A DNA stretch of 64,000 nt. Origin: Bacteroides fragilis (lineage in GTDB: Bacteria; Pseudomonadota; Alphaproteobacteria; Rs-D84). Position 1 is the first letter of the stretch; the number at the start of each line of letters is the position of its first letter. This document shows, piece after piece, positions 1 to 64,000 of this stretch. Where the stretch lies: assembly GCA_963630775.1 (NCBI GenBank), contig CAVGNU010000002.1, positions 3,406-67,405 of the forward strand. The letters are read 5' to 3'. The notes beneath the pieces are model-generated. The model was not told where the DNA came from and did no database searches. It saw nothing but the letters and a program-made list of their open reading frames with translations. Position numbers and translations under genes: made by a program.

Positions 1-8856: not shown

Positions 8857-10288
8857 AGTTGCTGCCCCCGTCTAACATACATTGTTTGATATCAATACGT
8901 CGTTCCAAGCGTTGCCAAAAATAATACTGGCAAATTATATATTGCGACAATGATTTTGCATTATAAGAACCGCCCAAGTCCGCAATCAATGTCCCGCACG
9001 TAACTGTTGTATTGTCTGAGTCAGATGGTGATTTCAGTGGCGCAATCGTGTCATTGTTTATTGTGCTGACAAATGCGTCTGGTAATACAGATGTGCCAGC
9101 GGGACGAATATCTAAAATGACCGCCCCTGTTTCCCCGTCCGATAATGCATCAGACGTCTGATCGCGCATTGTAATATTTGATGTAGCAATTGACGCAACG
9201 CTGATACCACTGTATGACGAATAACTCAAAGAATCTTCGTCAATATACACATCTTGGCCGCGCGCAGCATTCAGGAAAGAATTTATTTCCAATCGTTCAA
9301 CACTGAAATTCATCTTGTCGCTGACCACGTTACCACGCACATACCAATTCGCGGGACCTGTAAAACTGGTACGCCCCGCCGTCATGGCAAAATCATATAC
9401 CGATGCGGTATTTGAGTTAAATGTTCCAGCATCGCCAAACGCCGCAACCGTACGCGCATCAACAGAATCAACCGACAACGTGCCACGGGTCAACGATAAC
9501 GCAGATTCGCCGTCCGGACTTTGGAATACCGCCTTGTCCGCGGTTGCGTTTTTAATAGAATTTTTTGCCTTGCGTCCATTCTCTGTTCCGGTCAGTGACA
9601 GTGTTGTAATTTCACCCGTATCAAAACCCGCACTGTTTGCGATAATGTCGCCAACGTTAGTCAGTGAATTACCATTCATTTCCAAATTGGTCAAGAATGC
9701 GCCCGCGTCCAAATCCGTATCATTACGACGCACAATGTCCGAATACGCATCGTCCAGCGCAATCGCCACCACCAGCGCCCTATCGTCCGCCGCCGCATAG
9801 AATCCAATGCGACGCACCAGTTCTGCTATTTGAATACCCGATAAATCGCCGCCTGTCATTTTCAAATATGCCGATACCTGACTGGAATCCTTGTGAATAA
9901 CCAGTGCGATATTCTGGCCCAGTGCAGTTTGTGGTCTGAACCCCAACGGCAGCCCATACGGTTCCAGTAAATCCGTAAATTGCGTGCCCGATACCACCGT
10001 TTCGTTATACGGCAACGCAAGCGCATTTTCGCGAATAAATATACGTGCTGCTGCCGCAGCATTATCAATCTGGCGTGTGGTGGAATACATCTGGGCGGCC
10101 ATGTCGCGCGACGCCAAACGCGATGCAAAAAACGGCATAAACGCAAAAATACACGTCAACGCCAACAACGCCTGTAATAAAAAATTTCCGCTTTGATTTC
10201 GTGGCAAGTGAATATGCCCCCTCCTACATACCGAACAGAATAGCAACTGAAAAAAAATATTGCAATCAGTTTTAAGATGATTTAACAT
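8849..10288 (-). CDS. Large prepilin-like protein C (PilV/tail-fibre-like motif)
   Basis: N-terminal segment NQSG|NFLLQALLALTCIFAFMPFF with Gln at +5. Motif FLTNLEMNGNSLTNVGDI. A strong AGGAGG at 10220-10225 precedes in-frame ATT 10213 and TTG 10207, so the true start may be internal, giving a short leader peptide. Confidence 0.65.
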   Translation of the reverse strand: MLNHLKTDCNIFFQLLFCSVCRRGHIHLPRNQSGNFLLQALLALTCIFAFMPFFASRLASRDMAAQMYSTTRQIDNAAAAARIFIRENALALPYNETVVSGTQFTDLLEPYGLPLGFRPQTALGQNIALVIHKDSSQVSAYLKMTGGDLSGIQIAELVRRIGFYAAADDRALVVAIALDDAYSDIVRRNDTDLDAGAFLTNLEMNGNSLTNVGDIIANSAGFDTGEITTLSLTGTENGRKAKNSIKNATADKAVFQSPDGESALSLTRGTLSVDSVDARTVAAFGDAGTFNSNTASVYDFAMTAGRTSFTGPANWYVRGNVVSDKMNFSVERLEINSFLNAARGQDVYIDEDSLSYSSYSGISVASIATSNITMRDQTSDALSDGETGAVILDIRPAGTSVLPDAFVSTINNDTIAPLKSPSDSDNTTVTCGTLIADLGGSYNAKSLSQYIICQYYFWQRLERRIDIKQCMLDGGSNCD

Positions 10289-10357
10289 CTGTTTCGTTTA
10301 GAGAGTTGACGACAAAAATCGCCGACAATATTTTCCTTTTGAAACAACAGAAACAAA

Positions 10358-10657
10358 ATGCAAAACAAGAAAAACCAATCGTCTGTCGGGCTGATGATTC
10401 AGCGTTGTCATAAATGGCGTCAAAAAAGAAAACAGTATATTGATCAGGCCCGTCAAACCACCGATGAAATTGAACGCGAACGCCTGTTACAGGCCGCCGA
10501 ACACTATGGTCGTATCGTTGCCGCCGAACAGGGAAAAATTGATTCCACGCGCACCCCCGCAGACAAGATTTCAGCACCAGAGATTGACACAGAATCTGAT
10601 GATGCAACCGCGTCGGACGAGGTCGAAAACCCGCTGCCTGATTTTATATTAAATTGA
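10358..10657 (+). CDS. Small DUF4167-like protein
   Basis: 99-aa ORF. RERLLQAAEHYGRI resembles the ENYxQHAEHYFR core of alphaproteobacterial DUF4167 proteins. Acidic tail. Confidence 0.45.
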   Translation: MQNKKNQSSVGLMIQRCHKWRQKRKQYIDQARQTTDEIERERLLQAAEHYGRIVAAEQGKIDSTRTPADKISAPEIDTESDDATASDEVENPLPDFILN

Positions 10658-10730
10658 TGCAAAATCTTGTTCTAAATTTTGTTGAAATCTGACTGTGTTT
10701 TGCTATCCTGCGAGCAAAAGGAAGTTTGGC

Positions 10731-12278
10731 ATGGACAGCAATTACACAGTTTTAGCGCGCAAATACCGCAGTCAAGATTTTCAATCGCTGATTGGTCAAG
10801 ATGTTTTAGTAAAAACATTGACCACCGCAATCAATACTGGACGCATTGCACATGCGTATATTTTTACTGGCATTCGTGGAACTGGGAAAACCAGTACGGC
10901 GCGAATTTTAGCCAAGGCATTAAATTGTCTGTCATCAGACGGCCCAACCGCCACACCATGTGGGGTATGTGAAAACTGTCGTGCGATTGCTGCGGGTCAG
11001 CATATTGACGTTATGGAAATCGACGCGGCGTCACACACAGGTGTTGATAATATGCGTGATATTTTGGATGCTGCGCAATATCGCCCAACCAATGGTCGAT
11101 ACAAGGTATATATTATCGACGAAGTTCATATGTTGTCGACATCGGCGTTTAACGCACTGCTAAAAACACTGGAAGAGCCACCAGCACACGTTATATTTAT
11201 TTTGGCAACCACCGAAATTCGCAAAGTGCCTGTGACCATTCTGTCACGATGCCAGCGTTTTGATTTGGTGCGCGTGCCGGTTGAAACACTGAAAAAACAT
11301 TTTGCATGGATTGCATCTCAGGAAAAAATTGAACTGTCTGATGCAGCAAATGAATTATTGGCGCGCGCCGCCGATGGTTCAGTACGTGATGGATTATCGT
11401 TGTTGGATCAGGCGATTGCCCAAACTGGCGGGCACGTTGACGAAGCGGCCGTGTTGGCTATGTTGAAACGCGCAGACAGTGGCGTTGTTGTTGATCTGAT
11501 GAACACGGTATTGTCGGGCGACACCGCCGCCGCACTGGACAAGGTTGACCAGATTTACACCAATGGTGCGGATTTGTCCATGTTATTGACCGACATGATG
11601 GAATGGACACATTGGGCAACACGTATGCACCCCGCCCTGCACGCGGGCGACGTCACAACATCACCGTACACAATGGATCAGCGCGAACAGATTCAAAAAA
11701 TCAATGAACGCATTTCGTTAAATACTCTGTCCCGCATATGGCAGGTTATGGTTGCAGCCGTGTCTGAATTACAGGCGTCTGATAACCAAAAGCAATGTTT
11801 TGATATGCTGATTGTGCGATTGATGCATATTGCCGACATGCCATCTGTGAACGAAATTCTGAAACGTCAACAGATGGAACGCGCCAGTGCTCCAACCGCC
11901 CCCTCTGTTGTCACGCAAACACCTGCAACAAATGAGCCAAAGTTTCTGAAAATCACAACGGCGGATATATTGCGCGATGAATTAAAGAAATCCAAAGGCA
12001 TCATGCTGCACGCATATTTTGATACTAATATAGAGGTTGTTGATTTCACCGATGGGGCAATCAAATATTTTGATCGTGGCAATGATGAAACATTTGCATC
12101 AAAACTGGCCATGTGGCTGCAAGATAAAACAGGCCATGCGTGGACACTTTCGCGCGAAGCGGAATCGCATCACGTCCACACGGCCGCCGAACAAAATCAA
12201 ATGGCGTTGGAATCCGACCCATTGGTGGCCAGCGCGATGGACTTGTTCGATGGTGCACAAATCGTTGGCTCAAAATAA
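10731..12278 (+). CDS. dnaX: DNA polymerase III subunit gamma/tau
   Basis: Walker A GIRGTGKTSTARILAK, zinc module CGVCENCRAI, DEVHML box, SRCQRF. ATG 10731 is preceded by AAAGGAAG. Confidence 0.95.
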   Translation: MDSNYTVLARKYRSQDFQSLIGQDVLVKTLTTAINTGRIAHAYIFTGIRGTGKTSTARILAKALNCLSSDGPTATPCGVCENCRAIAAGQHIDVMEIDAASHTGVDNMRDILDAAQYRPTNGRYKVYIIDEVHMLSTSAFNALLKTLEEPPAHVIFILATTEIRKVPVTILSRCQRFDLVRVPVETLKKHFAWIASQEKIELSDAANELLARAADGSVRDGLSLLDQAIAQTGGHVDEAAVLAMLKRADSGVVVDLMNTVLSGDTAAALDKVDQIYTNGADLSMLLTDMMEWTHWATRMHPALHAGDVTTSPYTMDQREQIQKINERISLNTLSRIWQVMVAAVSELQASDNQKQCFDMLIVRLMHIADMPSVNEILKRQQMERASAPTAPSVVTQTPATNEPKFLKITTADILRDELKKSKGIMLHAYFDTNIEVVDFTDGAIKYFDRGNDETFASKLAMWLQDKTGHAWTLSREAESHHVHTAAEQNQMALESDPLVASAMDLFDGAQIVGSK

Positions 12279-12300
12279 ATCACGTAATTCGGGGGAATAC

Positions 12301-12759
12301 ATGCAAACAGAATCTGGACGTTCATTGATAGAGATTGTTGGGGTACTGGCTATCGCTGGCATTATGACCGCCGCCACATGGCAGGCGGCCAGCATGTTAC
12401 GTAACAACATGCGTCGCACAACTGCAAATCGGGTTCTGCAACAGATTGCCCGCGACACAAAATTATTATTACAAATGCGCGGGGATTATACTGGTGTATC
12501 GGTTGACTATTTGATAAAAGAAGGTGCATTACAGAATGATACCGCACCGATTGGTGGGGCGGCATGGTCTGTTACATCATCGGCGGACGGAATGTCTTTC
12601 TCTATCAATCTGGTTGAACTGACGCAATCGGAATGCGAATATTTTTCAACCGCCGCACCATCGTGGGCAACATCTATTATGGTAAATGGGTCAACATATG
12701 ACCCAGACACCAGATGTTTTTCATCATCAACAAATCAGGTTTCATTTATCGTTGAATAG
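12301..12759 (+). CDS. Small type IV pilin-like protein
   Basis: MQTESG|RSLIEIVGVLAIAGIM prepilin-type N-terminus with Glu at +5. C-terminal Cys pair (SECEYF...DTRCF). SD GGGGGAA upstream. This is the real gene inside track ORF 12037..12759. Confidence 0.7.
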   Translation: MQTESGRSLIEIVGVLAIAGIMTAATWQAASMLRNNMRRTTANRVLQQIARDTKLLLQMRGDYTGVSVDYLIKEGALQNDTAPIGGAAWSVTSSADGMSFSINLVELTQSECEYFSTAAPSWATSIMVNGSTYDPDTRCFSSSTNQVSFIVE

Positions 12760-13429
12760 TGTAACAAAAATCTTTGCGGGACTGGCCATAATAACGTTGT
12801 GCGGTTGCATGACGTATCACAGCCCAAATCGCAGCCAATGGCCACTATATCTGCGCGGGGCCAGTTTTACCGACATGACCGAACCCGCCCGCATTGCAAA
12901 ACGCCCTGTGTATTTGGGGGCGGGCGGGAAACTGATTTCCAATGAAACGCTGCCAAACAGTGCCGAATACGGGGACAAGGTTGCAAATGACAATGCCGCT
13001 GCGGTGCAATATATGGCAAACGTAGAATACACATTGTATGATGCGTTGCGTAAATCTGGCATTTCGGTTCAGCGTGCGGGCACGGATGTTGTTGTAATTC
13101 TGGTACGTGATGCGATTATGGAATTAAATGCGCCGGAAATTTCGGCAACGGGTGATGACACATTGCGTACGATTGCAAAAATCTTGAATAAATATGACGC
13201 AACATTTATTGAAATTGCGGGCTATACCGATGCAATGGACGCGACATCTGCGCATGCGCTGTCAATGGATATGGCGCAACGTGTTGGTGTGCATTTGGCC
13301 CAGCACGATATAAATACCGCGCGCATGTTTATTGTTGCGCGCGGTGCATCGCGTCCGATTGCCGCCCAAGATGACATCGGTCGCCTGACAAATCGTCGTG
13401 TCGAAATTCGTATTGTTCCGGCACGATAA
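12686..13429 (+). CDS. OmpA-family (C-terminal peptidoglycan-binding domain) lipoprotein
   Basis: C-terminal OmpA-like domain (IEIAGYTDAMD...NRRVEIRIV). Lipobox-like AIITLCGC. The more likely start is TTG 12752, overlapping the pilin stop. Confidence 0.75.
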   Translation: MGQHMTQTPDVFHHQQIRFHLSLNSVTKIFAGLAIITLCGCMTYHSPNRSQWPLYLRGASFTDMTEPARIAKRPVYLGAGGKLISNETLPNSAEYGDKVANDNAAAVQYMANVEYTLYDALRKSGISVQRAGTDVVVILVRDAIMELNAPEISATGDDTLRTIAKILNKYDATFIEIAGYTDAMDATSAHALSMDMAQRVGVHLAQHDINTARMFIVARGASRPIAAQDDIGRLTNRRVEIRIVPAR

Positions 13430-13436
13430 TTTCACA

Positions 13437-14042
13437 TTAAAACTTTGTTCTGAATCCCAGATACGCACCACCATCGGTTGGTGTCAGTGATACAGATGTT
13501 GTTTCGTTGTTGTAACGGTCTGTGAACAGGTAATTGAATCCAATACCCAACGCCGCACCCGCCGCAACGTCAGACCAGTTGTGCATCTTTACACGCACAC
13601 GGGAATAGCCCACAAATGACGCAACCGCGTACATTGGTGCACCAACCGCCCAACCATATCTGCGCTGCCAATACGCCGCACCGGAAAATGCAAACGATGT
13701 ATGACCAGATGGGAATGATTGCCCCTTTTCCCCCTCTGGCGCGTTGGGGCGTTCTTCTTGGATCGTGCGCTTCAAAATTTCGGTTGTTGCCCATGTTGAA
13801 CCAACGGAATAGCCCAGTTGCTTTACCCCCTCGTAATCACCGATATATGTGGAATACGCCAACGCCGACAAAGGCAGCAAAATCTGAAACCAGTCACCCA
13901 ATTCGCCCATGAATGCCGCCGTAGAACCCACGCGATGACCACGTTCTGTTGTATAATCATAGTGCCCATCAAAGAAAAACGCCTGCGCTGGGGCAGAAAA
14001 CGCCATAATGCCCGCCAAGGCAACTATTGAAACTTTTCTCAT
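13437..14042 (-). CDS. Secreted PAP2-superfamily phosphatase
   Basis: Signal peptide MRKVSIVALAGIMAFSAPAQA. PAP2 motifs KRTIQEERP, PSGH, SRVRVKMHNWSD. Confidence 0.8.
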   Translation of the reverse strand: MRKVSIVALAGIMAFSAPAQAFFFDGHYDYTTERGHRVGSTAAFMGELGDWFQILLPLSALAYSTYIGDYEGVKQLGYSVGSTWATTEILKRTIQEERPNAPEGEKGQSFPSGHTSFAFSGAAYWQRRYGWAVGAPMYAVASFVGYSRVRVKMHNWSDVAAGAALGIGFNYLFTDRYNNETTSVSLTPTDGGAYLGFRTKF

Positions 14043-14202
14043 TTATAATCTTCCTTTGTCTTGGTTTAACCGCATGGATTCTATATGCTAGGAATTTATT
14101 CTGTCAAGTAACGATTGTTTTGATGGGGGATAAGTTTCCCTTTTCATTTGAAAATTTTGTTGCTATACTGCGACCAGAACAATTTAACAAAGGAAGGTTA
14201 TC

Positions 14203-14892
14203 ATGGCAAACACACCTAAAACACCGGTAAATCCATCAGCAAAAAAATACGCACGTACTGGTATCATCGCGGCAATTGTTATTGTCGTTGCAGTACTGGG
14301 GGCATTTGGCCTGCGCGCACTGCACAAGACGGGCGATGCCACAACAATCAGTGGCGCATCCGTTTCAGAATCGGTTGAATCTGTCAGCACAGATGCCGCA
14401 CGCGGTGCCGATTTGCGTATTGCAATCATTCGTATGGACGCAATCCAAACAGACGCCAAGGCACTGAAAGCATTGCGCGAACAGAAAGAATCATATGAAT
14501 CCAAATTGCGTGATGAATTGACCAAAGACCAGAAGGCATTGGAAAAAGAAAAGACAGAAATCGAAAAGTCACAGGACATTCTGTCGCGCGAGGCATTGCA
14601 ACGTCGCGTTGTTGACTATCAAAACCGCGTTGCGAAATTGCAGCGTGATTTGTCCGAACGTGCACAGAGCATCGAGATTGCATATCAGAAAGCGTTGAAC
14701 GAAATCCAGACAAAACATCTAGATCCTGTTGTTGACGCTATTATTGCGAAAAAGAATCTGTCATTGGTAATTGATGGTCGTTTTGCCCGCACAGGCAAAG
14801 ATGTCACAAATCTGGACATCACAGACGAAGTTGTCAAGGCACTGGACAAGAAAGTATCCAAGATAAAAATGGAAACACCGAAAGGGTTCTAA
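14203..14892 (+). CDS. skp: OmpH/Skp-family periplasmic chaperone
   Basis: N-terminal hydrophobic segment plus a long charged coiled-coil. Sits immediately upstream of lpxD, the conserved position of skp. Confidence 0.6.
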   Translation: MANTPKTPVNPSAKKYARTGIIAAIVIVVAVLGAFGLRALHKTGDATTISGASVSESVESVSTDAARGADLRIAIIRMDAIQTDAKALKALREQKESYESKLRDELTKDQKALEKEKTEIEKSQDILSREALQRRVVDYQNRVAKLQRDLSERAQSIEIAYQKALNEIQTKHLDPVVDAIIAKKNLSLVIDGRFARTGKDVTNLDITDEVVKALDKKVSKIKMETPKGF

Positions 14893-14898
14893 AAAAAA

Positions 14899-14926
14899 GA
14901 CGCCGGCAAATGCCGGTGTTTTTTTA
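14899..14926 (+). terminator. Intrinsic terminator (member of the caccggNaaatgccggtg family)
   Basis: Hairpin ccggca-aa-tgccgg followed by T7. Confidence 0.75.
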
Positions 14927-14927
14927 T

Positions 14928-15004
14928 AAAGTTCAAAGTGCAAATAATGTGTGCGCCAAATGGCGCACTGCTTTATTCATTTGAACTTTGAACCCTGAAC
15001 TTTT
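14928..15004. repeat. Heptamer-periodic palindromic intergenic element, copy a
   Basis: AAAGTTC AAAGTGC AAATAAT - GTGCGCC aaat GGCGCAC - inverted arm (ttgaactttgaaccctgaacttt). Confidence 0.8.
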
Positions 15005-15056
15005 AACTCTGTTATTTTAAGATTGCACTTTGCTGGATTTCACGTATAATCGCGGT

Positions 15057-16100
15057 ATGTTAAATCTAATCAGATCTTTGCTGGCACCGGCGGCAAACAA
15101 AACAACAGCCGGTCAGCTGGCCGAAAAATTCGGCTTGGAATTACGCGGTGACCCAAATGCCATTGTGCGTGGCGTTGCGCCAATCGCAGATGCCCGGGCG
15201 GGCCAGTTGGCGTTCTATTCCACGGAACGCAACAGTGCGGCATTCAAAATATTACCGATAGAGGTATTAAAGAACACGCGCGCAACCGTTATTCTGGTTC
15301 AGCCAGAACAGGCAGAATTTGCCCCAGCGGGTGCGACGCTGTTGGTGACGCCATCGCCACGTGGGAATATAGTAAAAATCTTGGGCGAAATTTATCGCGA
15401 AAAGCCACGATTTGGCATCAGCCGTGATGCGATTGTTGAACGTGGTGTATTCTTCCGCAATCGTCGCAGCACATATGTCGGGCAATTTGCAACAATTGAA
15501 CGCGGGGCGGTTATTGAACCAGATGTGAAAATATACCCCTATGCATATATTGGACGCAATGTTACACTGGGGCGTGGAACGATTGTCCAGACCGGTGCGC
15601 ATATTGAAAACGCCACCATTGGGGCGGAATGCGTCATCAATTCTGGGGCGGTCATTGGCAAAGATGGATTTGGTTACACCCGTCAAGATGGGCATAACAT
15701 TTTCATTCCGCATGTTGGCCGCGTCGTTCTGGGCGACCGCGTGTCGGTTGGTTCAAACACATGCATTGACCGTGGTGCAATGACAGATACTGTTGTTGGC
15801 GACGGGACCAAGATTGATAACTTGTGCCAGATTGCACACGGTTGTGTAATTGGCAAGGAATGCTTTATTGCGGGTCAAACCGGTATGGCGGGGGGATGTG
15901 TGATTGGTGATCGCGCATTGTTGGCCGGTCAGGTTGGATTGGCAAACGGTGTTCATATCGGCAATGATGCAGAGGTTGGCGCACACAGTGGCGTATTCCG
16001 CACGGTTGACGATGGAACGCGCGCAATGGGTTATCCCGCAGTCCCTGGGATGGAATTTTTCCGTCAATATGCATGGTTGAAAAAGCAGAGCAAAAACTAA
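15057..16100 (+). CDS. lpxD: UDP-3-O-acylglucosamine N-acyltransferase
   Basis: Left-handed beta-helix hexapeptide repeats, and the skp-lpxD-fabZ context. ATG 15057 preferred over TTG 15030. Confidence 0.9.
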   Translation: MLNLIRSLLAPAANKTTAGQLAEKFGLELRGDPNAIVRGVAPIADARAGQLAFYSTERNSAAFKILPIEVLKNTRATVILVQPEQAEFAPAGATLLVTPSPRGNIVKILGEIYREKPRFGISRDAIVERGVFFRNRRSTYVGQFATIERGAVIEPDVKIYPYAYIGRNVTLGRGTIVQTGAHIENATIGAECVINSGAVIGKDGFGYTRQDGHNIFIPHVGRVVLGDRVSVGSNTCIDRGAMTDTVVGDGTKIDNLCQIAHGCVIGKECFIAGQTGMAGGCVIGDRALLAGQVGLANGVHIGNDAEVGAHSGVFRTVDDGTRAMGYPAVPGMEFFRQYAWLKKQSKN

Positions 16101-16120
16101 AATAATCCGGACGGAGGGGT

Positions 16121-16567
16121 GTGAAAATGGTTATTGACGCCAAAGGTATAGAAAAGGTTATTCCACATCGTGGCAATATGCGCATGATTGATGAAATCCG
16201 CCAATATGACGAACACAGCGGGATTGGTATTCACTATGTGCGTGATGATGAATTTTGGTGTGCAGGACACTTCCCAGACGAACCGATTATGCCCGGGGTT
16301 TTACAGGTCGAAGCATTAGCCCAAACCGCGTGTTTTATTGTTATGGCACGCCAAGGGTATAATGATGGGAAATCCATGGGATACTTTACAACCATGGAAC
16401 GTATCAAGTTCACACATATGGTGCGCCCCGGCGACGTATTGGAATTGCATGTTGAATTATTGATGCAAAAAATGTCGTTGCATAAATTCCACGGCACAGC
16501 GTATGTTGACGGTGCGCCGGTTGCCGACGCAACATTTACCGCAATTTTGCAACACAAAGATAACTGA
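16121..16567 (+). CDS. fabZ: 3-hydroxyacyl-ACP dehydratase
   Basis: IPHRGNMRMIDE...CAGHFPDEPIMPGVLQVEALAQ hot-dog fold motif. Confidence 0.95.
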   Translation: MKMVIDAKGIEKVIPHRGNMRMIDEIRQYDEHSGIGIHYVRDDEFWCAGHFPDEPIMPGVLQVEALAQTACFIVMARQGYNDGKSMGYFTTMERIKFTHMVRPGDVLELHVELLMQKMSLHKFHGTAYVDGAPVADATFTAILQHKDN

Positions 16568-16569
16568 TA

Positions 16570-16599
16570 AACAACGGACACAAAATTGTGTCCGTTGTT
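16570..16599. terminator. Bidirectional hairpin between fabZ and der
   Basis: 12-bp perfect stem aacaacggacac / gtgtccgttgtt. Confidence 0.7.
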
Positions 16600-17949
16600 T
16601 TATTTATCTTCAAATGGATTTTCGTCCTTGTGATATTCAATCACCACCGGCAGATGTTCCCACTTTAATTCTGTGGCAATCCCGCGGCGCAGGTAACGCG
16701 TGTATGATTCTGGAATATCAGACGCACCACCAACATTGATTGTAATCTTCATCGGGTGCCGACCTGTTTGCCGCGCAAATTTAATCTTCATCGGACGTTT
16801 CAGGCGCGACATGGGCGGCTGGCGCGTGGCGACCAATTTTTCAACAATACGGTTTATCAAACTGGTTGGGACTTGTGAAGATGAAATATCCCACTGTTCA
16901 TAAATACGACGAAACATATTCTGAACACCCATACCAGTTTCTGCCGATACCGCCAAAATCATCGGTTTGATAATCTGGTGAAATGAATTTGCAAATTGAT
17001 GTTTCAATTTCAGTAATTTTTCATCGCGAATTTCTGGTTCAACCAAATCCCATTTATTCAAGGCAACACATAAAATCTTGCCCGCGTCATATACGCGCGC
17101 CGCGATCCCCAGTGCCTGATTTTCAATGTTGCGGGTGGCGTCCACCATCAGGATTACCACGTCTGCCTTGTCAATCGCGTCCAAAGATTTCAATGCCGAC
17201 AATGTTTCAACGTCATCTATCACCCCCGCCTTGCGACGCAGACCAGCGGTATCCATCAGAATAATATCGCGCCCGTAAAAGCGTGTCGGGATTTTAACCG
17301 TGTCACGTGTAATGCCTGGGGCATCGCGGACAATTTGACGCTTTTCCCCCAAGACACGATTTACAAATGTTGATTTACCAACATTTGGTTGGCCCAAAAT
17401 TGCAATTTTTAATTTTTCGGCGGCGGGCTTATCATCGGCGACGGTGGTGTCCGCGGCGTCGCGGGTGGCGGCAATTTTATCGACAAATTCATAAATTGCA
17501 TCAAAACCCATTTTATGTTCCGCCGAAATTACCGTTGGTGCGCCAAAGCCCAATTTATAAAAATCATTTACATCGGCCATACGACGCGACGATTCACATT
17601 TATTTGCCAACAGCAATACCGGTGCGCGCGTCTTGCGATGAACCAAGCGTGCCCAATCCAAATCCGCACCCGTAATGCCCGCGCGACCATCAACGACGAA
17701 CAGTACCGCATCTGATGCCACAATCGCGTCCAATGCCATATTCGTTGAATCCGCGGCGATGCCTGTTTTTGCATTTTCCAAACCCGCAGTATCTGTAATC
17801 TGGTATGTGCGGTCGCGCATAGTGCCCGTCAAACTGTCGCGGGTGACCCCCGGACGGTCATGAACCAGTGCATCGCGCGTGCCAGTCAACCCGTTGAACA
17901 GTGTTGATTTTCCTGTATTTGGACGACCTGCAATAGTAATTTTAATCAT
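16600..17949 (-). CDS. der: Ribosome-associated GTPase Der/EngA
   Basis: Two tandem GTPase domains (GRPNTGKST, GQPNVGKST) plus a KH-like C-terminus. Confidence 0.95.
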   Translation of the reverse strand: MIKITIAGRPNTGKSTLFNGLTGTRDALVHDRPGVTRDSLTGTMRDRTYQITDTAGLENAKTGIAADSTNMALDAIVASDAVLFVVDGRAGITGADLDWARLVHRKTRAPVLLLANKCESSRRMADVNDFYKLGFGAPTVISAEHKMGFDAIYEFVDKIAATRDAADTTVADDKPAAEKLKIAILGQPNVGKSTFVNRVLGEKRQIVRDAPGITRDTVKIPTRFYGRDIILMDTAGLRRKAGVIDDVETLSALKSLDAIDKADVVILMVDATRNIENQALGIAARVYDAGKILCVALNKWDLVEPEIRDEKLLKLKHQFANSFHQIIKPMILAVSAETGMGVQNMFRRIYEQWDISSSQVPTSLINRIVEKLVATRQPPMSRLKRPMKIKFARQTGRHPMKITINVGGASDIPESYTRYLRRGIATELKWEHLPVVIEYHKDENPFEDK

Positions 17950-18015
17950 AACTTTTCCATTGATTTTTTGTAATTATAAAGCAAAAATATAAATAATCAA
18001 ATCGGGGGTGAAAAA

Positions 18016-18612
18016 ATGAAACAAAAACTAAAAAAAATCCTGACGCACCTGCGTGATATTGTTATAAAGCCAAAGCGTTATTTTACCAAAATCGTTGCCG
18101 ACGGTAACATGGATGAATCCATGTTAAAGGCGTTTATTTATGGTCTGTTAGGTGGCATTTTGGTACTGTGTTTGCGTCTGATTGGTGGCGCGACGGTTAC
18201 ATTGGGCGCGGTATTTACCGCTGTGGTGATTGTGCCCGTACTGGCGGTGGCATTGCTGTTTGTGATGGGCGGTCTGATGATGCTGGTATCGGAAATTACC
18301 GGTGGCGAACGCGATTGGGAAATCGCAATCAAGGGTTTGTCGTCGATATTCTTTATGTATCCGGTAATTTTGGTATTGAACGCATTGGCGTTTAATTGCA
18401 CGTCAATTTGGATTATCAGTTTGCTGATTGATTTGTACGTGTTGTTCTTGTTCTATAACATCGCGCTGTATTGCATGCATGGGAAAAAGGCAAATGTGAT
18501 TTTTGTTATTGCGGTGCTGGCGATATTTTTGGCCACCGTGTACGCGACCGATTATCGTATTGGCTGGTTCATGTTAAAGAATGCCAGTGCAACATTGGCA
18601 TGTGTAATGTAA
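18016..18612 (+). CDS. Yip1-domain-like polytopic membrane protein
   Basis: About five predicted TM helices, with SD GGGGGTGA upstream. Confidence 0.5.
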   Translation: MKQKLKKILTHLRDIVIKPKRYFTKIVADGNMDESMLKAFIYGLLGGILVLCLRLIGGATVTLGAVFTAVVIVPVLAVALLFVMGGLMMLVSEITGGERDWEIAIKGLSSIFFMYPVILVLNALAFNCTSIWIISLLIDLYVLFLFYNIALYCMHGKKANVIFVIAVLAIFLATVYATDYRIGWFMLKNASATLACVM

Positions 18613-18625
18613 TAAAACACAATAA

Positions 18626-18655
18626 TAAAAAACGCGCCATTGGCGCGTTTTTTGT
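18626..18655. terminator. Bidirectional intrinsic terminator
   Basis: aacgcgcc-att-ggcgcgtt flanked by A- and T-runs. Confidence 0.75.
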
Positions 18656-18659
18656 TTGT

Positions 18660-19400
18660 TTACCATGTTGGGGCATGGTCACCTTCTTTGACAATGGGTT
18701 GTTCATCTTCCCATACTGACAGGCCGGTATTCACATCGGTCAACGTCAGTTGCAGGTAATATTCCACGCGCGTATCAACGTTCGAGAACCACCCTGATTG
18801 CAGTTTCATATTACGCTGTAACATCTTACCCGACAGTGACAGGTTTGGTGCAACCAATGTGCCCTTTTTGGCAATGGTGGACGCATCGTATTCGTCGTTA
18901 CCACGGGTGGCACGTACCTGATGCGTTGTTTCATCTTCGGCGGCGTCACGTTCGTATTCAACCGCGGCGATACCGTTTGCCTTGACCGATGCGGCGGATG
19001 CGCCCAATGCATCAATTTGCGCGGATTTCATTTCAGCCGTGACGGGAACATAGCCGATTTCTGTCTTCTTTTTATTTTGGAAACTGGTTGTAACCTGCGC
19101 TGTACCAGAATTTACCAACGTTGTGCGGATTTTCTTGACCAATATATCGGTGTCAAAGCGTTGCATTGTATCGTTTTCTACGTCGGCAATGGCGACAACA
19201 GGATTTTTAACGCGCGCAAAAGCACCGCTGTTTACCATTGATTTGGTCATCTGTTCCGCGGCGTTTGTCCAATCGCGATATTCTAATTCCATAACATTTT
19301 GCATTGTTGCAACGTCGCGCGTGTCATTCAAATCAACAACACGTGTTTCGCCGCATGCGCACAGCGCGGCACACAACGCAACAGGCATCAGTTTTTTCAT
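18660..19400 (-). CDS. LpoB/YcfM-like lipoprotein (COG3417-type)
   Basis: Lipobox ALCACG. DWTNAAEQMTKSMVNSG...VENDT...IRTTLVNSG and C-terminal LTLTDVNTGLSVWE resemble the LpoB family. Confidence 0.5.
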   Translation of the reverse strand: MKKLMPVALCAALCACGETRVVDLNDTRDVATMQNVMELEYRDWTNAAEQMTKSMVNSGAFARVKNPVVAIADVENDTMQRFDTDILVKKIRTTLVNSGTAQVTTSFQNKKKTEIGYVPVTAEMKSAQIDALGASAASVKANGIAAVEYERDAAEDETTHQVRATRGNDEYDASTIAKKGTLVAPNLSLSGKMLQRNMKLQSGWFSNVDTRVEYYLQLTLTDVNTGLSVWEDEQPIVKEGDHAPTW

Positions 19401-19419
19401 ACGTTTTCCTTTTGGTTTG

Positions 19420-20691
19420 TTATTTTATCTTTATTGTTTTGACGTCGGGCGTGCCACCTGTCAAACGAACATAGACCAGATAGTTACCCCCCGTCGGAAT
19501 TTCAGCCGTTGCCACCAGATTACCACCAGATTTTATTTCTAGCAAGCCGGTTTTATCATTTGTCGTGCGCCACACCGATATGCGCTGGGGCAATGTGGCC
19601 CAGGTGCGAACCTCTGCATTCGTGGTGGACAATGTGTACATTGTGGCCAGCAATCCCATCAGTGGCGCGGCATCACTGTCTGAATTATACAACGCGGCTT
19701 GCAGTGCGGCCTTGGACGTGGCAGACGTGAATGCACGCAGAACCTCGTTCACGCGATATTGGGTGTATTCCGTCATAAACAATGCGTCAACATCGGCGAG
19801 GATTTGCGCGCCATCAACCATTGACATTGGGGTGGCAAACATCGGCTGGGATACCGCCAATGATAATGTTGCAGGGCCGGACGAAAACACCACAAATGTA
19901 TCCATGCGATCTTCGTGTAATTTTGGTGCAAATCCGTCCTCTATAAATACCCAGATGGTGTTTTTTGGGGTGGTGCGGGCGGCGGCGGCGCGCAAGTCCG
20001 TTTTTATGTATTTATTGTCGTCCGCCATACCATCAGCACGACGCAGATATGTTTTGGCATCGGCAAAATTTCCCGTATTCAGGAAATATAATCCCGATAA
20101 ATACATCAATGCAGGATTCATAATATCGCGAAACGCGTGCCACTGGGCATTTTCATTTTGTATTTGCAATGCCAATTCGGAATTTTCAGTACTGTCAGAT
20201 TGAATCTGTTTAACCAGTGCGTCGTATTCGCGCGACATATCTTGCTGGCGGGCGTACGATTGATTGATAATCACGCGCGCATTATCGTAATTCCCCAGTG
20301 CCAGCGCATTCCACAACTGATAATACGACACAAACAGTGCGTCCGACATATACGGTCGATAATCGTTGGCCAGATTACCACCCAGCAGCGCGGCAACCTC
20401 GCGCCCTAAATCACCCGAGGTCAGGTCGATGTTACGGTGGTTAAATTCTTCGTATGCGGCGTCCGACGCGGCAAATTCGTTTGCGTGAAATAAACTGTCC
20501 GCGGTAATCAACAGTTCCAAATTATTCTGGGATTCTGGACTGTCACCCGACGAAAATTCATTTGCCGTCGCGACATAATTACCATCGACATAGCCCGCAC
20601 GCACCGCGTCCAGTTGTGATTCCATCGTGGCGGCACATGCGCACAGTAAAAATGACAAAGATAATACAACTATGCGGCGCATTTGCATCAA
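19420..20691 (-). CDS. Lipoprotein, helical/TPR-like, of the COG3014 type that accompanies LpoB-like genes
   Basis: Lipobox FLLCAC. 423 aa. Lies 19 nt upstream of the LpoB-like gene on the same strand. Confidence 0.4.
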   Translation of the reverse strand: MMQMRRIVVLSLSFLLCACAATMESQLDAVRAGYVDGNYVATANEFSSGDSPESQNNLELLITADSLFHANEFAASDAAYEEFNHRNIDLTSGDLGREVAALLGGNLANDYRPYMSDALFVSYYQLWNALALGNYDNARVIINQSYARQQDMSREYDALVKQIQSDSTENSELALQIQNENAQWHAFRDIMNPALMYLSGLYFLNTGNFADAKTYLRRADGMADDNKYIKTDLRAAAARTTPKNTIWVFIEDGFAPKLHEDRMDTFVVFSSGPATLSLAVSQPMFATPMSMVDGAQILADVDALFMTEYTQYRVNEVLRAFTSATSKAALQAALYNSDSDAAPLMGLLATMYTLSTTNAEVRTWATLPQRISVWRTTNDKTGLLEIKSGGNLVATAEIPTGGNYLVYVRLTGGTPDVKTIKIK

Positions 20692-20694
20692 CGC

Positions 20695-22881
20695 TTATAA
20701 TGTTTTCGTTTCACCCGTCATTGGGTCATAGAACCGCGGTGCACCGGCATAGCCCAATGCCGCATGATGCGATGGGACTAAAAATTCAGGCAGCGGGCTG
20801 GACGCGCCCATTTTCATAAATCCAGACAGGCGCGGATCTTTCCATGCGGGTTGTTTGTCTGCCTCAATCGGGCGATGATACCACCCTTGGAATATCACCA
20901 GTTGTTTGTTATCCGCCAGACGCATGATATCCATTGGCGTGTACAGTAATTCTTCGCTGGTGGATTCTTTGCCATCTTTGTCGGTCTTGATTTTCATCTT
21001 GTAACCCATCATCTTAGAAAAGCGGTCGGCGGTGTCTGGGTCGTTTTGACGTAACACAACCTTGGCCGCGGTGGTGGAAATGATGGTGGCGGCGGCATCT
21101 GCGCCATATTTTTCCTGAATCTGGTGCAAGTCCTGACCGATAATCAGGTATGACACCTGTTGACCACGACCCAAATCCGGCCCTTGGATAACGGCGTCCA
21201 GTTTTTGCATCTTGGGCATTTCGTCCAGTACGAACAGCACCGGATACGGCCCCAGTTCACGCCCATCACGCATCTGCTTTGGCGCGTTGGACAGCAAGAA
21301 ATTTGTCATCAATTCAATAAAGATTGCCGTAATTGGATTCAATGCCTGCGCATCGACCATATTGATGGACAAATACACCGTCACAGGTTTAACCTTGCCG
21401 TCACGCGGGTCAACCAGACCACGCAAATCCGAAAAGTGAAAGTCCGAATGGCTGGTACGGTTACGAACCGCCGAATTACGGAATATCGACAATCCCGCCA
21501 GAATTGTGGACAGAATAGATCCACGTTCCTTGTCCGGCGTGTTTGCCAACTGGGTCAATTCCAAAACACTGCGGTGGGCGTATGAATAATGTCTGGCTTC
21601 GTCCACGGCGGCCATAAACAGGTCGTGCATGGGATCTGCCATCATAACCATTTGGTCACCACCACGACGGCGTTCTTCTAAATCCGCGGCCATTGCGATT
21701 TGTGATGCGTTCAGCCAATCCAGAATCATGGAAAATGATGCCTCGCGTCCAATCCATGCGGGGGGAATGTTTTCCCACGTGCCGACGTGTACATAATTCA
21801 TTGCATTTAATTCGCCACGCTGTAATGCCGCCTGTGCCGCATATGCGTTTGTATCATTCATCATCGACAGGTAATAATCCGACAGCACCGCCGCATCATC
21901 GGCATCAAATGTACCCGATGTCAGGCGTGCATAGAAATAATCGTCGGCCTTGGCACGTTCAACCTTGGAAATAATAAAGTGCACCAGACCGGCCAGACCG
22001 GCGCGTCCGGTATTACTCCAATGCGGGTCTTGGGTGTTTTCTTGAATCAAAACCTTGCACATAGAATCAACGTACAGGTCGCGTTGTTCCATATTTGCCG
22101 GCACGTGATCCGGTGACAGCGGATTCCACGATGGATAATAAATGCCACGCGCGGGATCGTCCTGACCCGCCCAGTTCATAATGAACACCGGCCCAATCGT
22201 TGAACGATAACCAGACGATTTCTGGTACAATTCAGGTTTTGGGTCATTGATAATCATTGACACGTTGTTGCATTCAAAAATCGTTGGAAAAACCACCCCT
22301 TGGGTTTTACCAGTTCCGGGGGGCGCAACGCACAATGCAGACAGACATTCGTTCATCATCAATGGCTTTTTCTTGAAATAACCCAAAACCATCATGAACC
22401 CGCCCAGCAAGCCCATTTTCTCGATATCTTCCTTGGACGCTTTGTTTGATGATTTTTCGGCAAACTTATCCTTGCCATACGGGTTAAATTCATCAACCAA
22501 TGTGTTGTCCGCCATCAGGTAATACGCGATAATCGGCAACAGCGGCGTGATGCACATAATATCCGTGCGCATCAGCGACCGCGACACCCATGCGGGAATT
22601 TCCGCAATCACAGACATACCGCCACTGGTAAACATATTCATCAAATACACACGTGTCCACGTCAGTGACGCCGGTGACCAACCATACCGCCAGATATGTT
22701 CAATGATAAATGACAAACTGAATGCCGCCGCACAGACCAACCAAATACCAACCGCCCAGCGCAGTGACCAAAAAATCTGCGCCATGGGGGTACGTTGGTG
22801 TTCCTTGTACGCGCTGGACTTGAATATATTCAGGCCCTTGGACGAACCACCAGCCGATAAAATCTTGAACTTAGCAACCAT
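20695..22881 (-). CDS. virD4: Type IV secretion coupling protein, VirD4/TraG family
   Basis: N-terminal TM helices, Walker A PPGTGKTQGVVFPT, VLFVLDEMPKM (Walker B region), IGQDLHQIQEKYG (the TraG/VirD4 signature). Confidence 0.85.
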   Translation of the reverse strand: MVAKFKILSAGGSSKGLNIFKSSAYKEHQRTPMAQIFWSLRWAVGIWLVCAAAFSLSFIIEHIWRYGWSPASLTWTRVYLMNMFTSGGMSVIAEIPAWVSRSLMRTDIMCITPLLPIIAYYLMADNTLVDEFNPYGKDKFAEKSSNKASKEDIEKMGLLGGFMMVLGYFKKKPLMMNECLSALCVAPPGTGKTQGVVFPTIFECNNVSMIINDPKPELYQKSSGYRSTIGPVFIMNWAGQDDPARGIYYPSWNPLSPDHVPANMEQRDLYVDSMCKVLIQENTQDPHWSNTGRAGLAGLVHFIISKVERAKADDYFYARLTSGTFDADDAAVLSDYYLSMMNDTNAYAAQAALQRGELNAMNYVHVGTWENIPPAWIGREASFSMILDWLNASQIAMAADLEERRRGGDQMVMMADPMHDLFMAAVDEARHYSYAHRSVLELTQLANTPDKERGSILSTILAGLSIFRNSAVRNRTSHSDFHFSDLRGLVDPRDGKVKPVTVYLSINMVDAQALNPITAIFIELMTNFLLSNAPKQMRDGRELGPYPVLFVLDEMPKMQKLDAVIQGPDLGRGQQVSYLIIGQDLHQIQEKYGADAAATIISTTAAKVVLRQNDPDTADRFSKMMGYKMKIKTDKDGKESTSEELLYTPMDIMRLADNKQLVIFQGWYHRPIEADKQPAWKDPRLSGFMKMGASSPLPEFLVPSHHAALGYAGAPRFYDPMTGETKTL

Positions 22882-22936
22882 TGTGTTATGATTGTATCAT
22901 ATTTTTAACCGATTATAAATCAGGAATTGCGGGGAA

Positions 22937-23590
22937 ATGAAAAATATTCCACGAATCTTTGCCGGAAATGATGTTGCGACGGGCGTGCATGTGCCCGCGA
23001 CGGCGGACGCAGCGCATTACCTGATGCGCGTAATGCGACGTCACGATTGCATTGTGTTTGGTGGTGGTCGCGAATTTATGGCGACGCTGTCAGATGATGG
23101 CAAATTCTTGGCCGTTGGCGCACAGACACCACACGATGACCCATCGGGCAATGTCGTGTTATATTTTGCCCCGATAAAGCGTGTGGACGATTTAATCAAT
23201 ATGGTAACCCAGATGGGCGTGGCGGCATTTCAGCCGGTTATTACCGAACGCACAACCGCGCACCACACAAATTGGAAACGTATGGAAAAGATAGCGACCG
23301 AGGCCGCCGAGCAATCCAACCGCAACAGTGTGCCCGTAATTTTACCAGAGGTTAAATTTTCAGATTTAGATTTGTCGCATATGGTATTTGCCGACGAACG
23401 TGCGGCGTATGGCAAGCAAATCCCAGCGGCGGCAAAAACAGATAAAATCTTGGTCGGGCCCGAAGGGGGATTTTCAGACGCTGAATTTGCGGCATTGGAC
23501 GCGGCGGGTGCGATTGGTATATCACTGGGCAAAACAATTTTGCGCGCCGAATTGGCGGCGGCAATCGCGGTGGGGCGCATAACTGAATGA
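22937..23590 (+). CDS. rsmE: 16S rRNA m3U1498 methyltransferase
   Basis: ERTTAH...KRMEKIATEAAEQSNR and LVGPEGGFSDAE...LGKTILRAE motifs. Confidence 0.85.
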   Translation: MKNIPRIFAGNDVATGVHVPATADAAHYLMRVMRRHDCIVFGGGREFMATLSDDGKFLAVGAQTPHDDPSGNVVLYFAPIKRVDDLINMVTQMGVAAFQPVITERTTAHHTNWKRMEKIATEAAEQSNRNSVPVILPEVKFSDLDLSHMVFADERAAYGKQIPAAAKTDKILVGPEGGFSDAEFAALDAAGAIGISLGKTILRAELAAAIAVGRITE

Positions 23591-24285
23591 CGGTTCGTAT
23601 TGCAAAATTTATCGCAGACGCCGGTGCGGCATCACGCCGCGCAGCCGAAGATTTGATTGCGTCGCGACGCGTTACGGTAAATGGCACTGCTATCGACAGT
23701 CCGGTGTTCTTTGTGTCCGATGGCGACGTCGTTGCGATTGATGGCGCACCCATTCAGGCGCGCGCGCAAACCGAACTGTACGCATTTCACAAACCGTTGA
23801 ACACAATGACAACCGCACGTGACCCACGTGGACGCAAAACAATATATGACGTGTTGCCAGATGAATATAAAAATCTGAAATACGTGGGGCGTTTGGATTA
23901 CAAGACAACGGGCTTGTTGCTGATGACAAATGATGGTGCGTTGGCACGAAAACTGACATTGCCGTCATCGCATATTCCGCGCACGTATTTGGCAACGGTG
24001 AACACCAGTGACTTTTCAGGATTGGACGCGGCGCGACGTGGCATAACCGTTGATGGCGTGTCATATCGCCCGATGCAAATTGATGTTTTGAAAAACGGCG
24101 AATTGCGCGTCACCGTGACCGAAGGGAAAAAGAACGAGGTACGCATTGTCCTGCGCGCATGTGGCGCACCGGTGCGCAAATTGCACCGCATATCATTTGG
24201 CAATATTGAATTGGGTAAATTACCCGTTGGCAAAATTCGCATTATTCCACAGAAAACAATTGACGCGTTGTTAAATTCTTTCTAA
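23587..24285 (+). CDS. Pseudouridine synthase, RsuA/RluB family
   Basis: S4 domain (RIAKFIADAGAASRRAAEDLI) and catalytic GRLDYKTTGLLLMTNDG. ATGA overlap with rsmE. Confidence 0.9.
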   Translation: MTVRIAKFIADAGAASRRAAEDLIASRRVTVNGTAIDSPVFFVSDGDVVAIDGAPIQARAQTELYAFHKPLNTMTTARDPRGRKTIYDVLPDEYKNLKYVGRLDYKTTGLLLMTNDGALARKLTLPSSHIPRTYLATVNTSDFSGLDAARRGITVDGVSYRPMQIDVLKNGELRVTVTEGKKNEVRIVLRACGAPVRKLHRISFGNIELGKLPVGKIRIIPQKTIDALLNSF

Positions 24286-24319
24286 TATTCTGGTATCAAA
24301 CAGGAAGGGAGATTTTACA

Positions 24320-25327
24320 ATGAAAAAACAATCCGCACCCAAGGCAGCCACAAAGCGCACCACAGCCACACGTCGCGCCAATAATGCACCAATCAAGGTT
24401 ACGCCAATCGTACAGAATCAAAAGACATGCTTTAATCCATGGTCACTGTCAATTTATATTTACTGGTTTATCATTTTGTTCTTTATCGCGTCAACATTCT
24501 ATATTCTGGGACGCAGCCATGATGTTTTGAACGCGCCAAAGCCCAATGTTGAAATCACCGAAGAAGCATTGATGCAGGCATCTGATTACTATGAACAGGG
24601 CAAAACAAAATTGCTGGCGGGTGATGTGGATGCCGCAATCGCGGATTTGACCACCGCCATTGATGCGGGCAATGCATCGGTTGATACGTATATCTTGCGT
24701 GGCGAAGCGTATATGCAGACCGGCAACTATCGCAATGCGTTGGACGATTTCAATGCCGCGATTGACGCAGATTCTGTGAATGCGGTTGCGTATTATGATC
24801 GCGCATTGTTGAATGCCCGTCTGGAAGATTACAATGCCGCATTGAATGATATCAACAACGCATTGGCAGCACAAACCACACAACCGAACAAGATTCTGTC
24901 TATGCGTGATTTGTATGCAAAACGCGGCCAGTTGAATTTGTGGTTAAAGAACTGGCAGGGCGCGATTGCCGACTATACAAATTCATTGTCACACGAATCT
25001 GGTGCTGTCAACCCGACCGTATATGCCGACCGTGCAGAGGCATACACTGCCGTTGGTGATTATGCCAGTGCAATCGCAGATTATACATCGGCTGTGCGCG
25101 TTATTTCTGAACAGATTCAGGGCGTAACCACCGCCGAAGAACGCGAAGCGTTGTCCAGCCGTGCGATGTCGTATTTTGAAAAGTCCGCAGCGCTGAACCT
25201 GCAAAATGGTGATGTAAATGCGGCACGCAGTGATTTGAATTCAGCAAACACAATCGCCGTTGCGTTAAACGATACGGTAACAATGGAACGTTTGGGTCAA
25301 TTACTGGCCGAATTGCCACAGGAATAA
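24320..25327 (+). CDS. Membrane-anchored TPR repeat protein
   Basis: One TM helix followed by repeated A-x-x-D-Y/F-x-x-A-I TPR-like units. Confidence 0.65.
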   Translation: MKKQSAPKAATKRTTATRRANNAPIKVTPIVQNQKTCFNPWSLSIYIYWFIILFFIASTFYILGRSHDVLNAPKPNVEITEEALMQASDYYEQGKTKLLAGDVDAAIADLTTAIDAGNASVDTYILRGEAYMQTGNYRNALDDFNAAIDADSVNAVAYYDRALLNARLEDYNAALNDINNALAAQTTQPNKILSMRDLYAKRGQLNLWLKNWQGAIADYTNSLSHESGAVNPTVYADRAEAYTAVGDYASAIADYTSAVRVISEQIQGVTTAEEREALSSRAMSYFEKSAALNLQNGDVNAARSDLNSANTIAVALNDTVTMERLGQLLAELPQE

Positions 25328-25352
25328 AAAACGGGGCAATGCCCCATTTTTT
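25326..25352 (+). terminator. Intrinsic terminator (aaaacggggcNNtgcccc family)
   Basis: ggggc-aat-gcccc followed by T6. Confidence 0.7.
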
Positions 25353-25354
25353 AT

Positions 25355-25408
25355 TAGAGCATAGATAATAGATAGTGCGCCGTTTGGCGCACTGATTTTT
25401 TTATCACT
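25355..25408. repeat. Heptamer-periodic intergenic element, copy b
   Basis: TAGAGCA TAGATAA TAGATAG - TGCGCC gttt GGCGCA - ctgatttttttatcact. Confidence 0.75.
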
Positions 25409-26435
25409 AAAATGTCAGGCGCATACCGGCGGACAAAAATGGCGTTTCGGACGTCCAGCCCAGTGATATCCAACCATCGACATTTTCGCTGTATTTATAT
25501 CGAAACGATCCAACAATCGTATTGTCGTCATAGTCGCGTATGTCGTGTTGCCAAATACCCGTGTCCGAAAAAATATATGTCAATGACAATGTATATTTTA
25601 ACAAATCATAACTGATACCCGTACCCGCAGACAGACCATCGGACGCCGTGCCAATTGGATTTTCATCGTAAATCACACGCGCGGTAATTCCCCAAATCCA
25701 ACTGTTATATTGCAGGTTCATTCCGGCGGACACCTGGGCACGCCAATCGGCATAGACGTCAGGCGTGTATGAATCCTGACTGAAACCGTTTGGGTTTGAC
25801 ATAAATGATGCACCAAGTGCATATGCGGTCTTGGTCTTGCCATTTGGGCGGCGGATTTTTAATCCCGCATCAATGGTATAATCATAATCATCGGTCATAC
25901 CCGCCACCGACAGGCCGTATTGTGCACCACTTTTTGGGGCAGATGCAATATTGGCGCGCAATGCGCTGCGTCCCGTGGTCAATGACGTATCTGATATCAC
26001 TGTGCCATCGGGGTGAATACGTTTATAGAACAGCGGTTTATCGTTCACGCGCAGGCCGCCGACATCGGGCAATCCCACCGCCAATTTGCGCGCAATGGAA
26101 TCTGTAAAGCCAATTTCAATCCGGCCTATATTGCGATCTTCGGTGAACAAAAATGCCTCGCGCATAAACTTGTCCTCGTCAATGGCGGCGGCATCAATGG
26201 AATATACCGCGCCTAATGATTGCCCCGCACCGACCGCATAGTTCATCTGGCCACGAACGCGCCAATCGCCAACAAATTCTGGCTGGTTAAAATCGGGTTC
26301 TATCAATCCAGCGGTGCCGTAACCTGTCAATTTGAATGTTGCACCATCATATTTATATTCAATCGCATGCGCCGACGTGTTCAGCGCAATCATCGCCAAT
26401 GCGGCATACGCCATGCGCAACGGGTGTTTTGTCAT
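25407..26435 (-). CDS. Outer-membrane beta-barrel porin-like protein
   Basis: Signal peptide (ALAMIALNTSAHA), alternating beta-strand pattern, C-terminal ...GMRLTF. The start abuts the rpoH stop (TAAATG). Confidence 0.7.
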   Translation of the reverse strand: MTKHPLRMAYAALAMIALNTSAHAIEYKYDGATFKLTGYGTAGLIEPDFNQPEFVGDWRVRGQMNYAVGAGQSLGAVYSIDAAAIDEDKFMREAFLFTEDRNIGRIEIGFTDSIARKLAVGLPDVGGLRVNDKPLFYKRIHPDGTVISDTSLTTGRSALRANIASAPKSGAQYGLSVAGMTDDYDYTIDAGLKIRRPNGKTKTAYALGASFMSNPNGFSQDSYTPDVYADWRAQVSAGMNLQYNSWIWGITARVIYDENPIGTASDGLSAGTGISYDLLKYTLSLTYIFSDTGIWQHDIRDYDDNTIVGSFRYKYSENVDGWISLGWTSETPFLSAGMRLTF

Positions 26436-27350
26436 TTATTTGTTCCCTTGGGCTTCTTGTAAAATAGCATCACGCAATTTGTTAAATGCGCGTTCTTCGA
26501 TTTGGCGCACACGTTCACGCGATATACCATATTTCTGGGACAGCGATTCCAGTGTGAACGCCGGATCGGTCAATCGCCGTGCGCGCAAGATGTCGCGATC
26601 ACGTTCGGGCAATTCAGACAAATGGCGACGCAACAGGTCGTATCCACGCCGCTTGAATTCCAATTCTTCAATTGTGTTTTGAATATCGGTTTTATCATCG
26701 GGCATATTAGACAAAACGTCGCGTGTGTCATCATCAGAATGCGCCGGCGCGTTCAGCGATACGTCACGCGCGGACACGCGGGTTGACATACGGCGAACAT
26801 CGTTTTCCGGCACGGACAGGTAATCTGCAATCTGTTTTGTTTGGTCATCGGACAGATTGTTGTCCATAATGCCCAATGCACGCTTTGCGCGCGCCAGATT
26901 AAAGAATACGCGTTTCTGGTTTGCCGATGTGCCGATTTTGACGATTGACCAATTATTCAAAATCGTTTCATAGATTTCCGCACGAATCCAGAACATCGCG
27001 TATGTTGAAAAACGGAATCCCTTTTCAGGGTCAAATTTCTGTAATGCCTGCATCAGGCCCATATTACCACTGGCAATCAGTTCACCAACAGGAATACCAT
27101 AATTCTTGAAATCATACGCAACCGACACCACCAGTCGCAGGTGGCTGGCCACCAACTTTTCAGCTGCAACCTTGTCCTGATTTTTTACCCATTGATTGGC
27201 ATATTCATATTCTTCTTCGGCAGACAGAATCGGAATTTTCTGAACCGTTTGAATATACTGTGCCAGCCCCGTTTCGTCGCTGACCCCACGGGCGGCAACC
27301 AAACTGGTATTTTTTGCTGCTGGTAACGTGTTCTTGATTTGCTTTTTCAT
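26436..27350 (-). CDS. rpoH: RNA polymerase sigma-32 (heat shock)
   Basis: Sigma70 regions 2-4 and an RpoH-box-like NQKRVFFNLARAKR. Confidence 0.9.
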   Translation of the reverse strand: MKKQIKNTLPAAKNTSLVAARGVSDETGLAQYIQTVQKIPILSAEEEYEYANQWVKNQDKVAAEKLVASHLRLVVSVAYDFKNYGIPVGELIASGNMGLMQALQKFDPEKGFRFSTYAMFWIRAEIYETILNNWSIVKIGTSANQKRVFFNLARAKRALGIMDNNLSDDQTKQIADYLSVPENDVRRMSTRVSARDVSLNAPAHSDDDTRDVLSNMPDDKTDIQNTIEELEFKRRGYDLLRRHLSELPERDRDILRARRLTDPAFTLESLSQKYGISRERVRQIEERAFNKLRDAILQEAQGNK

Positions 27351-27415
27351 AACTTTTATAGTATAGCAATAAAATAAGATTTATCAAGGACACCATTCAA
27401 ACAGGAGATTTTTCA

Positions 27416-28066
27416 ATGGCATCTATTTTGGAAAGAAAGAACAAGGTCAAAGCCCCAAAGAAAACACGCGAAGATTACGCCGAAGACGCCCTGTATCGCG
27501 AGGTTTGGGAAGAAGTCAATAACGACAAAACGTTGGCTTTCATCAAGAAATATTCCAAATCTATGATTGTTGGCGCATTATCATTGCTGATTATTGTGAC
27601 GGCGGTTCAGATTGGTGTTCGTACACATCGCGCTAACAAAATGGCCATGGCCGAAAATTATGAAACCGCGGTTCTGAATATGGACGCAAATGCGTTGGCG
27701 GGGATTGCGAGAAATGCATCGGGGGCAAACGCTGATTTGGCACTGTTCCAAGCGTACGTGTTGGACAACGACGTTGCTAAATTAGAAGAGCTGGCGAAAA
27801 ACGGTGCGACGCGTGATTTCCGCGATTTGGCCAAGATGCACATTATTGCCCTGCGTGGTGATGACATGACGTCGGCGGACGTTGAAAAATACTTGGCTGA
27901 TTTGAACACGAAGAAGTCACCATTTTATTACACTTCGCGTTTGGTTGTTGCCCAGAAATATCTGGCATCGGGTGACCGCGACAGCGCGAACAAATGGTTG
28001 GACGTTATTATCAATGACGCGGACGCACCAGCGGTCGTTTCCGCCAATGCCCAGACATTACGTTAA
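27416..28066 (+). CDS. YfgM-like membrane-anchored TPR-like protein
   Basis: Charged N-terminus, a single TM helix and a helical periplasmic domain. Lies directly upstream of a BamB-like gene, as in the yfgM-bamB arrangement. Confidence 0.5.
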   Translation: MASILERKNKVKAPKKTREDYAEDALYREVWEEVNNDKTLAFIKKYSKSMIVGALSLLIIVTAVQIGVRTHRANKMAMAENYETAVLNMDANALAGIARNASGANADLALFQAYVLDNDVAKLEELAKNGATRDFRDLAKMHIIALRGDDMTSADVEKYLADLNTKKSPFYYTSRLVVAQKYLASGDRDSANKWLDVIINDADAPAVVSANAQTLR

Positions 28067-28086
28067 ATACGATTCACAGGAAGGGA

Positions 28087-28821
28087 ATGATGCGTAAATC
28101 TGCAATAGTTTTGACCGGTATGATGGTGGTGTTGGGGGGATGCGCAAAGCATGACCCAATTTTACCAGGGACGCGCAATGCAATATTTGCAACCAGTGCG
28201 CCCGTTGCACTGAACCAGACCATCGCGGATTTGCCAGCGGTGGCAGTCACGGGTGACGCAGACGCAAATTGTCCATATACCCAAGACGCATCGAACGTAA
28301 TCAAAAATGGCGACCGCAAAATATTCAGCGGATTTCCAACACCAAATTCTGTGCGCAGTGATATGAAACCCATATGCAGCGGGAAATACGTTTATGCGGG
28401 TCTGACCACGGGCGAGGTTATCAAGGTTGACACCAAAACCCGTAACATTGCGTGGATTGCGGACGTCTTTCGCCCCAGCAATATGACCGGTGGCGCATCG
28501 GTTGTTGACATTGTCGCGCCAATTATGCTGCATAACGGCACGGTTTATGCCGGCGGGTTGGGCGATGCATTCTGTGCAATAAATGCGACATCAGGCGCCA
28601 AGAAATGGTGTGCATATATCGGTACGGCGCACCCATTTGTTATCACGGATACGGCGGCGTTTGTTGTTGGGACGGACGATAATCTGTATGCGGTTCGTAT
28701 GCGCGATGGTGCAATTTACTGGCGCGCCGCGGTGGACACGCAATCCGCACCGACATATGCCGATGGCACGATTATCGTTGGTCGGCAAAAATTTGACGCC
28801 GCCACAGGACAGACAAAATAA
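28087..28821 (+). CDS. PQQ-like beta-propeller lipoprotein, short BamB-like
   Basis: Lipobox VVLGGC. Repeated V/IYAG...G.L.A....G...W blades. Only 244 aa. Confidence 0.5.
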   Translation: MMRKSAIVLTGMMVVLGGCAKHDPILPGTRNAIFATSAPVALNQTIADLPAVAVTGDADANCPYTQDASNVIKNGDRKIFSGFPTPNSVRSDMKPICSGKYVYAGLTTGEVIKVDTKTRNIAWIADVFRPSNMTGGASVVDIVAPIMLHNGTVYAGGLGDAFCAINATSGAKKWCAYIGTAHPFVITDTAAFVVGTDDNLYAVRMRDGAIYWRAAVDTQSAPTYADGTIIVGRQKFDAATGQTK

Positions 28822-28862
28822 CAAATGCCCCCGTTTGGGGCATTTGTTATATACCAAACAGT

Positions 28863-28912
28863 AACCCTCCCCGTCGCACTTGCGTGCGACACCCCTCCTG
28901 ATGGAGGGGAAT
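28863..28912. repeat. CCCTCC-type double-hairpin element, copy 1
   Basis: aaCCCTCCCCGT-[gtcgcac ttgc gtgcgac]-ACACCCCTCC tgat GGAGGGGAAT. The same frame is seen at 40240-40293. Confidence 0.75.
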
Positions 28913-28913
28913 T

Positions 28914-28938
28914 AAAAACGGGGCGATGCCCCGTTTTT
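28914..28938. terminator. Intrinsic terminator downstream of infB
   Basis: acgggg-cgat-gccccgt with A5 and T5 flanks. Overlaps the infB stop. Confidence 0.7.
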
Positions 28939-31366
28939 ACAGTTGTGCGCGAACTTCTTGTACCTCGTAACATTCGACGCGATCGCCTTCTTTCAAGTCA
29001 TTATACTTGTCAAAAGACATACCAAATTCAACGCCGGCAACAGATACTTCTTTGACCTCGTTCTTTTCGCGGCGCATTTCGCCAATCTTGCCATCATAGA
29101 TAACAACATTGTTGCGCAGCAAACGAACAAACGCGTCTTTCTTTATCACACCTTCGGTCAGGCGGCACCCCGCAACACGGACGCCCTTGCCCACCGTGAA
29201 CAATGCGATAACATCGGCATAACCAATAAAGTTTTCTTTCTTTTCTGGGGCCAGTTTACCAGACAAAATTTCTTTGATTTCGTCGGTAATGCGGTACACA
29301 ACACTGTGATAGCGAATGTCTACATTGCCCGCACGCGCCATATCGCGAACCGCGGCGTCAGCACGAACATTAAACGCAATGATTACCGCACCAGATGCCG
29401 TGGCCAGACGAATATCGCCCTCTGTAATCTGGCCAACGCCAGATGACAAGATTTCAACAGACGCCTTGTCGGTATGAATATCGCGCAACATGTCGGTAAT
29501 GGCCTCTACACTGCCCTGAACATCGGCGCGCAAGATAATTGGCAACACCAATTTCTTGGATTCATCGCGACGTGCAAACAACTCTTCCAATGACGAACGT
29601 TTAACAGCATTGGCCTTGTCCTTGGCCTGTTGTACACGATGTGCGGCAACTTCGCGGGTTTGTGCCTCGGCGTCCATAACGCGCAATTCGTCACCCGCAT
29701 TTGGAACACTGTCCAGTCCCAAAACAACCGCTGGTTGCCCAGGACGTACGGATTTTACACGTTCGCCCGCAGAATTTATCAGGCCACGCACGCGACCGAA
29801 TGTTTCACCAACAACGAATACATCGCCAATCTTTAATGTGCCCTGACGCATCAGAATGGTTGCTGTTGCGCCCAGACCTTTTTCCATTTTCGCCTCTACC
29901 ACATATGCGACGGCGGGCATGTCTGGGTCGGCCTTTAAGTCCATCATATCGGCCTGTAACAGAATTGCTTCTTCCAGTTTATCTAAACCAATATGCTTTG
30001 TTGCAGAAATTTCAACACACTGGACATCACCCCCCATATCTTCGACCTGAACCTCTTGTTGCAACAGGTCAGTTTTAACGCGGGTTGGATTCGCCTCTGG
30101 CAAATCAATTTTATTAATTGCGACAATAAATGGAACTTTGGCCGCACGAATATGATTTATCGCCTCTATGGTCTGGGGCATGATGGAATCGTTTGCCGCA
30201 ACAACCAGTACAACGATATCCGCCATTTGCGCACCACGTGCACGCATAGCGGTAAATGTTTCGTGTCCCGGGGTATCCAAGAATGTGATTTCTGCGCCTG
30301 ATTTGGTTTTAACCTCGTACGCGGAAACGTGCTGGGTGATACCGCCGGCCTCGCCCGCGGCAACGTGCGCATTACGCATAGCGTCCAGCAGGGACGTTTT
30401 ACCATGATCAACATGCCCCACAACGGTAACAACTGGTGCACGCGGTTGCATGTGCGCAGGATCAGGTTCGCGATCCAGTTGATCCGCATACGGTTTTGTC
30501 ACAACATGTTTGACCGTTGCGCCAAATTCGGTTGCAACCAATTCAGCGGTATCGGCATCAATTGATTGGTTCTGGGACGCCATCATACCCATTTCCATCA
30601 ATTTTTTGATGACATTGCCAACCTTTTCCGCCATGGCGGCCGCTAAATCTTTTACGGTAATTGTTTCACCCAGTTGAACAACATGTTCAATTTTCTGGGG
30701 CGCGTTAAAGATTGCGCGCGCCTTTTCACGAAAACGTTTCAATGACGCTTCGCTGCGACGGCGGTTCGCACCGCGAATACCGATTTCATCATCATCGTCG
30801 CCATCGCCAATGACAATATCATGCAAGGAAATTTTTCCTGATTTTTTGAAATCTTTCTTGGACGAATTGTGACGATTGCCATACGGGCGGGCATTGTCTT
30901 CGTCGTCATCGCGCGGGCCACGGAACGCATGATGCTGTTGGGCCTGCTGTGCGGGCGTTTGCGATTGAGATTGCACAGCAGCGGGCTTTTTCGCAGATTG
31001 GGTTTGCGCCACGACTGTTTTTTCTGGTGCGGGCGCAGCAACACTTTCGCGCGCCGCCAGTTGCGATTTCACGTGTTCGTATTCTGCGGCCTCGCGTGCG
31101 ATTTCCGCTTCGCGCGCGGCGCGCGCGGCTTCTTCTTCAACCTCTCGCGCGCGACGTTGCTCTTCACGGGCACGGGCGGCCTCTAATACAGCACGCAATT
31201 TTTCATCTGCGGCGTTTTTAGTCGCGGCTGGCGCAACTGGTTCTTCGCGCAATTCACGTGTCCCAGGTGCAACAACGCGCCGGCGACGCTCAACACGTAC
31301 CGCATCGCCCCTTTTGCTTTGCACCGCATCAATGGTTACAGATTTTCCCAATGTCAGTGTTGCCAT
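28937..31366 (-). CDS. infB: Translation initiation factor IF-2
   Basis: GTPase motifs [22 protein letters not shown], and a charged N-terminal region. Confidence 0.97.
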
Positions 31367-31428
31367 ATATTTTACCCCCGTATTAGTTGCATCAATACCC
31401 GCGACGCTGTTCGCACCGCGGTTTTTTA

Positions 31429-32970
31429 TTATTCTGCGTCCCCTTGGGTTATGCCGTATGCCAGTTCGCGCGCCTTCATAATAACACGACCCGCCAAACG
31501 CGCAGACATTGTGTCTTCGCCCAAGATTTCGACCAATTCGTCGGTTGCCAAATCCGCCAAGTCAGACAATGATTTGACACCGTTTTCACCCAGTTTCATA
31601 ATGATTGGGCGTTTTACAAAATCGAATTTTAACAAGTCGTCAGACATACCCATTGCATGACCATTGTCAATGTATTCTTGTTCAACCTTGGTCAAATAGT
31701 CCTTGGCACGGTTCTGCAATTCTGTTGCCAATTCTGGGTTGAACCCTTCGATGGATTCCAATTCAGATACATCAACAAATGCGATTTCTTCGACGGTACG
31801 GAACCCTTCGGTAATCAGCAGATGTGCAATCATTTCATCAACGTCCAGCGCACGGATAAACAATTCTGTTTTTTCCTTGAATTCTTTGGTACGACGTTCT
31901 TGTTCTTCGGCTTCGTTCATAACGTCAATGTTCCAGCCCGTCAACTGCGATGCCAAACGTACGTTCTGGCCACGGCGACCGATTGCCAATGATTGTTGAT
32001 CTTCGGTAACGACAACGGCCGCACTGCGCGTGTCTTCGTCAACGATAATCTTGGCAACTTTGGCCGGTTGCATTGCATTGACAATAAATACCGCTGGGTC
32101 ATCAGAATACAGAATTACGTCAATCTTTTCACCATGGCATTCGTTGATAACCGGCTGAATACGTGTACCCTTGATACCGACAGTCATACCGACGGCGTCA
32201 ATTGATGGATCTTGGGTTTCCACGGCAATTTTTGCGTGTGACCCAGGCGCACGTGACACAGATTTAATTTTAATAACCCCCTCATAAATTTCTGGCACTT
32301 CTTGGACAAATAATTTTTCCATGAACATTGGGTGTGTACGGGTCAAGAAAATCTGTGGCCCCGAATTAGAACGCGTAACATCCATAATCAATGCGCGGAC
32401 GCGATCACCCACCGCCAAGCGTTCACCAGGAATCAGTTCGCTGCCCTTGATGTAACCTTCGGCCTTGCCATTGATATCAACGAAAACGTTACCAAATTCG
32501 ATACGTTTAACAATGCCAGACACAATGTCGCCGATGGTATCTTTGAATTCTTCGTACTGACGACCCTTTTCTGCGTCACGGACGCGGGTTGTCATAATCT
32601 GTTTTGCGGTCTGGAATGCCATACGACCAAATTCTGGTTCTGGCAACGGATCTTCGACAACATCGCCAACTGTTGGGTTTTGGGCGTATTTTTTCGCCTG
32701 CGCAACCGTCAACATAGTGTTGGCATCGTATTCATCGCCCACGGATTCTGGGGACGCAATAACAGTGAACAAACGTTTGACATATATTGCCCCATTTTTG
32801 CGGTCAATGGTCGCCATGATGTCAAATTCTTCGCCATATTTGTGTTTAGCAATTTTGGCGATTGCTGCCTCTAATGATTCAATCACGATTTCGCGATCAA
32901 TCTGCTTGTCTTGGGCCAACGAGTCAATGGCCAACAGCAAGTCCTGACGGGGCATAGAAACAAAAGACAT
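31429..32970 (-). CDS. nusA: Transcription termination/antitermination factor NusA
   Basis: N-terminal domain, S1, two KH domains (IGRRGQNVRLASQLTGW) and a C-terminal acidic repeat. Lies upstream of infB. Confidence 0.95.
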   Translation of the reverse strand: MSFVSMPRQDLLLAIDSLAQDKQIDREIVIESLEAAIAKIAKHKYGEEFDIMATIDRKNGAIYVKRLFTVIASPESVGDEYDANTMLTVAQAKKYAQNPTVGDVVEDPLPEPEFGRMAFQTAKQIMTTRVRDAEKGRQYEEFKDTIGDIVSGIVKRIEFGNVFVDINGKAEGYIKGSELIPGERLAVGDRVRALIMDVTRSNSGPQIFLTRTHPMFMEKLFVQEVPEIYEGVIKIKSVSRAPGSHAKIAVETQDPSIDAVGMTVGIKGTRIQPVINECHGEKIDVILYSDDPAVFIVNAMQPAKVAKIIVDEDTRSAAVVVTEDQQSLAIGRRGQNVRLASQLTGWNIDVMNEAEEQERRTKEFKEKTELFIRALDVDEMIAHLLITEGFRTVEEIAFVDVSELESIEGFNPELATELQNRAKDYLTKVEQEYIDNGHAMGMSDDLLKFDFVKRPIIMKLGENGVKSLSDLADLATDELVEILGEDTMSARLAGRVIMKARELAYGITQGDAE

Positions 32971-33010
32971 TTATTTTTCTCCTTCGTTTGTGATATGTTT
33001 TTACTTATAA

Positions 33011-33034
33011 GGGCGGGGTTTTTCAACCCCGCCC
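33011..33034 (-). promoter_or_regulatory. GC-rich 10-bp hairpin in the nusA 5' leader
   Basis: gggcggggtt-tttc-aaccccgccc, about 40 nt upstream of the nusA ATG. Confidence 0.35.
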
Positions 33035-33110
33035 CTAAAAAAACTTTTTAAGAACGTTTGTATTATTACCACCGAATCGCCAGAAAGCAAGGAAAATTAG
33101 CAATATATAT

Positions 33111-33139
33111 TTGACGGGTCTGCTTTTGCGCTTTATACT
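33111..33139 (+). promoter_or_regulatory. Sigma70-like promoter of lptF. The -10 box ends 7 nt before the ATG, suggesting a leaderless mRNA.
   Basis: TTGACG-17 nt-TATACT-7 nt-ATG(33147). Confidence 0.55.
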
Positions 33140-33146
33140 GCGGGGT

Positions 33147-34208
33147 ATGAGAATACTGAACAGATATTTTTCGCGCCAGTTGGTCGCAATTTTTGTTATG
33201 CTGTTGCTGGTGCTGACCGGATTGGCGTGGATGGTACAGATTATGTCTATGCTGAAATTCTTGCTCAGTTACGGTATCGCACTCAGCAATTTTCTGGGGT
33301 TGACGGTGTTGATGTTACCGTTTATTGTGTCTATTATTATTCCATTTGTGACATTTATCGCGGTGATATTTGTGTATAACAAACTGATTGCCGACAATGA
33401 AATCACCGTTATGGCGTCGGTCGGATTGTCGCCACGGCAACTGGCGCGGCCGGCGTTGAAATTGGCAGCGGTATTGACAGCGTTGCATTTTGCGTTGAAT
33501 ATTTGGGCCGTGCCGGTATCACAGGCGCGGTTTTACAGCACGCAATGGAATCTGCGCTATGGCTTGGCGCATATGAAATTACAAGAGGGGGCGTTTACCC
33601 CACTGGCGGACGGGCTGGTCGTCTATGTGGACAAGGTGTCTGGTCACGACCTGTCACAGGTTATGTTGTCTGATATGCGGGACAAGAAATCACCGCTGAC
33701 GATTTTTGCCGAAAAGGGTAAATTGGTATCGACGGCACGCGGCCTGTCCATTGTTATGAGCAATGGCGCATTACAGGCACGTAATAATGGTGCAATGACC
33801 ACCGGCACATTTGATGCGTTTGATATGGATTTGAATTTGACCGAGCGCGGTGACGATAACGGCTTCAAGGTCAGACGTGTACCGACACTGGAATTGGTCA
33901 AGACCGTATTGAATGCCCCAACCGAAAAACAGCACAAGCAGGTTTTGTCCGAACTGTGCACACGTTTTTTAAGCCCGATTATGAATCTGGTATTGGCGGC
34001 GTTGTGCACATTGGTGTTGTTACGTTCGTCATTGTTGCGTCGCCGCGCCAGTTTCGCGCCCGCAATGGCGGTATTGGCGATGGCAATTACAATGGCGGGA
34101 TTTATGTCGGCATCAAATATGGTGACCAGTTTTACGGACTTTGTTGTATTGGCTGGGGTTCAGATGTTGGTTCTGGGTGGTATACTGATTGCGTTGTGTA
34201 AGAAATGA
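33147..34208 (+). CDS. lptF: LPS export ABC permease, LptF/LptG family
   Basis: MRILNRYFSRQL N-terminus typical of YjgP/YjgQ permeases, with six TM segments. Lies upstream of lptD. Confidence 0.8.
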   Translation: MRILNRYFSRQLVAIFVMLLLVLTGLAWMVQIMSMLKFLLSYGIALSNFLGLTVLMLPFIVSIIIPFVTFIAVIFVYNKLIADNEITVMASVGLSPRQLARPALKLAAVLTALHFALNIWAVPVSQARFYSTQWNLRYGLAHMKLQEGAFTPLADGLVVYVDKVSGHDLSQVMLSDMRDKKSPLTIFAEKGKLVSTARGLSIVMSNGALQARNNGAMTTGTFDAFDMDLNLTERGDDNGFKVRRVPTLELVKTVLNAPTEKQHKQVLSELCTRFLSPIMNLVLAALCTLVLLRSSLLRRRASFAPAMAVLAMAITMAGFMSASNMVTSFTDFVVLAGVQMLVLGGILIALCKK

Positions 34209-36220
34209 AACGACTGATTCCGATTTTTCTGCCGATGTTTTCCGCCGTGTCTGCCATGGCGATGGCCATTGACCCAAATATGCCCAAGACCATTAAATCA
34301 GATAAAATTGAATATGATGTGCGCACGGAATCAATTAAAACAACCGGTGCCACCGAAATCACAAATGCATCGGGCCAGCGTTTAACACTGACGGATTCAT
34401 ATCTGTCGCGTGATGGGACAAACCTGTCGGGGGACGATATAAAAATCTGGCTGGGTGAACATGTGTACATCGAATCAGACAATGTCGTGCGCAATGGCGA
34501 CGACACAATTGCATACAATGCAACATTTACGGCATGCGATGACTGCGACGACATTGGCGATGCGTGGCAAATTTCAACAACACGTACAGTGCACGATATG
34601 GAAACGCGTATGCTCAGTTTCCATAATCCGGTGATGTGGATTTATGGTGTGCCAGCGTTGTGGTTTCCGTATTTTTCTATGCCAGATCCGGGGGTAAAGC
34701 ACAAGACCGGATTTTTGATGCCAGATTTGAAATCCACCAACCAGATGGGGACACAGATCAACATCCCGTTGTATTTGTACCTGTCGGATACGCACGACAT
34801 GACGGTTACGATGTCGTACCTGACCCAAGAAAACCCGTTGGTACAAATTGAACATCGTTTGAATACAGCGCATTCTGAATCCCAGACCAACGGATCGTTT
34901 ACACACAATCGCGCGGGTGAAAATCGTTGGCACATATTTAACAACGATATAATTGAATTGGGCGATAACGCGCGTGCAACGATATTCTTGGAACGCGCAT
35001 CTGATAAAACATATTTACAGAAATATGGGCTCTATGGCGACCAACCATATTTGGATTCGGGGGCAACGCTGGAACTGTTTGGGCAGAGCAGTTATGTCGT
35101 TGCCGATGCACATATATTCCAAGAATTGCGTACGTACAACACATGGGTGGCAACCCCATCGGGCGATATTTTACCAAACATTCGTGCCACACACCAAACA
35201 TCACCCTTGTTTGCTGAAACGTACGCAACATTTGGTGCGGATATTTTGGGAATTTCTGGTTCTGGGACGGCATCACAGCGTATGATTGGCGATGCGCGTA
35301 TTACGTCGCCATGGACATTGTGGGGTGGCAATCGCCTGACACTCAGTTTAGATGCCCGATATGACGTGTATAATTTTGATAATACCGATTTGATTGATGG
35401 GCAAAAGTTTTCGGGACTGAAAAATCGTTTCTTGCCCAGTGGATATGTTGAATGGGGATTGCCGTTGTTTCGCCCGTCTGACACATGGACACAGGTTATC
35501 GAACCGCGCGCGCGTTTGACAATTATGCGCCATATTGATGACGCGACATTTGCGGCAAACAATGATTCGGTGGGCGCATTGCTGTCGGACGCAACACTGT
35601 TTTCGAACAAGCGTTTTGCAGGTCTGGATTTATGGGAAAACAGTAATTATGCCGATTATGGTGTTCGTTGGGCGGCATTTAACTCAGATGGGCGTTCATT
35701 TGAAGTGTTCTTGGGCCAAACATATGATTTCCAAGATCGCGATACCATTGATCCAAATAGCGGATTTTTGAATGGCGCGTCGGACTATGTCGGGCGTGTT
35801 GGTTTTAACAACATGAAGTGGTTGGAATTGACCAGTCGATTCCGTTTGGCGCGTAATGACTTGGCATTGCGCCACGTTGAAACGTCCGCATACCTGACCC
35901 ACAGTGCGGGGACATATTTGAACATTGGTCACATCTGGTCACAGCAACTTATTGATGCATACACCCGAAATGATTCTATCAATGAAATCATGGGTGGCTT
36001 TGGTATCCAGTTGACACCACGTTGGGCGGTGCGCTTTAATTCAATATATAACATGACAGCCGGTGCGTTCCAGCGTCATACTGGCGGCGTGTTCTATACA
36101 CACCCATGTTATTACATGTCTATGGAATACCGTCGTGATAACGCGGTCAAGGGGGACTATGTCGGAACAACTACGTTCCAGTTCCGCATTGGAATGAGTA
36201 TCAATGGCCAACAGTATTAA
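34205..36220 (+). CDS. lptD: LPS assembly outer-membrane protein LptD
   Basis: OstA-like N-terminal domain plus a large beta-barrel. FPYFSMPDPGVKHKTGFLMPD motif. Confidence 0.9.
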   Translation: MKRLIPIFLPMFSAVSAMAMAIDPNMPKTIKSDKIEYDVRTESIKTTGATEITNASGQRLTLTDSYLSRDGTNLSGDDIKIWLGEHVYIESDNVVRNGDDTIAYNATFTACDDCDDIGDAWQISTTRTVHDMETRMLSFHNPVMWIYGVPALWFPYFSMPDPGVKHKTGFLMPDLKSTNQMGTQINIPLYLYLSDTHDMTVTMSYLTQENPLVQIEHRLNTAHSESQTNGSFTHNRAGENRWHIFNNDIIELGDNARATIFLERASDKTYLQKYGLYGDQPYLDSGATLELFGQSSYVVADAHIFQELRTYNTWVATPSGDILPNIRATHQTSPLFAETYATFGADILGISGSGTASQRMIGDARITSPWTLWGGNRLTLSLDARYDVYNFDNTDLIDGQKFSGLKNRFLPSGYVEWGLPLFRPSDTWTQVIEPRARLTIMRHIDDATFAANNDSVGALLSDATLFSNKRFAGLDLWENSNYADYGVRWAAFNSDGRSFEVFLGQTYDFQDRDTIDPNSGFLNGASDYVGRVGFNNMKWLELTSRFRLARNDLALRHVETSAYLTHSAGTYLNIGHIWSQQLIDAYTRNDSINEIMGGFGIQLTPRWAVRFNSIYNMTAGAFQRHTGGVFYTHPCYYMSMEYRRDNAVKGDYVGTTTFQFRIGMSINGQQY

Positions 36221-36242
36221 ACATGAAACGGGGAAAGGACAG

Positions 36243-37070
36243 ATGAAACAGTTAAATCTGATTTTGGCGGGCGCATTTATGATGATGGGCGCACCAGCAT
36301 ATGCCGCCAGCATTATTGCATCGGTAAATGGCACACCGATTACCGACACCGATATCACCGCACGCGTTAAACTGATGTCGCGTCAGGGAAAAAATCCAAC
36401 CGACAATCGTCGTGTTGCATTACAGAGCATTATTGATGACAATGTCAAAATCGCATATGCGCAAAACTTTCATGCCGTACCCGAAGATGATGTTGTGGAC
36501 AAAGAACTGAAAAAAATGAATTTGGGCGACATGTCTGAATCTGAACGCGCGATGGCGCGCAGTGCATTGCGTGCCGAAATCGCATGGCAGATTATTGTTG
36601 GTCGTACCATTATGCCAACGGTTGATGTATCCCGCGAAGAAATTGATGCCGAACGCGCCGAAATCGCGCGCGAAAACGGATTGCCGATTGAGATGACCAT
36701 CGTACGTCTGGTTGATATTCCCGCTGATGTTGCGGCAAAACTGACCACACCAAAATCATGCGATGATGCGGTTACAATGGCGGAAAATTTGGGTGGTGCG
36801 CCGCAAAAGTTCACCGCGCTGCAATACGAATTATCGTCTGATATCCGTGCGCGCGTGGCGACATTGCCGACCCTCACGTGGTCACCGGTCGTTGATCGCA
36901 GTGTATTATTGATATGCAGCACCAAAAAGACCAAAGAATACGGTAAACTGGACGAAATGATAAAGCAAAACGCCACATACAAACAGGCAATGTTTATCGC
37001 AGACCAACAACTGAAACAACTGCGCCGTAAAGCGGTGGTTGTTATAAACGACGACAGATATAAATTATGA
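36243..37070 (+). CDS. surA: SurA-like periplasmic chaperone (SurA N-terminal domain)
   Basis: Signal peptide, IIASVNGTPITDTDI. Position after lptD. Confidence 0.6.
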   Translation: MKQLNLILAGAFMMMGAPAYAASIIASVNGTPITDTDITARVKLMSRQGKNPTDNRRVALQSIIDDNVKIAYAQNFHAVPEDDVVDKELKKMNLGDMSESERAMARSALRAEIAWQIIVGRTIMPTVDVSREEIDAERAEIARENGLPIEMTIVRLVDIPADVAAKLTTPKSCDDAVTMAENLGGAPQKFTALQYELSSDIRARVATLPTLTWSPVVDRSVLLICSTKKTKEYGKLDEMIKQNATYKQAMFIADQQLKQLRRKAVVVINDDRYKL

Positions 37071-38173
37071 AACCAATTTTATTTAATTTCACCGATGGTG
37101 AACTGGAAAAGTTCATAACCGATATGGGGCAACCACGATTTCGTGCAAAGCAAATTCGCGAATGGTTAAATCGGGGTGCGCCTGATTTTTCTGTGATGAA
37201 AAATTTGCCCGATGCACTGCGTCACGATCTGGATACGGCGGCGCAAACTTTGCCGGTAAAAATCGTCAAGAAACTGGAATCGGCCGATGGCGAAACAACA
37301 AAATTCTTGTTGGAACTGAACGATTGCGAACAGATTGAATGCGTGTTGATGCGCACAACATATGGCAACAGCGTATGCGTCAGTTCACAGGCCGGTTGCG
37401 CCATGGGCTGCAAATTTTGTGCCAGTACGTTGTTGGGGCTGAAACGCAATTTAACCGCGGACGAAATATTTTCGCAAATCTTGGTCGCACAATGGGAATT
37501 GCGTTGTGGGCGTGATGCGGCGCGCGAACGTCCAATTCGTGCAAATGGCGACGCAAATAATGGTGACGTGTCGCATATTGTTGTGATGGGCACAGGCGAA
37601 CCATTACAGAATACTGAAAATGTTATCGGATTCTGTGAACGCGCGAATCGCGATATGGGCATCGGGTGGCGTCGTATTACGATTTCGACATGCGGAATTG
37701 TGCCTGGGATTAGCGAACTGATTGCGTGGGGCCGGCCAATCAATTTGGCAATATCGCTGCACGCACCAACCGACGAACTGCGCGGGCAAATTATGCCGAT
37801 AAATAATAAATATAAATTGGCAGATGTATTGGCCGCCGCCGATGAATTTACAGCGCTGCATAATCGCCAGTTGATGATTGAATACATATTACTGGCGCGA
37901 AAAAATGCACATGGCGATGTAGTACTGTTTAATTGCACGCCAGAATATGCCGAAATGTTGTCCGAACTGTTGCGCGGGAAAAACTGCATGGTGAATTTGA
38001 TACCATGGAACGCGGTTGATGAACGCGATTTTGCATCGCCATCTGGCAATGCCGTGCACAGATTCCAAGATATACTGATTAAAAACGGTATTCACGCGCG
38101 CATTCGCCGCGAACGCGGTAGCGATATTGGTTCTGCATGCGGGCAACTGCGATTAAATAATGCAAAAAAATAA
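37067..38173 (+). CDS. rlmN: 23S rRNA/tRNA m2A methyltransferase (radical SAM)
   Basis: FRAKQIREWL, radical-SAM CAMGCKFCAS, and C-terminal GSDIGSACGQL. Confidence 0.95.
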   Translation: MKPILFNFTDGELEKFITDMGQPRFRAKQIREWLNRGAPDFSVMKNLPDALRHDLDTAAQTLPVKIVKKLESADGETTKFLLELNDCEQIECVLMRTTYGNSVCVSSQAGCAMGCKFCASTLLGLKRNLTADEIFSQILVAQWELRCGRDAARERPIRANGDANNGDVSHIVVMGTGEPLQNTENVIGFCERANRDMGIGWRRITISTCGIVPGISELIAWGRPINLAISLHAPTDELRGQIMPINNKYKLADVLAAADEFTALHNRQLMIEYILLARKNAHGDVVLFNCTPEYAEMLSELLRGKNCMVNLIPWNAVDERDFASPSGNAVHRFQDILIKNGIHARIRRERGSDIGSACGQLRLNNAKK

Positions 38174-38181
38174 ACATCCAA

Positions 38182-39087
38182 TTACACACGCCATGGGCGT
38201 ACATACTTGGTTAAACGCACTTTTAATATCGGTAATATGCCAAACAAGTAATATTTTTCTGTTGTTCGTGCCGCATTTACGCGTACGATGATTACCGGCA
38301 AAATGCCAAATAACTTATACCGCACAAGCGAAAGCTTATCACCACCACGTTGTAAATCATTTTGCGTCAGGCACGAAAACACGTCGCGCTTTGCATGACG
38401 CCAATCAGAATCACGTTGTGACTTTGTGCTTTTTGTGGTCAACATAGACCCATTTCTGAATTTATAAACATATCGCGCGCCTGGCACGCACACCAGACGC
38501 GCCGCCGTAATCACCATTTGCGTCATTGGTAACATATCTTCGCAATATTTAATATCGCGCGGGAAACTAAATTTGTTTTTTAACCAAAATCTACGCGATA
38601 TCAAATAACGCCACGAGTATCCGTGCATATCAACATGCGTTATATCTAACTTGTCTTGGGGGTGCATCAAAACCAATTCTGTGTCAAATAATACACTGTT
38701 TTCTGGATAACGTTCGTTTATGTATTCTGAAACAGCAACATCTGCATTGGTACGCGCGCATGCATCATATAACCTGTGGTAAAAAGACGTATTTATACAG
38801 TCGTCCGCATCCATAAAATGAATATAATCGCCACGCGCAACCACAATCGCGTCATTTCGTGATACGGCCGGCCCCATATTTACATCATGTGTGATTACGC
38901 GAATATTCATATGCGGGTGCTGTTTGATAAAATCATTTATAAGTTCATCGGTGTTATCTGTGCAGCCATCCAACACAATTACAGTTTCTATTTCTGATAC
39001 ATCAAAATCTTGTGTTTGTATGTTCGTCAATGCCTGTACAATATATTTTTCACAATTGTACGCCGGTATTATCACAGATATTTTCAT
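38182..39087 (-). CDS. Family 2 glycosyltransferase (LPS/LOS or capsule type)
   Basis: MKISVIIPAYNCEKYI...DGCTD...MDADD. Visibly AT-richer than its neighbours. Duplicated C-terminal LFGILP(V/I)..VR tail. ATG 39087 has an AGGGAAA SD. Confidence 0.85.
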   Translation of the reverse strand: MKISVIIPAYNCEKYIVQALTNIQTQDFDVSEIETVIVLDGCTDNTDELINDFIKQHPHMNIRVITHDVNMGPAVSRNDAIVVARGDYIHFMDADDCINTSFYHRLYDACARTNADVAVSEYINERYPENSVLFDTELVLMHPQDKLDITHVDMHGYSWRYLISRRFWLKNKFSFPRDIKYCEDMLPMTQMVITAARLVCVPGARYVYKFRNGSMLTTKSTKSQRDSDWRHAKRDVFSCLTQNDLQRGGDKLSLVRYKLFGILPVIIVRVNAARTTEKYYLFGILPILKVRLTKYVRPWRV

Positions 39088-39105
39088 TATATTTCCCTTT
39101 TTGCT

Positions 39106-39314
39106 GGACAAAAATAAACCGCCAAGGGAAATTGGCGGTCGGGGTCTTAGAACAAGCACTCACAAATGCCCCCGCGCGATTTTGGTAAAACCTGTTGTAT
39201 ATCACACGGAACCCCGACCAATGGGTCTGGGTTAAAATAACGGCGCAAACGCACCGCATACGGATTACGACGCACCTGCGCCGTGTGATGCGGGGATGTT
39301 CTAAGTCCCGAACC
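39106..39314 (-). ncRNA. Candidate structured RNA (riboswitch-like leader or sRNA) ending in an intrinsic terminator
   Basis: Nested helices: 39137-53/39298-314, 39170-75/39290-95 and 39201-06/39284-89. Two internal hairpins (39241-83, 39211-34). Then ccgccaa-tttccc-ttggcgg plus a T-run, 20 nt before the GT2 ATG. Confidence 0.5.
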
Positions 39315-39414
39315 TACAATCCCTTGCAGATTCATTCAAATGATAACTGATTACAACTGAAAAATAAAGATTAAATTTGCTTTCATAAAAAAACGAGGCA
39401 AATGCCCCGTTTTT

Positions 39415-40062
39415 TTATTTATTTGGAATAATTTTAATTTCAACACGTCTGTTCTGTTGACGCCCCGCTGCATCGGAATTTGACGCGATTGGATTGGACG
39501 GGCCCATGCCCAGAATCTCGAAACGCGATGCCTTGACGCCCTGACCTTGCAGATACGCCGCAACCGCGTTTGCACGATTACGCGACAAGGTCTGATTGTA
39601 ATCCGCACTGCCCGTGCTGTCGGTATAGCCCGACACCATGACAGTTGAATTGCTGTATTTATTCAAAACTTTGGCCACAGAATTCAATGTTGCATAGAAT
39701 CCCGCATTGATATCCGCCGAATCTGTTTGGAACGTGATATTGCCCGGCATCACCAAACGAATACTGTCATTGTCGCGAACAACACTAACGCCGGTTGATG
39801 CCAATTCTTGGCGTAATTCGGCCTCTTGCACGTCCAGATAGTAACCAACGCCACCACCAACGGCCGCGCCTGCCAGTCCGCCGACCAATGCGCCCTTGCC
39901 ACGATTACCCGATACCAGTGCGCCGGTCGCCGCACCCGTTGCCGCGCCGATTGCGGTGCCCCATACGGCCTTGGATGTTTGTGATTCGCCGGTGTATGGG
40001 TTGGTGGTGGTGCACCCCGCTAAAATTGCCGCCATGGCAGCAAAAACTGTAAATTTTTTCAT
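39415..40062 (-). CDS. OmpA-family lipoprotein with a glycine-zipper region
   Basis: Lipobox ILAGCT. GxxxG-rich segment (GTAIGAATGAATGALVSG...GGLAGAAVGGGVG). C-terminal OmpA domain (VSGYTDSTGSADYNQTLS...NRRVEIKI). Confidence 0.85.
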   Translation of the reverse strand: MKKFTVFAAMAAILAGCTTTNPYTGESQTSKAVWGTAIGAATGAATGALVSGNRGKGALVGGLAGAAVGGGVGYYLDVQEAELRQELASTGVSVVRDNDSIRLVMPGNITFQTDSADINAGFYATLNSVAKVLNKYSNSTVMVSGYTDSTGSADYNQTLSRNRANAVAAYLQGQGVKASRFEILGMGPSNPIASNSDAAGRQQNRRVEIKIIPNK

Positions 40063-40120
40063 TATGCTTTCTCCTTTTTGGGGGTATTTTACCACAAAAA
40101 ATCCCCCACGCAAGAACGTA

Positions 40121-40160
40121 AAGAGAGATAATAGAGCATAGATAATAGAGAATAGATGGG
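40121..40160. repeat. Heptamer array (TAGAGCA TAGATAA TAGAGAA TAGATGG), copy d
   Basis: Same heptamer words as copies b and g. Confidence 0.7.
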
Positions 40161-40239
40161 TAAATGCGTCCGCAACGCCATGCTAAAAATTAAACCGCCA
40201 TAAATGGCGGTGAAATCAGCAATTCGGGATTGGTGCGCC

Positions 40240-40293
40240 AACCCTCCCCGTGTTTATGCAAGGCATAAAAACACCCCTCCGATGGAGGGGAAT
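40240..40293. repeat. CCCTCC-type double-hairpin element, copy 2
   Basis: aaCCCTCCCCGT-[tttatgc aag gcataaa]-aACACCCCTCC gat GGAGGGGAAT. Confidence 0.75.
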
Positions 40294-40296
40294 AGA

Positions 40297-40313
40297 TGGT
40301 GGATGTTGAGGGA
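40297..40313. repeat. 17-bp direct repeat of the tRNA-Val 3' end (att-like scar)
   Basis: tggtggatgttgaggga is identical to 40469-40485. Confidence 0.8.
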
Positions 40314-40435
40314 TTCCCTCGGCATACGCCTGCGGGGCATTCGTTAGCGTTCAAACTGCGCGTTACTTGTTTTCACTTACTCATTGTCAAACCCCGGGGT
40401 TTTCGTCCCAAAATATACACACAAAAGATAAAACA

Positions 40436-40461
40436 AAAACCACCGCGTGGGTGGTTTTTAT
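40436..40461. terminator. Intrinsic terminator downstream of tRNA-Val
   Basis: aaaaaccacc-gcgt-gggtggttttt. Confidence 0.7.
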
Positions 40462-40468
40462 TTTATCT

Positions 40469-40545
40469 TGGTGGATGTTGAGGGACTCAAACCCCCGACC
40501 CTCTCGGTGTAAACGAGATGCTCTAATCAACTGAGCTAAACATCC
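40469..40545 (-). tRNA. tRNA-Val (anticodon TAC), CCA encoded
   Basis: Cloverleaf read by hand: acceptor GGATGTT/AACATCC, D stem GCTC/GAGC, anticodon stem TCTCG/CGAGA with loop TTTACAC, T stem GGGGG/CCCTC, then A and CCA. Confidence 0.9.
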
Positions 40546-40590
40546 AAAGCTGGCAAATCATAATTGATTTTTTACCGTTTGTCCAGTTTT

Positions 40591-40890
40591 TTATTCTGGC
40601 ATCGGCATACCAGCGGTGGCTTCGCCCATAACTTCGTCAATTACGGCGTCGGCCTTGGCCTTGGCATCGTTATATGCCGCAGCAACTAATGCCGCGACCG
40701 CGTCTGCGCCACGCGCCAACACGTCTGGTCGAATGGCCAATCCCACCAAATCGTATTTACCAGACATTGTTATTACGCACGCGCCATTTTCGGCAATTCC
40801 GGACACGCGCATTGACGCCAATTTTTCCTGTGCGGCCGATACTTTGTTTTGCAAATCAGCGGCCTGTGCCATTAAATTCTCCATATCCAT
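40591..40890 (-). CDS. ybaB: Nucleoid-associated protein YbaB/EbfC
   Basis: 99 aa. MENLMAQAADLQNKVSAAQEKL...V..SGKYDLVGLAI is typical of YbaB. ATG 40890 chosen because the longer track ORF runs into pnp. Confidence 0.8.
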   Translation of the reverse strand: MDMENLMAQAADLQNKVSAAQEKLASMRVSGIAENGACVITMSGKYDLVGLAIRPDVLARGADAVAALVAAAYNDAKAKADAVIDEVMGEATAGMPMPE

Positions 40891-40945
40891 ATCAAATCCC
40901 CCATGTACTAAATGCGCCCCGTATTTCAGGGGCGCAAACCATATG

Positions 40946-43114
40946 TTAGTCAGCGATTTCGTGACCTGTTTTCTGGTCAATACCGACCATGGACATACGT
41001 GTTTTGCCACGTTTGTCCGCACCCAGATAGCGGACATAAACCTTGTCGCCTTCGTGAATCTTGGTGTCTTCAATCTTGGCAATGCGTTCGCCTGTGATTT
41101 CAGAAATATGAACCATCGATTCAAATCCGTTCAAGATTTTTACAAACAGACCGAAATCTTTGACCCCCGACACAGTACCGGCATAAATCATACCAACCTC
41201 GGGTTCAGCCACGATGTCTTTGATGCGCGCGATGGCGGCTTCGGCCTCTTCCTTGGTTGTGGCCATAATTTTCACAGTACCATCATCTTCCAAATCAATT
41301 TGAGTGTTGGTTTCGCGCGTCAATGCCTGAATCACACTGCCACCCTTGCCGATAACATCACGAACCTTGTCTGGGTTGATTTTCATGGTGTACGCCTGCG
41401 GAGCAAATTCAGACACATGGTCACGTGGGGCTTTGATTGCTTTCTCGATTTTGCCCAAGATGTGCATGCGGCCATCTTTTGCCTGTGCCAATGCCTTTTC
41501 CATGATTTCAAATGTGATAGATGTGATTTTAATATCCATCTGTAACGCGGTGATACCACGATCAGTACCCGTTACCTTGAAATCCATATCGCCCAAGTGG
41601 TCTTCGTCGCCCAAAATATCGGTCAAGATTGCGTAATCATCGCCCTCTTTTATCAAACCCATGGCGATACCCGCAACTGGACGCGTCAATGGAACGCCAC
41701 CGTCCATCATTGCCAATGTTGCGCCACATGTTGTCGCCATTGACGATGAACCATTGGATTCCAAAATATCGGATACAACGCGGATTACATAGTCGAATTT
41801 TTCACGGCTGGGCACCATTGGGTGCAACGCGCGCCATGCCAAATTACCATGACCCAATTCGCGACGCCCTGGGGATTTCAGACCCTTGGCCTCGCCCACG
41901 GAATAACCTGGGAAATTATAGTTCAAGATAAAATCGCGTTCTTCGGCACCATCCAAAGATTCCAATGGCAATGCATCTTTGCCGCCGCCCAATGTCAGCG
42001 ACACCAATGCCTGTGTTTCGCCGCGCGTAAACAGGGCCGAGCCATGTGCGCGTGGCAATACACCCAATTCAATTTCGATTGGACGTACAGTTTTTGTATC
42101 ACGACCATCAATACGTGGTTTGCCCGCCAAGATGTTGCCGCGCATAATTCGTGCAGTGATGTTTTCAACGATTTCATCTGCAAATGATTCCAATGTAGAT
42201 GTTGCCGTTGTTGTATCTGGGAACAATTCTGGGATACGTGCCTTGGCCGCGGAATGAATGCCCGCCAATGTATCCAAACGAACCAATTTTTCCTTGATTT
42301 GCAATGCGTTTTCAATGTCGCCTGCAAAGCGTTCAAAATCAGATTCCATTGCAACATATTCTGCGGACTTTTCAGGTGTTGCCCAACGCTCTTTGCCGCA
42401 TTTTTCGGTCAATTCGTTGATTGCCTGAATTACAACCTGTTGCGCATCGAAACCAAATTTCACCGCACCCAGCGTTGTCTTTTCGTCCAATTCGCCGATT
42501 TCTGATTCAACCATCAGAACGCCGTCTTTGGTTGCCGCAACGACCAAATCCATTTCGGAATCTTCGGTAACCTTTTTGGACGGATTCAAGATATATTTGC
42601 CGTCCATGTAACCAACACGCGCCGCACCAATCGGGCCAGCAAATGGAACACCAGACAATGCCAACGCCGCAGATGACGCAATCATGGCCAAGATATCTGG
42701 CTGGTTCTTTTTATCATACGAAAATGTTTGTGCGATAATCTGAACCTTGTTCTTGAATGTTTCTGGGAACAGTGGACGAATCGGGCGGTCAATCAAACGC
42801 GCAATCAATGTTTCAGCGGTTGATGCCTTGCCCTCGCGTCTGTCACGTGACCCTGGAATACGACCAGCAGACGCGAATTTTTCCTGATAGTCAACAGTCA
42901 ACGGAAAGAAATCCTGCCCTTCGACCGCGGTCTTTTCCGCACAGACGGTTGCCAAAACCATTGTGCCGCCCATTGTTGCCAATACGGCACCATTGGCCTG
43001 CTTTGCCATGCGACCTGTTTCCAAACGCAACACTTCGTCACCATATGGCACTTCGACCACAACAGGATTATTCAAATGTGCGTGTTCACCTTTATCAAAT
43101 AAACCAAACAACAT
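40946..43114 (-). CDS. pnp: Polynucleotide phosphorylase
   Basis: Two RNase PH domains, KH and S1 (GTVSGVKDFGLFVKI). 722 aa. Confidence 0.97.
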   Translation of the reverse strand: MLFGLFDKGEHAHLNNPVVVEVPYGDEVLRLETGRMAKQANGAVLATMGGTMVLATVCAEKTAVEGQDFFPLTVDYQEKFASAGRIPGSRDRREGKASTAETLIARLIDRPIRPLFPETFKNKVQIIAQTFSYDKKNQPDILAMIASSAALALSGVPFAGPIGAARVGYMDGKYILNPSKKVTEDSEMDLVVAATKDGVLMVESEIGELDEKTTLGAVKFGFDAQQVVIQAINELTEKCGKERWATPEKSAEYVAMESDFERFAGDIENALQIKEKLVRLDTLAGIHSAAKARIPELFPDTTTATSTLESFADEIVENITARIMRGNILAGKPRIDGRDTKTVRPIEIELGVLPRAHGSALFTRGETQALVSLTLGGGKDALPLESLDGAEERDFILNYNFPGYSVGEAKGLKSPGRRELGHGNLAWRALHPMVPSREKFDYVIRVVSDILESNGSSSMATTCGATLAMMDGGVPLTRPVAGIAMGLIKEGDDYAILTDILGDEDHLGDMDFKVTGTDRGITALQMDIKITSITFEIMEKALAQAKDGRMHILGKIEKAIKAPRDHVSEFAPQAYTMKINPDKVRDVIGKGGSVIQALTRETNTQIDLEDDGTVKIMATTKEEAEAAIARIKDIVAEPEVGMIYAGTVSGVKDFGLFVKILNGFESMVHISEITGERIAKIEDTKIHEGDKVYVRYLGADKRGKTRMSMVGIDQKTGHEIAD

Positions 43115-43151
43115 TATTTTTCTCCATTAGTTTGTAAGTTTGTTATTCAAT

Positions 43152-43215
43152 GCGAAGAAAAATTATTCGTTTTTGCATTTGCGCAAAATGCAAGAATGAA
43201 CAATTTCCCCTTCGC
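43152..43215 (-). promoter_or_regulatory. Long imperfect hairpin in the pnp 5' leader (candidate RNase III autoregulatory site)
   Basis: gcgaag...tgcattt gcgca aaatgca...cttcgc. About 30 bp of interrupted pairing, 38 nt upstream of the pnp ATG. Confidence 0.45.
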
Positions 43216-43258
43216 ACCGCTTGATTATTAAATAATATTTGCGTTGATGCAAATATTT

Positions 43259-44044
43259 TCATTTACCTTTTTTGACCTGCCCTGCTGCATACAGGTGACC
43301 ATATTCCAAAACTGTTCGCACCATAACGTCGCCAAATCCGCGCTTTGACATAAAGCGATACGCCGCCATTATGTCGTTCGTCCAATCGCAAAATCCCGCT
43401 GTTTCCCAGTCAATAAATGCAACAATATCGCCCGTTTCTGGATTCACAATAAAATTGCCGCCGATGTCCCCGTGATACCACCCTCGCATAAATCCGGGCC
43501 GTGCGTCACGGGGGCGTAATGATTTTAATTCCGCCGGGTCAGATGCGCCAATCTGGTAAATAAATGCCGCCAGTTGGGTTGCGATTTTATCTGCGTGGCG
43601 GCGAACGTCGCGCGGGCGCATTGTTCCCAACGTTTCGCCCGTGATGAATTCGTATTTCAGCACATCCATTCCGCGAAATTGCAACAATTCCATTTTTGGC
43701 AAACGCACCGGTGACACATTACGAAATGCATCTGCGAACATTTTTTCGCGACGCGGGCTGTCTGCACGGGCGGCAACCAGCGGGAATTTATACGCGACCG
43801 TATTATTCAAAACAACAATTATCTTTTTCATGCCGTTGTGCCCTTGGTACGTGCGAACGCTAGGATTACTCAACCCTGCGTCACGCACCGCAAAATCAAT
43901 ATACGATTTGATATCAAAATGCGCACGCACACGAATACGATGTCGCACAGATTTGCTGGGGATAAACGCGCACAATAAATTTGTCGCAAACGATTTTACA
44001 GACATGCATGCTACCATATGTTGTTTGGTTTGACATATTCCCAT
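43259..44044 (-). CDS. Aminoglycoside-phosphotransferase-fold kinase (APH/choline-kinase-like)
   Basis: HGDIGGNFIVNPETGDIVAFIDWETAGF (HxDxxxxN ... IDWE). N-terminal IPSKSVRHRIR tail typical of LOS/capsule accessory enzymes. ATG 44044 chosen because 44062 lies inside the rpsO terminator. Confidence 0.7.
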   Translation of the reverse strand: MGICQTKQHMVACMSVKSFATNLLCAFIPSKSVRHRIRVRAHFDIKSYIDFAVRDAGLSNPSVRTYQGHNGMKKIIVVLNNTVAYKFPLVAARADSPRREKMFADAFRNVSPVRLPKMELLQFRGMDVLKYEFITGETLGTMRPRDVRRHADKIATQLAAFIYQIGASDPAELKSLRPRDARPGFMRGWYHGDIGGNFIVNPETGDIVAFIDWETAGFCDWTNDIMAAYRFMSKRGFGDVMVRTVLEYGHLYAAGQVKKGK

Positions 44045-44050
44045 GAATAT

Positions 44051-44086
44051 AAAAAAAAGCAATAAAACCCGCCACAGGGCGGGCTT
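44051..44086 (-). terminator. rpsO intrinsic terminator
   Basis: Minus strand: gcccgcc-ctgt-ggcgggt followed by ttttattgctttttttt. Confidence 0.75.
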
Positions 44087-44089
44087 TGA

Positions 44090-44362
44090 TTACTTACGCA
44101 GACCTAATTTTTTAATCAGTTCTTCGTATTCAGCAACACTGTTCTTTTTGATGTACGCCAACAATTTTTTGCGACGATTTACCATCAACAACAAACCACG
44201 TTTAGAGTGTTCGTCTTTGTGGTTTTCTTTCATATGCTTGGTCAAATTGCGAATGCGTTCTGTCAAAACAGCAACCTGAGATGCAGCGGAACCGCCATTA
44301 TCTTTTTCTGTTGTTTTGAAAGCGGCAATCAATTCGCCTTTTTTTTCTTTTGTAACGGACAT
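44090..44362 (-). CDS. rpsO: 30S ribosomal protein S15
   Basis: MSVTKEKKGELIAAF...GSAASQVAVLTERIRNLTKHMKENHKDEHSKRGLL..V..RRKLL.Y. Confidence 0.95.
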   Translation of the reverse strand: MSVTKEKKGELIAAFKTTEKDNGGSAASQVAVLTERIRNLTKHMKENHKDEHSKRGLLLMVNRRKKLLAYIKKNSVAEYEELIKKLGLRK

Positions 44363-44384
44363 TACGTTTTTCCTTTGTTTTTCG

Positions 44385-45260
44385 TTAAATTGTTCGTTTG
44401 GGGCGCAGCATGCCAGTATCGTCAATTCGCCCTATTCCAATGAACACGTCACCAGAATAAACGCGATGCAGACCGACCGCACCACCCGTTTGAATAAACC
44501 CGCCGTTTTTATATAAATCGGCCGATTTATCGTCCAGACACACAACCGGAATGTCCCCCAGTCCATGGTCTGGTGATTTCAAGAAATCCTTGATATCTGT
44601 GCCATTATTGACCAGTTTTTCCAGAAAATCAAGTGTCACCGCATTTTTTATATCAAACGCGCCCGATTGGGTGCGACGTATCATCGTTGTCGTGGCGATG
44701 GCCCCGACCGCCCGCGCGATATCGCGCACCAATGCGCGGACATATGTCCCACGACTGCACCGCAGGCAAAAATTCCAATCAGACCCGTCGCGCCCCAGAA
44801 ATTCCAGCGCATAGATATGCACGTTACGCGGCGCGGGCGTGGCGTCCATGCCCCCACGTGCCAATTCATATGCGCGCCGACCCGCGATGTGCACCGCGCT
44901 GTATGCCGGCGGAATTTGGGAAATTTCCCCTATAAATTGGGGCAGCGCGCCCATCACAGCATCAACCGTTGGCGTAAAATCATTACGCAGGGTTTCGCGG
45001 CCTGTGATGTCCAATGTGTCAGTGGCGACGCCAAACCGCATAGAAAATAGGTATTCTTTGATGTTTTCATGTGCGTCTTCGACAAATGGTATCATTTTGG
45101 TTGCCGCACCAACCGCAATCGGCAACACACCCGACGCCATTGGGTCAAGTGTGCCAATGTGCCCCGACGTACGCGCCCCAAACAGGCGCGCGACACGCGT
45201 GCTGGCCGTGCGACTAAACAGGCCACTTTCTTTGTCCAAAATAATCCAACCACATGCCAT
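44385..45260 (-). CDS. truB: tRNA pseudouridine-55 synthase
   Basis: GHIGTLDPMASGVLPI catalytic motif and a PUA-like C-terminus. Confidence 0.95.
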   Translation of the reverse strand: MACGWIILDKESGLFSRTASTRVARLFGARTSGHIGTLDPMASGVLPIAVGAATKMIPFVEDAHENIKEYLFSMRFGVATDTLDITGRETLRNDFTPTVDAVMGALPQFIGEISQIPPAYSAVHIAGRRAYELARGGMDATPAPRNVHIYALEFLGRDGSDWNFCLRCSRGTYVRALVRDIARAVGAIATTTMIRRTQSGAFDIKNAVTLDFLEKLVNNGTDIKDFLKSPDHGLGDIPVVCLDDKSADLYKNGGFIQTGGAVGLHRVYSGDVFIGIGRIDDTGMLRPKRTI

Positions 45261-45261
45261 T

Positions 45262-45747
45262 TTAACGACGCTTTATTTTGCTCTGTGCGCGGGCAAATTC
45301 GGTCATAAACCGCGCAAATTCTGTTTTATCTTTGCGGCAATGCGGCCACAGTTGTGTCATTGTCGCGTTATCAATAACCGCGCTGTATTTCGACGTGTCG
45401 ACCAATATTTCACGCCACTGGCGCGCAACGTCACCATTTTCCAGACGCAGTGGCGCGTCCATCGGAACGGTTGCAAACACCCGCGCACCATCAATGCGAA
45501 CATCACGCCCGACCAGCACACGCGCAGACCACGCAACCTTTGAAATATATTCATTGCCACCATCGTGCACAATCGTACGCAACCCCAGTTGAATTTCCGG
45601 CATACCGACCGTCAAATGCGTTGCAACGTGCGTTTTCATAAAATCCAGATGGCGCAAAAATTCTGTCAGAACCAGTGGATTGTAAAACTCGGCATAATTT
45701 GGTTCATAAAACGGTGTTTTGAATGCGATTTTTACTCTGGTCTTCAT
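45262..45747 (-). CDS. Hypothetical protein (161 aa)
   Basis: ORF tightly packed between mutS and truB. No motif recognised. It does not resemble RbfA. Confidence 0.5.
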   Translation of the reverse strand: MKTRVKIAFKTPFYEPNYAEFYNPLVLTEFLRHLDFMKTHVATHLTVGMPEIQLGLRTIVHDGGNEYISKVAWSARVLVGRDVRIDGARVFATVPMDAPLRLENGDVARQWREILVDTSKYSAVIDNATMTQLWPHCRKDKTEFARFMTEFARAQSKIKRR

Positions 45748-45769
45748 GTGGGGGGCGTCCTTTGGTTCT

Positions 45770-48298
45770 TTACCCGAACAACGTCAGTTGTGTTGTATCA
45801 TTCGGCTGCATCACACGCGATGGCTTTTTCGGCGCAGGCGTTGCAACCGGTGCGGGTGTGATATTTTCTGTTGTGGTGCGCGCCCCCTCCAACCCGGCCA
45901 AAACAGATTCTGCACGGGCGACAACCGATGCCGGCATGCCCGCCATTTTGGCGACGTGTATGCCATATGAACGGTTGGCAACACCCGCCACAATTTTATG
46001 CATAAATACAATGTCGTTATTATGTTCGCGTACATCAATGGTCAGGCACGACACATGATGCAAACGCCCCGCATCATCGCCAACCAATGCCGTCAATTCA
46101 TGATAGTGCGTGGCAAACAATGTGCGTGGTGACAATTCGTCCAGATATTCCAACACCGCCTGTGCAATCGCCATACCATCATACGTTGCCGTACCACGTC
46201 CGATTTCATCAAAAATGATAAATGATTTCTTGGTCGCGCGACGCAAGATGTTGGCGGTCTCGCTCATTTCCACCATGAATGTCGATTGTCCCGCGGCCAG
46301 ATTGTCTGATGCGCCAACACGGCTGAATAATTGGTCACAGATACCAATCGTCGCGCGCGATGCCGGCACAAACGACCCCAAATGCGCCAGCACAACAATC
46401 AATGCATTCTGGCGCAAGTATGTTGATTTACCCGCCATATTCGGGCCGGTCAGCAATGCAATCGGACGCACGTTCAAATTACAATCGTTTTTAACAAAAT
46501 TGTCGCCACGCCTGCGTAATACTGATTCAATCACGGGGTGACGCCCGCCCACGATGTCAAACGCGCCGTCATCGGTAATACTTGGTCGTACCCAACCATA
46601 ATCACGTGCCACCGTGGCCAGCGCATACCACACATCCAAATCCGCCAGTAAATCCGCCACAGACAGCAAATCATCAGATATCGCGCGGATGTCCGCAATC
46701 AGATTTGCAATAATATCATTTTCAATACCTGTCGCGCGCTCGGCTGCACTGCGCACATTATTGTCCAAATCAATCAGTTGCGCGGTGGTGAAACGCATAT
46801 TGCCCGCCAATGTCTGGCGATGTATAAATCCTGATTCTGGCATCATCAGCGCGTCGGCACGTGCCGATGGCACTTCGATAAAATACCCCAGAACATTATT
46901 GTATTTGATTTTCAGTGTGTGCACGCCGGTCTGGGTTGCATACTGTGATTGCAGGCCCGCGATTGTTTCCTTGGCCCCGTGGGCCAATGCGCGCATATTG
47001 TCCAGCGCAACATCAAATCCATCACGTATCACCCCACCATCACGGAAAAATGTCGGTAATTCATCGGCCAACGCATGCGACAACTTTATTGCCAAATCAT
47101 TATGCGTATTTATATTCGCAAATTGTGCCGCCAGACCAGCATCCAAACGCGGGCCCATCATTTTGAAATTCGGCAATTCAATCAAGAAATCCGCCACATG
47201 ACGCATATCGCGTGGCGTTCCGCGTCCCGACAACAGGCGCGTCAAACTGCGCCCGACATCCGGTACAGACGCCAATGACGCCGCAACGGTCGCCATAACG
47301 TCACTGTTCAAAATCATATGACCAATATGTTCCTGACGGTTGCGAATTTCCGTGGCGTCGCCCGACAATGTGCGCAAATAACCACGCAATTTACGCGCGC
47401 CAGCCGCGGTCTTGGTCACGTCCAGAACATCAATCAAACATGCGCCGCCATCTGATATCGGGGCATCTATTTCCAAACTGCGCCATGTGGCAGAATCAAT
47501 CAATAATTGCGCGCCTGATTTGAATACATACGGCGCACGAAATGTCGTTGTGGCGTCGCGCTGGGTATTAAACAAATACCCCGCCAGAATTTGAATCGCA
47601 GACATTGCGGGCGTTGCCGCCACATTGCCATCAATCGCACCCGAAAACACGCGCGATACAATCTGGTCAATGTCCGCACGGTGATACAATTTTTCGTACA
47701 CCGGTGTTGTCTTGAACACATCACGCAGGTGTTGAATTGTTTCTGTTTCCGCGTCGCGTTCGGGGTAAATAACCTCTGCCGGATTTATGCGAACCAAATC
47801 ATCCAATACGTCGGCGGTGCGACCAACAAAAAATTCACCCGTTGAAATATCACACCCCGCGATATCAAATGCATCGGCATTTGGCACAACCGCAACCAAG
47901 AAATTAGAATTTTTCGGCGTCAGCAAATTTTCATCTGTCAATGTCCCCGATGTCAGAACACGAATGATTTTGCGTTCTATGTATTTATGACCGCGCGCCT
48001 TGGCCTGGGCGGGGGTCTCCATTTGTTCAACCAGCGCAACCTTGAACCCTGCGCGAACCAAGCGGCCGAAATAATTGTCCGCCGCATGCCATGGAATCCC
48101 GCACATCGGAATGTCCGCGCCATCGCCGTCCGTGCCACGCGCCGTCAAAACCAGCCCCAAATTTTGGCTGATTATCTTTGCATCTTCGAAAAAAGATTCG
48201 TAAAAGTCCCCCAACCGAAACATCAACAGTGCATCTGGATTTTCAGATTTCATATCCATGTACTGTTGCATAACGGGGGTCAGTTTTGGTTTTTCCAT
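45770..48298 (-). CDS. mutS: DNA mismatch repair protein MutS
   Basis: TPVMQQY...GDFYE mismatch-binding N-terminus, Walker A GPNMAGKST, DEIGRGTATYDG. Confidence 0.97.
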   Translation of the reverse strand: MEKPKLTPVMQQYMDMKSENPDALLMFRLGDFYESFFEDAKIISQNLGLVLTARGTDGDGADIPMCGIPWHAADNYFGRLVRAGFKVALVEQMETPAQAKARGHKYIERKIIRVLTSGTLTDENLLTPKNSNFLVAVVPNADAFDIAGCDISTGEFFVGRTADVLDDLVRINPAEVIYPERDAETETIQHLRDVFKTTPVYEKLYHRADIDQIVSRVFSGAIDGNVAATPAMSAIQILAGYLFNTQRDATTTFRAPYVFKSGAQLLIDSATWRSLEIDAPISDGGACLIDVLDVTKTAAGARKLRGYLRTLSGDATEIRNRQEHIGHMILNSDVMATVAASLASVPDVGRSLTRLLSGRGTPRDMRHVADFLIELPNFKMMGPRLDAGLAAQFANINTHNDLAIKLSHALADELPTFFRDGGVIRDGFDVALDNMRALAHGAKETIAGLQSQYATQTGVHTLKIKYNNVLGYFIEVPSARADALMMPESGFIHRQTLAGNMRFTTAQLIDLDNNVRSAAERATGIENDIIANLIADIRAISDDLLSVADLLADLDVWYALATVARDYGWVRPSITDDGAFDIVGGRHPVIESVLRRRGDNFVKNDCNLNVRPIALLTGPNMAGKSTYLRQNALIVVLAHLGSFVPASRATIGICDQLFSRVGASDNLAAGQSTFMVEMSETANILRRATKKSFIIFDEIGRGTATYDGMAIAQAVLEYLDELSPRTLFATHYHELTALVGDDAGRLHHVSCLTIDVREHNNDIVFMHKIVAGVANRSYGIHVAKMAGMPASVVARAESVLAGLEGARTTTENITPAPVATPAPKKPSRVMQPNDTTQLTLFG

Positions 48299-48310
48299 CT
48301 TGCGACGCGC

Positions 48311-48511
48311 CTATGCTTGCGTTTCAACCTTTAACGTTTCGATTTTCAATTCTGCTTCTTTCAGTAACTGTTCGCAATACGCTTTTAACTTGATACCCTG
48401 TTCGTACGCCGCCACAGAATCCGCCAATGGCAATTCGCCAGATTCCATTTTCTTGACCAATTCGGTCAGTTGCTTGTACGCATCTTCAAACGATAATTTT
48501 TTGTCGTCCAT
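48311..48511 (-). CDS. xseB: Exodeoxyribonuclease VII small subunit
   Basis: 66 aa. SFEDAYKQLTELVKKMESGELPLADSVAAYEQGIKL. Confidence 0.9.
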   Translation of the reverse strand: MDDKKLSFEDAYKQLTELVKKMESGELPLADSVAAYEQGIKLKAYCEQLLKEAELKIETLKVETQA

Positions 48512-48601
48512 AATTGTACCTTTGTTTTATCGGTCTAAATGTACAAGATAAAATGCCGATTGTAAAGGGTCAGTTTTTATAAATCGCCCTGCTCTAAACA
48601 G

Positions 48602-48630
48602 TTGCAAATCGGAAAAGATTCTTTTATAAT
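48602..48630 (+). promoter_or_regulatory. Sigma70-like promoter
   Basis: TTGCAA-17 nt-TATAAT. Confidence 0.55.
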
Positions 48631-48636
48631 CGCACT

Positions 48637-48720
48637 GTCATGGCGTGTTGCCGTGATGGGGTCTGATAACCCGTTTTGTGCGTCGGAATAAGATCCAAGT
48701 GCGCGCGGGCGCATTTTTTA
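48637..48720 (+). ncRNA. Candidate small RNA or first leader module (about 85 nt)
   Basis: Begins just downstream of the promoter. Two short hairpins (catggc..gccgtg, ggg..ccc), then terminator tgcgc-gcgg-gcgca plus T6. Confidence 0.4.
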
Positions 48721-48738
48721 TTACGACGAAAAATATAA

Positions 48739-48842
48739 CTCCTGAACCAACTGGTCAGGAGGGTTGCGAATATACTGAATAAGCACACAATTCACAAAAT
48801 TGTTATCAGCCTCCTGACCACCAAATAACTTGGTGGTTTTTT
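48739..48842 (+). promoter_or_regulatory. Terminator/antiterminator-type attenuator upstream of the Cys-rich small protein gene
   Basis: ggtcaggagg (48753-62) can pair with upstream ctcctgaacc (48739-48) or with downstream cctcctgacc (48810-19). The downstream segment overlaps the terminator stem ccaccaa/ttggtgg plus T6 (48818-42). Confidence 0.45.
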
Positions 48843-48870
48843 CGTACGAAAAACAACAGGGGGTAAAACA

Positions 48871-49215
48871 ATGAAAGCAAAAATAATCACAAGTATCGCA
48901 CTGGCGATTATCGCCGTGCCAAATCTGGCGCGCTCCGTGTGCCTGAACATTGAAGAGTGTCTAAATACCGCACCCGCTGGATATTGTTGTTGCACCAACG
49001 GCCAGACGGATTCAAGCTACAGTTGCCCAGACGGATATACTTTATCTGGGACAACGTGTTCGCGCGCCGACACCACCAGCAGTGATGAAACAGGAACATA
49101 CGTCATATCGTACGACACATGCAACGCAACGGTATCACTAATAACTTGTACAACCACCGTTCTGCAGTCATCAATACGCTATGATCAGGACTGTATGTGC
49201 ATGGACGCGGGATAG
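48871..49215 (+). CDS. Small secreted cysteine-rich protein
   Basis: 114 aa. Signal peptide MKAKIITSIALAIIAVPNLA, 13 Cys including a CCC run, SD AGGGGG. Confidence 0.6.
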   Translation: MKAKIITSIALAIIAVPNLARSVCLNIEECLNTAPAGYCCCTNGQTDSSYSCPDGYTLSGTTCSRADTTSSDETGTYVISYDTCNATVSLITCTTTVLQSSIRYDQDCMCMDAG

Positions 49216-49258
49216 AGAAACGCATATTTACTTTCACCATTTGTATGTCAACGATGGG

Positions 49259-49287
49259 ACGCGCCGGCATTTGCCGGTGTTTTTTTA
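49259..49287 (+). terminator. Intrinsic terminator (ccggcatttgccgg family)
   Basis: gccggca-tt-tgccggtg followed by T7. Confidence 0.7.
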
Positions 49288-49288
49288 T

Positions 49289-49403
49289 AAAGTACAGAGG
49301 TCATCTGTCTACGCTAACGCAGTGAAGCAATCCAGTAAATTAAACTTGTCCGCCAATGGCGGACACACATTATTTGCACTTTGAACTTTGGTATTTGAAC
49401 TCT
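49289..49403. repeat. Heptamer-periodic intergenic element, copy e
   Basis: AAAGTAC AGAGGTC ATCTGTC ... GTCCGCC aat GGCGGAC ... tatttgcactttgaactttggtatttgaactct. The right arm is the reverse complement of the left arm of copy a. Confidence 0.75.
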
Positions 49404-49428
49404 AAAAAATGCCCCACACGGGGCATGG
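49404..49428 (-). terminator. Hairpin terminator downstream of parB
   Basis: aaaaaatgcccc-acac-ggggcat. Confidence 0.65.
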
Positions 49429-50310
49429 TTATTTGCTCAGTTTTTCAACCAATTCGTTCAGTTGCACGCGGGTGGCAAATGATATTACAATCTGGCCCGC
49501 GCCACCACGACGTTCTGATATTTTAACTTTTGCGCCAATGGCACTGGAAATGCGACCCTCCATATCGCGACGAACACCGTCATCAATCGTTTTTTTTGTG
49601 TATGCGCGACTGGTATTGCGACGTGCGCCCTGCTTTACACGTGTGGCCGCATCCGCCACAGACAAATGATTCTGGACAATTTCGCGTGCCAATTCCTCCG
49701 GATTTTCCGCAACCGCGATTGTACGCGCATGCGATGCCGACAATTCGCCCGATTTTACCATTTCTTTGACAGTGTCTGGCAACGCACAAATACGCAGCAT
49801 ATTGCGAATATAACTTTCTGACTTACTAATCAGGCGCGATATGTCGTCCATGGAATAGCCGCACTTGTCCATTATGTTTTTGTATGCGGCGGCCTCTTCT
49901 ATTGGGTTCAGGTTTTCACGCTGGACATTTTCAATCAGTGCAATTTCCATCGCATTGCCATCGTCCAACGTCTTGACCAATGCGGGGATTTCCGCCAGCC
50001 CCGCCATCTTGCTGGCGCGATAGCGGCGTTCGCCCGCCACAATTTCGTACATATACGGTCGATTTGTAACCGCACGCAACAAGATTGGCTGCAATACGCC
50101 CTTCTCTTTTATAGACGCCGCCAAATCCGCCAATTCAGCATCTGTAAAGGTCTTGCGCGGCTGGTCGGGGTTTGCGCCAATTTGCGCCAACGGGATTTGT
50201 TTTACCACAACGCGGTCACCACCGGTCAATGCGGTGATATCTGGCACAGATAAGCCAATTTCGTTTTGCAAATCGGCCAAACCACGTCCCAATCCAAACT
50301 TAGTTGCCAT
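49429..50310 (-). CDS. parB: Chromosome partitioning protein ParB
   Basis: GLGRGLADL and the ParB box IVAGERRYRAS. Confidence 0.95.
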   Translation of the reverse strand: MATKFGLGRGLADLQNEIGLSVPDITALTGGDRVVVKQIPLAQIGANPDQPRKTFTDAELADLAASIKEKGVLQPILLRAVTNRPYMYEIVAGERRYRASKMAGLAEIPALVKTLDDGNAMEIALIENVQRENLNPIEEAAAYKNIMDKCGYSMDDISRLISKSESYIRNMLRICALPDTVKEMVKSGELSASHARTIAVAENPEELAREIVQNHLSVADAATRVKQGARRNTSRAYTKKTIDDGVRRDMEGRISSAIGAKVKISERRGGAGQIVISFATRVQLNELVEKLSK

Positions 50311-51082
50311 TTTCGCCCCCTTCTAGTTTTTGAATTATTTCGGTTGCAACGCGCAGATACGCCTGTGCGCCGCTTGAATTAAAATCATAGAATAACGCCG
50401 GTTTACCGAAACTGGGTGCTTCGGATACACGAACATTGCGTGGAACAACGGTTTTGAACACTTGGTCGCCAAATGTTTTACGCACGTCATCATCAACCGC
50501 ACGCGTAACACCATAACGACGATCATACATGGTCAGCAAGAACCCCAACACCGCCAATTTTGGATTTATCTTGTCGTGCACGGCGCGAATTGTCATCAAT
50601 AATTGCTGTACCCCCTCTAATGAATAAAATTCGCACTGCATCGGGACAACGACCCAGTCAGACGCAACCAATGCGTTTATGGTCAAATACCCCAATGTCG
50701 GCGGGCAATCCAATAATATATAATCATAGTGCGATGCAACCGTTGCCAACGCATCACGCAGGCGAAATTCACGGTTATCAGCGTCCAGCAAATCAATTTC
50801 CGCGCCCGCCAACGCCATACTGGACGGCATAATATGCATATTTGGAACGGCGGTTGTTAAAATATTGTCGGCGGCCGCAGCCGTGCCCATAATAACGCCA
50901 TAAACACTTTGGCGATGCGCGCTGCGCACAAATCCAAGCCCTGTTCCAGCATTACCCTGTGGATCCAAGTCGACCAGCAAAACACGCTTTTTAATTGCCG
51001 CCAATGACGCGCCAATATTGATTGCAGTTGTTGTTTTGCCAACGCCACCCTTTTGATTTGCAAATGCGATTACTGTTGCCAT
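50300..51082 (-). CDS. parA: Chromosome partitioning ATPase ParA/Soj
   Basis: Deviant Walker A NQKGGVGKTT. ATG 51082 (MATVIAF) chosen. Confidence 0.95.
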   Translation of the reverse strand: MATVIAFANQKGGVGKTTTAINIGASLAAIKKRVLLVDLDPQGNAGTGLGFVRSAHRQSVYGVIMGTAAAADNILTTAVPNMHIMPSSMALAGAEIDLLDADNREFRLRDALATVASHYDYILLDCPPTLGYLTINALVASDWVVVPMQCEFYSLEGVQQLLMTIRAVHDKINPKLAVLGFLLTMYDRRYGVTRAVDDDVRKTFGDQVFKTVVPRNVRVSEAPSFGKPALFYDFNSSGAQAYLRVATEIIQKLEGGENGN

Positions 51083-51193
51083 TCGTTTTTCACCATTCCT
51101 TTCTGATGTTGCAAGTATTATAAAAAGGTCTGAATCGGTCAAGGCAATTATATTTTGCAAACAAAAAACATAGTAATTACAGTTTAATAAAAT

Positions 51194-51209
51194 TTATTTC
51201 ATATGAAAT
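51194..51209. repeat. 16-bp repeat containing the palindrome ATTTCATATGAAAT, left copy
   Basis: ttatttcatatgaaat is identical to 52195-52210. Confidence 0.85.
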
Positions 51210-51218
51210 AAAGCCCGT

Positions 51219-51246
51219 TTGACAAGCGTATATTTTGTTATACAAT
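51219..51246 (+). promoter_or_regulatory. Sigma70-like promoter, with the -10 box 7 nt from the ATG (leaderless candidate)
   Basis: TTGACA-16 nt-TACAAT-7 nt-ATG(51254). No SD. Confidence 0.5.
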
Positions 51247-51253
51247 TTATAAT

Positions 51254-52177
51254 ATGCGGTTCAAAACACTGTTTACTTTATCAACATCTGTTGTCGCCAG
51301 CGCATTATTGTGTTGGGGCGGAGTGAAAAAATATCAAAAAACACCGGTAAATGCCGGCAAATTTTCAACCGTTCAGATGCTTAAAATTACCAGCGATACA
51401 ATCCGCGTGTCCGATTCGAATTTTAATCACGTTTCTAAAACGGCTGCTGCCGGATTGTTTTTCCCATACGAAAACAGGGTTGTTGTTTTTCATTTTGAAC
51501 CAACAGACACCACTGCACATGTTGTGCATTTCTGTAATATGAATAACCAAATGAAACCACTGGTTCAGCGGCACGAGATTGAACATGCACGCAAGGCAAT
51601 ATTTACCCACCAAGACAAATTACATTCACCGTATGTGCGCGGGCAGATTGCCGCGATGAATGAAATTATCGCGCCGGCGGCCGAAATTATAGAGGCGCTG
51701 GATTGGCGCGCCACGCACGGTTGTCGGTTTCCTACACTATCAAATTGTCTGGCACGTGCCGATCGCGATATAACACGTATGGCAGACACATTGAAAATGT
51801 CGTGGCCACTGGATTTCAACAGACCGGAAATTGCAACGCTGGTTATGAAATACGCGTTGCAAAAATTCCAAATTGAATTTAATCACGGTGTTTATCGCAC
51901 GACAATACGTCGGGCAACCGAATCGATATTGAACAAAAAATATATTCCAAATGACCAGTGCGGTTTTCCATACCACGACATGTTATTCTGTCCTGAATCC
52001 GATATGTGGGCCCCAATGTGGTCGTTTAATTCACTGCGTGGGCGTGTGAACCCATGGGTGTTTGCAGATGTCAATATGCGCAAAAAATTACTGGACGATG
52101 TGAAAAAATTTGTCGAATCCGCCAGCGACGTTACCGGCCAAAAACCACCATTTTTAATAAATGCTAAAACACGCTGA
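51254..52177 (+). CDS. Hypothetical membrane-anchored or secreted protein with an HExxH motif
   Basis: 307 aa. N-terminal hydrophobic segment. RHEIEHARK (HExxH). Opposite strand to the flanking parA and rsmG. Confidence 0.55.
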   Translation: MRFKTLFTLSTSVVASALLCWGGVKKYQKTPVNAGKFSTVQMLKITSDTIRVSDSNFNHVSKTAAAGLFFPYENRVVVFHFEPTDTTAHVVHFCNMNNQMKPLVQRHEIEHARKAIFTHQDKLHSPYVRGQIAAMNEIIAPAAEIIEALDWRATHGCRFPTLSNCLARADRDITRMADTLKMSWPLDFNRPEIATLVMKYALQKFQIEFNHGVYRTTIRRATESILNKKYIPNDQCGFPYHDMLFCPESDMWAPMWSFNSLRGRVNPWVFADVNMRKKLLDDVKKFVESASDVTGQKPPFLINAKTR

Positions 52178-52194
52178 TTTCAACAAATTATTGC

Positions 52195-52210
52195 TTATTT
52201 CATATGAAAT
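52195..52210. repeat. 16-bp repeat containing the palindrome ATTTCATATGAAAT, right copy
   Basis: Identical to 51194-51209. Abuts the rsmG stop codon. Confidence 0.85.
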
Positions 52211-52770
52211 TACCGGCATTTTTTGATAATTATAATATGCCCATCGCCGGTGCGTGATTTTACCAATTCATAATCAAATTTATATTTGGTTTGTGCGGTC
52301 GCAATTTCTGCCGATATTTCCCGGCCTTTTAGCAAAAAAAGCCGGCATTTTGTTTTGGCAACATAGTCAAAAATTTTAATCAGTGGCGCAAACGCACGTG
52401 CTGTGAACACAATATTGCCGGTATTTGCCGGCATTTTTTTAACAAAATCTTCGACACGACCATGGTAAATCGTCAAATTCTGTAAATCCAGACGTTCTTT
52501 GACCGCATTCAGAAACGCGACCTTTTTACCAATTGATTCAATACATGTCACGTGCCAGCCTAAAATTGCCAACACAATCCCAGGGAATCCAGCCCCACTG
52601 CCCAAATCGACAATTTGTGCGTCCGATGGCAAAACATCTGCCAGTTGCGCCGAATCGGCAAAATGACGATTTTCAATGTCAGACAGCGTACTGGGCGCAA
52701 CCAAATTCATTTTGGTTGACCATGTGCGTAACATATCTGCGTACTGTTCAAATTTGACTTTATTATTCAT
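52210..52770 (-). CDS. rsmG: 16S rRNA m7G527 methyltransferase
   Basis: VDLGSGAGFPGIVLAI SAM motif. Position next to parAB. Confidence 0.9.
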   Translation of the reverse strand: MNNKVKFEQYADMLRTWSTKMNLVAPSTLSDIENRHFADSAQLADVLPSDAQIVDLGSGAGFPGIVLAILGWHVTCIESIGKKVAFLNAVKERLDLQNLTIYHGRVEDFVKKMPANTGNIVFTARAFAPLIKIFDYVAKTKCRLFLLKGREISAEIATAQTKYKFDYELVKSRTGDGHIIIIKKCR

Positions 52771-52782
52771 ACGCGGTATTCT
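52754..52782 (+). promoter_or_regulatory. Sigma70-like promoter of the TPR-gpsA unit, with a very short leader
   Basis: TTGACT-17 nt-TATTCT-9 nt-ATG(52792). Confidence 0.45.
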
Positions 52783-52791
52783 AGCACAGTT

Positions 52792-54408
52792 ATGAAAAAA
52801 ATAGAAAGTTTATTTATTGGGGCGGCGTGTTTGGCCACGGTACTTGGGGCGGGCGTCGCAATTTGGAATCACGCAAGCATACCACCCGCGCCATTGTTGC
52901 ACGAATTTCCGATTACACCACATGGGGCATATCTGGCTGCGCGCCACGCGATATATGTGAATGATTTTGACCGTGCCGTCGAATTTTCAAACGTCACGCG
53001 TAACGTACAATTTGACGTGGTACAGAATGCACGCTATTTAGCTGAATTTTTATCTGGTAAAATACCGGAAAATGCTGGTGATTTGAAAAAAGCGACTGCG
53101 CCCGCAGCAAAACTGATTTATGACGCATATCTGGTTGCAAATGATGATTGGGACGCGTTCTATAAGCGACATAAAAACGATAAATCCGCATTGATGGCGC
53201 CGTTCAAAATTTGGTCAATGATTGGCAATAATCGCCGGACAGAGGCATTAAAGTTCGTCGACAGCACCCTAACCAATAATGCATGGAAATCGTTTATGCG
53301 TGGGCAAATTTACGCTGAAACCGGTAACATAAAACGTGCCGCCGCCGAATTTGCACGGGTACGCTGTGATTTTATGAATATAAACGATTACAGATATATT
53401 ATGTCGTTCTATATTCACAATGGTATGAATGATGCGGCGGACGCATTGCGCCGTGATTTTACGTCGCATTTGGGCGGTATGTATATGTTGGAATACACGG
53501 ACATTCCCACGTGGGAAACCTTTGCGGGGACAAAAAATGCACTGGCGTTCAGTTTGGTTCAGACCGTATCACACACCCAGATTATGATATATTCTGATTT
53601 GTCGTTGTTGATGCTGCGATTCGCAGAAATTACCAGCCCAAATTTTGGTAATAATAATGACGCAATCAACTATTATCTGGGCCAGTTTTTCTTTAACAAT
53701 GGTGGCAATTACCAAACGTATTTTGACCGCATTGACTCATCTAGTCCATATTATCTGTTTGGCGTTCTGCGCAATGCAGAGCGGGACGGTAACATCGCAA
53801 CACTGGAACGCGTTGTAAAAATAAATCCATTGTTTGTGCCGGCGGTGGAACGCTTGGTCGGATACCATGTGCATCAAGGACGCTATCGCGCGGCACTACG
53901 CACGATAAAGCAGGCGTTGGACAACCCGAATTTGACCGAAGGTGGACGTGCCCGTTTCTTGCGCAATCGGGCGTACACGCACTATGTATTTGGCAAATAT
54001 GACGATGCCCAGCGTGATATAAATTCCGCGACCGAGGTTCTGGCCATGGACGGCGATGGTATGATTATACAGGCGTTGGTATGGGCGGCCCAGAATCAAG
54101 AACTGGACAACGCATATGATTACGCGATGCGGGTTTTAATTCGTGATATTCGCAATGTGCGCGCGTGGGACGCAGTTGGCGTGACGGTTGCCGCCCGCGA
54201 AGGCACGGCCGAAGGCATCAAGATTATGGAAGAGGTTACCGAACGCACACATGAATGTTCGTTGTTGTATATGCATTTGGGCGATATGTACGCGGCAGTC
54301 GGCAATGTTGAACAAGCACGCAAAGCGTATCAGGCGGCGATTGATTTATCTGGCGACGGTTGGACAAGTAAGCCCGCGTTGCAAAAGAAATTGAGGAAAC
54401 TGAAATGA
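52792..54408 (+). CDS. Large TPR-repeat protein with an N-terminal signal/anchor
   Basis: 538 aa with multiple TPR-like helical pairs. ATGA overlap with gpsA. Confidence 0.6.
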   Translation: MKKIESLFIGAACLATVLGAGVAIWNHASIPPAPLLHEFPITPHGAYLAARHAIYVNDFDRAVEFSNVTRNVQFDVVQNARYLAEFLSGKIPENAGDLKKATAPAAKLIYDAYLVANDDWDAFYKRHKNDKSALMAPFKIWSMIGNNRRTEALKFVDSTLTNNAWKSFMRGQIYAETGNIKRAAAEFARVRCDFMNINDYRYIMSFYIHNGMNDAADALRRDFTSHLGGMYMLEYTDIPTWETFAGTKNALAFSLVQTVSHTQIMIYSDLSLLMLRFAEITSPNFGNNNDAINYYLGQFFFNNGGNYQTYFDRIDSSSPYYLFGVLRNAERDGNIATLERVVKINPLFVPAVERLVGYHVHQGRYRAALRTIKQALDNPNLTEGGRARFLRNRAYTHYVFGKYDDAQRDINSATEVLAMDGDGMIIQALVWAAQNQELDNAYDYAMRVLIRDIRNVRAWDAVGVTVAAREGTAEGIKIMEEVTERTHECSLLYMHLGDMYAAVGNVEQARKAYQAAIDLSGDGWTSKPALQKKLRKLK

Positions 54409-55274
54409 AGGTAGGTATTATTGGCGCGGGCGCATGGGGCACCGCATTGGGTACGATTGTTGCACGTGGGGGTGCGGACGCGGTTCTGTGGTCTTATGAT
54501 GGTGCAAAAAAAGATTTTGATGGGGTTGTGTCACCAGCAAAACTGTCTGTTACAACAAATATGGCCGATATGGGCGAATGCGACGCGTGGCTGATTGTTA
54601 CACCAGCGGCGTTTTTCCGCGAAACCGTGCGCAATGCGGCACTGTACTATTGCGGCCAACCGGTTATTATTTGCACCAAGGGTGCCGAAGCCGCAACCGG
54701 TGAATTTATGTCTGAAATTATGGCAACAGAATTACCCGCGGCGCGTGATTTGGCGGTGCTGTCTGGGCCGCAATTCGCAGCAGAGGTTGCACGCGGCATT
54801 CCGACTGGTTCAACACTGGCCACACGTAGCATACTTGCATTGCAGACAGGCAGGGAAATATTCAACCAATTATATATCAGCCCCAGCGACGACATTATCG
54901 GCGCGGAAATATGTGGCGTCGGCAAGAACGCTGTTGCGCTGATTGCGGGCTATAATTCGGTGGCGGCAGCCGGCGAAAATGAACGCGCGATGATATTCAC
55001 CCGCGCCTGGGGCGAGGTTGCACAAATCGGCATTGCCTTGGGCGCAAAAGTCGAAACATTCTTGGATTTATGCGGAATAGGGGACTTGTTCCTGTCAGCG
55101 ACATCTGCCACCAGCCGTAATTTTGCGGGCGGTATGGCGATTGCCAAGGGCGAAACCGTTGTCGGTACTGTTGAAGGGATTTTTGCGCTGTCAGGTCTGA
55201 TTCGCCGCGCGGGCGCATTGGACGTAGAAACACCAACACTGTGCCAGATGCAGGAAAAACTGGGACTGAAATAA
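54405..55274 (+). CDS. gpsA: NAD(P)H-dependent glycerol-3-phosphate dehydrogenase
   Basis: MKVGIIGAGAWGTALG Rossmann motif, plus GPQFAAEVA and GKNAVALIAG. Confidence 0.85.
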   Translation: MKVGIIGAGAWGTALGTIVARGGADAVLWSYDGAKKDFDGVVSPAKLSVTTNMADMGECDAWLIVTPAAFFRETVRNAALYYCGQPVIICTKGAEAATGEFMSEIMATELPAARDLAVLSGPQFAAEVARGIPTGSTLATRSILALQTGREIFNQLYISPSDDIIGAEICGVGKNAVALIAGYNSVAAAGENERAMIFTRAWGEVAQIGIALGAKVETFLDLCGIGDLFLSATSATSRNFAGGMAIAKGETVVGTVEGIFALSGLIRRAGALDVETPTLCQMQEKLGLK

Positions 55275-55362
55275 AAGTACAAAGTTCAGAGTTCAAAGTT
55301 CAAATAACACGTGCGCCAACGGCGCACCCCAATTACTCTCTGCTCTCTGCTCATTACTCTGT
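55274..55362. repeat. Heptamer-periodic intergenic element, copy f
   Basis: AAAGTAC AAAGTTC AGAGTTC AAAGTTC AAATAAC - GTGCGCC aac GGCGCAC - ATTACTC TCTGCTC TCTGCTC ATTACTC. Confidence 0.85.
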
Positions 55363-55363
55363 A

Positions 55364-55397
55364 TAAAAAAACACCGGTAAATGCCGGTGTTTTTTAT
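55364..55397. terminator. Bidirectional intrinsic terminator (caccggtaaatgccggtg family)
   Basis: A7-caccgg-taaatg-ccggtg-T6. Confidence 0.8.
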
Positions 55398-55412
55398 GCA
55401 ATTAAACAACTA

Positions 55413-55829
55413 TTATTTAACGGTTGTTGTTGCGTTACGGTTGAACTTCCAGACATCTTCGCCTGTGCCCTTGACCAATGGACGTTCTTTACCATAAGAA
55501 ATGGTAGAAATACGTTTTGATTCAATGCCGTCTTTGACCAGAACCGCCTTGGCCGCGTTTGCACGACGTGCACCCAATGCCAAGTTGTATTCTGTGGAAC
55601 CACGTTCGTCGCAGTTACCAGCAATCTGGATTTTGGTGTCTGCGTGGTTCTTCATGTACAGCGACTGGCCCAACAGGTTGTCGCGTGCTTCGTCGGAAAT
55701 ATCCGAAGAATTGAACGCAAAGAATACGCGTTGATCGTTCAAGTCAGCAGGTTCAACAATGCTGGAACCGCCACAAGCGGCCAACAAGCCGGCAACACCA
55801 GCCAACATAGCAAAGTTTTTAATTTTCAT
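55413..55829 (-). CDS. pal: Peptidoglycan-associated lipoprotein
   Basis: Lipobox LLAACG. OmpA domain NCDERGSTEYNLALGARRANAAK. Confidence 0.9.
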   Translation of the reverse strand: MKIKNFAMLAGVAGLLAACGGSSIVEPADLNDQRVFFAFNSSDISDEARDNLLGQSLYMKNHADTKIQIAGNCDERGSTEYNLALGARRANAAKAVLVKDGIESKRISTISYGKERPLVKGTGEDVWKFNRNATTTVK

Positions 55830-55907
55830 GAAAATACTCCCTTGAGTTTCTGTTGCTCGTGTTCTATCTTATACTGAAATGTTTGAAAAATCAAGGAAAA
55901 ACAAAAA

Positions 55908-56720
55908 ATGCAGTGTAATCAGTTGCAGGATTTAGTTTTGTCGGGCGTGCGGTGGGAATTGTCTGACATACCGTTCGCTATGGCACAGAGTGCAGCCGTC
56001 GCGGCGGCAAATCGTGCATCGCGACCCGCGCCCGCGCCGGACACCGGTGTGCCTGATGTCGTGCCAGACAGTCCCGCACCACTGCGGGCGACAACCGCCA
56101 TTGTTCCCCCCATCGCGCCAGAGGTTGGTGTTACCATTCAAACCGCACGTGCCATGGCGTCGCGGCCGGCTGACATTGCAGCACTGACGCGCATGATTGC
56201 AGAATTTGGTCATCCATTGCGCAGTGCGGCCACCCGTGTTGTGTTACCACACATTGCGCCAAATCCAAACGGTTTGGTAATAATCACCGATATTCCCAGC
56301 ACAGATGACGATGCGTGTGGTGAAATATTGACGGGGCCGGCGGGCGAATTGCTGGATAAAATGTTGGCCGCGATTGGAATGTCACGCGAATGCGTATCTA
56401 TTTTGCCGATGGTGTTCTGGCGTACCCCAGGGGGACGCACGCCATCGCGCAATGAATTGGATCTGGCTCGGCCATTTGTTGATCGCGCGCTGGAATTTTT
56501 GTCGCCACAATTGATTCTGACGCTGGGGACATTGTCCGCAACGGAAATCGCAGACGTCAATCTGGCACATGCGCATGGCGTGGTGGCAGACACCATATTT
56601 GGCGTAAAATGCATGCCGATTTTCCACCCAAATTACCTGTTGTTAAAACCAACGGCAAAGCGTGATGCGTGGAATGCATTGCAACAAATTCAAAATTTGT
56701 TGAAAAGTGCCGAAAAATAG
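55908..56720 (+). CDS. Uracil-DNA glycosylase, family 4-like
   Basis: C-terminal domain with GEILTGPAGELLDKMLAAIG and HPNYLL motifs. Ala/Pro-rich N-terminal extension. Confidence 0.7.
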   Translation: MQCNQLQDLVLSGVRWELSDIPFAMAQSAAVAAANRASRPAPAPDTGVPDVVPDSPAPLRATTAIVPPIAPEVGVTIQTARAMASRPADIAALTRMIAEFGHPLRSAATRVVLPHIAPNPNGLVIITDIPSTDDDACGEILTGPAGELLDKMLAAIGMSRECVSILPMVFWRTPGGRTPSRNELDLARPFVDRALEFLSPQLILTLGTLSATEIADVNLAHAHGVVADTIFGVKCMPIFHPNYLLLKPTAKRDAWNALQQIQNLLKSAEK

Positions 56721-56757
56721 TAAATAATTTCTGCAGAAACATACAAAGGAGTTTACA

Positions 56758-57312
56758 ATTAAACCTGCATTTAACCGTGATAATCGTCGGGATATGGGCC
56801 CACGCATGAACAATCGTATATTTGCCAAAACGGTGCAAGTAATCAGCAATACCGGCCAAAATCTGGGCGTTATGCAGACATCGGTTGCATTACAGATGGC
56901 AATGGACGATGGGTTGGATTTGGTTGAAATCAACACCAATGGTGCTGTGCCTATCGTCAAAATTATGGACTATGGCAAATTCAAGTATGAACAGAAAAAA
57001 CGCGCGGCCGAGGCGAAAAAGAACCAGAAAACAATCGAAATGAAAGAGGTTTGGGTAAAACCGTTTATCGAAGAAAATGACCTGAATATCAAAATGAAAA
57101 AGGTCTTTGAATTTCTGGGGCAGGGCAACAAGGTCAAGATTGCCGTTATGACCCGTGGTTCAAAAAAGGTTTTGGCACGCGGCAAGGACGCCGTTCCAGA
57201 ATTGTTTGCGCATATTATGGAATTGGTTGGCGAACATGGCACACTGGAATCTAAATCCAAACCAGATGAACGAACCAAATCAATTATCATTGCACCCGCA
57301 ACAAAAAAATAA
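56758..57312 (+). CDS. infC: Translation initiation factor IF-3 (ATT start)
   Basis: IF-3 N- and C-terminal domains (IMDYGKFKYEQKK). AAGGAG at 56746-51 lies 6 nt before in-frame ATT 56758. The track ORF starts later, at ATG 56794. Confidence 0.9.
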   Translation: MKPAFNRDNRRDMGPRMNNRIFAKTVQVISNTGQNLGVMQTSVALQMAMDDGLDLVEINTNGAVPIVKIMDYGKFKYEQKKRAAEAKKNQKTIEMKEVWVKPFIEENDLNIKMKKVFEFLGQGNKVKIAVMTRGSKKVLARGKDAVPELFAHIMELVGEHGTLESKSKPDERTKSIIIAPATKK

Positions 57313-57337
57313 AAATGCCCCGTGTGGGGCATTTTTT
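57311..57337 (+). terminator. Intrinsic terminator after infC
   Basis: aaaaatgcccc-gtgt-ggggcatttttt. Confidence 0.8.
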
Positions 57338-57418
57338 AGAGAATAGATAATAGAGCATAGATAATAGATAGTGTACCGCTGGCACTTTATCACTGTATCA
57401 CTTTGTCACTCTATCACT
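57337..57418. repeat. Heptamer-periodic intergenic element, copy g
   Basis: TAGAGAA TAGATAA TAGAGCA TAGATAA TAGATAG - tgtaccgctggca - CACTTTAT CACTGTAT CACTTTGT CACTCTAT CACT. Confidence 0.85.
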
Positions 57419-57448
57419 AAAAAAAACACCGGCAAATGCCGGCGTTTT

Positions 57449-57450
<2 letters not shown>
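57419..57450 (-). terminator. Intrinsic terminator downstream of mreB (caccggcaaatgccgg family)
   Basis: A8-caccggc-aaa-tgccggcg-T6. Confidence 0.75.
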
Positions 57451-58501
<1,051 letters not shown>

Positions 58502-58627
58502 TCAAAATCCTTGGGTATGAACCATTTTTTTGCACTATAAAACCTGTAATGACAAAAATCAAGGTCGCCAAAATAAAAAATATGCTTTTTTATTTGATTA
58601 TTACCAGATTCTGGTATTATAGCCGGC

Positions 58628-58987
58628 ATGAGAAACACAATAAAAAATCATAATGACTTTCTGATGGCGGACAACGATCCAATGGCCCGCAGTGCGTTTT
58701 TTATCATTCGTGCCAGACCAGCAAAAGATGCCAACGATCCGCGTTTCGGTCTGGTTGTGACCAAGCGGACGTTCAAATTTGCCGTTCAGCGCAATTTGGC
58801 CAAGCGTAAATTACGCGATTGGATTCGTGCCACCGGCGACAAGATGCTGGACACCATGGACTATGTATTCATTGCACGTCGGGCAATTCTGGACGCAGCA
58901 CGTGACGATGGTCGCGCGGCAATGACGCGCGCATTGAACTATCTGGCACATGAATATGGCAAGCAAGGTAAAAAATCAGCAAAATAA
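58628..58987 (+). CDS. rnpA: RNase P protein component
   Basis: GLVVTKRTFKFAVQRNLAKRKLRDWIR (RNR-like motif). Followed by yidD. Confidence 0.85.
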   Translation: MRNTIKNHNDFLMADNDPMARSAFFIIRARPAKDANDPRFGLVVTKRTFKFAVQRNLAKRKLRDWIRATGDKMLDTMDYVFIARRAILDAARDDGRAAMTRALNYLAHEYGKQGKKSAK

Positions 58988-59213
58988 ATATTCGCCACTG
59001 CAACGTGTGGCATTGTGGCTGGTACATGCATACCAGCGGACGATTTCACCCATTATCGGCGGACGCGCCGCATGCCGCTTTACCCCCACGTGCAGCCAGT
59101 ATGCCGCCGGCGCGATTGCAAAATACGGCGCGTTGCGCGGGGGGCTGATGGCATTACGACGAATATTGCGCTGCAACCCGTTTGGCGGGTATGGATACGA
59201 CCCTGTCCCTTGA
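58950..59213 (+). CDS. yidD: Membrane protein insertion efficiency factor YidD
   Basis: CRFTPTCSQYAAGAIAKYGALRGGLMALRRILRCNPF. Confidence 0.9.
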   Translation: MNMASKVKNQQNKYSPLQRVALWLVHAYQRTISPIIGGRAACRFTPTCSQYAAGAIAKYGALRGGLMALRRILRCNPFGGYGYDPVP

Positions 59214-59237
59214 CAAGTGGTATGAATGTGCTAGAAT
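59210..59237 (+). promoter_or_regulatory. Sigma70-like promoter of accBC with an extended -10
   Basis: TTGACA-16 nt-(TGc)TAGAAT. Confidence 0.5.
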
Positions 59238-59277
59238 TTGGACAAATATACGAATAAAAAACAAAGGTTTATAAAAT

Positions 59278-59715
59278 ATGTCTTTTCGTGCAACTGTTGA
59301 ATCCATGTCTAAAATAATGGACGAAATGGGTATCACAGAATTAGATTTAGAACGCCAGTTCTTGTTCGGTGTTTATCGCAAACACATTCATTTATCAAAG
59401 CAACAGGCCACCGCGGTCGCTATGCCCAGTTTGCCGGTATCTGGCGAAACCAAGGCCGCAGCAACCGCCGCACTGGCATCGGGCTATGCGCTGAAATCCC
59501 CAATGGTTGGTGTTGCATATCTGGCCCCAGAACCAGGCGCAAAACCATTTACAACCGTTGGTGCACAAATCAAGGCCGGCGATACCGTCGCATTGATAGA
59601 GGCAATGAAAACATTTAACCCAATCAAGTCCGATCGTGATGGCACGGTCAAAGAAATCTTGGTGACCGACGGCGCAGCTGTTGAATTTGATCAACCAATA
59701 ATTATTATTGAATAA
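59278..59715 (+). CDS. accB: Biotin carboxyl carrier protein
   Basis: Biotinylation motif IEAMKTFN in the lipoyl-like C-terminal domain. Confidence 0.92.
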
Positions 59716-59717
59716 TC

Positions 59718-61088
59718 ATGTCACAAATAAAAAAAGTATTGATTGCCAACCGCGGTGAAATCGCACTGCGTATCATTCGCGCATGTCGCGACATGGGCAT
59801 TCGCACCGTTGCCGTTTATTCGACAGTTGATAAAAACGCGATGCATGTACAACTGGCGGACGAATCTGTGTGTATTGGTCCGGGCCCATCCAAGGATTCT
59901 TATCTGAACGAATCTGCAATTCTGACGGCGGCATTGCTGACCAATTCTGATGCAATTCACCCAGGGTACGGTTTTTTGTCCGAACGCGCGGATTTCGCAC
60001 AAAAGGTTATTCAGCATGGAATGATTTGGATTGGCCCATCACCAGAAATGATTACCAAGATGGGCGACAAGGTCAATGCCAAGCACACTGCGATTGAATG
60101 TGGTCTGCCGGTTGTGCCGGGGTCTGATGGTGCGGTTGACACAGTCGAAGATGCGTTAAAGTGGGCCGAAAAAATCGGTTACCCCGTTATGTTAAAGGCC
60201 GCGGCCGGTGGTGGTGGCCGTGGTATGCGCGCGGTACATAGTGCCGACGAAATGGCGGCCGCATTCCAGATTACCAAGAACGAAGCCCGCAGTGGTTTCG
60301 GCGACGACACATTGTATATGGAAAAATTATTGTTGCACCCACGTCATATTGAATTTCAGGTATTGGGCGACACGCATGGTAACGTTGTGATTTTTGGTGA
60401 ACGCGATTGTTCACTGCAACGCAAAAATCAAAAGGTTATGGAAGAATGTCCAGCGGCGGCATTGACCCAGAAACAGCGTGACGATATGATAGAGGTCTGC
60501 AAGACCGCTGCCAAAAAGATGGGGTATACCAACGCGGGTACATTTGAATTTATGTTCCAAGATGGCAAATTCTATTTCTTGGAAATGAATACCAGATTAC
60601 AGGTTGAACACCCTGTGACTGAAATGGTGTATGGCATTGATTTGGTGCGCGAACAGATTCGTGTTGCCGCCGGTGAAAAATTGGGTTATGCACAATCTAG
60701 TATTGCCCCACATGGTCATGCGATTGAATTTCGTATCAATGCCGAAGATCCAGAAACGTTTATTCCGAACCCTGGGAAAATCACATTGTATGCACCATCA
60801 GGTGGTCTGGGCGTACGCGTGGACAGCGCGGTCTATACCGGATACACCATACCGCCAACATACGATTCGATGATTGCAAAACTGATTGTTCATGCGCAAT
60901 CTCGCACGGCGTGCATTATGCGTGCCACACGTGCGTTAGACGAATTTGTTATCGAAGGTGTCAAGACGACAATCCCACTGCAACAGAAATTGTTAAAGAA
61001 CCGCGATGTTCAAACATTAAAGTTCGATAATCACTGGTTGGAAAATTACCTGAGTGGCGAACAAGAACAGAAAGAAAAACAAGAATAA
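59718..61088 (+). CDS. accC: Biotin carboxylase
   Basis: [17 protein letters not shown]-grasp [22 protein letters not shown]. Confidence 0.97.
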
Positions 61089-61111
61089 AAACGGGGCGTT
61101 GCCGCGTTTTT
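61087..61111 (+). terminator. Imperfect hairpin terminator after accC
   Basis: aaaacggggcg-ttg-ccgcgttttt. Confidence 0.55.
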
Positions 61112-61114
61112 ATT

Positions 61115-61164
61115 AAAGTTCAAAGTACAGAGTTCAAAGTTCATTCGTCTCCGCTTTGCTCTCT
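61115..61164. repeat. Heptamer-periodic intergenic element, copy h (no GC core)
   Basis: AAAGTTC AAAGTAC AGAGTTC AAAGTTC ATTCGTC TCCGCTT TGCTCTC. Confidence 0.8.
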
Positions 61165-61167
61165 AAA

Positions 61168-61193
61168 TAAAAATGCCCCGTTGGGGCATTTTT
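61168..61193 (-). terminator. Intrinsic terminator downstream of sspB
   Basis: aaaaatgcccc-gtt-ggggcattttt. Confidence 0.75.
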
Positions 61194-61656
61194 ATTTACG
61201 ATTCTTTCTGAAATCGTCCAGCGATACAACGCGACCTGGATCGGGGACGGTGTCTGGCCGTTCGTCCAATGGCAATTCCATATCATTATCCGCAGCGGCA
61301 ACGCCACCCTTTGGGTGAAAGGTTAAAATAAAATCAACCGACGGATCTTTGAATTCCACCAACGCGGAAAACGGCACACGAATAAAAAACGGACGACCAT
61401 CAAACGTCAGTTGCACACCAAATTCTTTGTCGGATACATGCAAATTATTATACGAATACTGTAATACAATCGTCATAATGTCTGGATACCGTATGCGCAG
61501 AAAATCCGGCAAAACAACGCCCACGGCGCGCGTTTTGAATGTGATAAAGAAATGAGTCCCATCACCCAGACCGTTCACCTGTGCATGAATCAACGCGTCT
61601 TTGACAACGGATTTCAGCGCGTTATCCAATAATGTTTGATAATCAATTTTTGCCAT
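61192..61656 (-). CDS. sspB: ClpXP adaptor SspB (alphaproteobacterial type)
   Basis: DYQTLLDNALKSVVKDAL...THFFITFKT...VLQYSYNNLHV...F.V.LTFDG is typical of the SspB-alpha family. Disordered acidic tail. Confidence 0.7.
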   Translation of the reverse strand: MAKIDYQTLLDNALKSVVKDALIHAQVNGLGDGTHFFITFKTRAVGVVLPDFLRIRYPDIMTIVLQYSYNNLHVSDKEFGVQLTFDGRPFFIRVPFSALVEFKDPSVDFILTFHPKGGVAAADNDMELPLDERPDTVPDPGRVVSLDDFRKNRK

Positions 61657-61661
61657 GTCTT

Positions 61662-62744
61662 TTAATTCTCCGCCGCCAGTATATTATTTATTTCGCCATC
61701 AGCGCAAGCAACAAATGCGGCGTCAGGCACATCAGAAAAAACATTCATGTCCAGACCCGTTGCCCAAACCTGCGCATCGGCGCGTCCCAGTTCGGCAAAC
61801 AAATTTGCGCGCGCCGCGGCGTCCAGATGGGCGGCGGCCTCGTCCAACAAAATCAATGGACGTGCACCTGTTTTTGTGTGAATCAATTTTGCGTGCGCCA
61901 AAATAATATTTAACAATGCGGTTTTTTGCTGACCAGTGCTGGTTACATTTGCTGGCAGGTTCAACGCAGTGTTAAACACACCAAAGTCCGATTTGTGTGC
62001 GCCGTCCAGCACCATTTTATCGCCCACTAATTCGCGATTATTGACCAGGTGTTCCGTGTATTCGCGTTCGGCGGTCGCGGCAGGTGCGCCCGAGAGCAAC
62101 ATTTTTTCAACAATACCCGCAACCGATACCGCTGAACCCATCAGGAAATAATTCAATTCGCCAGCGTATTTTATGCGCGCGTCAGCAATGGCAACAGATG
62201 TCGCGGCAATCTGGGCATCAATGGCATCTAACCAATGCGCGTCGCGACCACTTTTCAGTGCAAATGCGCGTTCTGACAATAATTTTCCTAATCGCTGGAT
62301 CCGGCCGCTGTGCGCAGAATCAAAACAGGCAACCAATCGGTCAAAGAACGCGCGACGATCGGCGGCACTGTCGACAAATAATCTGTCTTCACGTGGGGTC
62401 AACCACACTATATGCAGATACGTCGCCAATTCTGACAATGTCGCCGCATCGCCATCAACACGCGCGTGACGATTTGTATCGCCCGCGTTAAAGTAAACCG
62501 ATATTTCGGTATCGTTTGATAATACCGCAAATACTGAAAAACCGCCAGAACCACCAAAGCGCGCGATTTCGCCCCATGGTGCGCCACGCATACCGCGGTC
62601 ACCGGACAGCATTGATACGGCCTCGAGTACCGCGGTTTTGCCCGCACCATTTGGACCGGTAATGATAACATTGCGATGCCCGCACGTTGTTATGCGTGCG
62701 GTTGCATGATTCCTGAAATCAGTCAATGTTATCGTTTCAATCAT
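61662..62744 (-). CDS. recF: DNA replication and repair protein RecF
   Basis: LTDFRNH...ITGPNGAGKTAVLEA Walker A, plus the signature STGQQK and LLDE. Confidence 0.93.
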   Translation of the reverse strand: MIETITLTDFRNHATARITTCGHRNVIITGPNGAGKTAVLEAVSMLSGDRGMRGAPWGEIARFGGSGGFSVFAVLSNDTEISVYFNAGDTNRHARVDGDAATLSELATYLHIVWLTPREDRLFVDSAADRRAFFDRLVACFDSAHSGRIQRLGKLLSERAFALKSGRDAHWLDAIDAQIAATSVAIADARIKYAGELNYFLMGSAVSVAGIVEKMLLSGAPAATAEREYTEHLVNNRELVGDKMVLDGAHKSDFGVFNTALNLPANVTSTGQQKTALLNIILAHAKLIHTKTGARPLILLDEAAAHLDAAARANLFAELGRADAQVWATGLDMNVFSDVPDAAFVACADGEINNILAAEN

Positions 62745-62750
62745 GCCACA

Positions 62751-62779
62751 ATACTAGGACATATAGGGAAAAAGTTCAA
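62751..62779 (-). promoter_or_regulatory. Sigma70-like promoter of recF, with the -10 box 6 nt from the ATG (leaderless candidate)
   Basis: Minus strand: TTGAAC-17 nt-TAGTAT-6 nt-ATG(62744). The -35 lies inside the first AAAGTTC heptamer of repeat copy i. Confidence 0.5.
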
Positions 62780-62949
62780 ATGCAAATTATATATAGAGAG
62801 CAAAGAGCAGAGTGCAGAGAGCAAAGGAAAGTGAGTAAGTGATATAGTGATGAAGTGAAAAAGTTTATTTTTTGTCTATATTTGAAACGACATGAAAGAA
62901 ACAAGCGCGCCGACCGGTGCGCTTCATTGCTCTCTGCTCTTTGCTCTCT
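62771..62949. repeat. Heptamer-periodic intergenic element, copy i (largest)
   Basis: AAAGTTC ... AGAGAGC AAAGAGC AGAGTGC AGAGAGC AAAGGAA AGTGAGT AAGTGAT ... aagcgcgccgaccggtgcgctt ... CATTGCT CTCTGCT CTTTGCT CTCT. Confidence 0.85.
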
Positions 62950-63000
62950 AAAAATATCGTATGCGAACCGGCCGGTTCAATGACAACGATTTCCAAAAAT

Positions 63001-63028
63001 GAAAACGCCGCAAGGGCGTTTTAATTTT
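63001..63028 (-). terminator. Intrinsic terminator downstream of tRNA-Cys
   Basis: Minus strand: aaaacgccc-ttg-cggcgtttt. Confidence 0.7.
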
Positions 63029-63102
63029 TGGAGGCCTGGGTCGGAATCGAACCGGCATACAAGGATTTGCAGTCCTCTGCATAACCACTCTGCCACCAGG
63101 CC
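63029..63102 (-). tRNA. tRNA-Cys (anticodon GCA), CCA encoded
   Basis: Acceptor GGCCTGG/CCAGGCC, anticodon stem GAGGA/TCCTT with loop CTGCAAA, T loop TTCGATT. There is one C-A mismatch in the T stem. Confidence 0.85.
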
Positions 63103-63199
63103 AATCGTGTGAAGATATACTAAGAAAAAAAAATTTGTAATTCAACAGAAAAATTATATTATATAGTATGTTTATTATTTTACGGGAAAGAGAGAGCAT

Positions 63200-64000
63200 A
63201 TGAGAAAAATAGCATTGTTTTTATGCCTGCTGCCGACGCTGGCATATGGCACAGATGACGATTGTGCCACGCGAACAACCGTGCCAGCGGGGCGTATGAA
63301 CCTGCCACAGGTGGTGGATCTGGGTCTGTGCCGCAACCCAACAACCACGGCATCTTATTATGCATTGCAGTCCGCGCGTTTTGCAAAAAATGCTGGTTAT
63401 GCAAATTATCTGCCGAATGTATCGGCGTCTGCATCGGCATCATTGCCATATCGTAACAAAGAGTGGGGCGATTGGTCATATGGGGCGTCACTGTCTGCAT
63501 CATATTTACTGTTTGATTTTGGCAAGCGTTTGGCGGACGTAAACCAGTTGACGGCCTCATGGCGTGCGGCGGGGTTTGACTATGACGAAAATGTCCAGAA
63601 TTATATCTATGGCATTATTGGCGCATACTATAATTTGCTGAATGCTGACGCCGACGTCAAAAGCGCAGAGAGTTTGCGCACCGTTGCCCAGACCGCGCGT
63701 GATACTGCCGCCAAAAAGTTCAAGGCGGGTTCAGTTGCCAAGGCCGACGTACTGAAAGCCGACACCACATTAGCCAGTCGTAATTTGGATTTGGAACGCG
63801 CAAAAAACAATCGTGAAATTGCCAAGGGCGCATTGTTGGCTAAATTGTCTTTCCCTGCAACACAGGAAATCGAGATTGCCGACATGCCATCTGAATTTGG
63901 TCGCGCGTCTGAAATCCAGAATGTCGAAGAATTGATAGAAATTGCACAAAAGTCACGTCCCGACCTGTTAAAGGCCACGGCCAACAAGGACGCAGCGTGG
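63200..64000 (+). CDS. TolC-family outer-membrane efflux protein (3' end outside the window)
   Basis: ATG 63200 after GAGAG. Signal peptide MRKIALFLCLLPTLAYG. OEP-repeat features (YLPNVSASASAS..., AKKFKAGSVAKADVLKADTTLA). Open to the window end, so it is absent from the ORF track. Confidence 0.8.
   Translation, partial: MRKIALFLCLLPTLAYGTDDDCATRTTVPAGRMNLPQVVDLGLCRNPTTTASYYALQSARFAKNAGYANYLPNVSASASASLPYRNKEWGDWSYGASLSASYLLFDFGKRLADVNQLTASWRAAGFDYDENVQNYIYGIIGAYYNLLNADADVKSAESLRTVAQTARDTAAKKFKAGSVAKADVLKADTTLASRNLDLERAKNNREIAKGALLAKLSFPATQEIEIADMPSEFGRASEIQNVEELIEIAQKSRPDLLKATANKDAAW

Follow-up and report, generated by a model that had tools for sequence, protein, structure and literature searches.

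Which RNA occupies the minus strand between the gene of an OmpA-family lipoprotein and that of a family-2 glycosyltransferase (GT2), and how does it relate to the gene that follows it? An earlier note on the same 64,000-nucleotide stretch of DNA (64 kb; hereafter, the window) had proposed a structured RNA of about 200 nt at this site, laid out either as a transcription-attenuating leader or as a 6S-like small RNA. It had named the two flanking genes as they are given here, which our analysis confirms. Here we report that the element is one copy of a family of conserved structured leader RNAs, with at least 39 distinct members after removal of duplicates. We propose, with moderate confidence, that it is a multi-copy, cis-acting RNA switch that acts by transcription termination and forms the promoter-proximal leader of the GT2 gene.

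A constrained leader at a variable locus

The leader carries its own promoter and its own terminator and ends 19 nt before the GT2 start codon (Table 1). In related genomes (loci L003, L006, and L069) the same element is found in the same place. At three other loci (L005, L009, and L012) ompA directly abuts rlmN, and both the leader and the GT2 gene are missing. The block formed by the two (approximately 38174–39384) has thus been inserted or deleted, and its site is a variable one. When the window is compared with L003, L006, and L069, the leader (228 nt) is 97–98% identical, compared with 89–91% for the ompA coding sequence, 88–89% for the GT2 coding sequence, and 84–89% for the promoter-bearing spacer. 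The leader RNA is therefore the most constrained sequence of its neighborhood.

A nucleotide search revealed no further copy of the end sequence of the element anywhere in the 64 kb window. At the curated thresholds of Rfam, the whole window yielded two tRNAs only and no match for the leader, and the open reading frames overlapping the element gave no Pfam match above the cut-off. A match to DUF6538 in one of these frames (E 0.005, 16.9 bits vs a cut-off of 27) was taken as a chance match.

Folding, strand, and covariation

The minus strand from 39106 to 39320 folds to −87 kcal/mol (z-score −4.3), and none of 200 shuffled sequences folds as well. Together with the covariation in the family, this bears out the proposal of a structured minus-strand RNA. 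The plus strand of the same region folds just as well (z −5.3), and the strand can therefore not be told from the folding energy. The family alignment contains 172 cells with G·U and 35 with A·C, which identifies the folded RNA strand as the sense strand of the downstream gene.

Covariation was evaluated in an alignment of 30 distinct sequences, with 58 pairs scored. In the family fold (state 1), 90.1% of the cells pair, compared with 81.0 ± 0.5% for shuffled partners and 35–54% for slid ones. Compensatory changes on both sides are observed in 30 of the 58 pairs, and the covariation score of the fold was reached by none of 500 shuffles. The paired strands of the closing helix P1 are the most variable parts of the leader. 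In its segments P1b and P1c, 13 of 16 pairs change on both sides, and the pairing energy of the P1 strands is −23.7 kcal/mol for cognate and −13.5 kcal/mol for non-cognate combinations. Changes on both sides are also found in 7 of the 10 pairs of HP3 and in three pairs of P0, where a U·G wobble is kept, and two pairs of the terminator helix show compensatory changes. The leader region varies by compensatory pairs and not by codons; regarding a possible leader peptide, no start codon at or after the transcription start is conserved across the members. Furthermore, the multi-helix junction carries invariant unpaired bases in the family alignment. As judged from these patterns of substitution, the leader structure is real, conserved, and specific to the transcribed strand.

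Several helices that had been read from the window alone recur in the family. The closing helix (ggttcgggacttagaac / gttctaagaccccgacc), present as an inverted repeat with 24-nt arms that are 79% complementary, the hairpins cggcgca...tgcgccg and aacccagacc..ggtcggggtt, and the intrinsic terminator (39140–39117 plus a T-run) are all kept by covariation across the 30 distinct relatives. The nested helices ccccgc/gcgggg and atcaca/tgtgat, on the other hand, do not hold: they are paired in 49.7% of cells, compared with 48.9 ± 1.0% in shuffles. In their place, P1c (GCAUCACA:UGUGAGUGC) and HP3 (CCGUGUGAU:AUCGCGCGG) are kept by covariation. In the window copy, the family fold lies approximately 1 kcal/mol above the minimum-energy fold (−97.7 to −98.1 vs −99.0 kcal/mol).

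Architecture of the leader

The window leader is an RNA of approximately 225 nt, with its predicted 5′ end at hairpin P0 and its 3′ end at the intrinsic terminator. The structure first described thus exists, but the RNA starts earlier, with P0 and a promoter upstream of it, and is longer than about 200 nt. Across the family, P0 takes the form GAAUCCAA-GNRA-UUGGGUUC. Binding of CsrA to the GGGA loop of P0 was considered; many members have GAGA, AAAA, or AUGA loops.

The minimum-energy architecture is alike in nearly all members. P1a (GGGG:CCCC) is followed by P1b and P1c, both variable in sequence, by a four-way junction, and by a terminator that abuts P1a. The junction is composed of the long hairpin HP1, which varies in sequence and length between members, the short hairpin HP2, formed by segments b and c, and HP3. 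The internal loop of HP3 reads UAUACAACA / AAAAU in the window and UUAUAAAACA / GAAAA in most members. The 5′ strand of P1 also holds a local alternative hairpin, P1alt (GGGA...UCCC). The overlap of the closing strand with the terminator stem, previously given as 2 nt, is actually 4 nt (GACC). An assignment as a 6S-like small RNA is not supported: 6S is a single-copy rod of about 185 nt with a central bubble, whereas this element occurs in many copies, is tightly linked to the gene behind it, contains a four-way junction and not a bubble, and has no match to 6S at E ≤ 10.

Table 1. Features of the two leader copies in the window and of their neighboring genes
Feature	Position	Strand	Remarks
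OmpA-family lipoprotein with glycine zipper	39415–40062	minus	flanking gene
Putative −35, TTTATT	39363–39368	minus	weak (3/6); 17 nt upstream of −10
Putative −10, TATCAT	39340–39345	minus	6 nt before first base of P0
Predicted transcription start	~39334–39332	minus	from −10/P0 spacing
P0, 5′-terminal hairpin, GAAUCUGCAA-GGGA-UUGUAGGUUC	39310–39333	minus	10 bp, GNRA-type loop; 96.7% paired
P1 5′ strand: P1a GGG, P1b ACUUAGAAC, P1c GCAUCACA	39284–39309	minus	covariation, cognate-strand energies
HP1, long hairpin, ACGGCGCAGG...GCGCCGU, then UAUUUU	39240–39284	minus	helix base 88% paired
Segment b, AACCCAGACC	39224–39233	minus	imperfect partner ("decoy") of c; b:c is hairpin HP2, 96% paired
Segment c, GGUCGGGGUU	39210–39219	minus	G-rich; pairs with b (state 1) or d (state 2)
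HP3, hairpin with conserved A-rich asymmetric internal loop	39172–39209	minus	helices 91–93% paired; common to sRNA-Xcc1
3′ strands of P1c (UGUGAGUGC) and P1b (GUUCUAAG)	39146–39164	minus	local hairpin P3 in alternative fold
Segment d, ACCCCGACC	39137–39145	minus	CCC(C) pairs with 5′ GGG (P1a); GACC opens terminator stem
Intrinsic terminator, GACCGCCAA-UUUCCC-UUGGCGGUU, then UAUUUUU	39110–39140	minus	stem 39140–39117; helix 98.6% paired
Stretch aligned to sRNA-Xcc1 (RF02221)	39129–39219	minus	36.6 bits vs cut-off 53
SD of GT2 gene, AGGGA	39098–39094	minus	sequence
GT2 (family-2) glycosyltransferase gene	38182–39087	minus	ATG at 39087; preceded by leader
Second, divergent family member	RNA 48637–48843; with promoter 48602–48843	plus	covariance model 21.6 bits, E 0.0013
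Second copy, −35 TTGCAA	48602–48607	plus	
Second copy, −10 TATAAT	48625–48630	plus	
Second copy, segment b	48739–48748	plus	
Second copy, segment c, GGUCAGGAGG	48753–48762	plus	
Second copy, segment d, CCUCCUGACC	48810–48819	plus	
Second copy, terminator	48816–48842	plus	
114-aa Cys-rich secreted protein behind second copy	SD, then ATG 48871	plus	

Members of the family

"Candidatus Enterousia" and its relatives are uncultured gut bacteria of the order Rs-D84 with genomes mostly below 1 Mb (PMC12306168). By its OmpA protein, the window falls among uncultured gut Alphaproteobacteria of the "Ca. Enterousia" type. Members of the leader family come from "Ca. Enterousia"-like gut Alphaproteobacteria, from gut metagenomes of animals and humans, and from a single phage contig. 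The first relatives were obtained by BLAST against related loci, which gave diverged full-length copies at other positions. A covariance model located further copies, including a second one in the window, and a pattern scan contributed 25 metagenome contigs and one IMG/VR contig, the latter carrying a terminase. By nucleotide similarity, no copy of the element was found in plasmid and phage collections.

The second window copy lies on the plus strand, where the covariance-model match spans approximately 48674–48843. It was recovered again by an architecture scan that used no family sequence (see below). The two window copies have a common architecture and little sequence in common. Weaker matches of the covariance model at 28806, 14874, and 18563 are ordinary terminators and were rejected as family members.

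Promoters and downstream genes

A sigma-70-type promoter is observed upstream of the family copies. In 23 of 33 members a −10 element matching at least five of six positions is located 6–8 nt before P0, and a −35 element matching at least four of six is present in 21 of 33. At the place of the weak −35 of the window, other members read TTGACA, TTGCAA, or TTGATT. An SD and an ATG follow the terminator within 31 nt in 27 of 32 members (median distance 19 nt), leaving no room for a second promoter between terminator and gene.

Downstream of the leaders stand genes of many kinds, most of them for envelope-related or secreted products. GT2 glycosyltransferases stand behind 5 of the 39 distinct leaders, among them those of the window, of L022, and of the second copy in L033. 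Further products are OMP beta-barrels, a Pmp-repeat protein, surface lipoproteins, a TRL lipoprotein, small Cys-rich secreted proteins, a small HTH protein, a few small cytoplasmic proteins, and many unknowns. A crude rule assigns a signal-peptide-like N-terminus to 15 of 32 downstream products. No single ligand-linked function is common to these genes, and their great diversity argues against a metabolite as the effector. Such an assortment is more readily explained by a protein factor, or by a global signal for envelope or accessory genes, than by a metabolite.

Alternative pairing of the terminator

In the family fold, segment c (GGUCGGGG..) has b as its partner, but d (..CCCCGACC) is a perfect complement of c as well. 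We refer to the fold with c:d as state 2. The complementarity is 9/9 in 39 of 39 members, a count that is partly circular, because the pattern that collected 25 of the loci fixed c and d, and the covariance model rewarded c:d. At least seven variants of the pair occur (e.g., GGCAGGGGG/CCUCCUGCC, GGUUGGAGG/CCUCCAACC, and GGUCAGGAGG/CCUCCUGACC), and c:d is always stronger than b:c (−16.9 vs −13.4 kcal/mol). All nine nucleotides of d pair with c in this alternative.

Independent support for c:d comes from a few divergent subtypes, in which c:d extends to bases of d left unpaired by the family fold, and from the architecture scan. The scan looked only for a terminator together with a 9-mer that overlaps the 5′ arm of this terminator and has its complement 40–115 nt upstream, next to a decoy. 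It gave 60 matches (shifted registers counted separately) vs 0 in the reversed control, and returned known members, two new ones (L023 and L060), and a few A/T-rich chance matches. The local hairpins of state 2 are weakly kept, at levels above the controls (GGGCU:AGCCC, 89% paired; AAUCA:UGAUU, the P3 hairpin, 77% paired).

The family thus conserves overlapping pairings, b:c, c:d, and d:terminator, of which c:d and the 5′ arm of the terminator are mutually exclusive. The terminator stem begins with GACC of d, and formation of c:d would therefore shorten it from 9 to 5 bp. These exclusive pairings, the promoter directly upstream, and the terminator close to SD and ATG sustain the layout of an attenuating leader that had been suggested for the window. 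In nearest-neighbor energies, state 2 of the full RNA is 10–24 kcal/mol (mean 14.7) less stable than state 1; as long as the 3′ arm of the terminator has yet to be transcribed, the gap is 3–23 kcal/mol (mean 9.5). The terminator state wins thermodynamically, so that termination would be the default and read-through would need help; with state 2 so much less stable, a strong helper or kinetic control would be required. The complementarity of c with b and d suggests a terminator/antiterminator switch that is off by default.

Relation to sRNA-Xcc1

The earlier note had matched the element to no known family. This holds at the Rfam threshold, but the 3′ half of the leader proved to be a sub-threshold relative of sRNA-Xcc1 (RF02221). 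With relaxed thresholds it aligns end to end with this model (36.6 bits, E 1e-4), and 8 of 10 other members score 38.4–51.0 bits; the cut-off of 53 bits is reached by none of the 11 copies tested. AUAUACAACA of the window leader aligns to the loop consensus of sRNA-Xcc1, and UAUAAAA is nearly invariant in the family alignment.

The family shares with sRNA-Xcc1 a closing helix of 9–10 bp (here c:d) around a first hairpin, a conserved AUACAA-type A-rich internal loop in this hairpin (AAUACAAUA), and a second small hairpin, which in the family (P3) is the weakly kept one mentioned above. Both are also found just upstream of diverse accessory genes (symE and ORF6N in the case of sRNA-Xcc1). Unlike the Rfam model, the family RNA is approximately 225 nt long and includes a 5′ hairpin, a long P1, and a decoy segment, and its intrinsic terminator overlaps the closing helix. 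The host also differs, as the family resides in the chromosome of a reduced-genome gut alphaproteobacterium, with mostly envelope or secreted proteins downstream. Moreover, sRNA-Xcc1 has been described as a trans-acting sRNA and not as a leader. From the alignment and the common hairpins, we conclude that the family is a distant, larger relative of sRNA-Xcc1.

In Xanthomonas, sRNA-Xcc1 is a discrete RNA of about 88–100 nt (PMC2996969), and in E. coli O157:H7 it is reported as an abundant 89-nt species, with 40,293 reads and little coverage by ribosomes (PMC5331693). It was first described in an integron cassette. The commonest integron cassette of Xanthomonas carries it ahead of symE, APSE phages (Hamiltonella prophages) have it in front of an ORF6N gene, and a Xylella island contains it in tandem. 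We found that an E. coli prophage contains two identical 255-nt leaders, each composed of a TTGACA/TATATT promoter, a 5′ domain, an Xcc1 copy (79.6 bits with RF02221), and an ORF6N gene whose start codon follows approximately 40 nt later. The 5′ domain is predicted to be able to pair with the 3′ strand of the Xcc1 domain. Given this layout, the published "sRNA" seems to correspond to the 3′ domain of a leader built on the same general design. The anti-sRNAs AgvB and AsxR of EHEC prophages were considered as an identity for Xcc1 and rejected, as the paper on them gives no link.

Proposed mechanism

In the switch that we propose, transcription from the sigma-70-type promoter would yield an RNA whose 5′ end is protected by hairpin P0. 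In state 1, the default OFF state, a closing helix P1 of 25–30 bp would surround the four-way junction of HP1, HP2 (b:c), and HP3. The decoy b would hold c, while d would contribute one part to pairing with the 5′ GGGG and another to the terminator stem; with the terminator formed, an RNA of approximately 225 nt would be released. In state 2, the ON state, c would pair with all of d, giving the three-way-junction fold of sRNA-Xcc1. GACC would be taken from the terminator, and with the stem shortened in this way RNA polymerase would run into the gene. A protein, a small ligand, or the kinetics of transcription might be the trigger that tips the balance, and the conserved internal loop of HP3, together with the junction, is the likely recognition site. 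The terminated RNA may well accumulate as an sRNA-like species. The terminator could also be constantly leaky, with the structure serving stability or insulation.

The proposed switch is reminiscent of known terminator/antiterminator leaders, such as ON riboswitches in which the 3′ strand of P1 is part of the terminator, or attenuators with 1:2/2:3/3:4 pairings. Like these, the family has three overlapping conserved pairings, an alternative helix that removes 4 of 9 bp of the terminator, a promoter-proximal position, and a conserved multi-helix junction with invariant unpaired bases. At the sequence level, the features of the riboswitch type are present, namely a structured domain supported by covariation and a terminator stem that competes with a helix. 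In contrast to such leaders, the family has no leader peptide, and its downstream genes are not functionally coherent, which would be unusual for a metabolite riboswitch. The long closing helix that would lock the OFF state is likewise unusual for such leaders.

If this interpretation is correct, a leader in front of many envelope and secreted genes would constitute a major, so far unseen regulatory layer in Enterousia and its relatives, acting on genes that face the host or partner cell. sRNA-Xcc1, annotated for 15 years as a trans-acting sRNA in phages, integrons, and plant and animal pathogens, may be the 3′ domain of a cis-acting switch. With its strong covariation and clear expression platform, the family is a well-defined orphan switch candidate. 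A wider hypothesis, which we put forward only tentatively and which may well be wrong, is that the sRNA-Xcc1 fold serves as the sensor in a new class of RNA switch, which responds to a small ligand or a dedicated protein. The dozens of copies might then form a regulon of outer-membrane, surface-lipoprotein, glycosyltransferase, and secreted-protein genes in Rs-D84, with its genomes below 1 Mb and few regulators, and the "sRNA-Xcc1" of phages and integrons in other Proteobacteria might represent terminated or processed leaders of the same switch.

Alternative explanations

The own promoter and strong terminator of the element would equally suit an independent family of trans-acting sRNA genes, with incidental read-through into the downstream gene, or a dual role as leader and sRNA. 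The relative sRNA-Xcc1 accumulates as a discrete RNA in both Xanthomonas and E. coli O157:H7, and a terminator hairpin with a U tail, together with A-rich loops, would be suited to Hfq-type binding. We nevertheless consider a trans-acting sRNA rather unlikely: the close spacing of terminator, SD, and ATG in most members leaves no space for a separate promoter of the downstream genes, orthologous GT2 genes (window, L022, and L033) keep the same leader while the P1 sequence drifts, and variation is concentrated in paired strands and not in a single-stranded seed. The E. coli Xcc1 copies, too, lie behind a promoter and upstream of ORF6N genes. Another reading concerns processive antitermination. 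The leader would be an antitermination or insulator module comparable to the put RNA of HK022 or the EAR of Bacillus and would modify its own polymerase, so that only transcripts from its own promoter pass the terminator and read-through from upstream is blocked. Antitermination is known for envelope and polysaccharide genes, a class to which many of the downstream genes belong. A structure that begins at the predicted transcription start, with a terminator and then a gene behind it in every case, would be compatible with such a module, as would the frequent position of copies directly behind the terminator of a co-directional gene, e.g., ompA in the window. The Rfam scans, however, revealed no similarity to put or EAR, and the module leaves the mutual complementarity of b, c, and d unexplained; we regard it as improbable.

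The good folding of both strands, the inverted repeat formed by the ends, the presence or absence of the leader and GT2 block between ompA and rlmN in close relatives, and the integron cassette in which sRNA-Xcc1 was first described might also point to a repeat at the level of DNA. The element would then be a miniature transposable element, a REP-, ERIC-, or Correia-like palindrome, or an integron-type recombination site, and its hairpins a by-product. Correia elements of Neisseria and enterobacterial ERIC elements occur in multiple copies upstream of genes, where they form long hairpins and may supply promoters, as do the members of the family. Unlike these elements, the family diverges in sequence while pairing is kept, is strand-specific, and lacks conserved sequence repeats at its ends. 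Within a single genome, copies differ strongly but remain complementary through compensatory changes, no other near copy occurs in the 64 kb or in the plasmid and phage collections, and every copy is fixed in orientation and in its distance to promoter and start codon. The excess of G·U over A·C reflects strand-specific RNA pairing and, with the fixed promoter and start-codon geometry, led us to reject the MITE and integron-attC readings; a DNA repeat of any kind is exceedingly improbable. Very improbable, too, is a system like the C4 antisense RNA of phages P1 and P7 (immI; Citron and Schuster 1990), described as a substrate of RNase P (Hartmann et al. 1995), in which loops of a processed RNA would pair with an upstream site in the precursor and with the downstream ribosome-binding site. 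The family RNA resembles C4 in its promoter-proximal position, in its long closing helix with two inner hairpins, and in a variable 3′ strand that pairs with an upstream 5′ strand of the same transcript. C4 and Xcc1 are co-located in prophages, where the E. coli Xcc1 copies lie behind isrK and C4, and the E. coli P3 strand CUACUUG is, by eye, complementary to an upstream CAAGUAG and to CAAGUAGGA at the SD of ORF6N. Unlike C4, the family shows no cognate target at the downstream ribosome-binding site in the 70 nt examined, and no Rfam match to C4. Within the 70 nt downstream, the P1 3′ strand pairs with its own sequence at −14.6 and with that of other members at −14.0 kcal/mol, the corresponding values for the 5′ strand are −13.2 and −13.0 kcal/mol, and the longest exact match is 5.3 nt vs 5.5 nt, i.e., cognate and non-cognate combinations are equal. 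RCCA follows the closing helix (after d) in 16 of 39 members, which is a lead only toward processing by RNase P of the C4 type.

Variable content between ompA and rlmN

The spot between the convergent ompA and rlmN genes is variable in content, as seen when window positions 38174-39384 are compared with loci L004-L013. The leader and the GT2 gene occupy this gap in the window and in the compared loci L003, L006, and L069. In L005, L009, and L012 the gap is empty, and other close relatives carry ~320 bp (L004) or 630-700 bp (L007, L010, and L011). The GT2 gene of the window is more AT-rich than its surroundings, with a GC content of 0.38-0.42 versus ~0.47. Directly after ompA, a near-perfect palindrome forms a bidirectional terminator, to which most of the weak Rfam matches in this area trace back, STnc370 and Leu_leader among them.

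In L013 (4645-4763), another of the compared loci, a GT2 homologue lies only ~118 nt after ompA without a recognisable leader, while the leader copy of this locus, at 2444-2655, is located upstream of a different gene, encoding a 271-aa lipoprotein. The pairing of leader and gene is therefore not absolute.

Coordinates of leader copies and associated features
Feature	Location	Strand	Remark
GCCA, the 4 nt after segment d	window 39136-39133		leader copy before GT2
Near-perfect palindrome AAAAAAACGAGGCAAAUGCCCCGUUUUUUU	window 39385-39418		directly after ompA
Second leader family copy, strongly diverged	window 48602-48873	+	same leader type as main copy
Leader family member on phage contig	L106 (IMG/VR UViG_3300029906_000277) 3849-5422	-	
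Prophage region	L107 (E. coli NZ_CP009050) 533-3282		order: isrK, C4, Rha gene, two identical units

A second leader copy in the window

The second copy shows a concerted change in segments b, c, and d (CUCCUGAACC / GGUCAGGAGG / CCUCCUGACC) and has a near-consensus promoter, TTGCAA-17-TATAAT. It is followed by a gene for a Cys-rich secreted protein of 114 aa; the leaders of two compared loci, L029 and L017, also precede proteins similar to this one.

Features within and next to the leader fold

In most family members, the variable long hairpin HP1 contains repeated half-sites, CGGUGC-GAAA-GCAUCG ... CGGUG-UUUUU-GCACCG (for example, L088:1546-1603 and window 39240-39284), which are compatible with either two tandem hairpins or a single long hairpin. 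HP1 may harbour a second, internal alternative pairing. A short U-rich run is found 3' of HP1, and the terminator scan flagged this hairpin as terminator-like.

Directly 3' of the closing helix c:d, 16 of the 39 members carry RCCA, and the fourth nucleotide after segment d is A in 24. This motif resembles a tRNA acceptor end, a resemblance we regard only as a lead because the terminator stem also restricts the choice of base at three of the four positions. C4, a related phage RNA, is matured by RNase P.

Leaders in phage and prophage regions

The family member on the phage contig L106 adjoins the large terminase gene and precedes a set of three small, functionally uncharacterised genes. In the E. 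coli prophage region, each unit consists of a promoter, a leader, sRNA-Xcc1, and an ORF6N gene. In both leaders, CUACUUG in the second Xcc1 hairpin has two complements: an upstream CAAGUAG, and CAAGUAGGA, located at the ORF6N Shine-Dalgarno site. Such double complementarity suggests a C4-like control in the prophage units.

What the first reader, a model, noticed from the sequence alone, without database searches (positions are those of the whole stretch)
55274..55397. Family of heptanucleotide-periodic intergenic elements around a GTGCGCC-N3-4-GGCGCAC hairpin, sandwiched between stereotyped terminators (9 loci in 64 kb)
Most elements sit between gene 3' ends.

Loci:
- 14928-15004
- 25355-25408
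- 40121-40160
- 49289-49403
- 55274-55362
- 57337-57418
- 61115-61164
- 62771-62949
- a weaker relative in the pnp leader

The shared architecture is a left arm of purine-rich 7-mers, a GC-rich core hairpin, and a right arm that is the pyrimidine-rich mirror of the left.
- Left-arm words come in a few dialects: AAAGTTC/AAAGTAC/AGAGTTC, AGAGAGC/AAAGAGC, TAGAGCA/TAGATAA.
- Core hairpins: GTGCGCC aaat GGCGCAC, TGCGCC gttt GGCGCA, GTGCGCC aac GGCGCAC, GTCCGCC aat GGCGGAC.
- Right-arm examples: TCTGCTC TCTGCTC, ctttgaactttg.

The whole unit is usually bracketed by one or two near-identical rho-independent terminators of two recurrent types (aaaaacaccggYaaatgccggtgtttttt and aaaaatgccccNNNNggggcattttt).

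The arms are only loosely complementary, so these are not simple REP hairpins. A 7-bp period also does not match the DNA helical repeat. I do not recognise this as a described repeat family. Possibilities include a MITE-like element, protein-binding arrays, or transcription insulators.
Basis: seen in the sequence. Interest (0 to 1): 0.7.

Follow-up and report, generated by a model that had tools for sequence, protein, structure and literature searches.

The report
Heptad-armed mosaic intergenic repeat family
The finding is a real, apparently uncatalogued family of small non-coding repeats (a GC hairpin flanked by mirror-image arrays of 7-base words) that sit behind transcription terminators in an uncultured gut bacterium and are reshuffled quickly between close relatives, so they look like MITE/REP-type selfish DNA and not like a conserved regulatory device.

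Summary
Eight of the nine listed loci are members of one repeat family, and the 'pnp leader' is not. All heptad doublets in the window fall inside these eight intergenic loci: 12 A-type doublets against 0.09 expected, and 4 exact core hairpins against 0.00 expected.

Relatives of the window organism (uncultured gut Pseudomonadota, probably Alphaproteobacteria) gave 37 further distinct copies of the core-plus-junction pattern. These define a 97-nt consensus element and 270-330-nt long forms with extra inner modules.

Copies at unrelated loci are nearly identical except for the hairpin loop. Orthologous loci differ by:
- presence or absence of the element
- orientation
- arm 'dialect'
- unit number, in 7- or 14-nt steps
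- loop flips
- internal deletions

Element ends abut terminator T-tracts (42% against 1.4% of random positions). Convergent intergenic regions are preferred.

No Rfam, NCBIfam, plasmid or literature match was found, and one partial 31-nt arm match in a phage record. No transposase was seen.

Best reading: a lineage-specific, MITE/REP-BIME-like mosaic palindromic repeat whose arms behave as heptamer simple-sequence repeats and whose core resembles a bidirectional terminator. The mobilising mechanism is unknown.

Inverted arrays of AAAGTTC-type heptads also occur across many phyla. This links the finding to the known but unexplained excess of heptamer repeats in bacteria.

The parts
14928..15012 (.). 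E1, short canonical A-type element. A arm 14928-14941, junction AAATAATGT, core GTGCGCC-AAAT-GGCGCAC at 14951-14968, junction TGCTTTATTCATTT, inverse A arm 14983-15012. It lies between the ompH terminator (14895-14924) and the lpxD promoter.
25355..25406 (.). E2. C arm (TAGAGCA TAGATAA TAGATAG) plus core GTGCGCC-GTTT-GGCGCAC at 25375-25392 plus a T-run. The core is in the position of the only terminator for the minus-strand gene ending at 25407.
40121..40160 (.). E3, half element: C array only. It lies just upstream of the promoter region of the OmpA-like gene. An array at the same position occurs in the 77%-identity relative L128.
49289..49403 (.). E4, degraded long-form element. A-arm remnant, inner-module remnant (GAAGCAATCCAGTAAATTAAACTT), hairpin GTCCGCC-AAT-GGCGGAC at 49348-49364, inverse A arm 49365-49403. 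Flanked by terminators 49261-49287 and 49404-49428.
55274..55364 (.). E5, the flagged locus; a chimeric element. Four A units 55274-55301, core GTGCGCC-AAC-GGCGCAC at 55311-55327, inverse B arm 55328-55364. It sits between the gpsA stop codon and the shared terminator 55365-55396. The site is empty in relatives L126 and L127.
57337..57418 (.). E6, chimeric element. Five C units 57337-57371, degenerate core 57372-57386, inverse D arm (8-nt period) 57387-57418. It lies between terminators 57307-57337 and 57419-57450.
61115..61166 (.). E7, deletion derivative. Four A units 61115-61142, remnant ATTCGTCTCCG, inverse B remnant CTTTGCTCTCTAA, no core. It lies between terminators 61077-61111 and 61167-61198. 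Relatives carry 290-320-nt long forms at this site.
62790..62950 (.). E8, composite element. B arm 62790-62827, D arm 62828-62860, AT-rich spacer, hairpin CGCGCC-GACC-GGTGCG within 62906-62925, inverse B arm 62926-62950. Absent from L123 and L125; L126 has only a remnant.

Best explanation
These are copies of a lineage-specific family of small, non-coding, mosaic palindromic repeat elements, MITE-like or REP/BIME-like.

Structure. The basic unit is a 97-nt element: AAAGTTCAAATACCAAAGTTCAAAGTGCAAATAATGT-GTGCGCC-N3-4-GGCGCAC-TGCTTTATTCATTTGAACTTTGAACTCTGAACTTTGAACTTT. Its terminal inverted repeats are arrays of 7-nt words. Its centre is a GC hairpin with A-rich sequence upstream and T-rich sequence downstream on both strands, which is the layout of a bidirectional intrinsic terminator. 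Longer forms (270-330 nt) carry extra nested palindromic modules between two GC hairpins. Other arms (AGAGAGC, the TAGAGCA/TAGATAA 14-mer, the AGTGATA 8-mer) are interchangeable modules.

Shown:
- Copies have spread to many unrelated intergenic sites, mainly directly after terminator T-tracts and between convergent genes.
- Once in place they change fast. Arrays gain or lose 7- or 14-nt units. The loop flips to its reverse complement. Whole elements occur in either orientation at one site. Arms and inner modules are swapped between copies. Central parts are deleted at short microhomologies.

Inferred:
- Spread is by a trans-acting enzyme not seen here and/or by ectopic gene conversion. The latter would be helped by the near-identical palindromic terminators that flank many copies.
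- Array length change is replication slippage.
- The position behind terminators reflects where insertions are tolerated.
- Any terminator or insulator effect is a by-product, not the reason the elements exist.
For: - Family and consensus. nhmmer hits to relatives. 37 distinct copies of the core-plus-junction pattern in metagenome contigs, 8 on one 935-kb contig and 7 on one 590-kb contig. An alignment of 13 copies, 12 of them from relatives and covering about ten different loci, shows that the non-periodic junction sequences are nearly invariant and the loop is the only hypervariable stretch.
- Occupancy polymorphism. The gpsA-ompA site is empty in L126/L127. In other relatives it is filled by inserts that leave 94-254 nt between the flanks.
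- Orientation. The same site holds the element in both orientations (L341/L346 against L376).
- Loop flip. GAAT against ATTC in orthologues L343 and L370, with the arms unchanged.
- Unit-number changes. 1 against 4 A units at the gpsA locus (L358 against window). 3 against 4 units in L372/L373. 2 against 5 C units (L126 against window). 14-nt steps in L130 against L132.
- Arm swaps at orthologous loci. Window against L123 at gpsA, and L341 against L342.
- Deletion at microhomology. E7 against the L123 long form at CGCT, and L126 against L359 at TGC.
- Terminator association. 21/50 distinct element ends abut a hairpin plus T-run, against 30/2080 random positions.
- Gene context. Convergent 40%, tandem 17%, divergent 9% of intergenic regions occupied.
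- Core. It scores as a terminator-like site on both strands.
- Lineage restriction. The 77%-identity relative L128 has the stereotyped terminators but almost none of these elements.
Against: - No transposase or RAYT-like gene, and no pair of arms flanking an ORF, was found in about 530 kb of this clade or in the window.
- No consistent target-site duplication. The one clean 'empty' site is equally explained by deletion between ATAAAA repeats.
- Two other 'empty' sites keep remnants and are deletions (L130; L126 against L359).
- Near-identity of copies could reflect concerted evolution and not recent transposition.
- The invariant hairpin stem and one positionally conserved array (40121, shared with L128) hint at some constraint.
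Confidence: 0.6

Rival explanations
1. Host-serving bidirectional terminator or insulator modules. The GC hairpin with A-rich and T-rich heptad arms acts as a fail-safe terminator between convergent or tandem genes, and it is kept because it blocks read-through and polymerase collisions.
For: - The core hairpins meet a simple intrinsic-terminator consensus on both strands.
- At 25375-25392 the core is the only terminator-like site for the minus-strand gene, and it is conserved in L130 and L132.
- The A-rich-then-T-rich polarity fits terminator layout. Inverted AAAGTTC...GAACTTT pairs outnumber the reverse polarity 20 to 2 in other phyla.
- The elements are enriched at convergent gene ends.
Against: - Most copies lie between two strong canonical terminators, so they would rarely be transcribed.
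- Content at orthologous sites is replaced, deleted or absent in close relatives. It is nearly absent in L128.
- Chimeric and core-less copies persist.
- The T-tracts are interrupted.
Confidence: 0.15
2. Arrays of binding sites for a protein that reads 7-nt units. On double-stranded DNA this could be a ribbon-helix-helix protein of the omega type or a nucleoid protein or gyrase, as proposed for E. coli BIMEs. On single strands or RNA it could be a cold-shock-type OB-fold protein, one per heptamer. The arrays would then organise DNA or RNA at gene ends.
For: - The word order is regular and in register, and the arms have a defined polarity relative to the centre.
- The T-rich arms contain CTTTG and CTCTTTG, close to the heptamer preference reported for CspB as summarised in PMC4679880.
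- The TATCACT arm resembles the WATCACW heptads bound by the pSM19035 omega protein (from memory).
- Three heptads make 21 bp, which is two helical turns.
Against: - At least four unrelated word sets, with periods of 7, 14 and 8, are used interchangeably at the same sites. That would need several proteins or none.
- Unit number is not conserved between orthologues.
- No candidate binding protein is linked to the elements.
- Nothing here was tested directly.
Confidence: 0.1
3. No mobility at all. Each locus grew its own heptamer arrays by slippage next to a pre-existing terminator-like hairpin. Similarity between loci is convergence plus gene conversion.
For: - Arrays do expand and contract in place.
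- An excess of heptamer repeats attributed to polymerase slippage is reported for many bacteria (PMC4692102, PMC4679880).
- Permuted control heptamers also form arrays far above chance in viral contigs: 44 and 43 loci for 3 units, 6 and 4 for 5 units.
- A stand-alone terminator at 18630 has a stem (CGCGCC...GGCGCG) close to the core.
Against: - The non-periodic parts (AAATACC, AAATAATGT, TGCTTTATTCATTT, and the 150-nt inner module) are nearly identical at about ten or more unrelated loci. Local slippage cannot produce that.
- The same site holds the element in both orientations.
Confidence: 0.07
4. REP/REPIN elements moved by a REP-associated tyrosine transposase (RAYT).
For: - Extragenic palindromes in many copies at gene 3' ends, in mosaic combinations, with hairpin-forming potential and no target duplication.
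- In some other phyla the centre between the heptad arms is a GTAG-type palindrome (GGTGGGCA.TGCCCACCCTAC in L009; a related GTGGGCACTGCCCAC in L014).
Against: - The core here lacks the 5' GT[AG]G next to the stem. The observed sequences before GCGCC are GTGT, GCAGT, ATAGT and CACGT.
- There is a single central hairpin, not two inverted REPs at the ends.
- No RAYT gene was seen, although the whole genome could not be scanned.
Confidence: 0.05

Closest known systems
REP / BIME elements of enterobacteria (bacterial interspersed mosaic elements)
   Same: Extragenic palindromes at gene 3' ends and between convergent genes. They are combined with a small set of linker motifs into mosaics, are variable between strains, and are proposed to act as mRNA-end, terminator or gyrase sites (family properties from memory).
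   Different: The arms here are tandem 7-nt word arrays. There is one short central hairpin (7-bp stem, 3-4-nt loop). There is no GTAG motif and no sequence similarity.
MITEs such as Neisseria Correia elements and Rickettsia palindromic elements (RPE)
   Same: About 100-300 nt, non-coding, with terminal inverted repeats. Many near-identical copies, occupancy polymorphism, either orientation. In other phyla the AAAGTTC-armed units even sit in frame inside genes, as RPEs do.
   Different: No target-site duplication could be defined. The terminal repeats are arrays whose length varies. No parent IS was found. Six-frame translations match no NCBIfam or Pfam model.
Heptamer tandem-repeat families: cyanobacterial STRR, GGGAATC in Xanthomonas, GGGGAYT in Nostoc, TAACTGA in Beggiatoaceae
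   Same: Intergenic arrays of 2 to about 26 heptamers. Length varies between relatives. Some occur as inverted pairs between convergent genes. Function is unknown, and slippage has been proposed (PMC4692102, PMC4679880).
   Different: Here the arrays are the two arms of a defined dispersed element that has conserved non-repetitive junctions, a core hairpin and optional inner modules. Several word sets are exchanged at one site.
Foldback transposons of eukaryotes (Drosophila FB)
   Same: Long inverted terminal repeats that are themselves built from short tandem repeats, with a variable middle part (from memory).
   Different: Those are eukaryotic, much larger, and have different repeat units. 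No relationship is implied.
Heptad operator/centromere arrays bound by the omega protein of plasmid pSM19035
   Same: Contiguous 7-bp units in direct and inverted orientation. The TATCACT arm resembles WATCACW (from memory).
   Different: Those arrays sit in plasmid promoters and parS sites and go with a known ribbon-helix-helix protein. Here the arrays are chromosomal, lie behind terminators, use several word sets, and that arm has an 8-nt period.

Membership tests
MITE (miniature inverted-repeat transposable element) | Small (under about 500 nt), non-coding, many similar copies at unrelated sites | tested here: met
   97-nt consensus and 270-330-nt long forms. 8 loci in the window and 37 distinct copies in relatives.
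MITE (miniature inverted-repeat transposable element) | Terminal inverted repeats | tested here: met
   AAAGTTCAAA...TTTGAACTTT at the ends of canonical copies. Chimeric copies have unlike arms.
MITE (miniature inverted-repeat transposable element) | Target-site duplication of fixed length | tested here: inconclusive
   No consistent duplication across 27 copies. At the gpsA site up to 6 nt (ATAAAA) could be either a duplication or deletion microhomology.
MITE (miniature inverted-repeat transposable element) | Presence/absence polymorphism at orthologous sites | tested here: met
   The gpsA-ompA site is empty in L126/L127 and filled elsewhere. The direction of the event (insertion or deletion) is not resolved.
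MITE (miniature inverted-repeat transposable element) | A related autonomous element encoding a transposase with the same ends | tested here: not met
   No arm pair flanks an ORF in about 530 kb of the clade, in 119 cross-phylum loci or in 120 viral loci. Whole genomes could not be scanned.
REP / REPIN (RAYT-mobilised) | Conserved GT[AG]G immediately 5' of an imperfect palindrome | tested here: not met
   The sequences before the stem are GTGT, GCAGT, ATAGT and CACGT.
REP / REPIN (RAYT-mobilised) | Single-copy RAYT gene in the genome, flanked by REPs | not testable with these tools
   No whole-genome access. None was seen in the window or the fetched loci.
Long simple-sequence repeats with 5-11-nt units (heptamer SSRs) | Head-to-tail iteration of one short unit, three or more copies | tested here: met
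   A arm with 4 units, C arm with 5 units, B arm with 4 units.
Long simple-sequence repeats with 5-11-nt units (heptamer SSRs) | Length polymorphism in whole units between close relatives | tested here: met
   1 against 4, 3 against 4 and 2 against 5 units, and 14-nt steps.
Rho-independent (intrinsic) terminator | GC-rich hairpin followed at once by a U-rich tract | tested here: inconclusive
   The cores pass a simple consensus scan on both strands, but the T-tracts are interrupted and no transcript data exist.
Rickettsia palindromic elements (RPE) | Similarity to the RPE domain models used by NCBI (their presence in NCBIfam is from memory) | tested here: not met
   Six-frame peptides of two long forms gave no NCBIfam or Pfam family at E of 0.01 or better.
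Any Rfam family | Covariance-model match | tested here: not met
   Only tRNAs at gathering score in the window and six related loci. Nothing on the elements at E of 1 or better.
Integron attC sites | RYYYAAC ... GTTRRRY core sites at the ends of an imperfect palindrome behind mobile cassettes | tested here: not met
   By eye, the ends read GTTCAAA (C where R is required). The neighbouring genes are syntenic housekeeping genes.

The most novel reading that the evidence does not exclude
Inverted arrays of AAAGTTC/AGAGTAC-type heptads that bracket a short lineage-specific segment are one cross-phylum class of bacterial foldback element (or one common mutational process). The class has a fixed polarity, can even insert in frame into genes, and is driven by a widespread, still unidentified enzyme or heptamer-footprint protein. 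This would also explain the long-noted excess of heptamer repeats in bacterial genomes.
Probability: 0.15. Interest if true: 0.8.

Novelty: new variant of a known kind. Interest (0 to 1): 0.5.

Why it matters
- It adds a well-defined, fast-evolving repeat family to an uncultured group of human-gut Alphaproteobacteria-like bacteria. The elements break assemblies, make intergenic regions hypervariable, and could serve as strain markers.
- It is unusually tractable. Here heptamer tandem repeats are part of a discrete, alignable element with many copies and many orthologous comparisons. Heptamer excess is a phenomenon noted since 2007 and never explained.
- That makes slippage, loop flipping, arm exchange and central deletion of palindromes countable in natural populations.
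- If the cross-phylum recurrence of the same heptads with the same polarity reflects a shared mechanism, it would point to an undescribed mobile-element class or a general rule of bacterial replication errors.

Tried and rejected
- Rfam at gathering and at permissive thresholds: nothing on the elements.
- Full-text searches for the heptad strings and for peptide translations of the inner module: nothing relevant. General heptamer-repeat searches found only the Xanthomonas/Nostoc and Beggiatoa papers.
- BLAST of the 97-nt consensus against plasmids and phages: no plasmid match and one partial array hit in a phage record.
- Search for an autonomous copy (arm pairs 0.5-3 kb apart around an ORF): none. 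Pfam on unannotated window ORFs: no transposase.
- RPE membership through six-frame peptides against NCBIfam and Pfam: no hit.
- The idea that the inner-module motif GTCATTGCGAG...GCAATC travels with heptad arrays across phyla: not enriched, 7 observed against about 6 expected. One viral contig is rich in it.
- The idea that a GC hairpin is always at the centre in other phyla: not so.
- Considered by eye and dropped for lack of motif agreement: dif/Xer sites, attC, IHF sites, boxA, HUH-origin iterons plus nick loop, tyrosine- or serine-recombinase core sites (a 3-4-nt variable spacer does not fit).
Full report
**1. Observation**

All listed sequences are present at the stated coordinates. They are far beyond chance.
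- The core pattern GTSCGCC-N3/4-GGCGSAC occurs 4 times, against 0.00 expected.
- ARAGTWC doublets with at most one mismatch occur 12 times, against 0.09 expected.
- Doublets of all four word sets occur only inside eight intergenic loci, apart from one 1-mismatch D-type match at 40373-40385, and never in coding sequence.
- Five of the ten convergent intergenic regions of the window carry an element.

Five corrections are needed.
- The 'pnp leader' relative is not a member.
- 62771-62789 is conserved flanking sequence, not part of the element.
- The exact core is present in four loci, degenerate in two and absent in two.
- The AGTGATA arm has an 8-nt period, and the TAGAGCA/TAGATAA arm is a 14-mer.
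- Same-dialect copies fold into long hairpins (DNA z-scores -5.4 to -6.2). Chimeric copies fold only at the core.

**2. Organism and relatives**

The window comes from an uncultured bacterium found in human gut metagenomes.
- Identical or 93%-identical GpsA proteins are on MAG contigs (GCA_963648225.1, GCA_002452175.1) and on Hadza gut assemblies.
- The nearest named homologues of another window protein are MAGs labelled Rickettsiales or Alphaproteobacteria bacterium.
- Synteny with relatives at 93%, 89%, 87-88% and 77% protein identity allowed comparison of orthologous intergenic regions.

**3. Anatomy of the family**

A scan of metagenome contigs with the arm-core junction pattern returned 40 loci with 37 distinct copies. 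Eight lie on one 935-kb contig and seven on one 590-kb contig.

The canonical short element is 97 nt: AAAGTTCAAATACCAAAGTTCAAAGTGCAAATAATGT-GTGCGCC-N3-4-GGCGCAC-TGCTTTATTCATTTGAACTTTGAACTCTGAACTTTGAACTTT.

In an alignment of 13 copies, 12 of them from relatives and covering about ten different loci, the arms and the non-periodic junctions are nearly invariant. The 3-4-nt loop is the only hypervariable stretch. Loops come in reverse-complement pairs: AAAT/ATTT, GAAT/ATTC, ATCT/AGAT, ATCC/GGAT, AAAC/GTTT.

Long forms (270-330 nt) insert several modules between the core and the right arm:
- a nested palindromic module, TTTATTTACTGGATTGC...CGCAATGACAG...CTGTCATTGCG...GCAATCCAGT
- a second GC hairpin, TTGCGCGCAGCGCAC
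- sometimes a module GTTCATCCGTCTCCGCTGAYGC

The other arm types (B AGAGAGC/AAAGAGC, C TAGAGCA-TAGATAA, D AGTGATAN) combine freely with A arms and with the same core.

**4. Position**

- Of 50 distinct A-arm ends, 21 directly abut a GC hairpin plus T-run. The figure for random positions in the same loci is 30 of 2080. The control includes coding DNA, so the contrast is overstated.
- Across the window and related loci, elements occupy 16/40 convergent, 15/87 tandem and 3/35 divergent intergenic regions. Many of these loci were fetched because they contain an element, so only the ratio between classes is informative.
- Other ends abut a stop codon (gpsA), a tRNA 3' end (L367, L378) or promoter-proximal DNA.
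- The terminators themselves are independent of the elements. The empty gpsA site keeps its terminator. The 77% relative L128 has the same terminator types but almost no heptad elements.

**5. Dynamics at orthologous loci**

- *gpsA-ompA.* The site is empty in L126/L127 (GAAATAAAAAACACCGG...). Elsewhere it carries a 1-unit A arm plus core plus inverse B arm (L358), 4 A units plus core plus inverse B arm (window), an A...A' 97-nt form (L123), or a long form (L375). All are at the same point between the stop codon and the terminator A-tract. The flanking ATAAAA could be a target duplication or the microhomology of a precise deletion.
- *infC-mreB.* The occupants are C(5)-degenerate core-D' in the window, C(2)-core-A' in L126, and a roughly 250-nt composite in L123.
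- *accC-sspB.* The left A arm is shared. The window copy equals the L123 long form minus an internal segment bounded by CGCT. L124 carries the inner module in the opposite orientation and resembles another L123 copy.
- *PQQ-infB.* The window has an unrelated repeat there. L132 has A-core-C', and L130 has a long form with two more C units.
- *ompH-lpxD.* The window has a short form and L132 a long variant. L130 has only a remnant, TTAACTTT.
- *Orientation.* One site holds the whole element in both orientations (L341/L346 against L376).
- *Loop.* Orthologues L343 and L370 differ by a loop flip only.

Together these show slippage in whole units, flip-flop of the loop, exchange between copies, and central or microhomology deletions.

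**6. Interpretation**

Near-identity of non-repetitive parts at many unrelated sites rules out independent local growth. It requires copying between sites. The features are those of a MITE/REP-BIME-type selfish or neutral repeat family whose arms also behave as simple-sequence repeats:
- terminal inverted repeats
- small size
- either orientation
- polymorphic occupancy
- restriction to one lineage
- accumulation in the least harmful places, behind terminators and between convergent genes

The mobilising agent is unknown. No transposase, RAYT or arm-flanked ORF was seen in about 530 kb of the clade or in the window (and the gene tables).

Ectopic gene conversion through the 25-30-nt, nearly identical and palindromic flanking terminators could move elements between terminator-flanked sites in either orientation. 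This is inference. It cannot explain the copies without terminators on both sides.

**7. Terminator-like core**

The core plus its junctions passes a simple intrinsic-terminator consensus on both strands. At 25375-25392 it is the only such site behind the minus-strand gene. A stand-alone terminator at 18630 has a very similar stem.

The family may therefore derive from a terminator and may still terminate weakly. Most copies, however, lie between two strong terminators and are poorly conserved in place. I therefore rate a host function as a minority explanation.

**8. Beyond this lineage**

They come from Acidobacteriota, Bacteroidota, Verrucomicrobiota, Planctomycetota, Cyanobacteria, Firmicutes, Patescibacteria, Chloroflexota and several proteobacterial groups.
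- Close inverted pairs are strongly polarised: 20 AAAGTTC...GAACTTT pairs within 300 nt, against 2 of the reverse polarity.
- In Clostridium hydrogenum the arms bracket a conserved segment of roughly 150 nt, forming a clear MITE-like family.
- The centre is lineage-specific and is not always a hairpin.
- Only 25% of arrays lie in long open frames, against 76% of random windows. Those that do are nearly always in the stop-free sense orientation. Some are whole array-hairpin-array units inside leuS-like or trpE-like genes.

*Viral contigs.* The same pattern is about 3-4-fold commoner than two permuted-heptamer controls.
- Five units: 17 loci against 6 and 4.

Heptamer arrays in general are therefore common, and AAAGTTC-type words are moderately favoured.

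*Literature.* This agrees with published reports of an unexplained excess of intergenic heptamer repeats. These include inverted pairs between convergent genes in Xanthomonas, and repeats attributed to polymerase slippage (PMC4692102, PMC4679880). I found no paper that describes AAAGTTC arrays or this element.

**9. Verdict**

It is best filed as a new variant of known kinds (MITE/REP-BIME-like mosaic palindromic repeats combined with heptamer simple-sequence repeats). It is not a new category.

Still unexplained:
- what copies the element
- why the units are 7 nt
- why the hairpin stem is invariant while the loop is scrambled
- whether the cross-phylum recurrence of the same heptads with the same polarity is convergence or a shared mechanism

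Noticed in passing
window 28866-28925 and 40245-40305: A second, unrelated intergenic repeat: ACCCTCCCCG-(short hairpin)-ACACCCCTCC-(T)GATGGAGGGGAAT. The first copy lies between the two terminators of the PQQ-like/infB convergent pair, exactly where relatives L130 and L132 carry heptad elements. The second copy is near the tRNA at 40472-40545.
   Followed up: partly
window 14895-14924, 49261-49287, 52410-52439, 55365-55396, 57419-57450; also 1121-1159, 25328-25351, 28812-28848, 28908-28938, 39383-39413, 57307-57337, 61077-61111, 61167-61198: Two stereotyped, nearly palindromic terminator types, AAAAACACCGGCAAATGCCGGTGTTTTTT and AAAA(A)TGCCCC/ACGGGGC-N3-4-...TTTTT, recur through the window. They are also present in the 77% relative L128, which lacks heptad elements. 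I did not examine whether they are an uptake-signal-like or otherwise homogenised family.
   Followed up: partly
L123 16863-17167, L124 16864-17200, L130 1587-1858, L353, L360, L367, L368, L371, L375, L378, L379; viral contig L207: The roughly 150-nt inner module of the long forms contains GGATTGCTTCGTTACACTCGCAATGACAG...CTGTCATTGCGAGCAAGCGCAGCGACGCGTGGCAATCC. The motif GTCATTGCGAG...GAAGCAATC occurs 8 times in an unrelated IMG/VR contig (L207), mostly just upstream of ORFs. This suggests a separate, widespread small palindromic element.
   Followed up: partly
L006 ~4700-4900, L063 ~5140-5200, L052 ~1728-1756: In other phyla, AAAGTTC arrays lie in frame inside leuS-like and trpE-like coding sequences, encoding KVQSSKF-type repeats. 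In L006 a whole array-hairpin-inverse-array unit is inserted this way.
   Followed up: partly
L001 3906-4000 (orthologue of window 55310-55390): In the MAG contig that carries the identical GpsA protein, a run of N covers exactly the core, right arm and terminator of the element. This is either a scaffold gap caused by the repeat or masking.
   Followed up: no
window 48258-49215: Two small ORFs (97 and 114 aa, no Pfam match) lie between xseB and parB. They are present in the window and in L123-L125 but absent in L126, so they are an indel of a small two-gene block next to element E4.
   Followed up: partly
window 20695-22881 and 12279-12685: A TraG/VirD4-type coupling protein gene sits among housekeeping genes. 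A stretch with a prepilin-like N-terminus (GRSLIEIVGVLAIAGIM) lies in what my crude gene call left as intergenic.
   Followed up: no
L366 (Ga0247611_10081279) 1270-2670: A contig from another metagenome carries several elements with the same core. One arm is AAAGTAC/AAATAAC and the other GAACTTT, and there are several arrays within 1.4 kb. It is a more repeat-dense relative.
   Followed up: no
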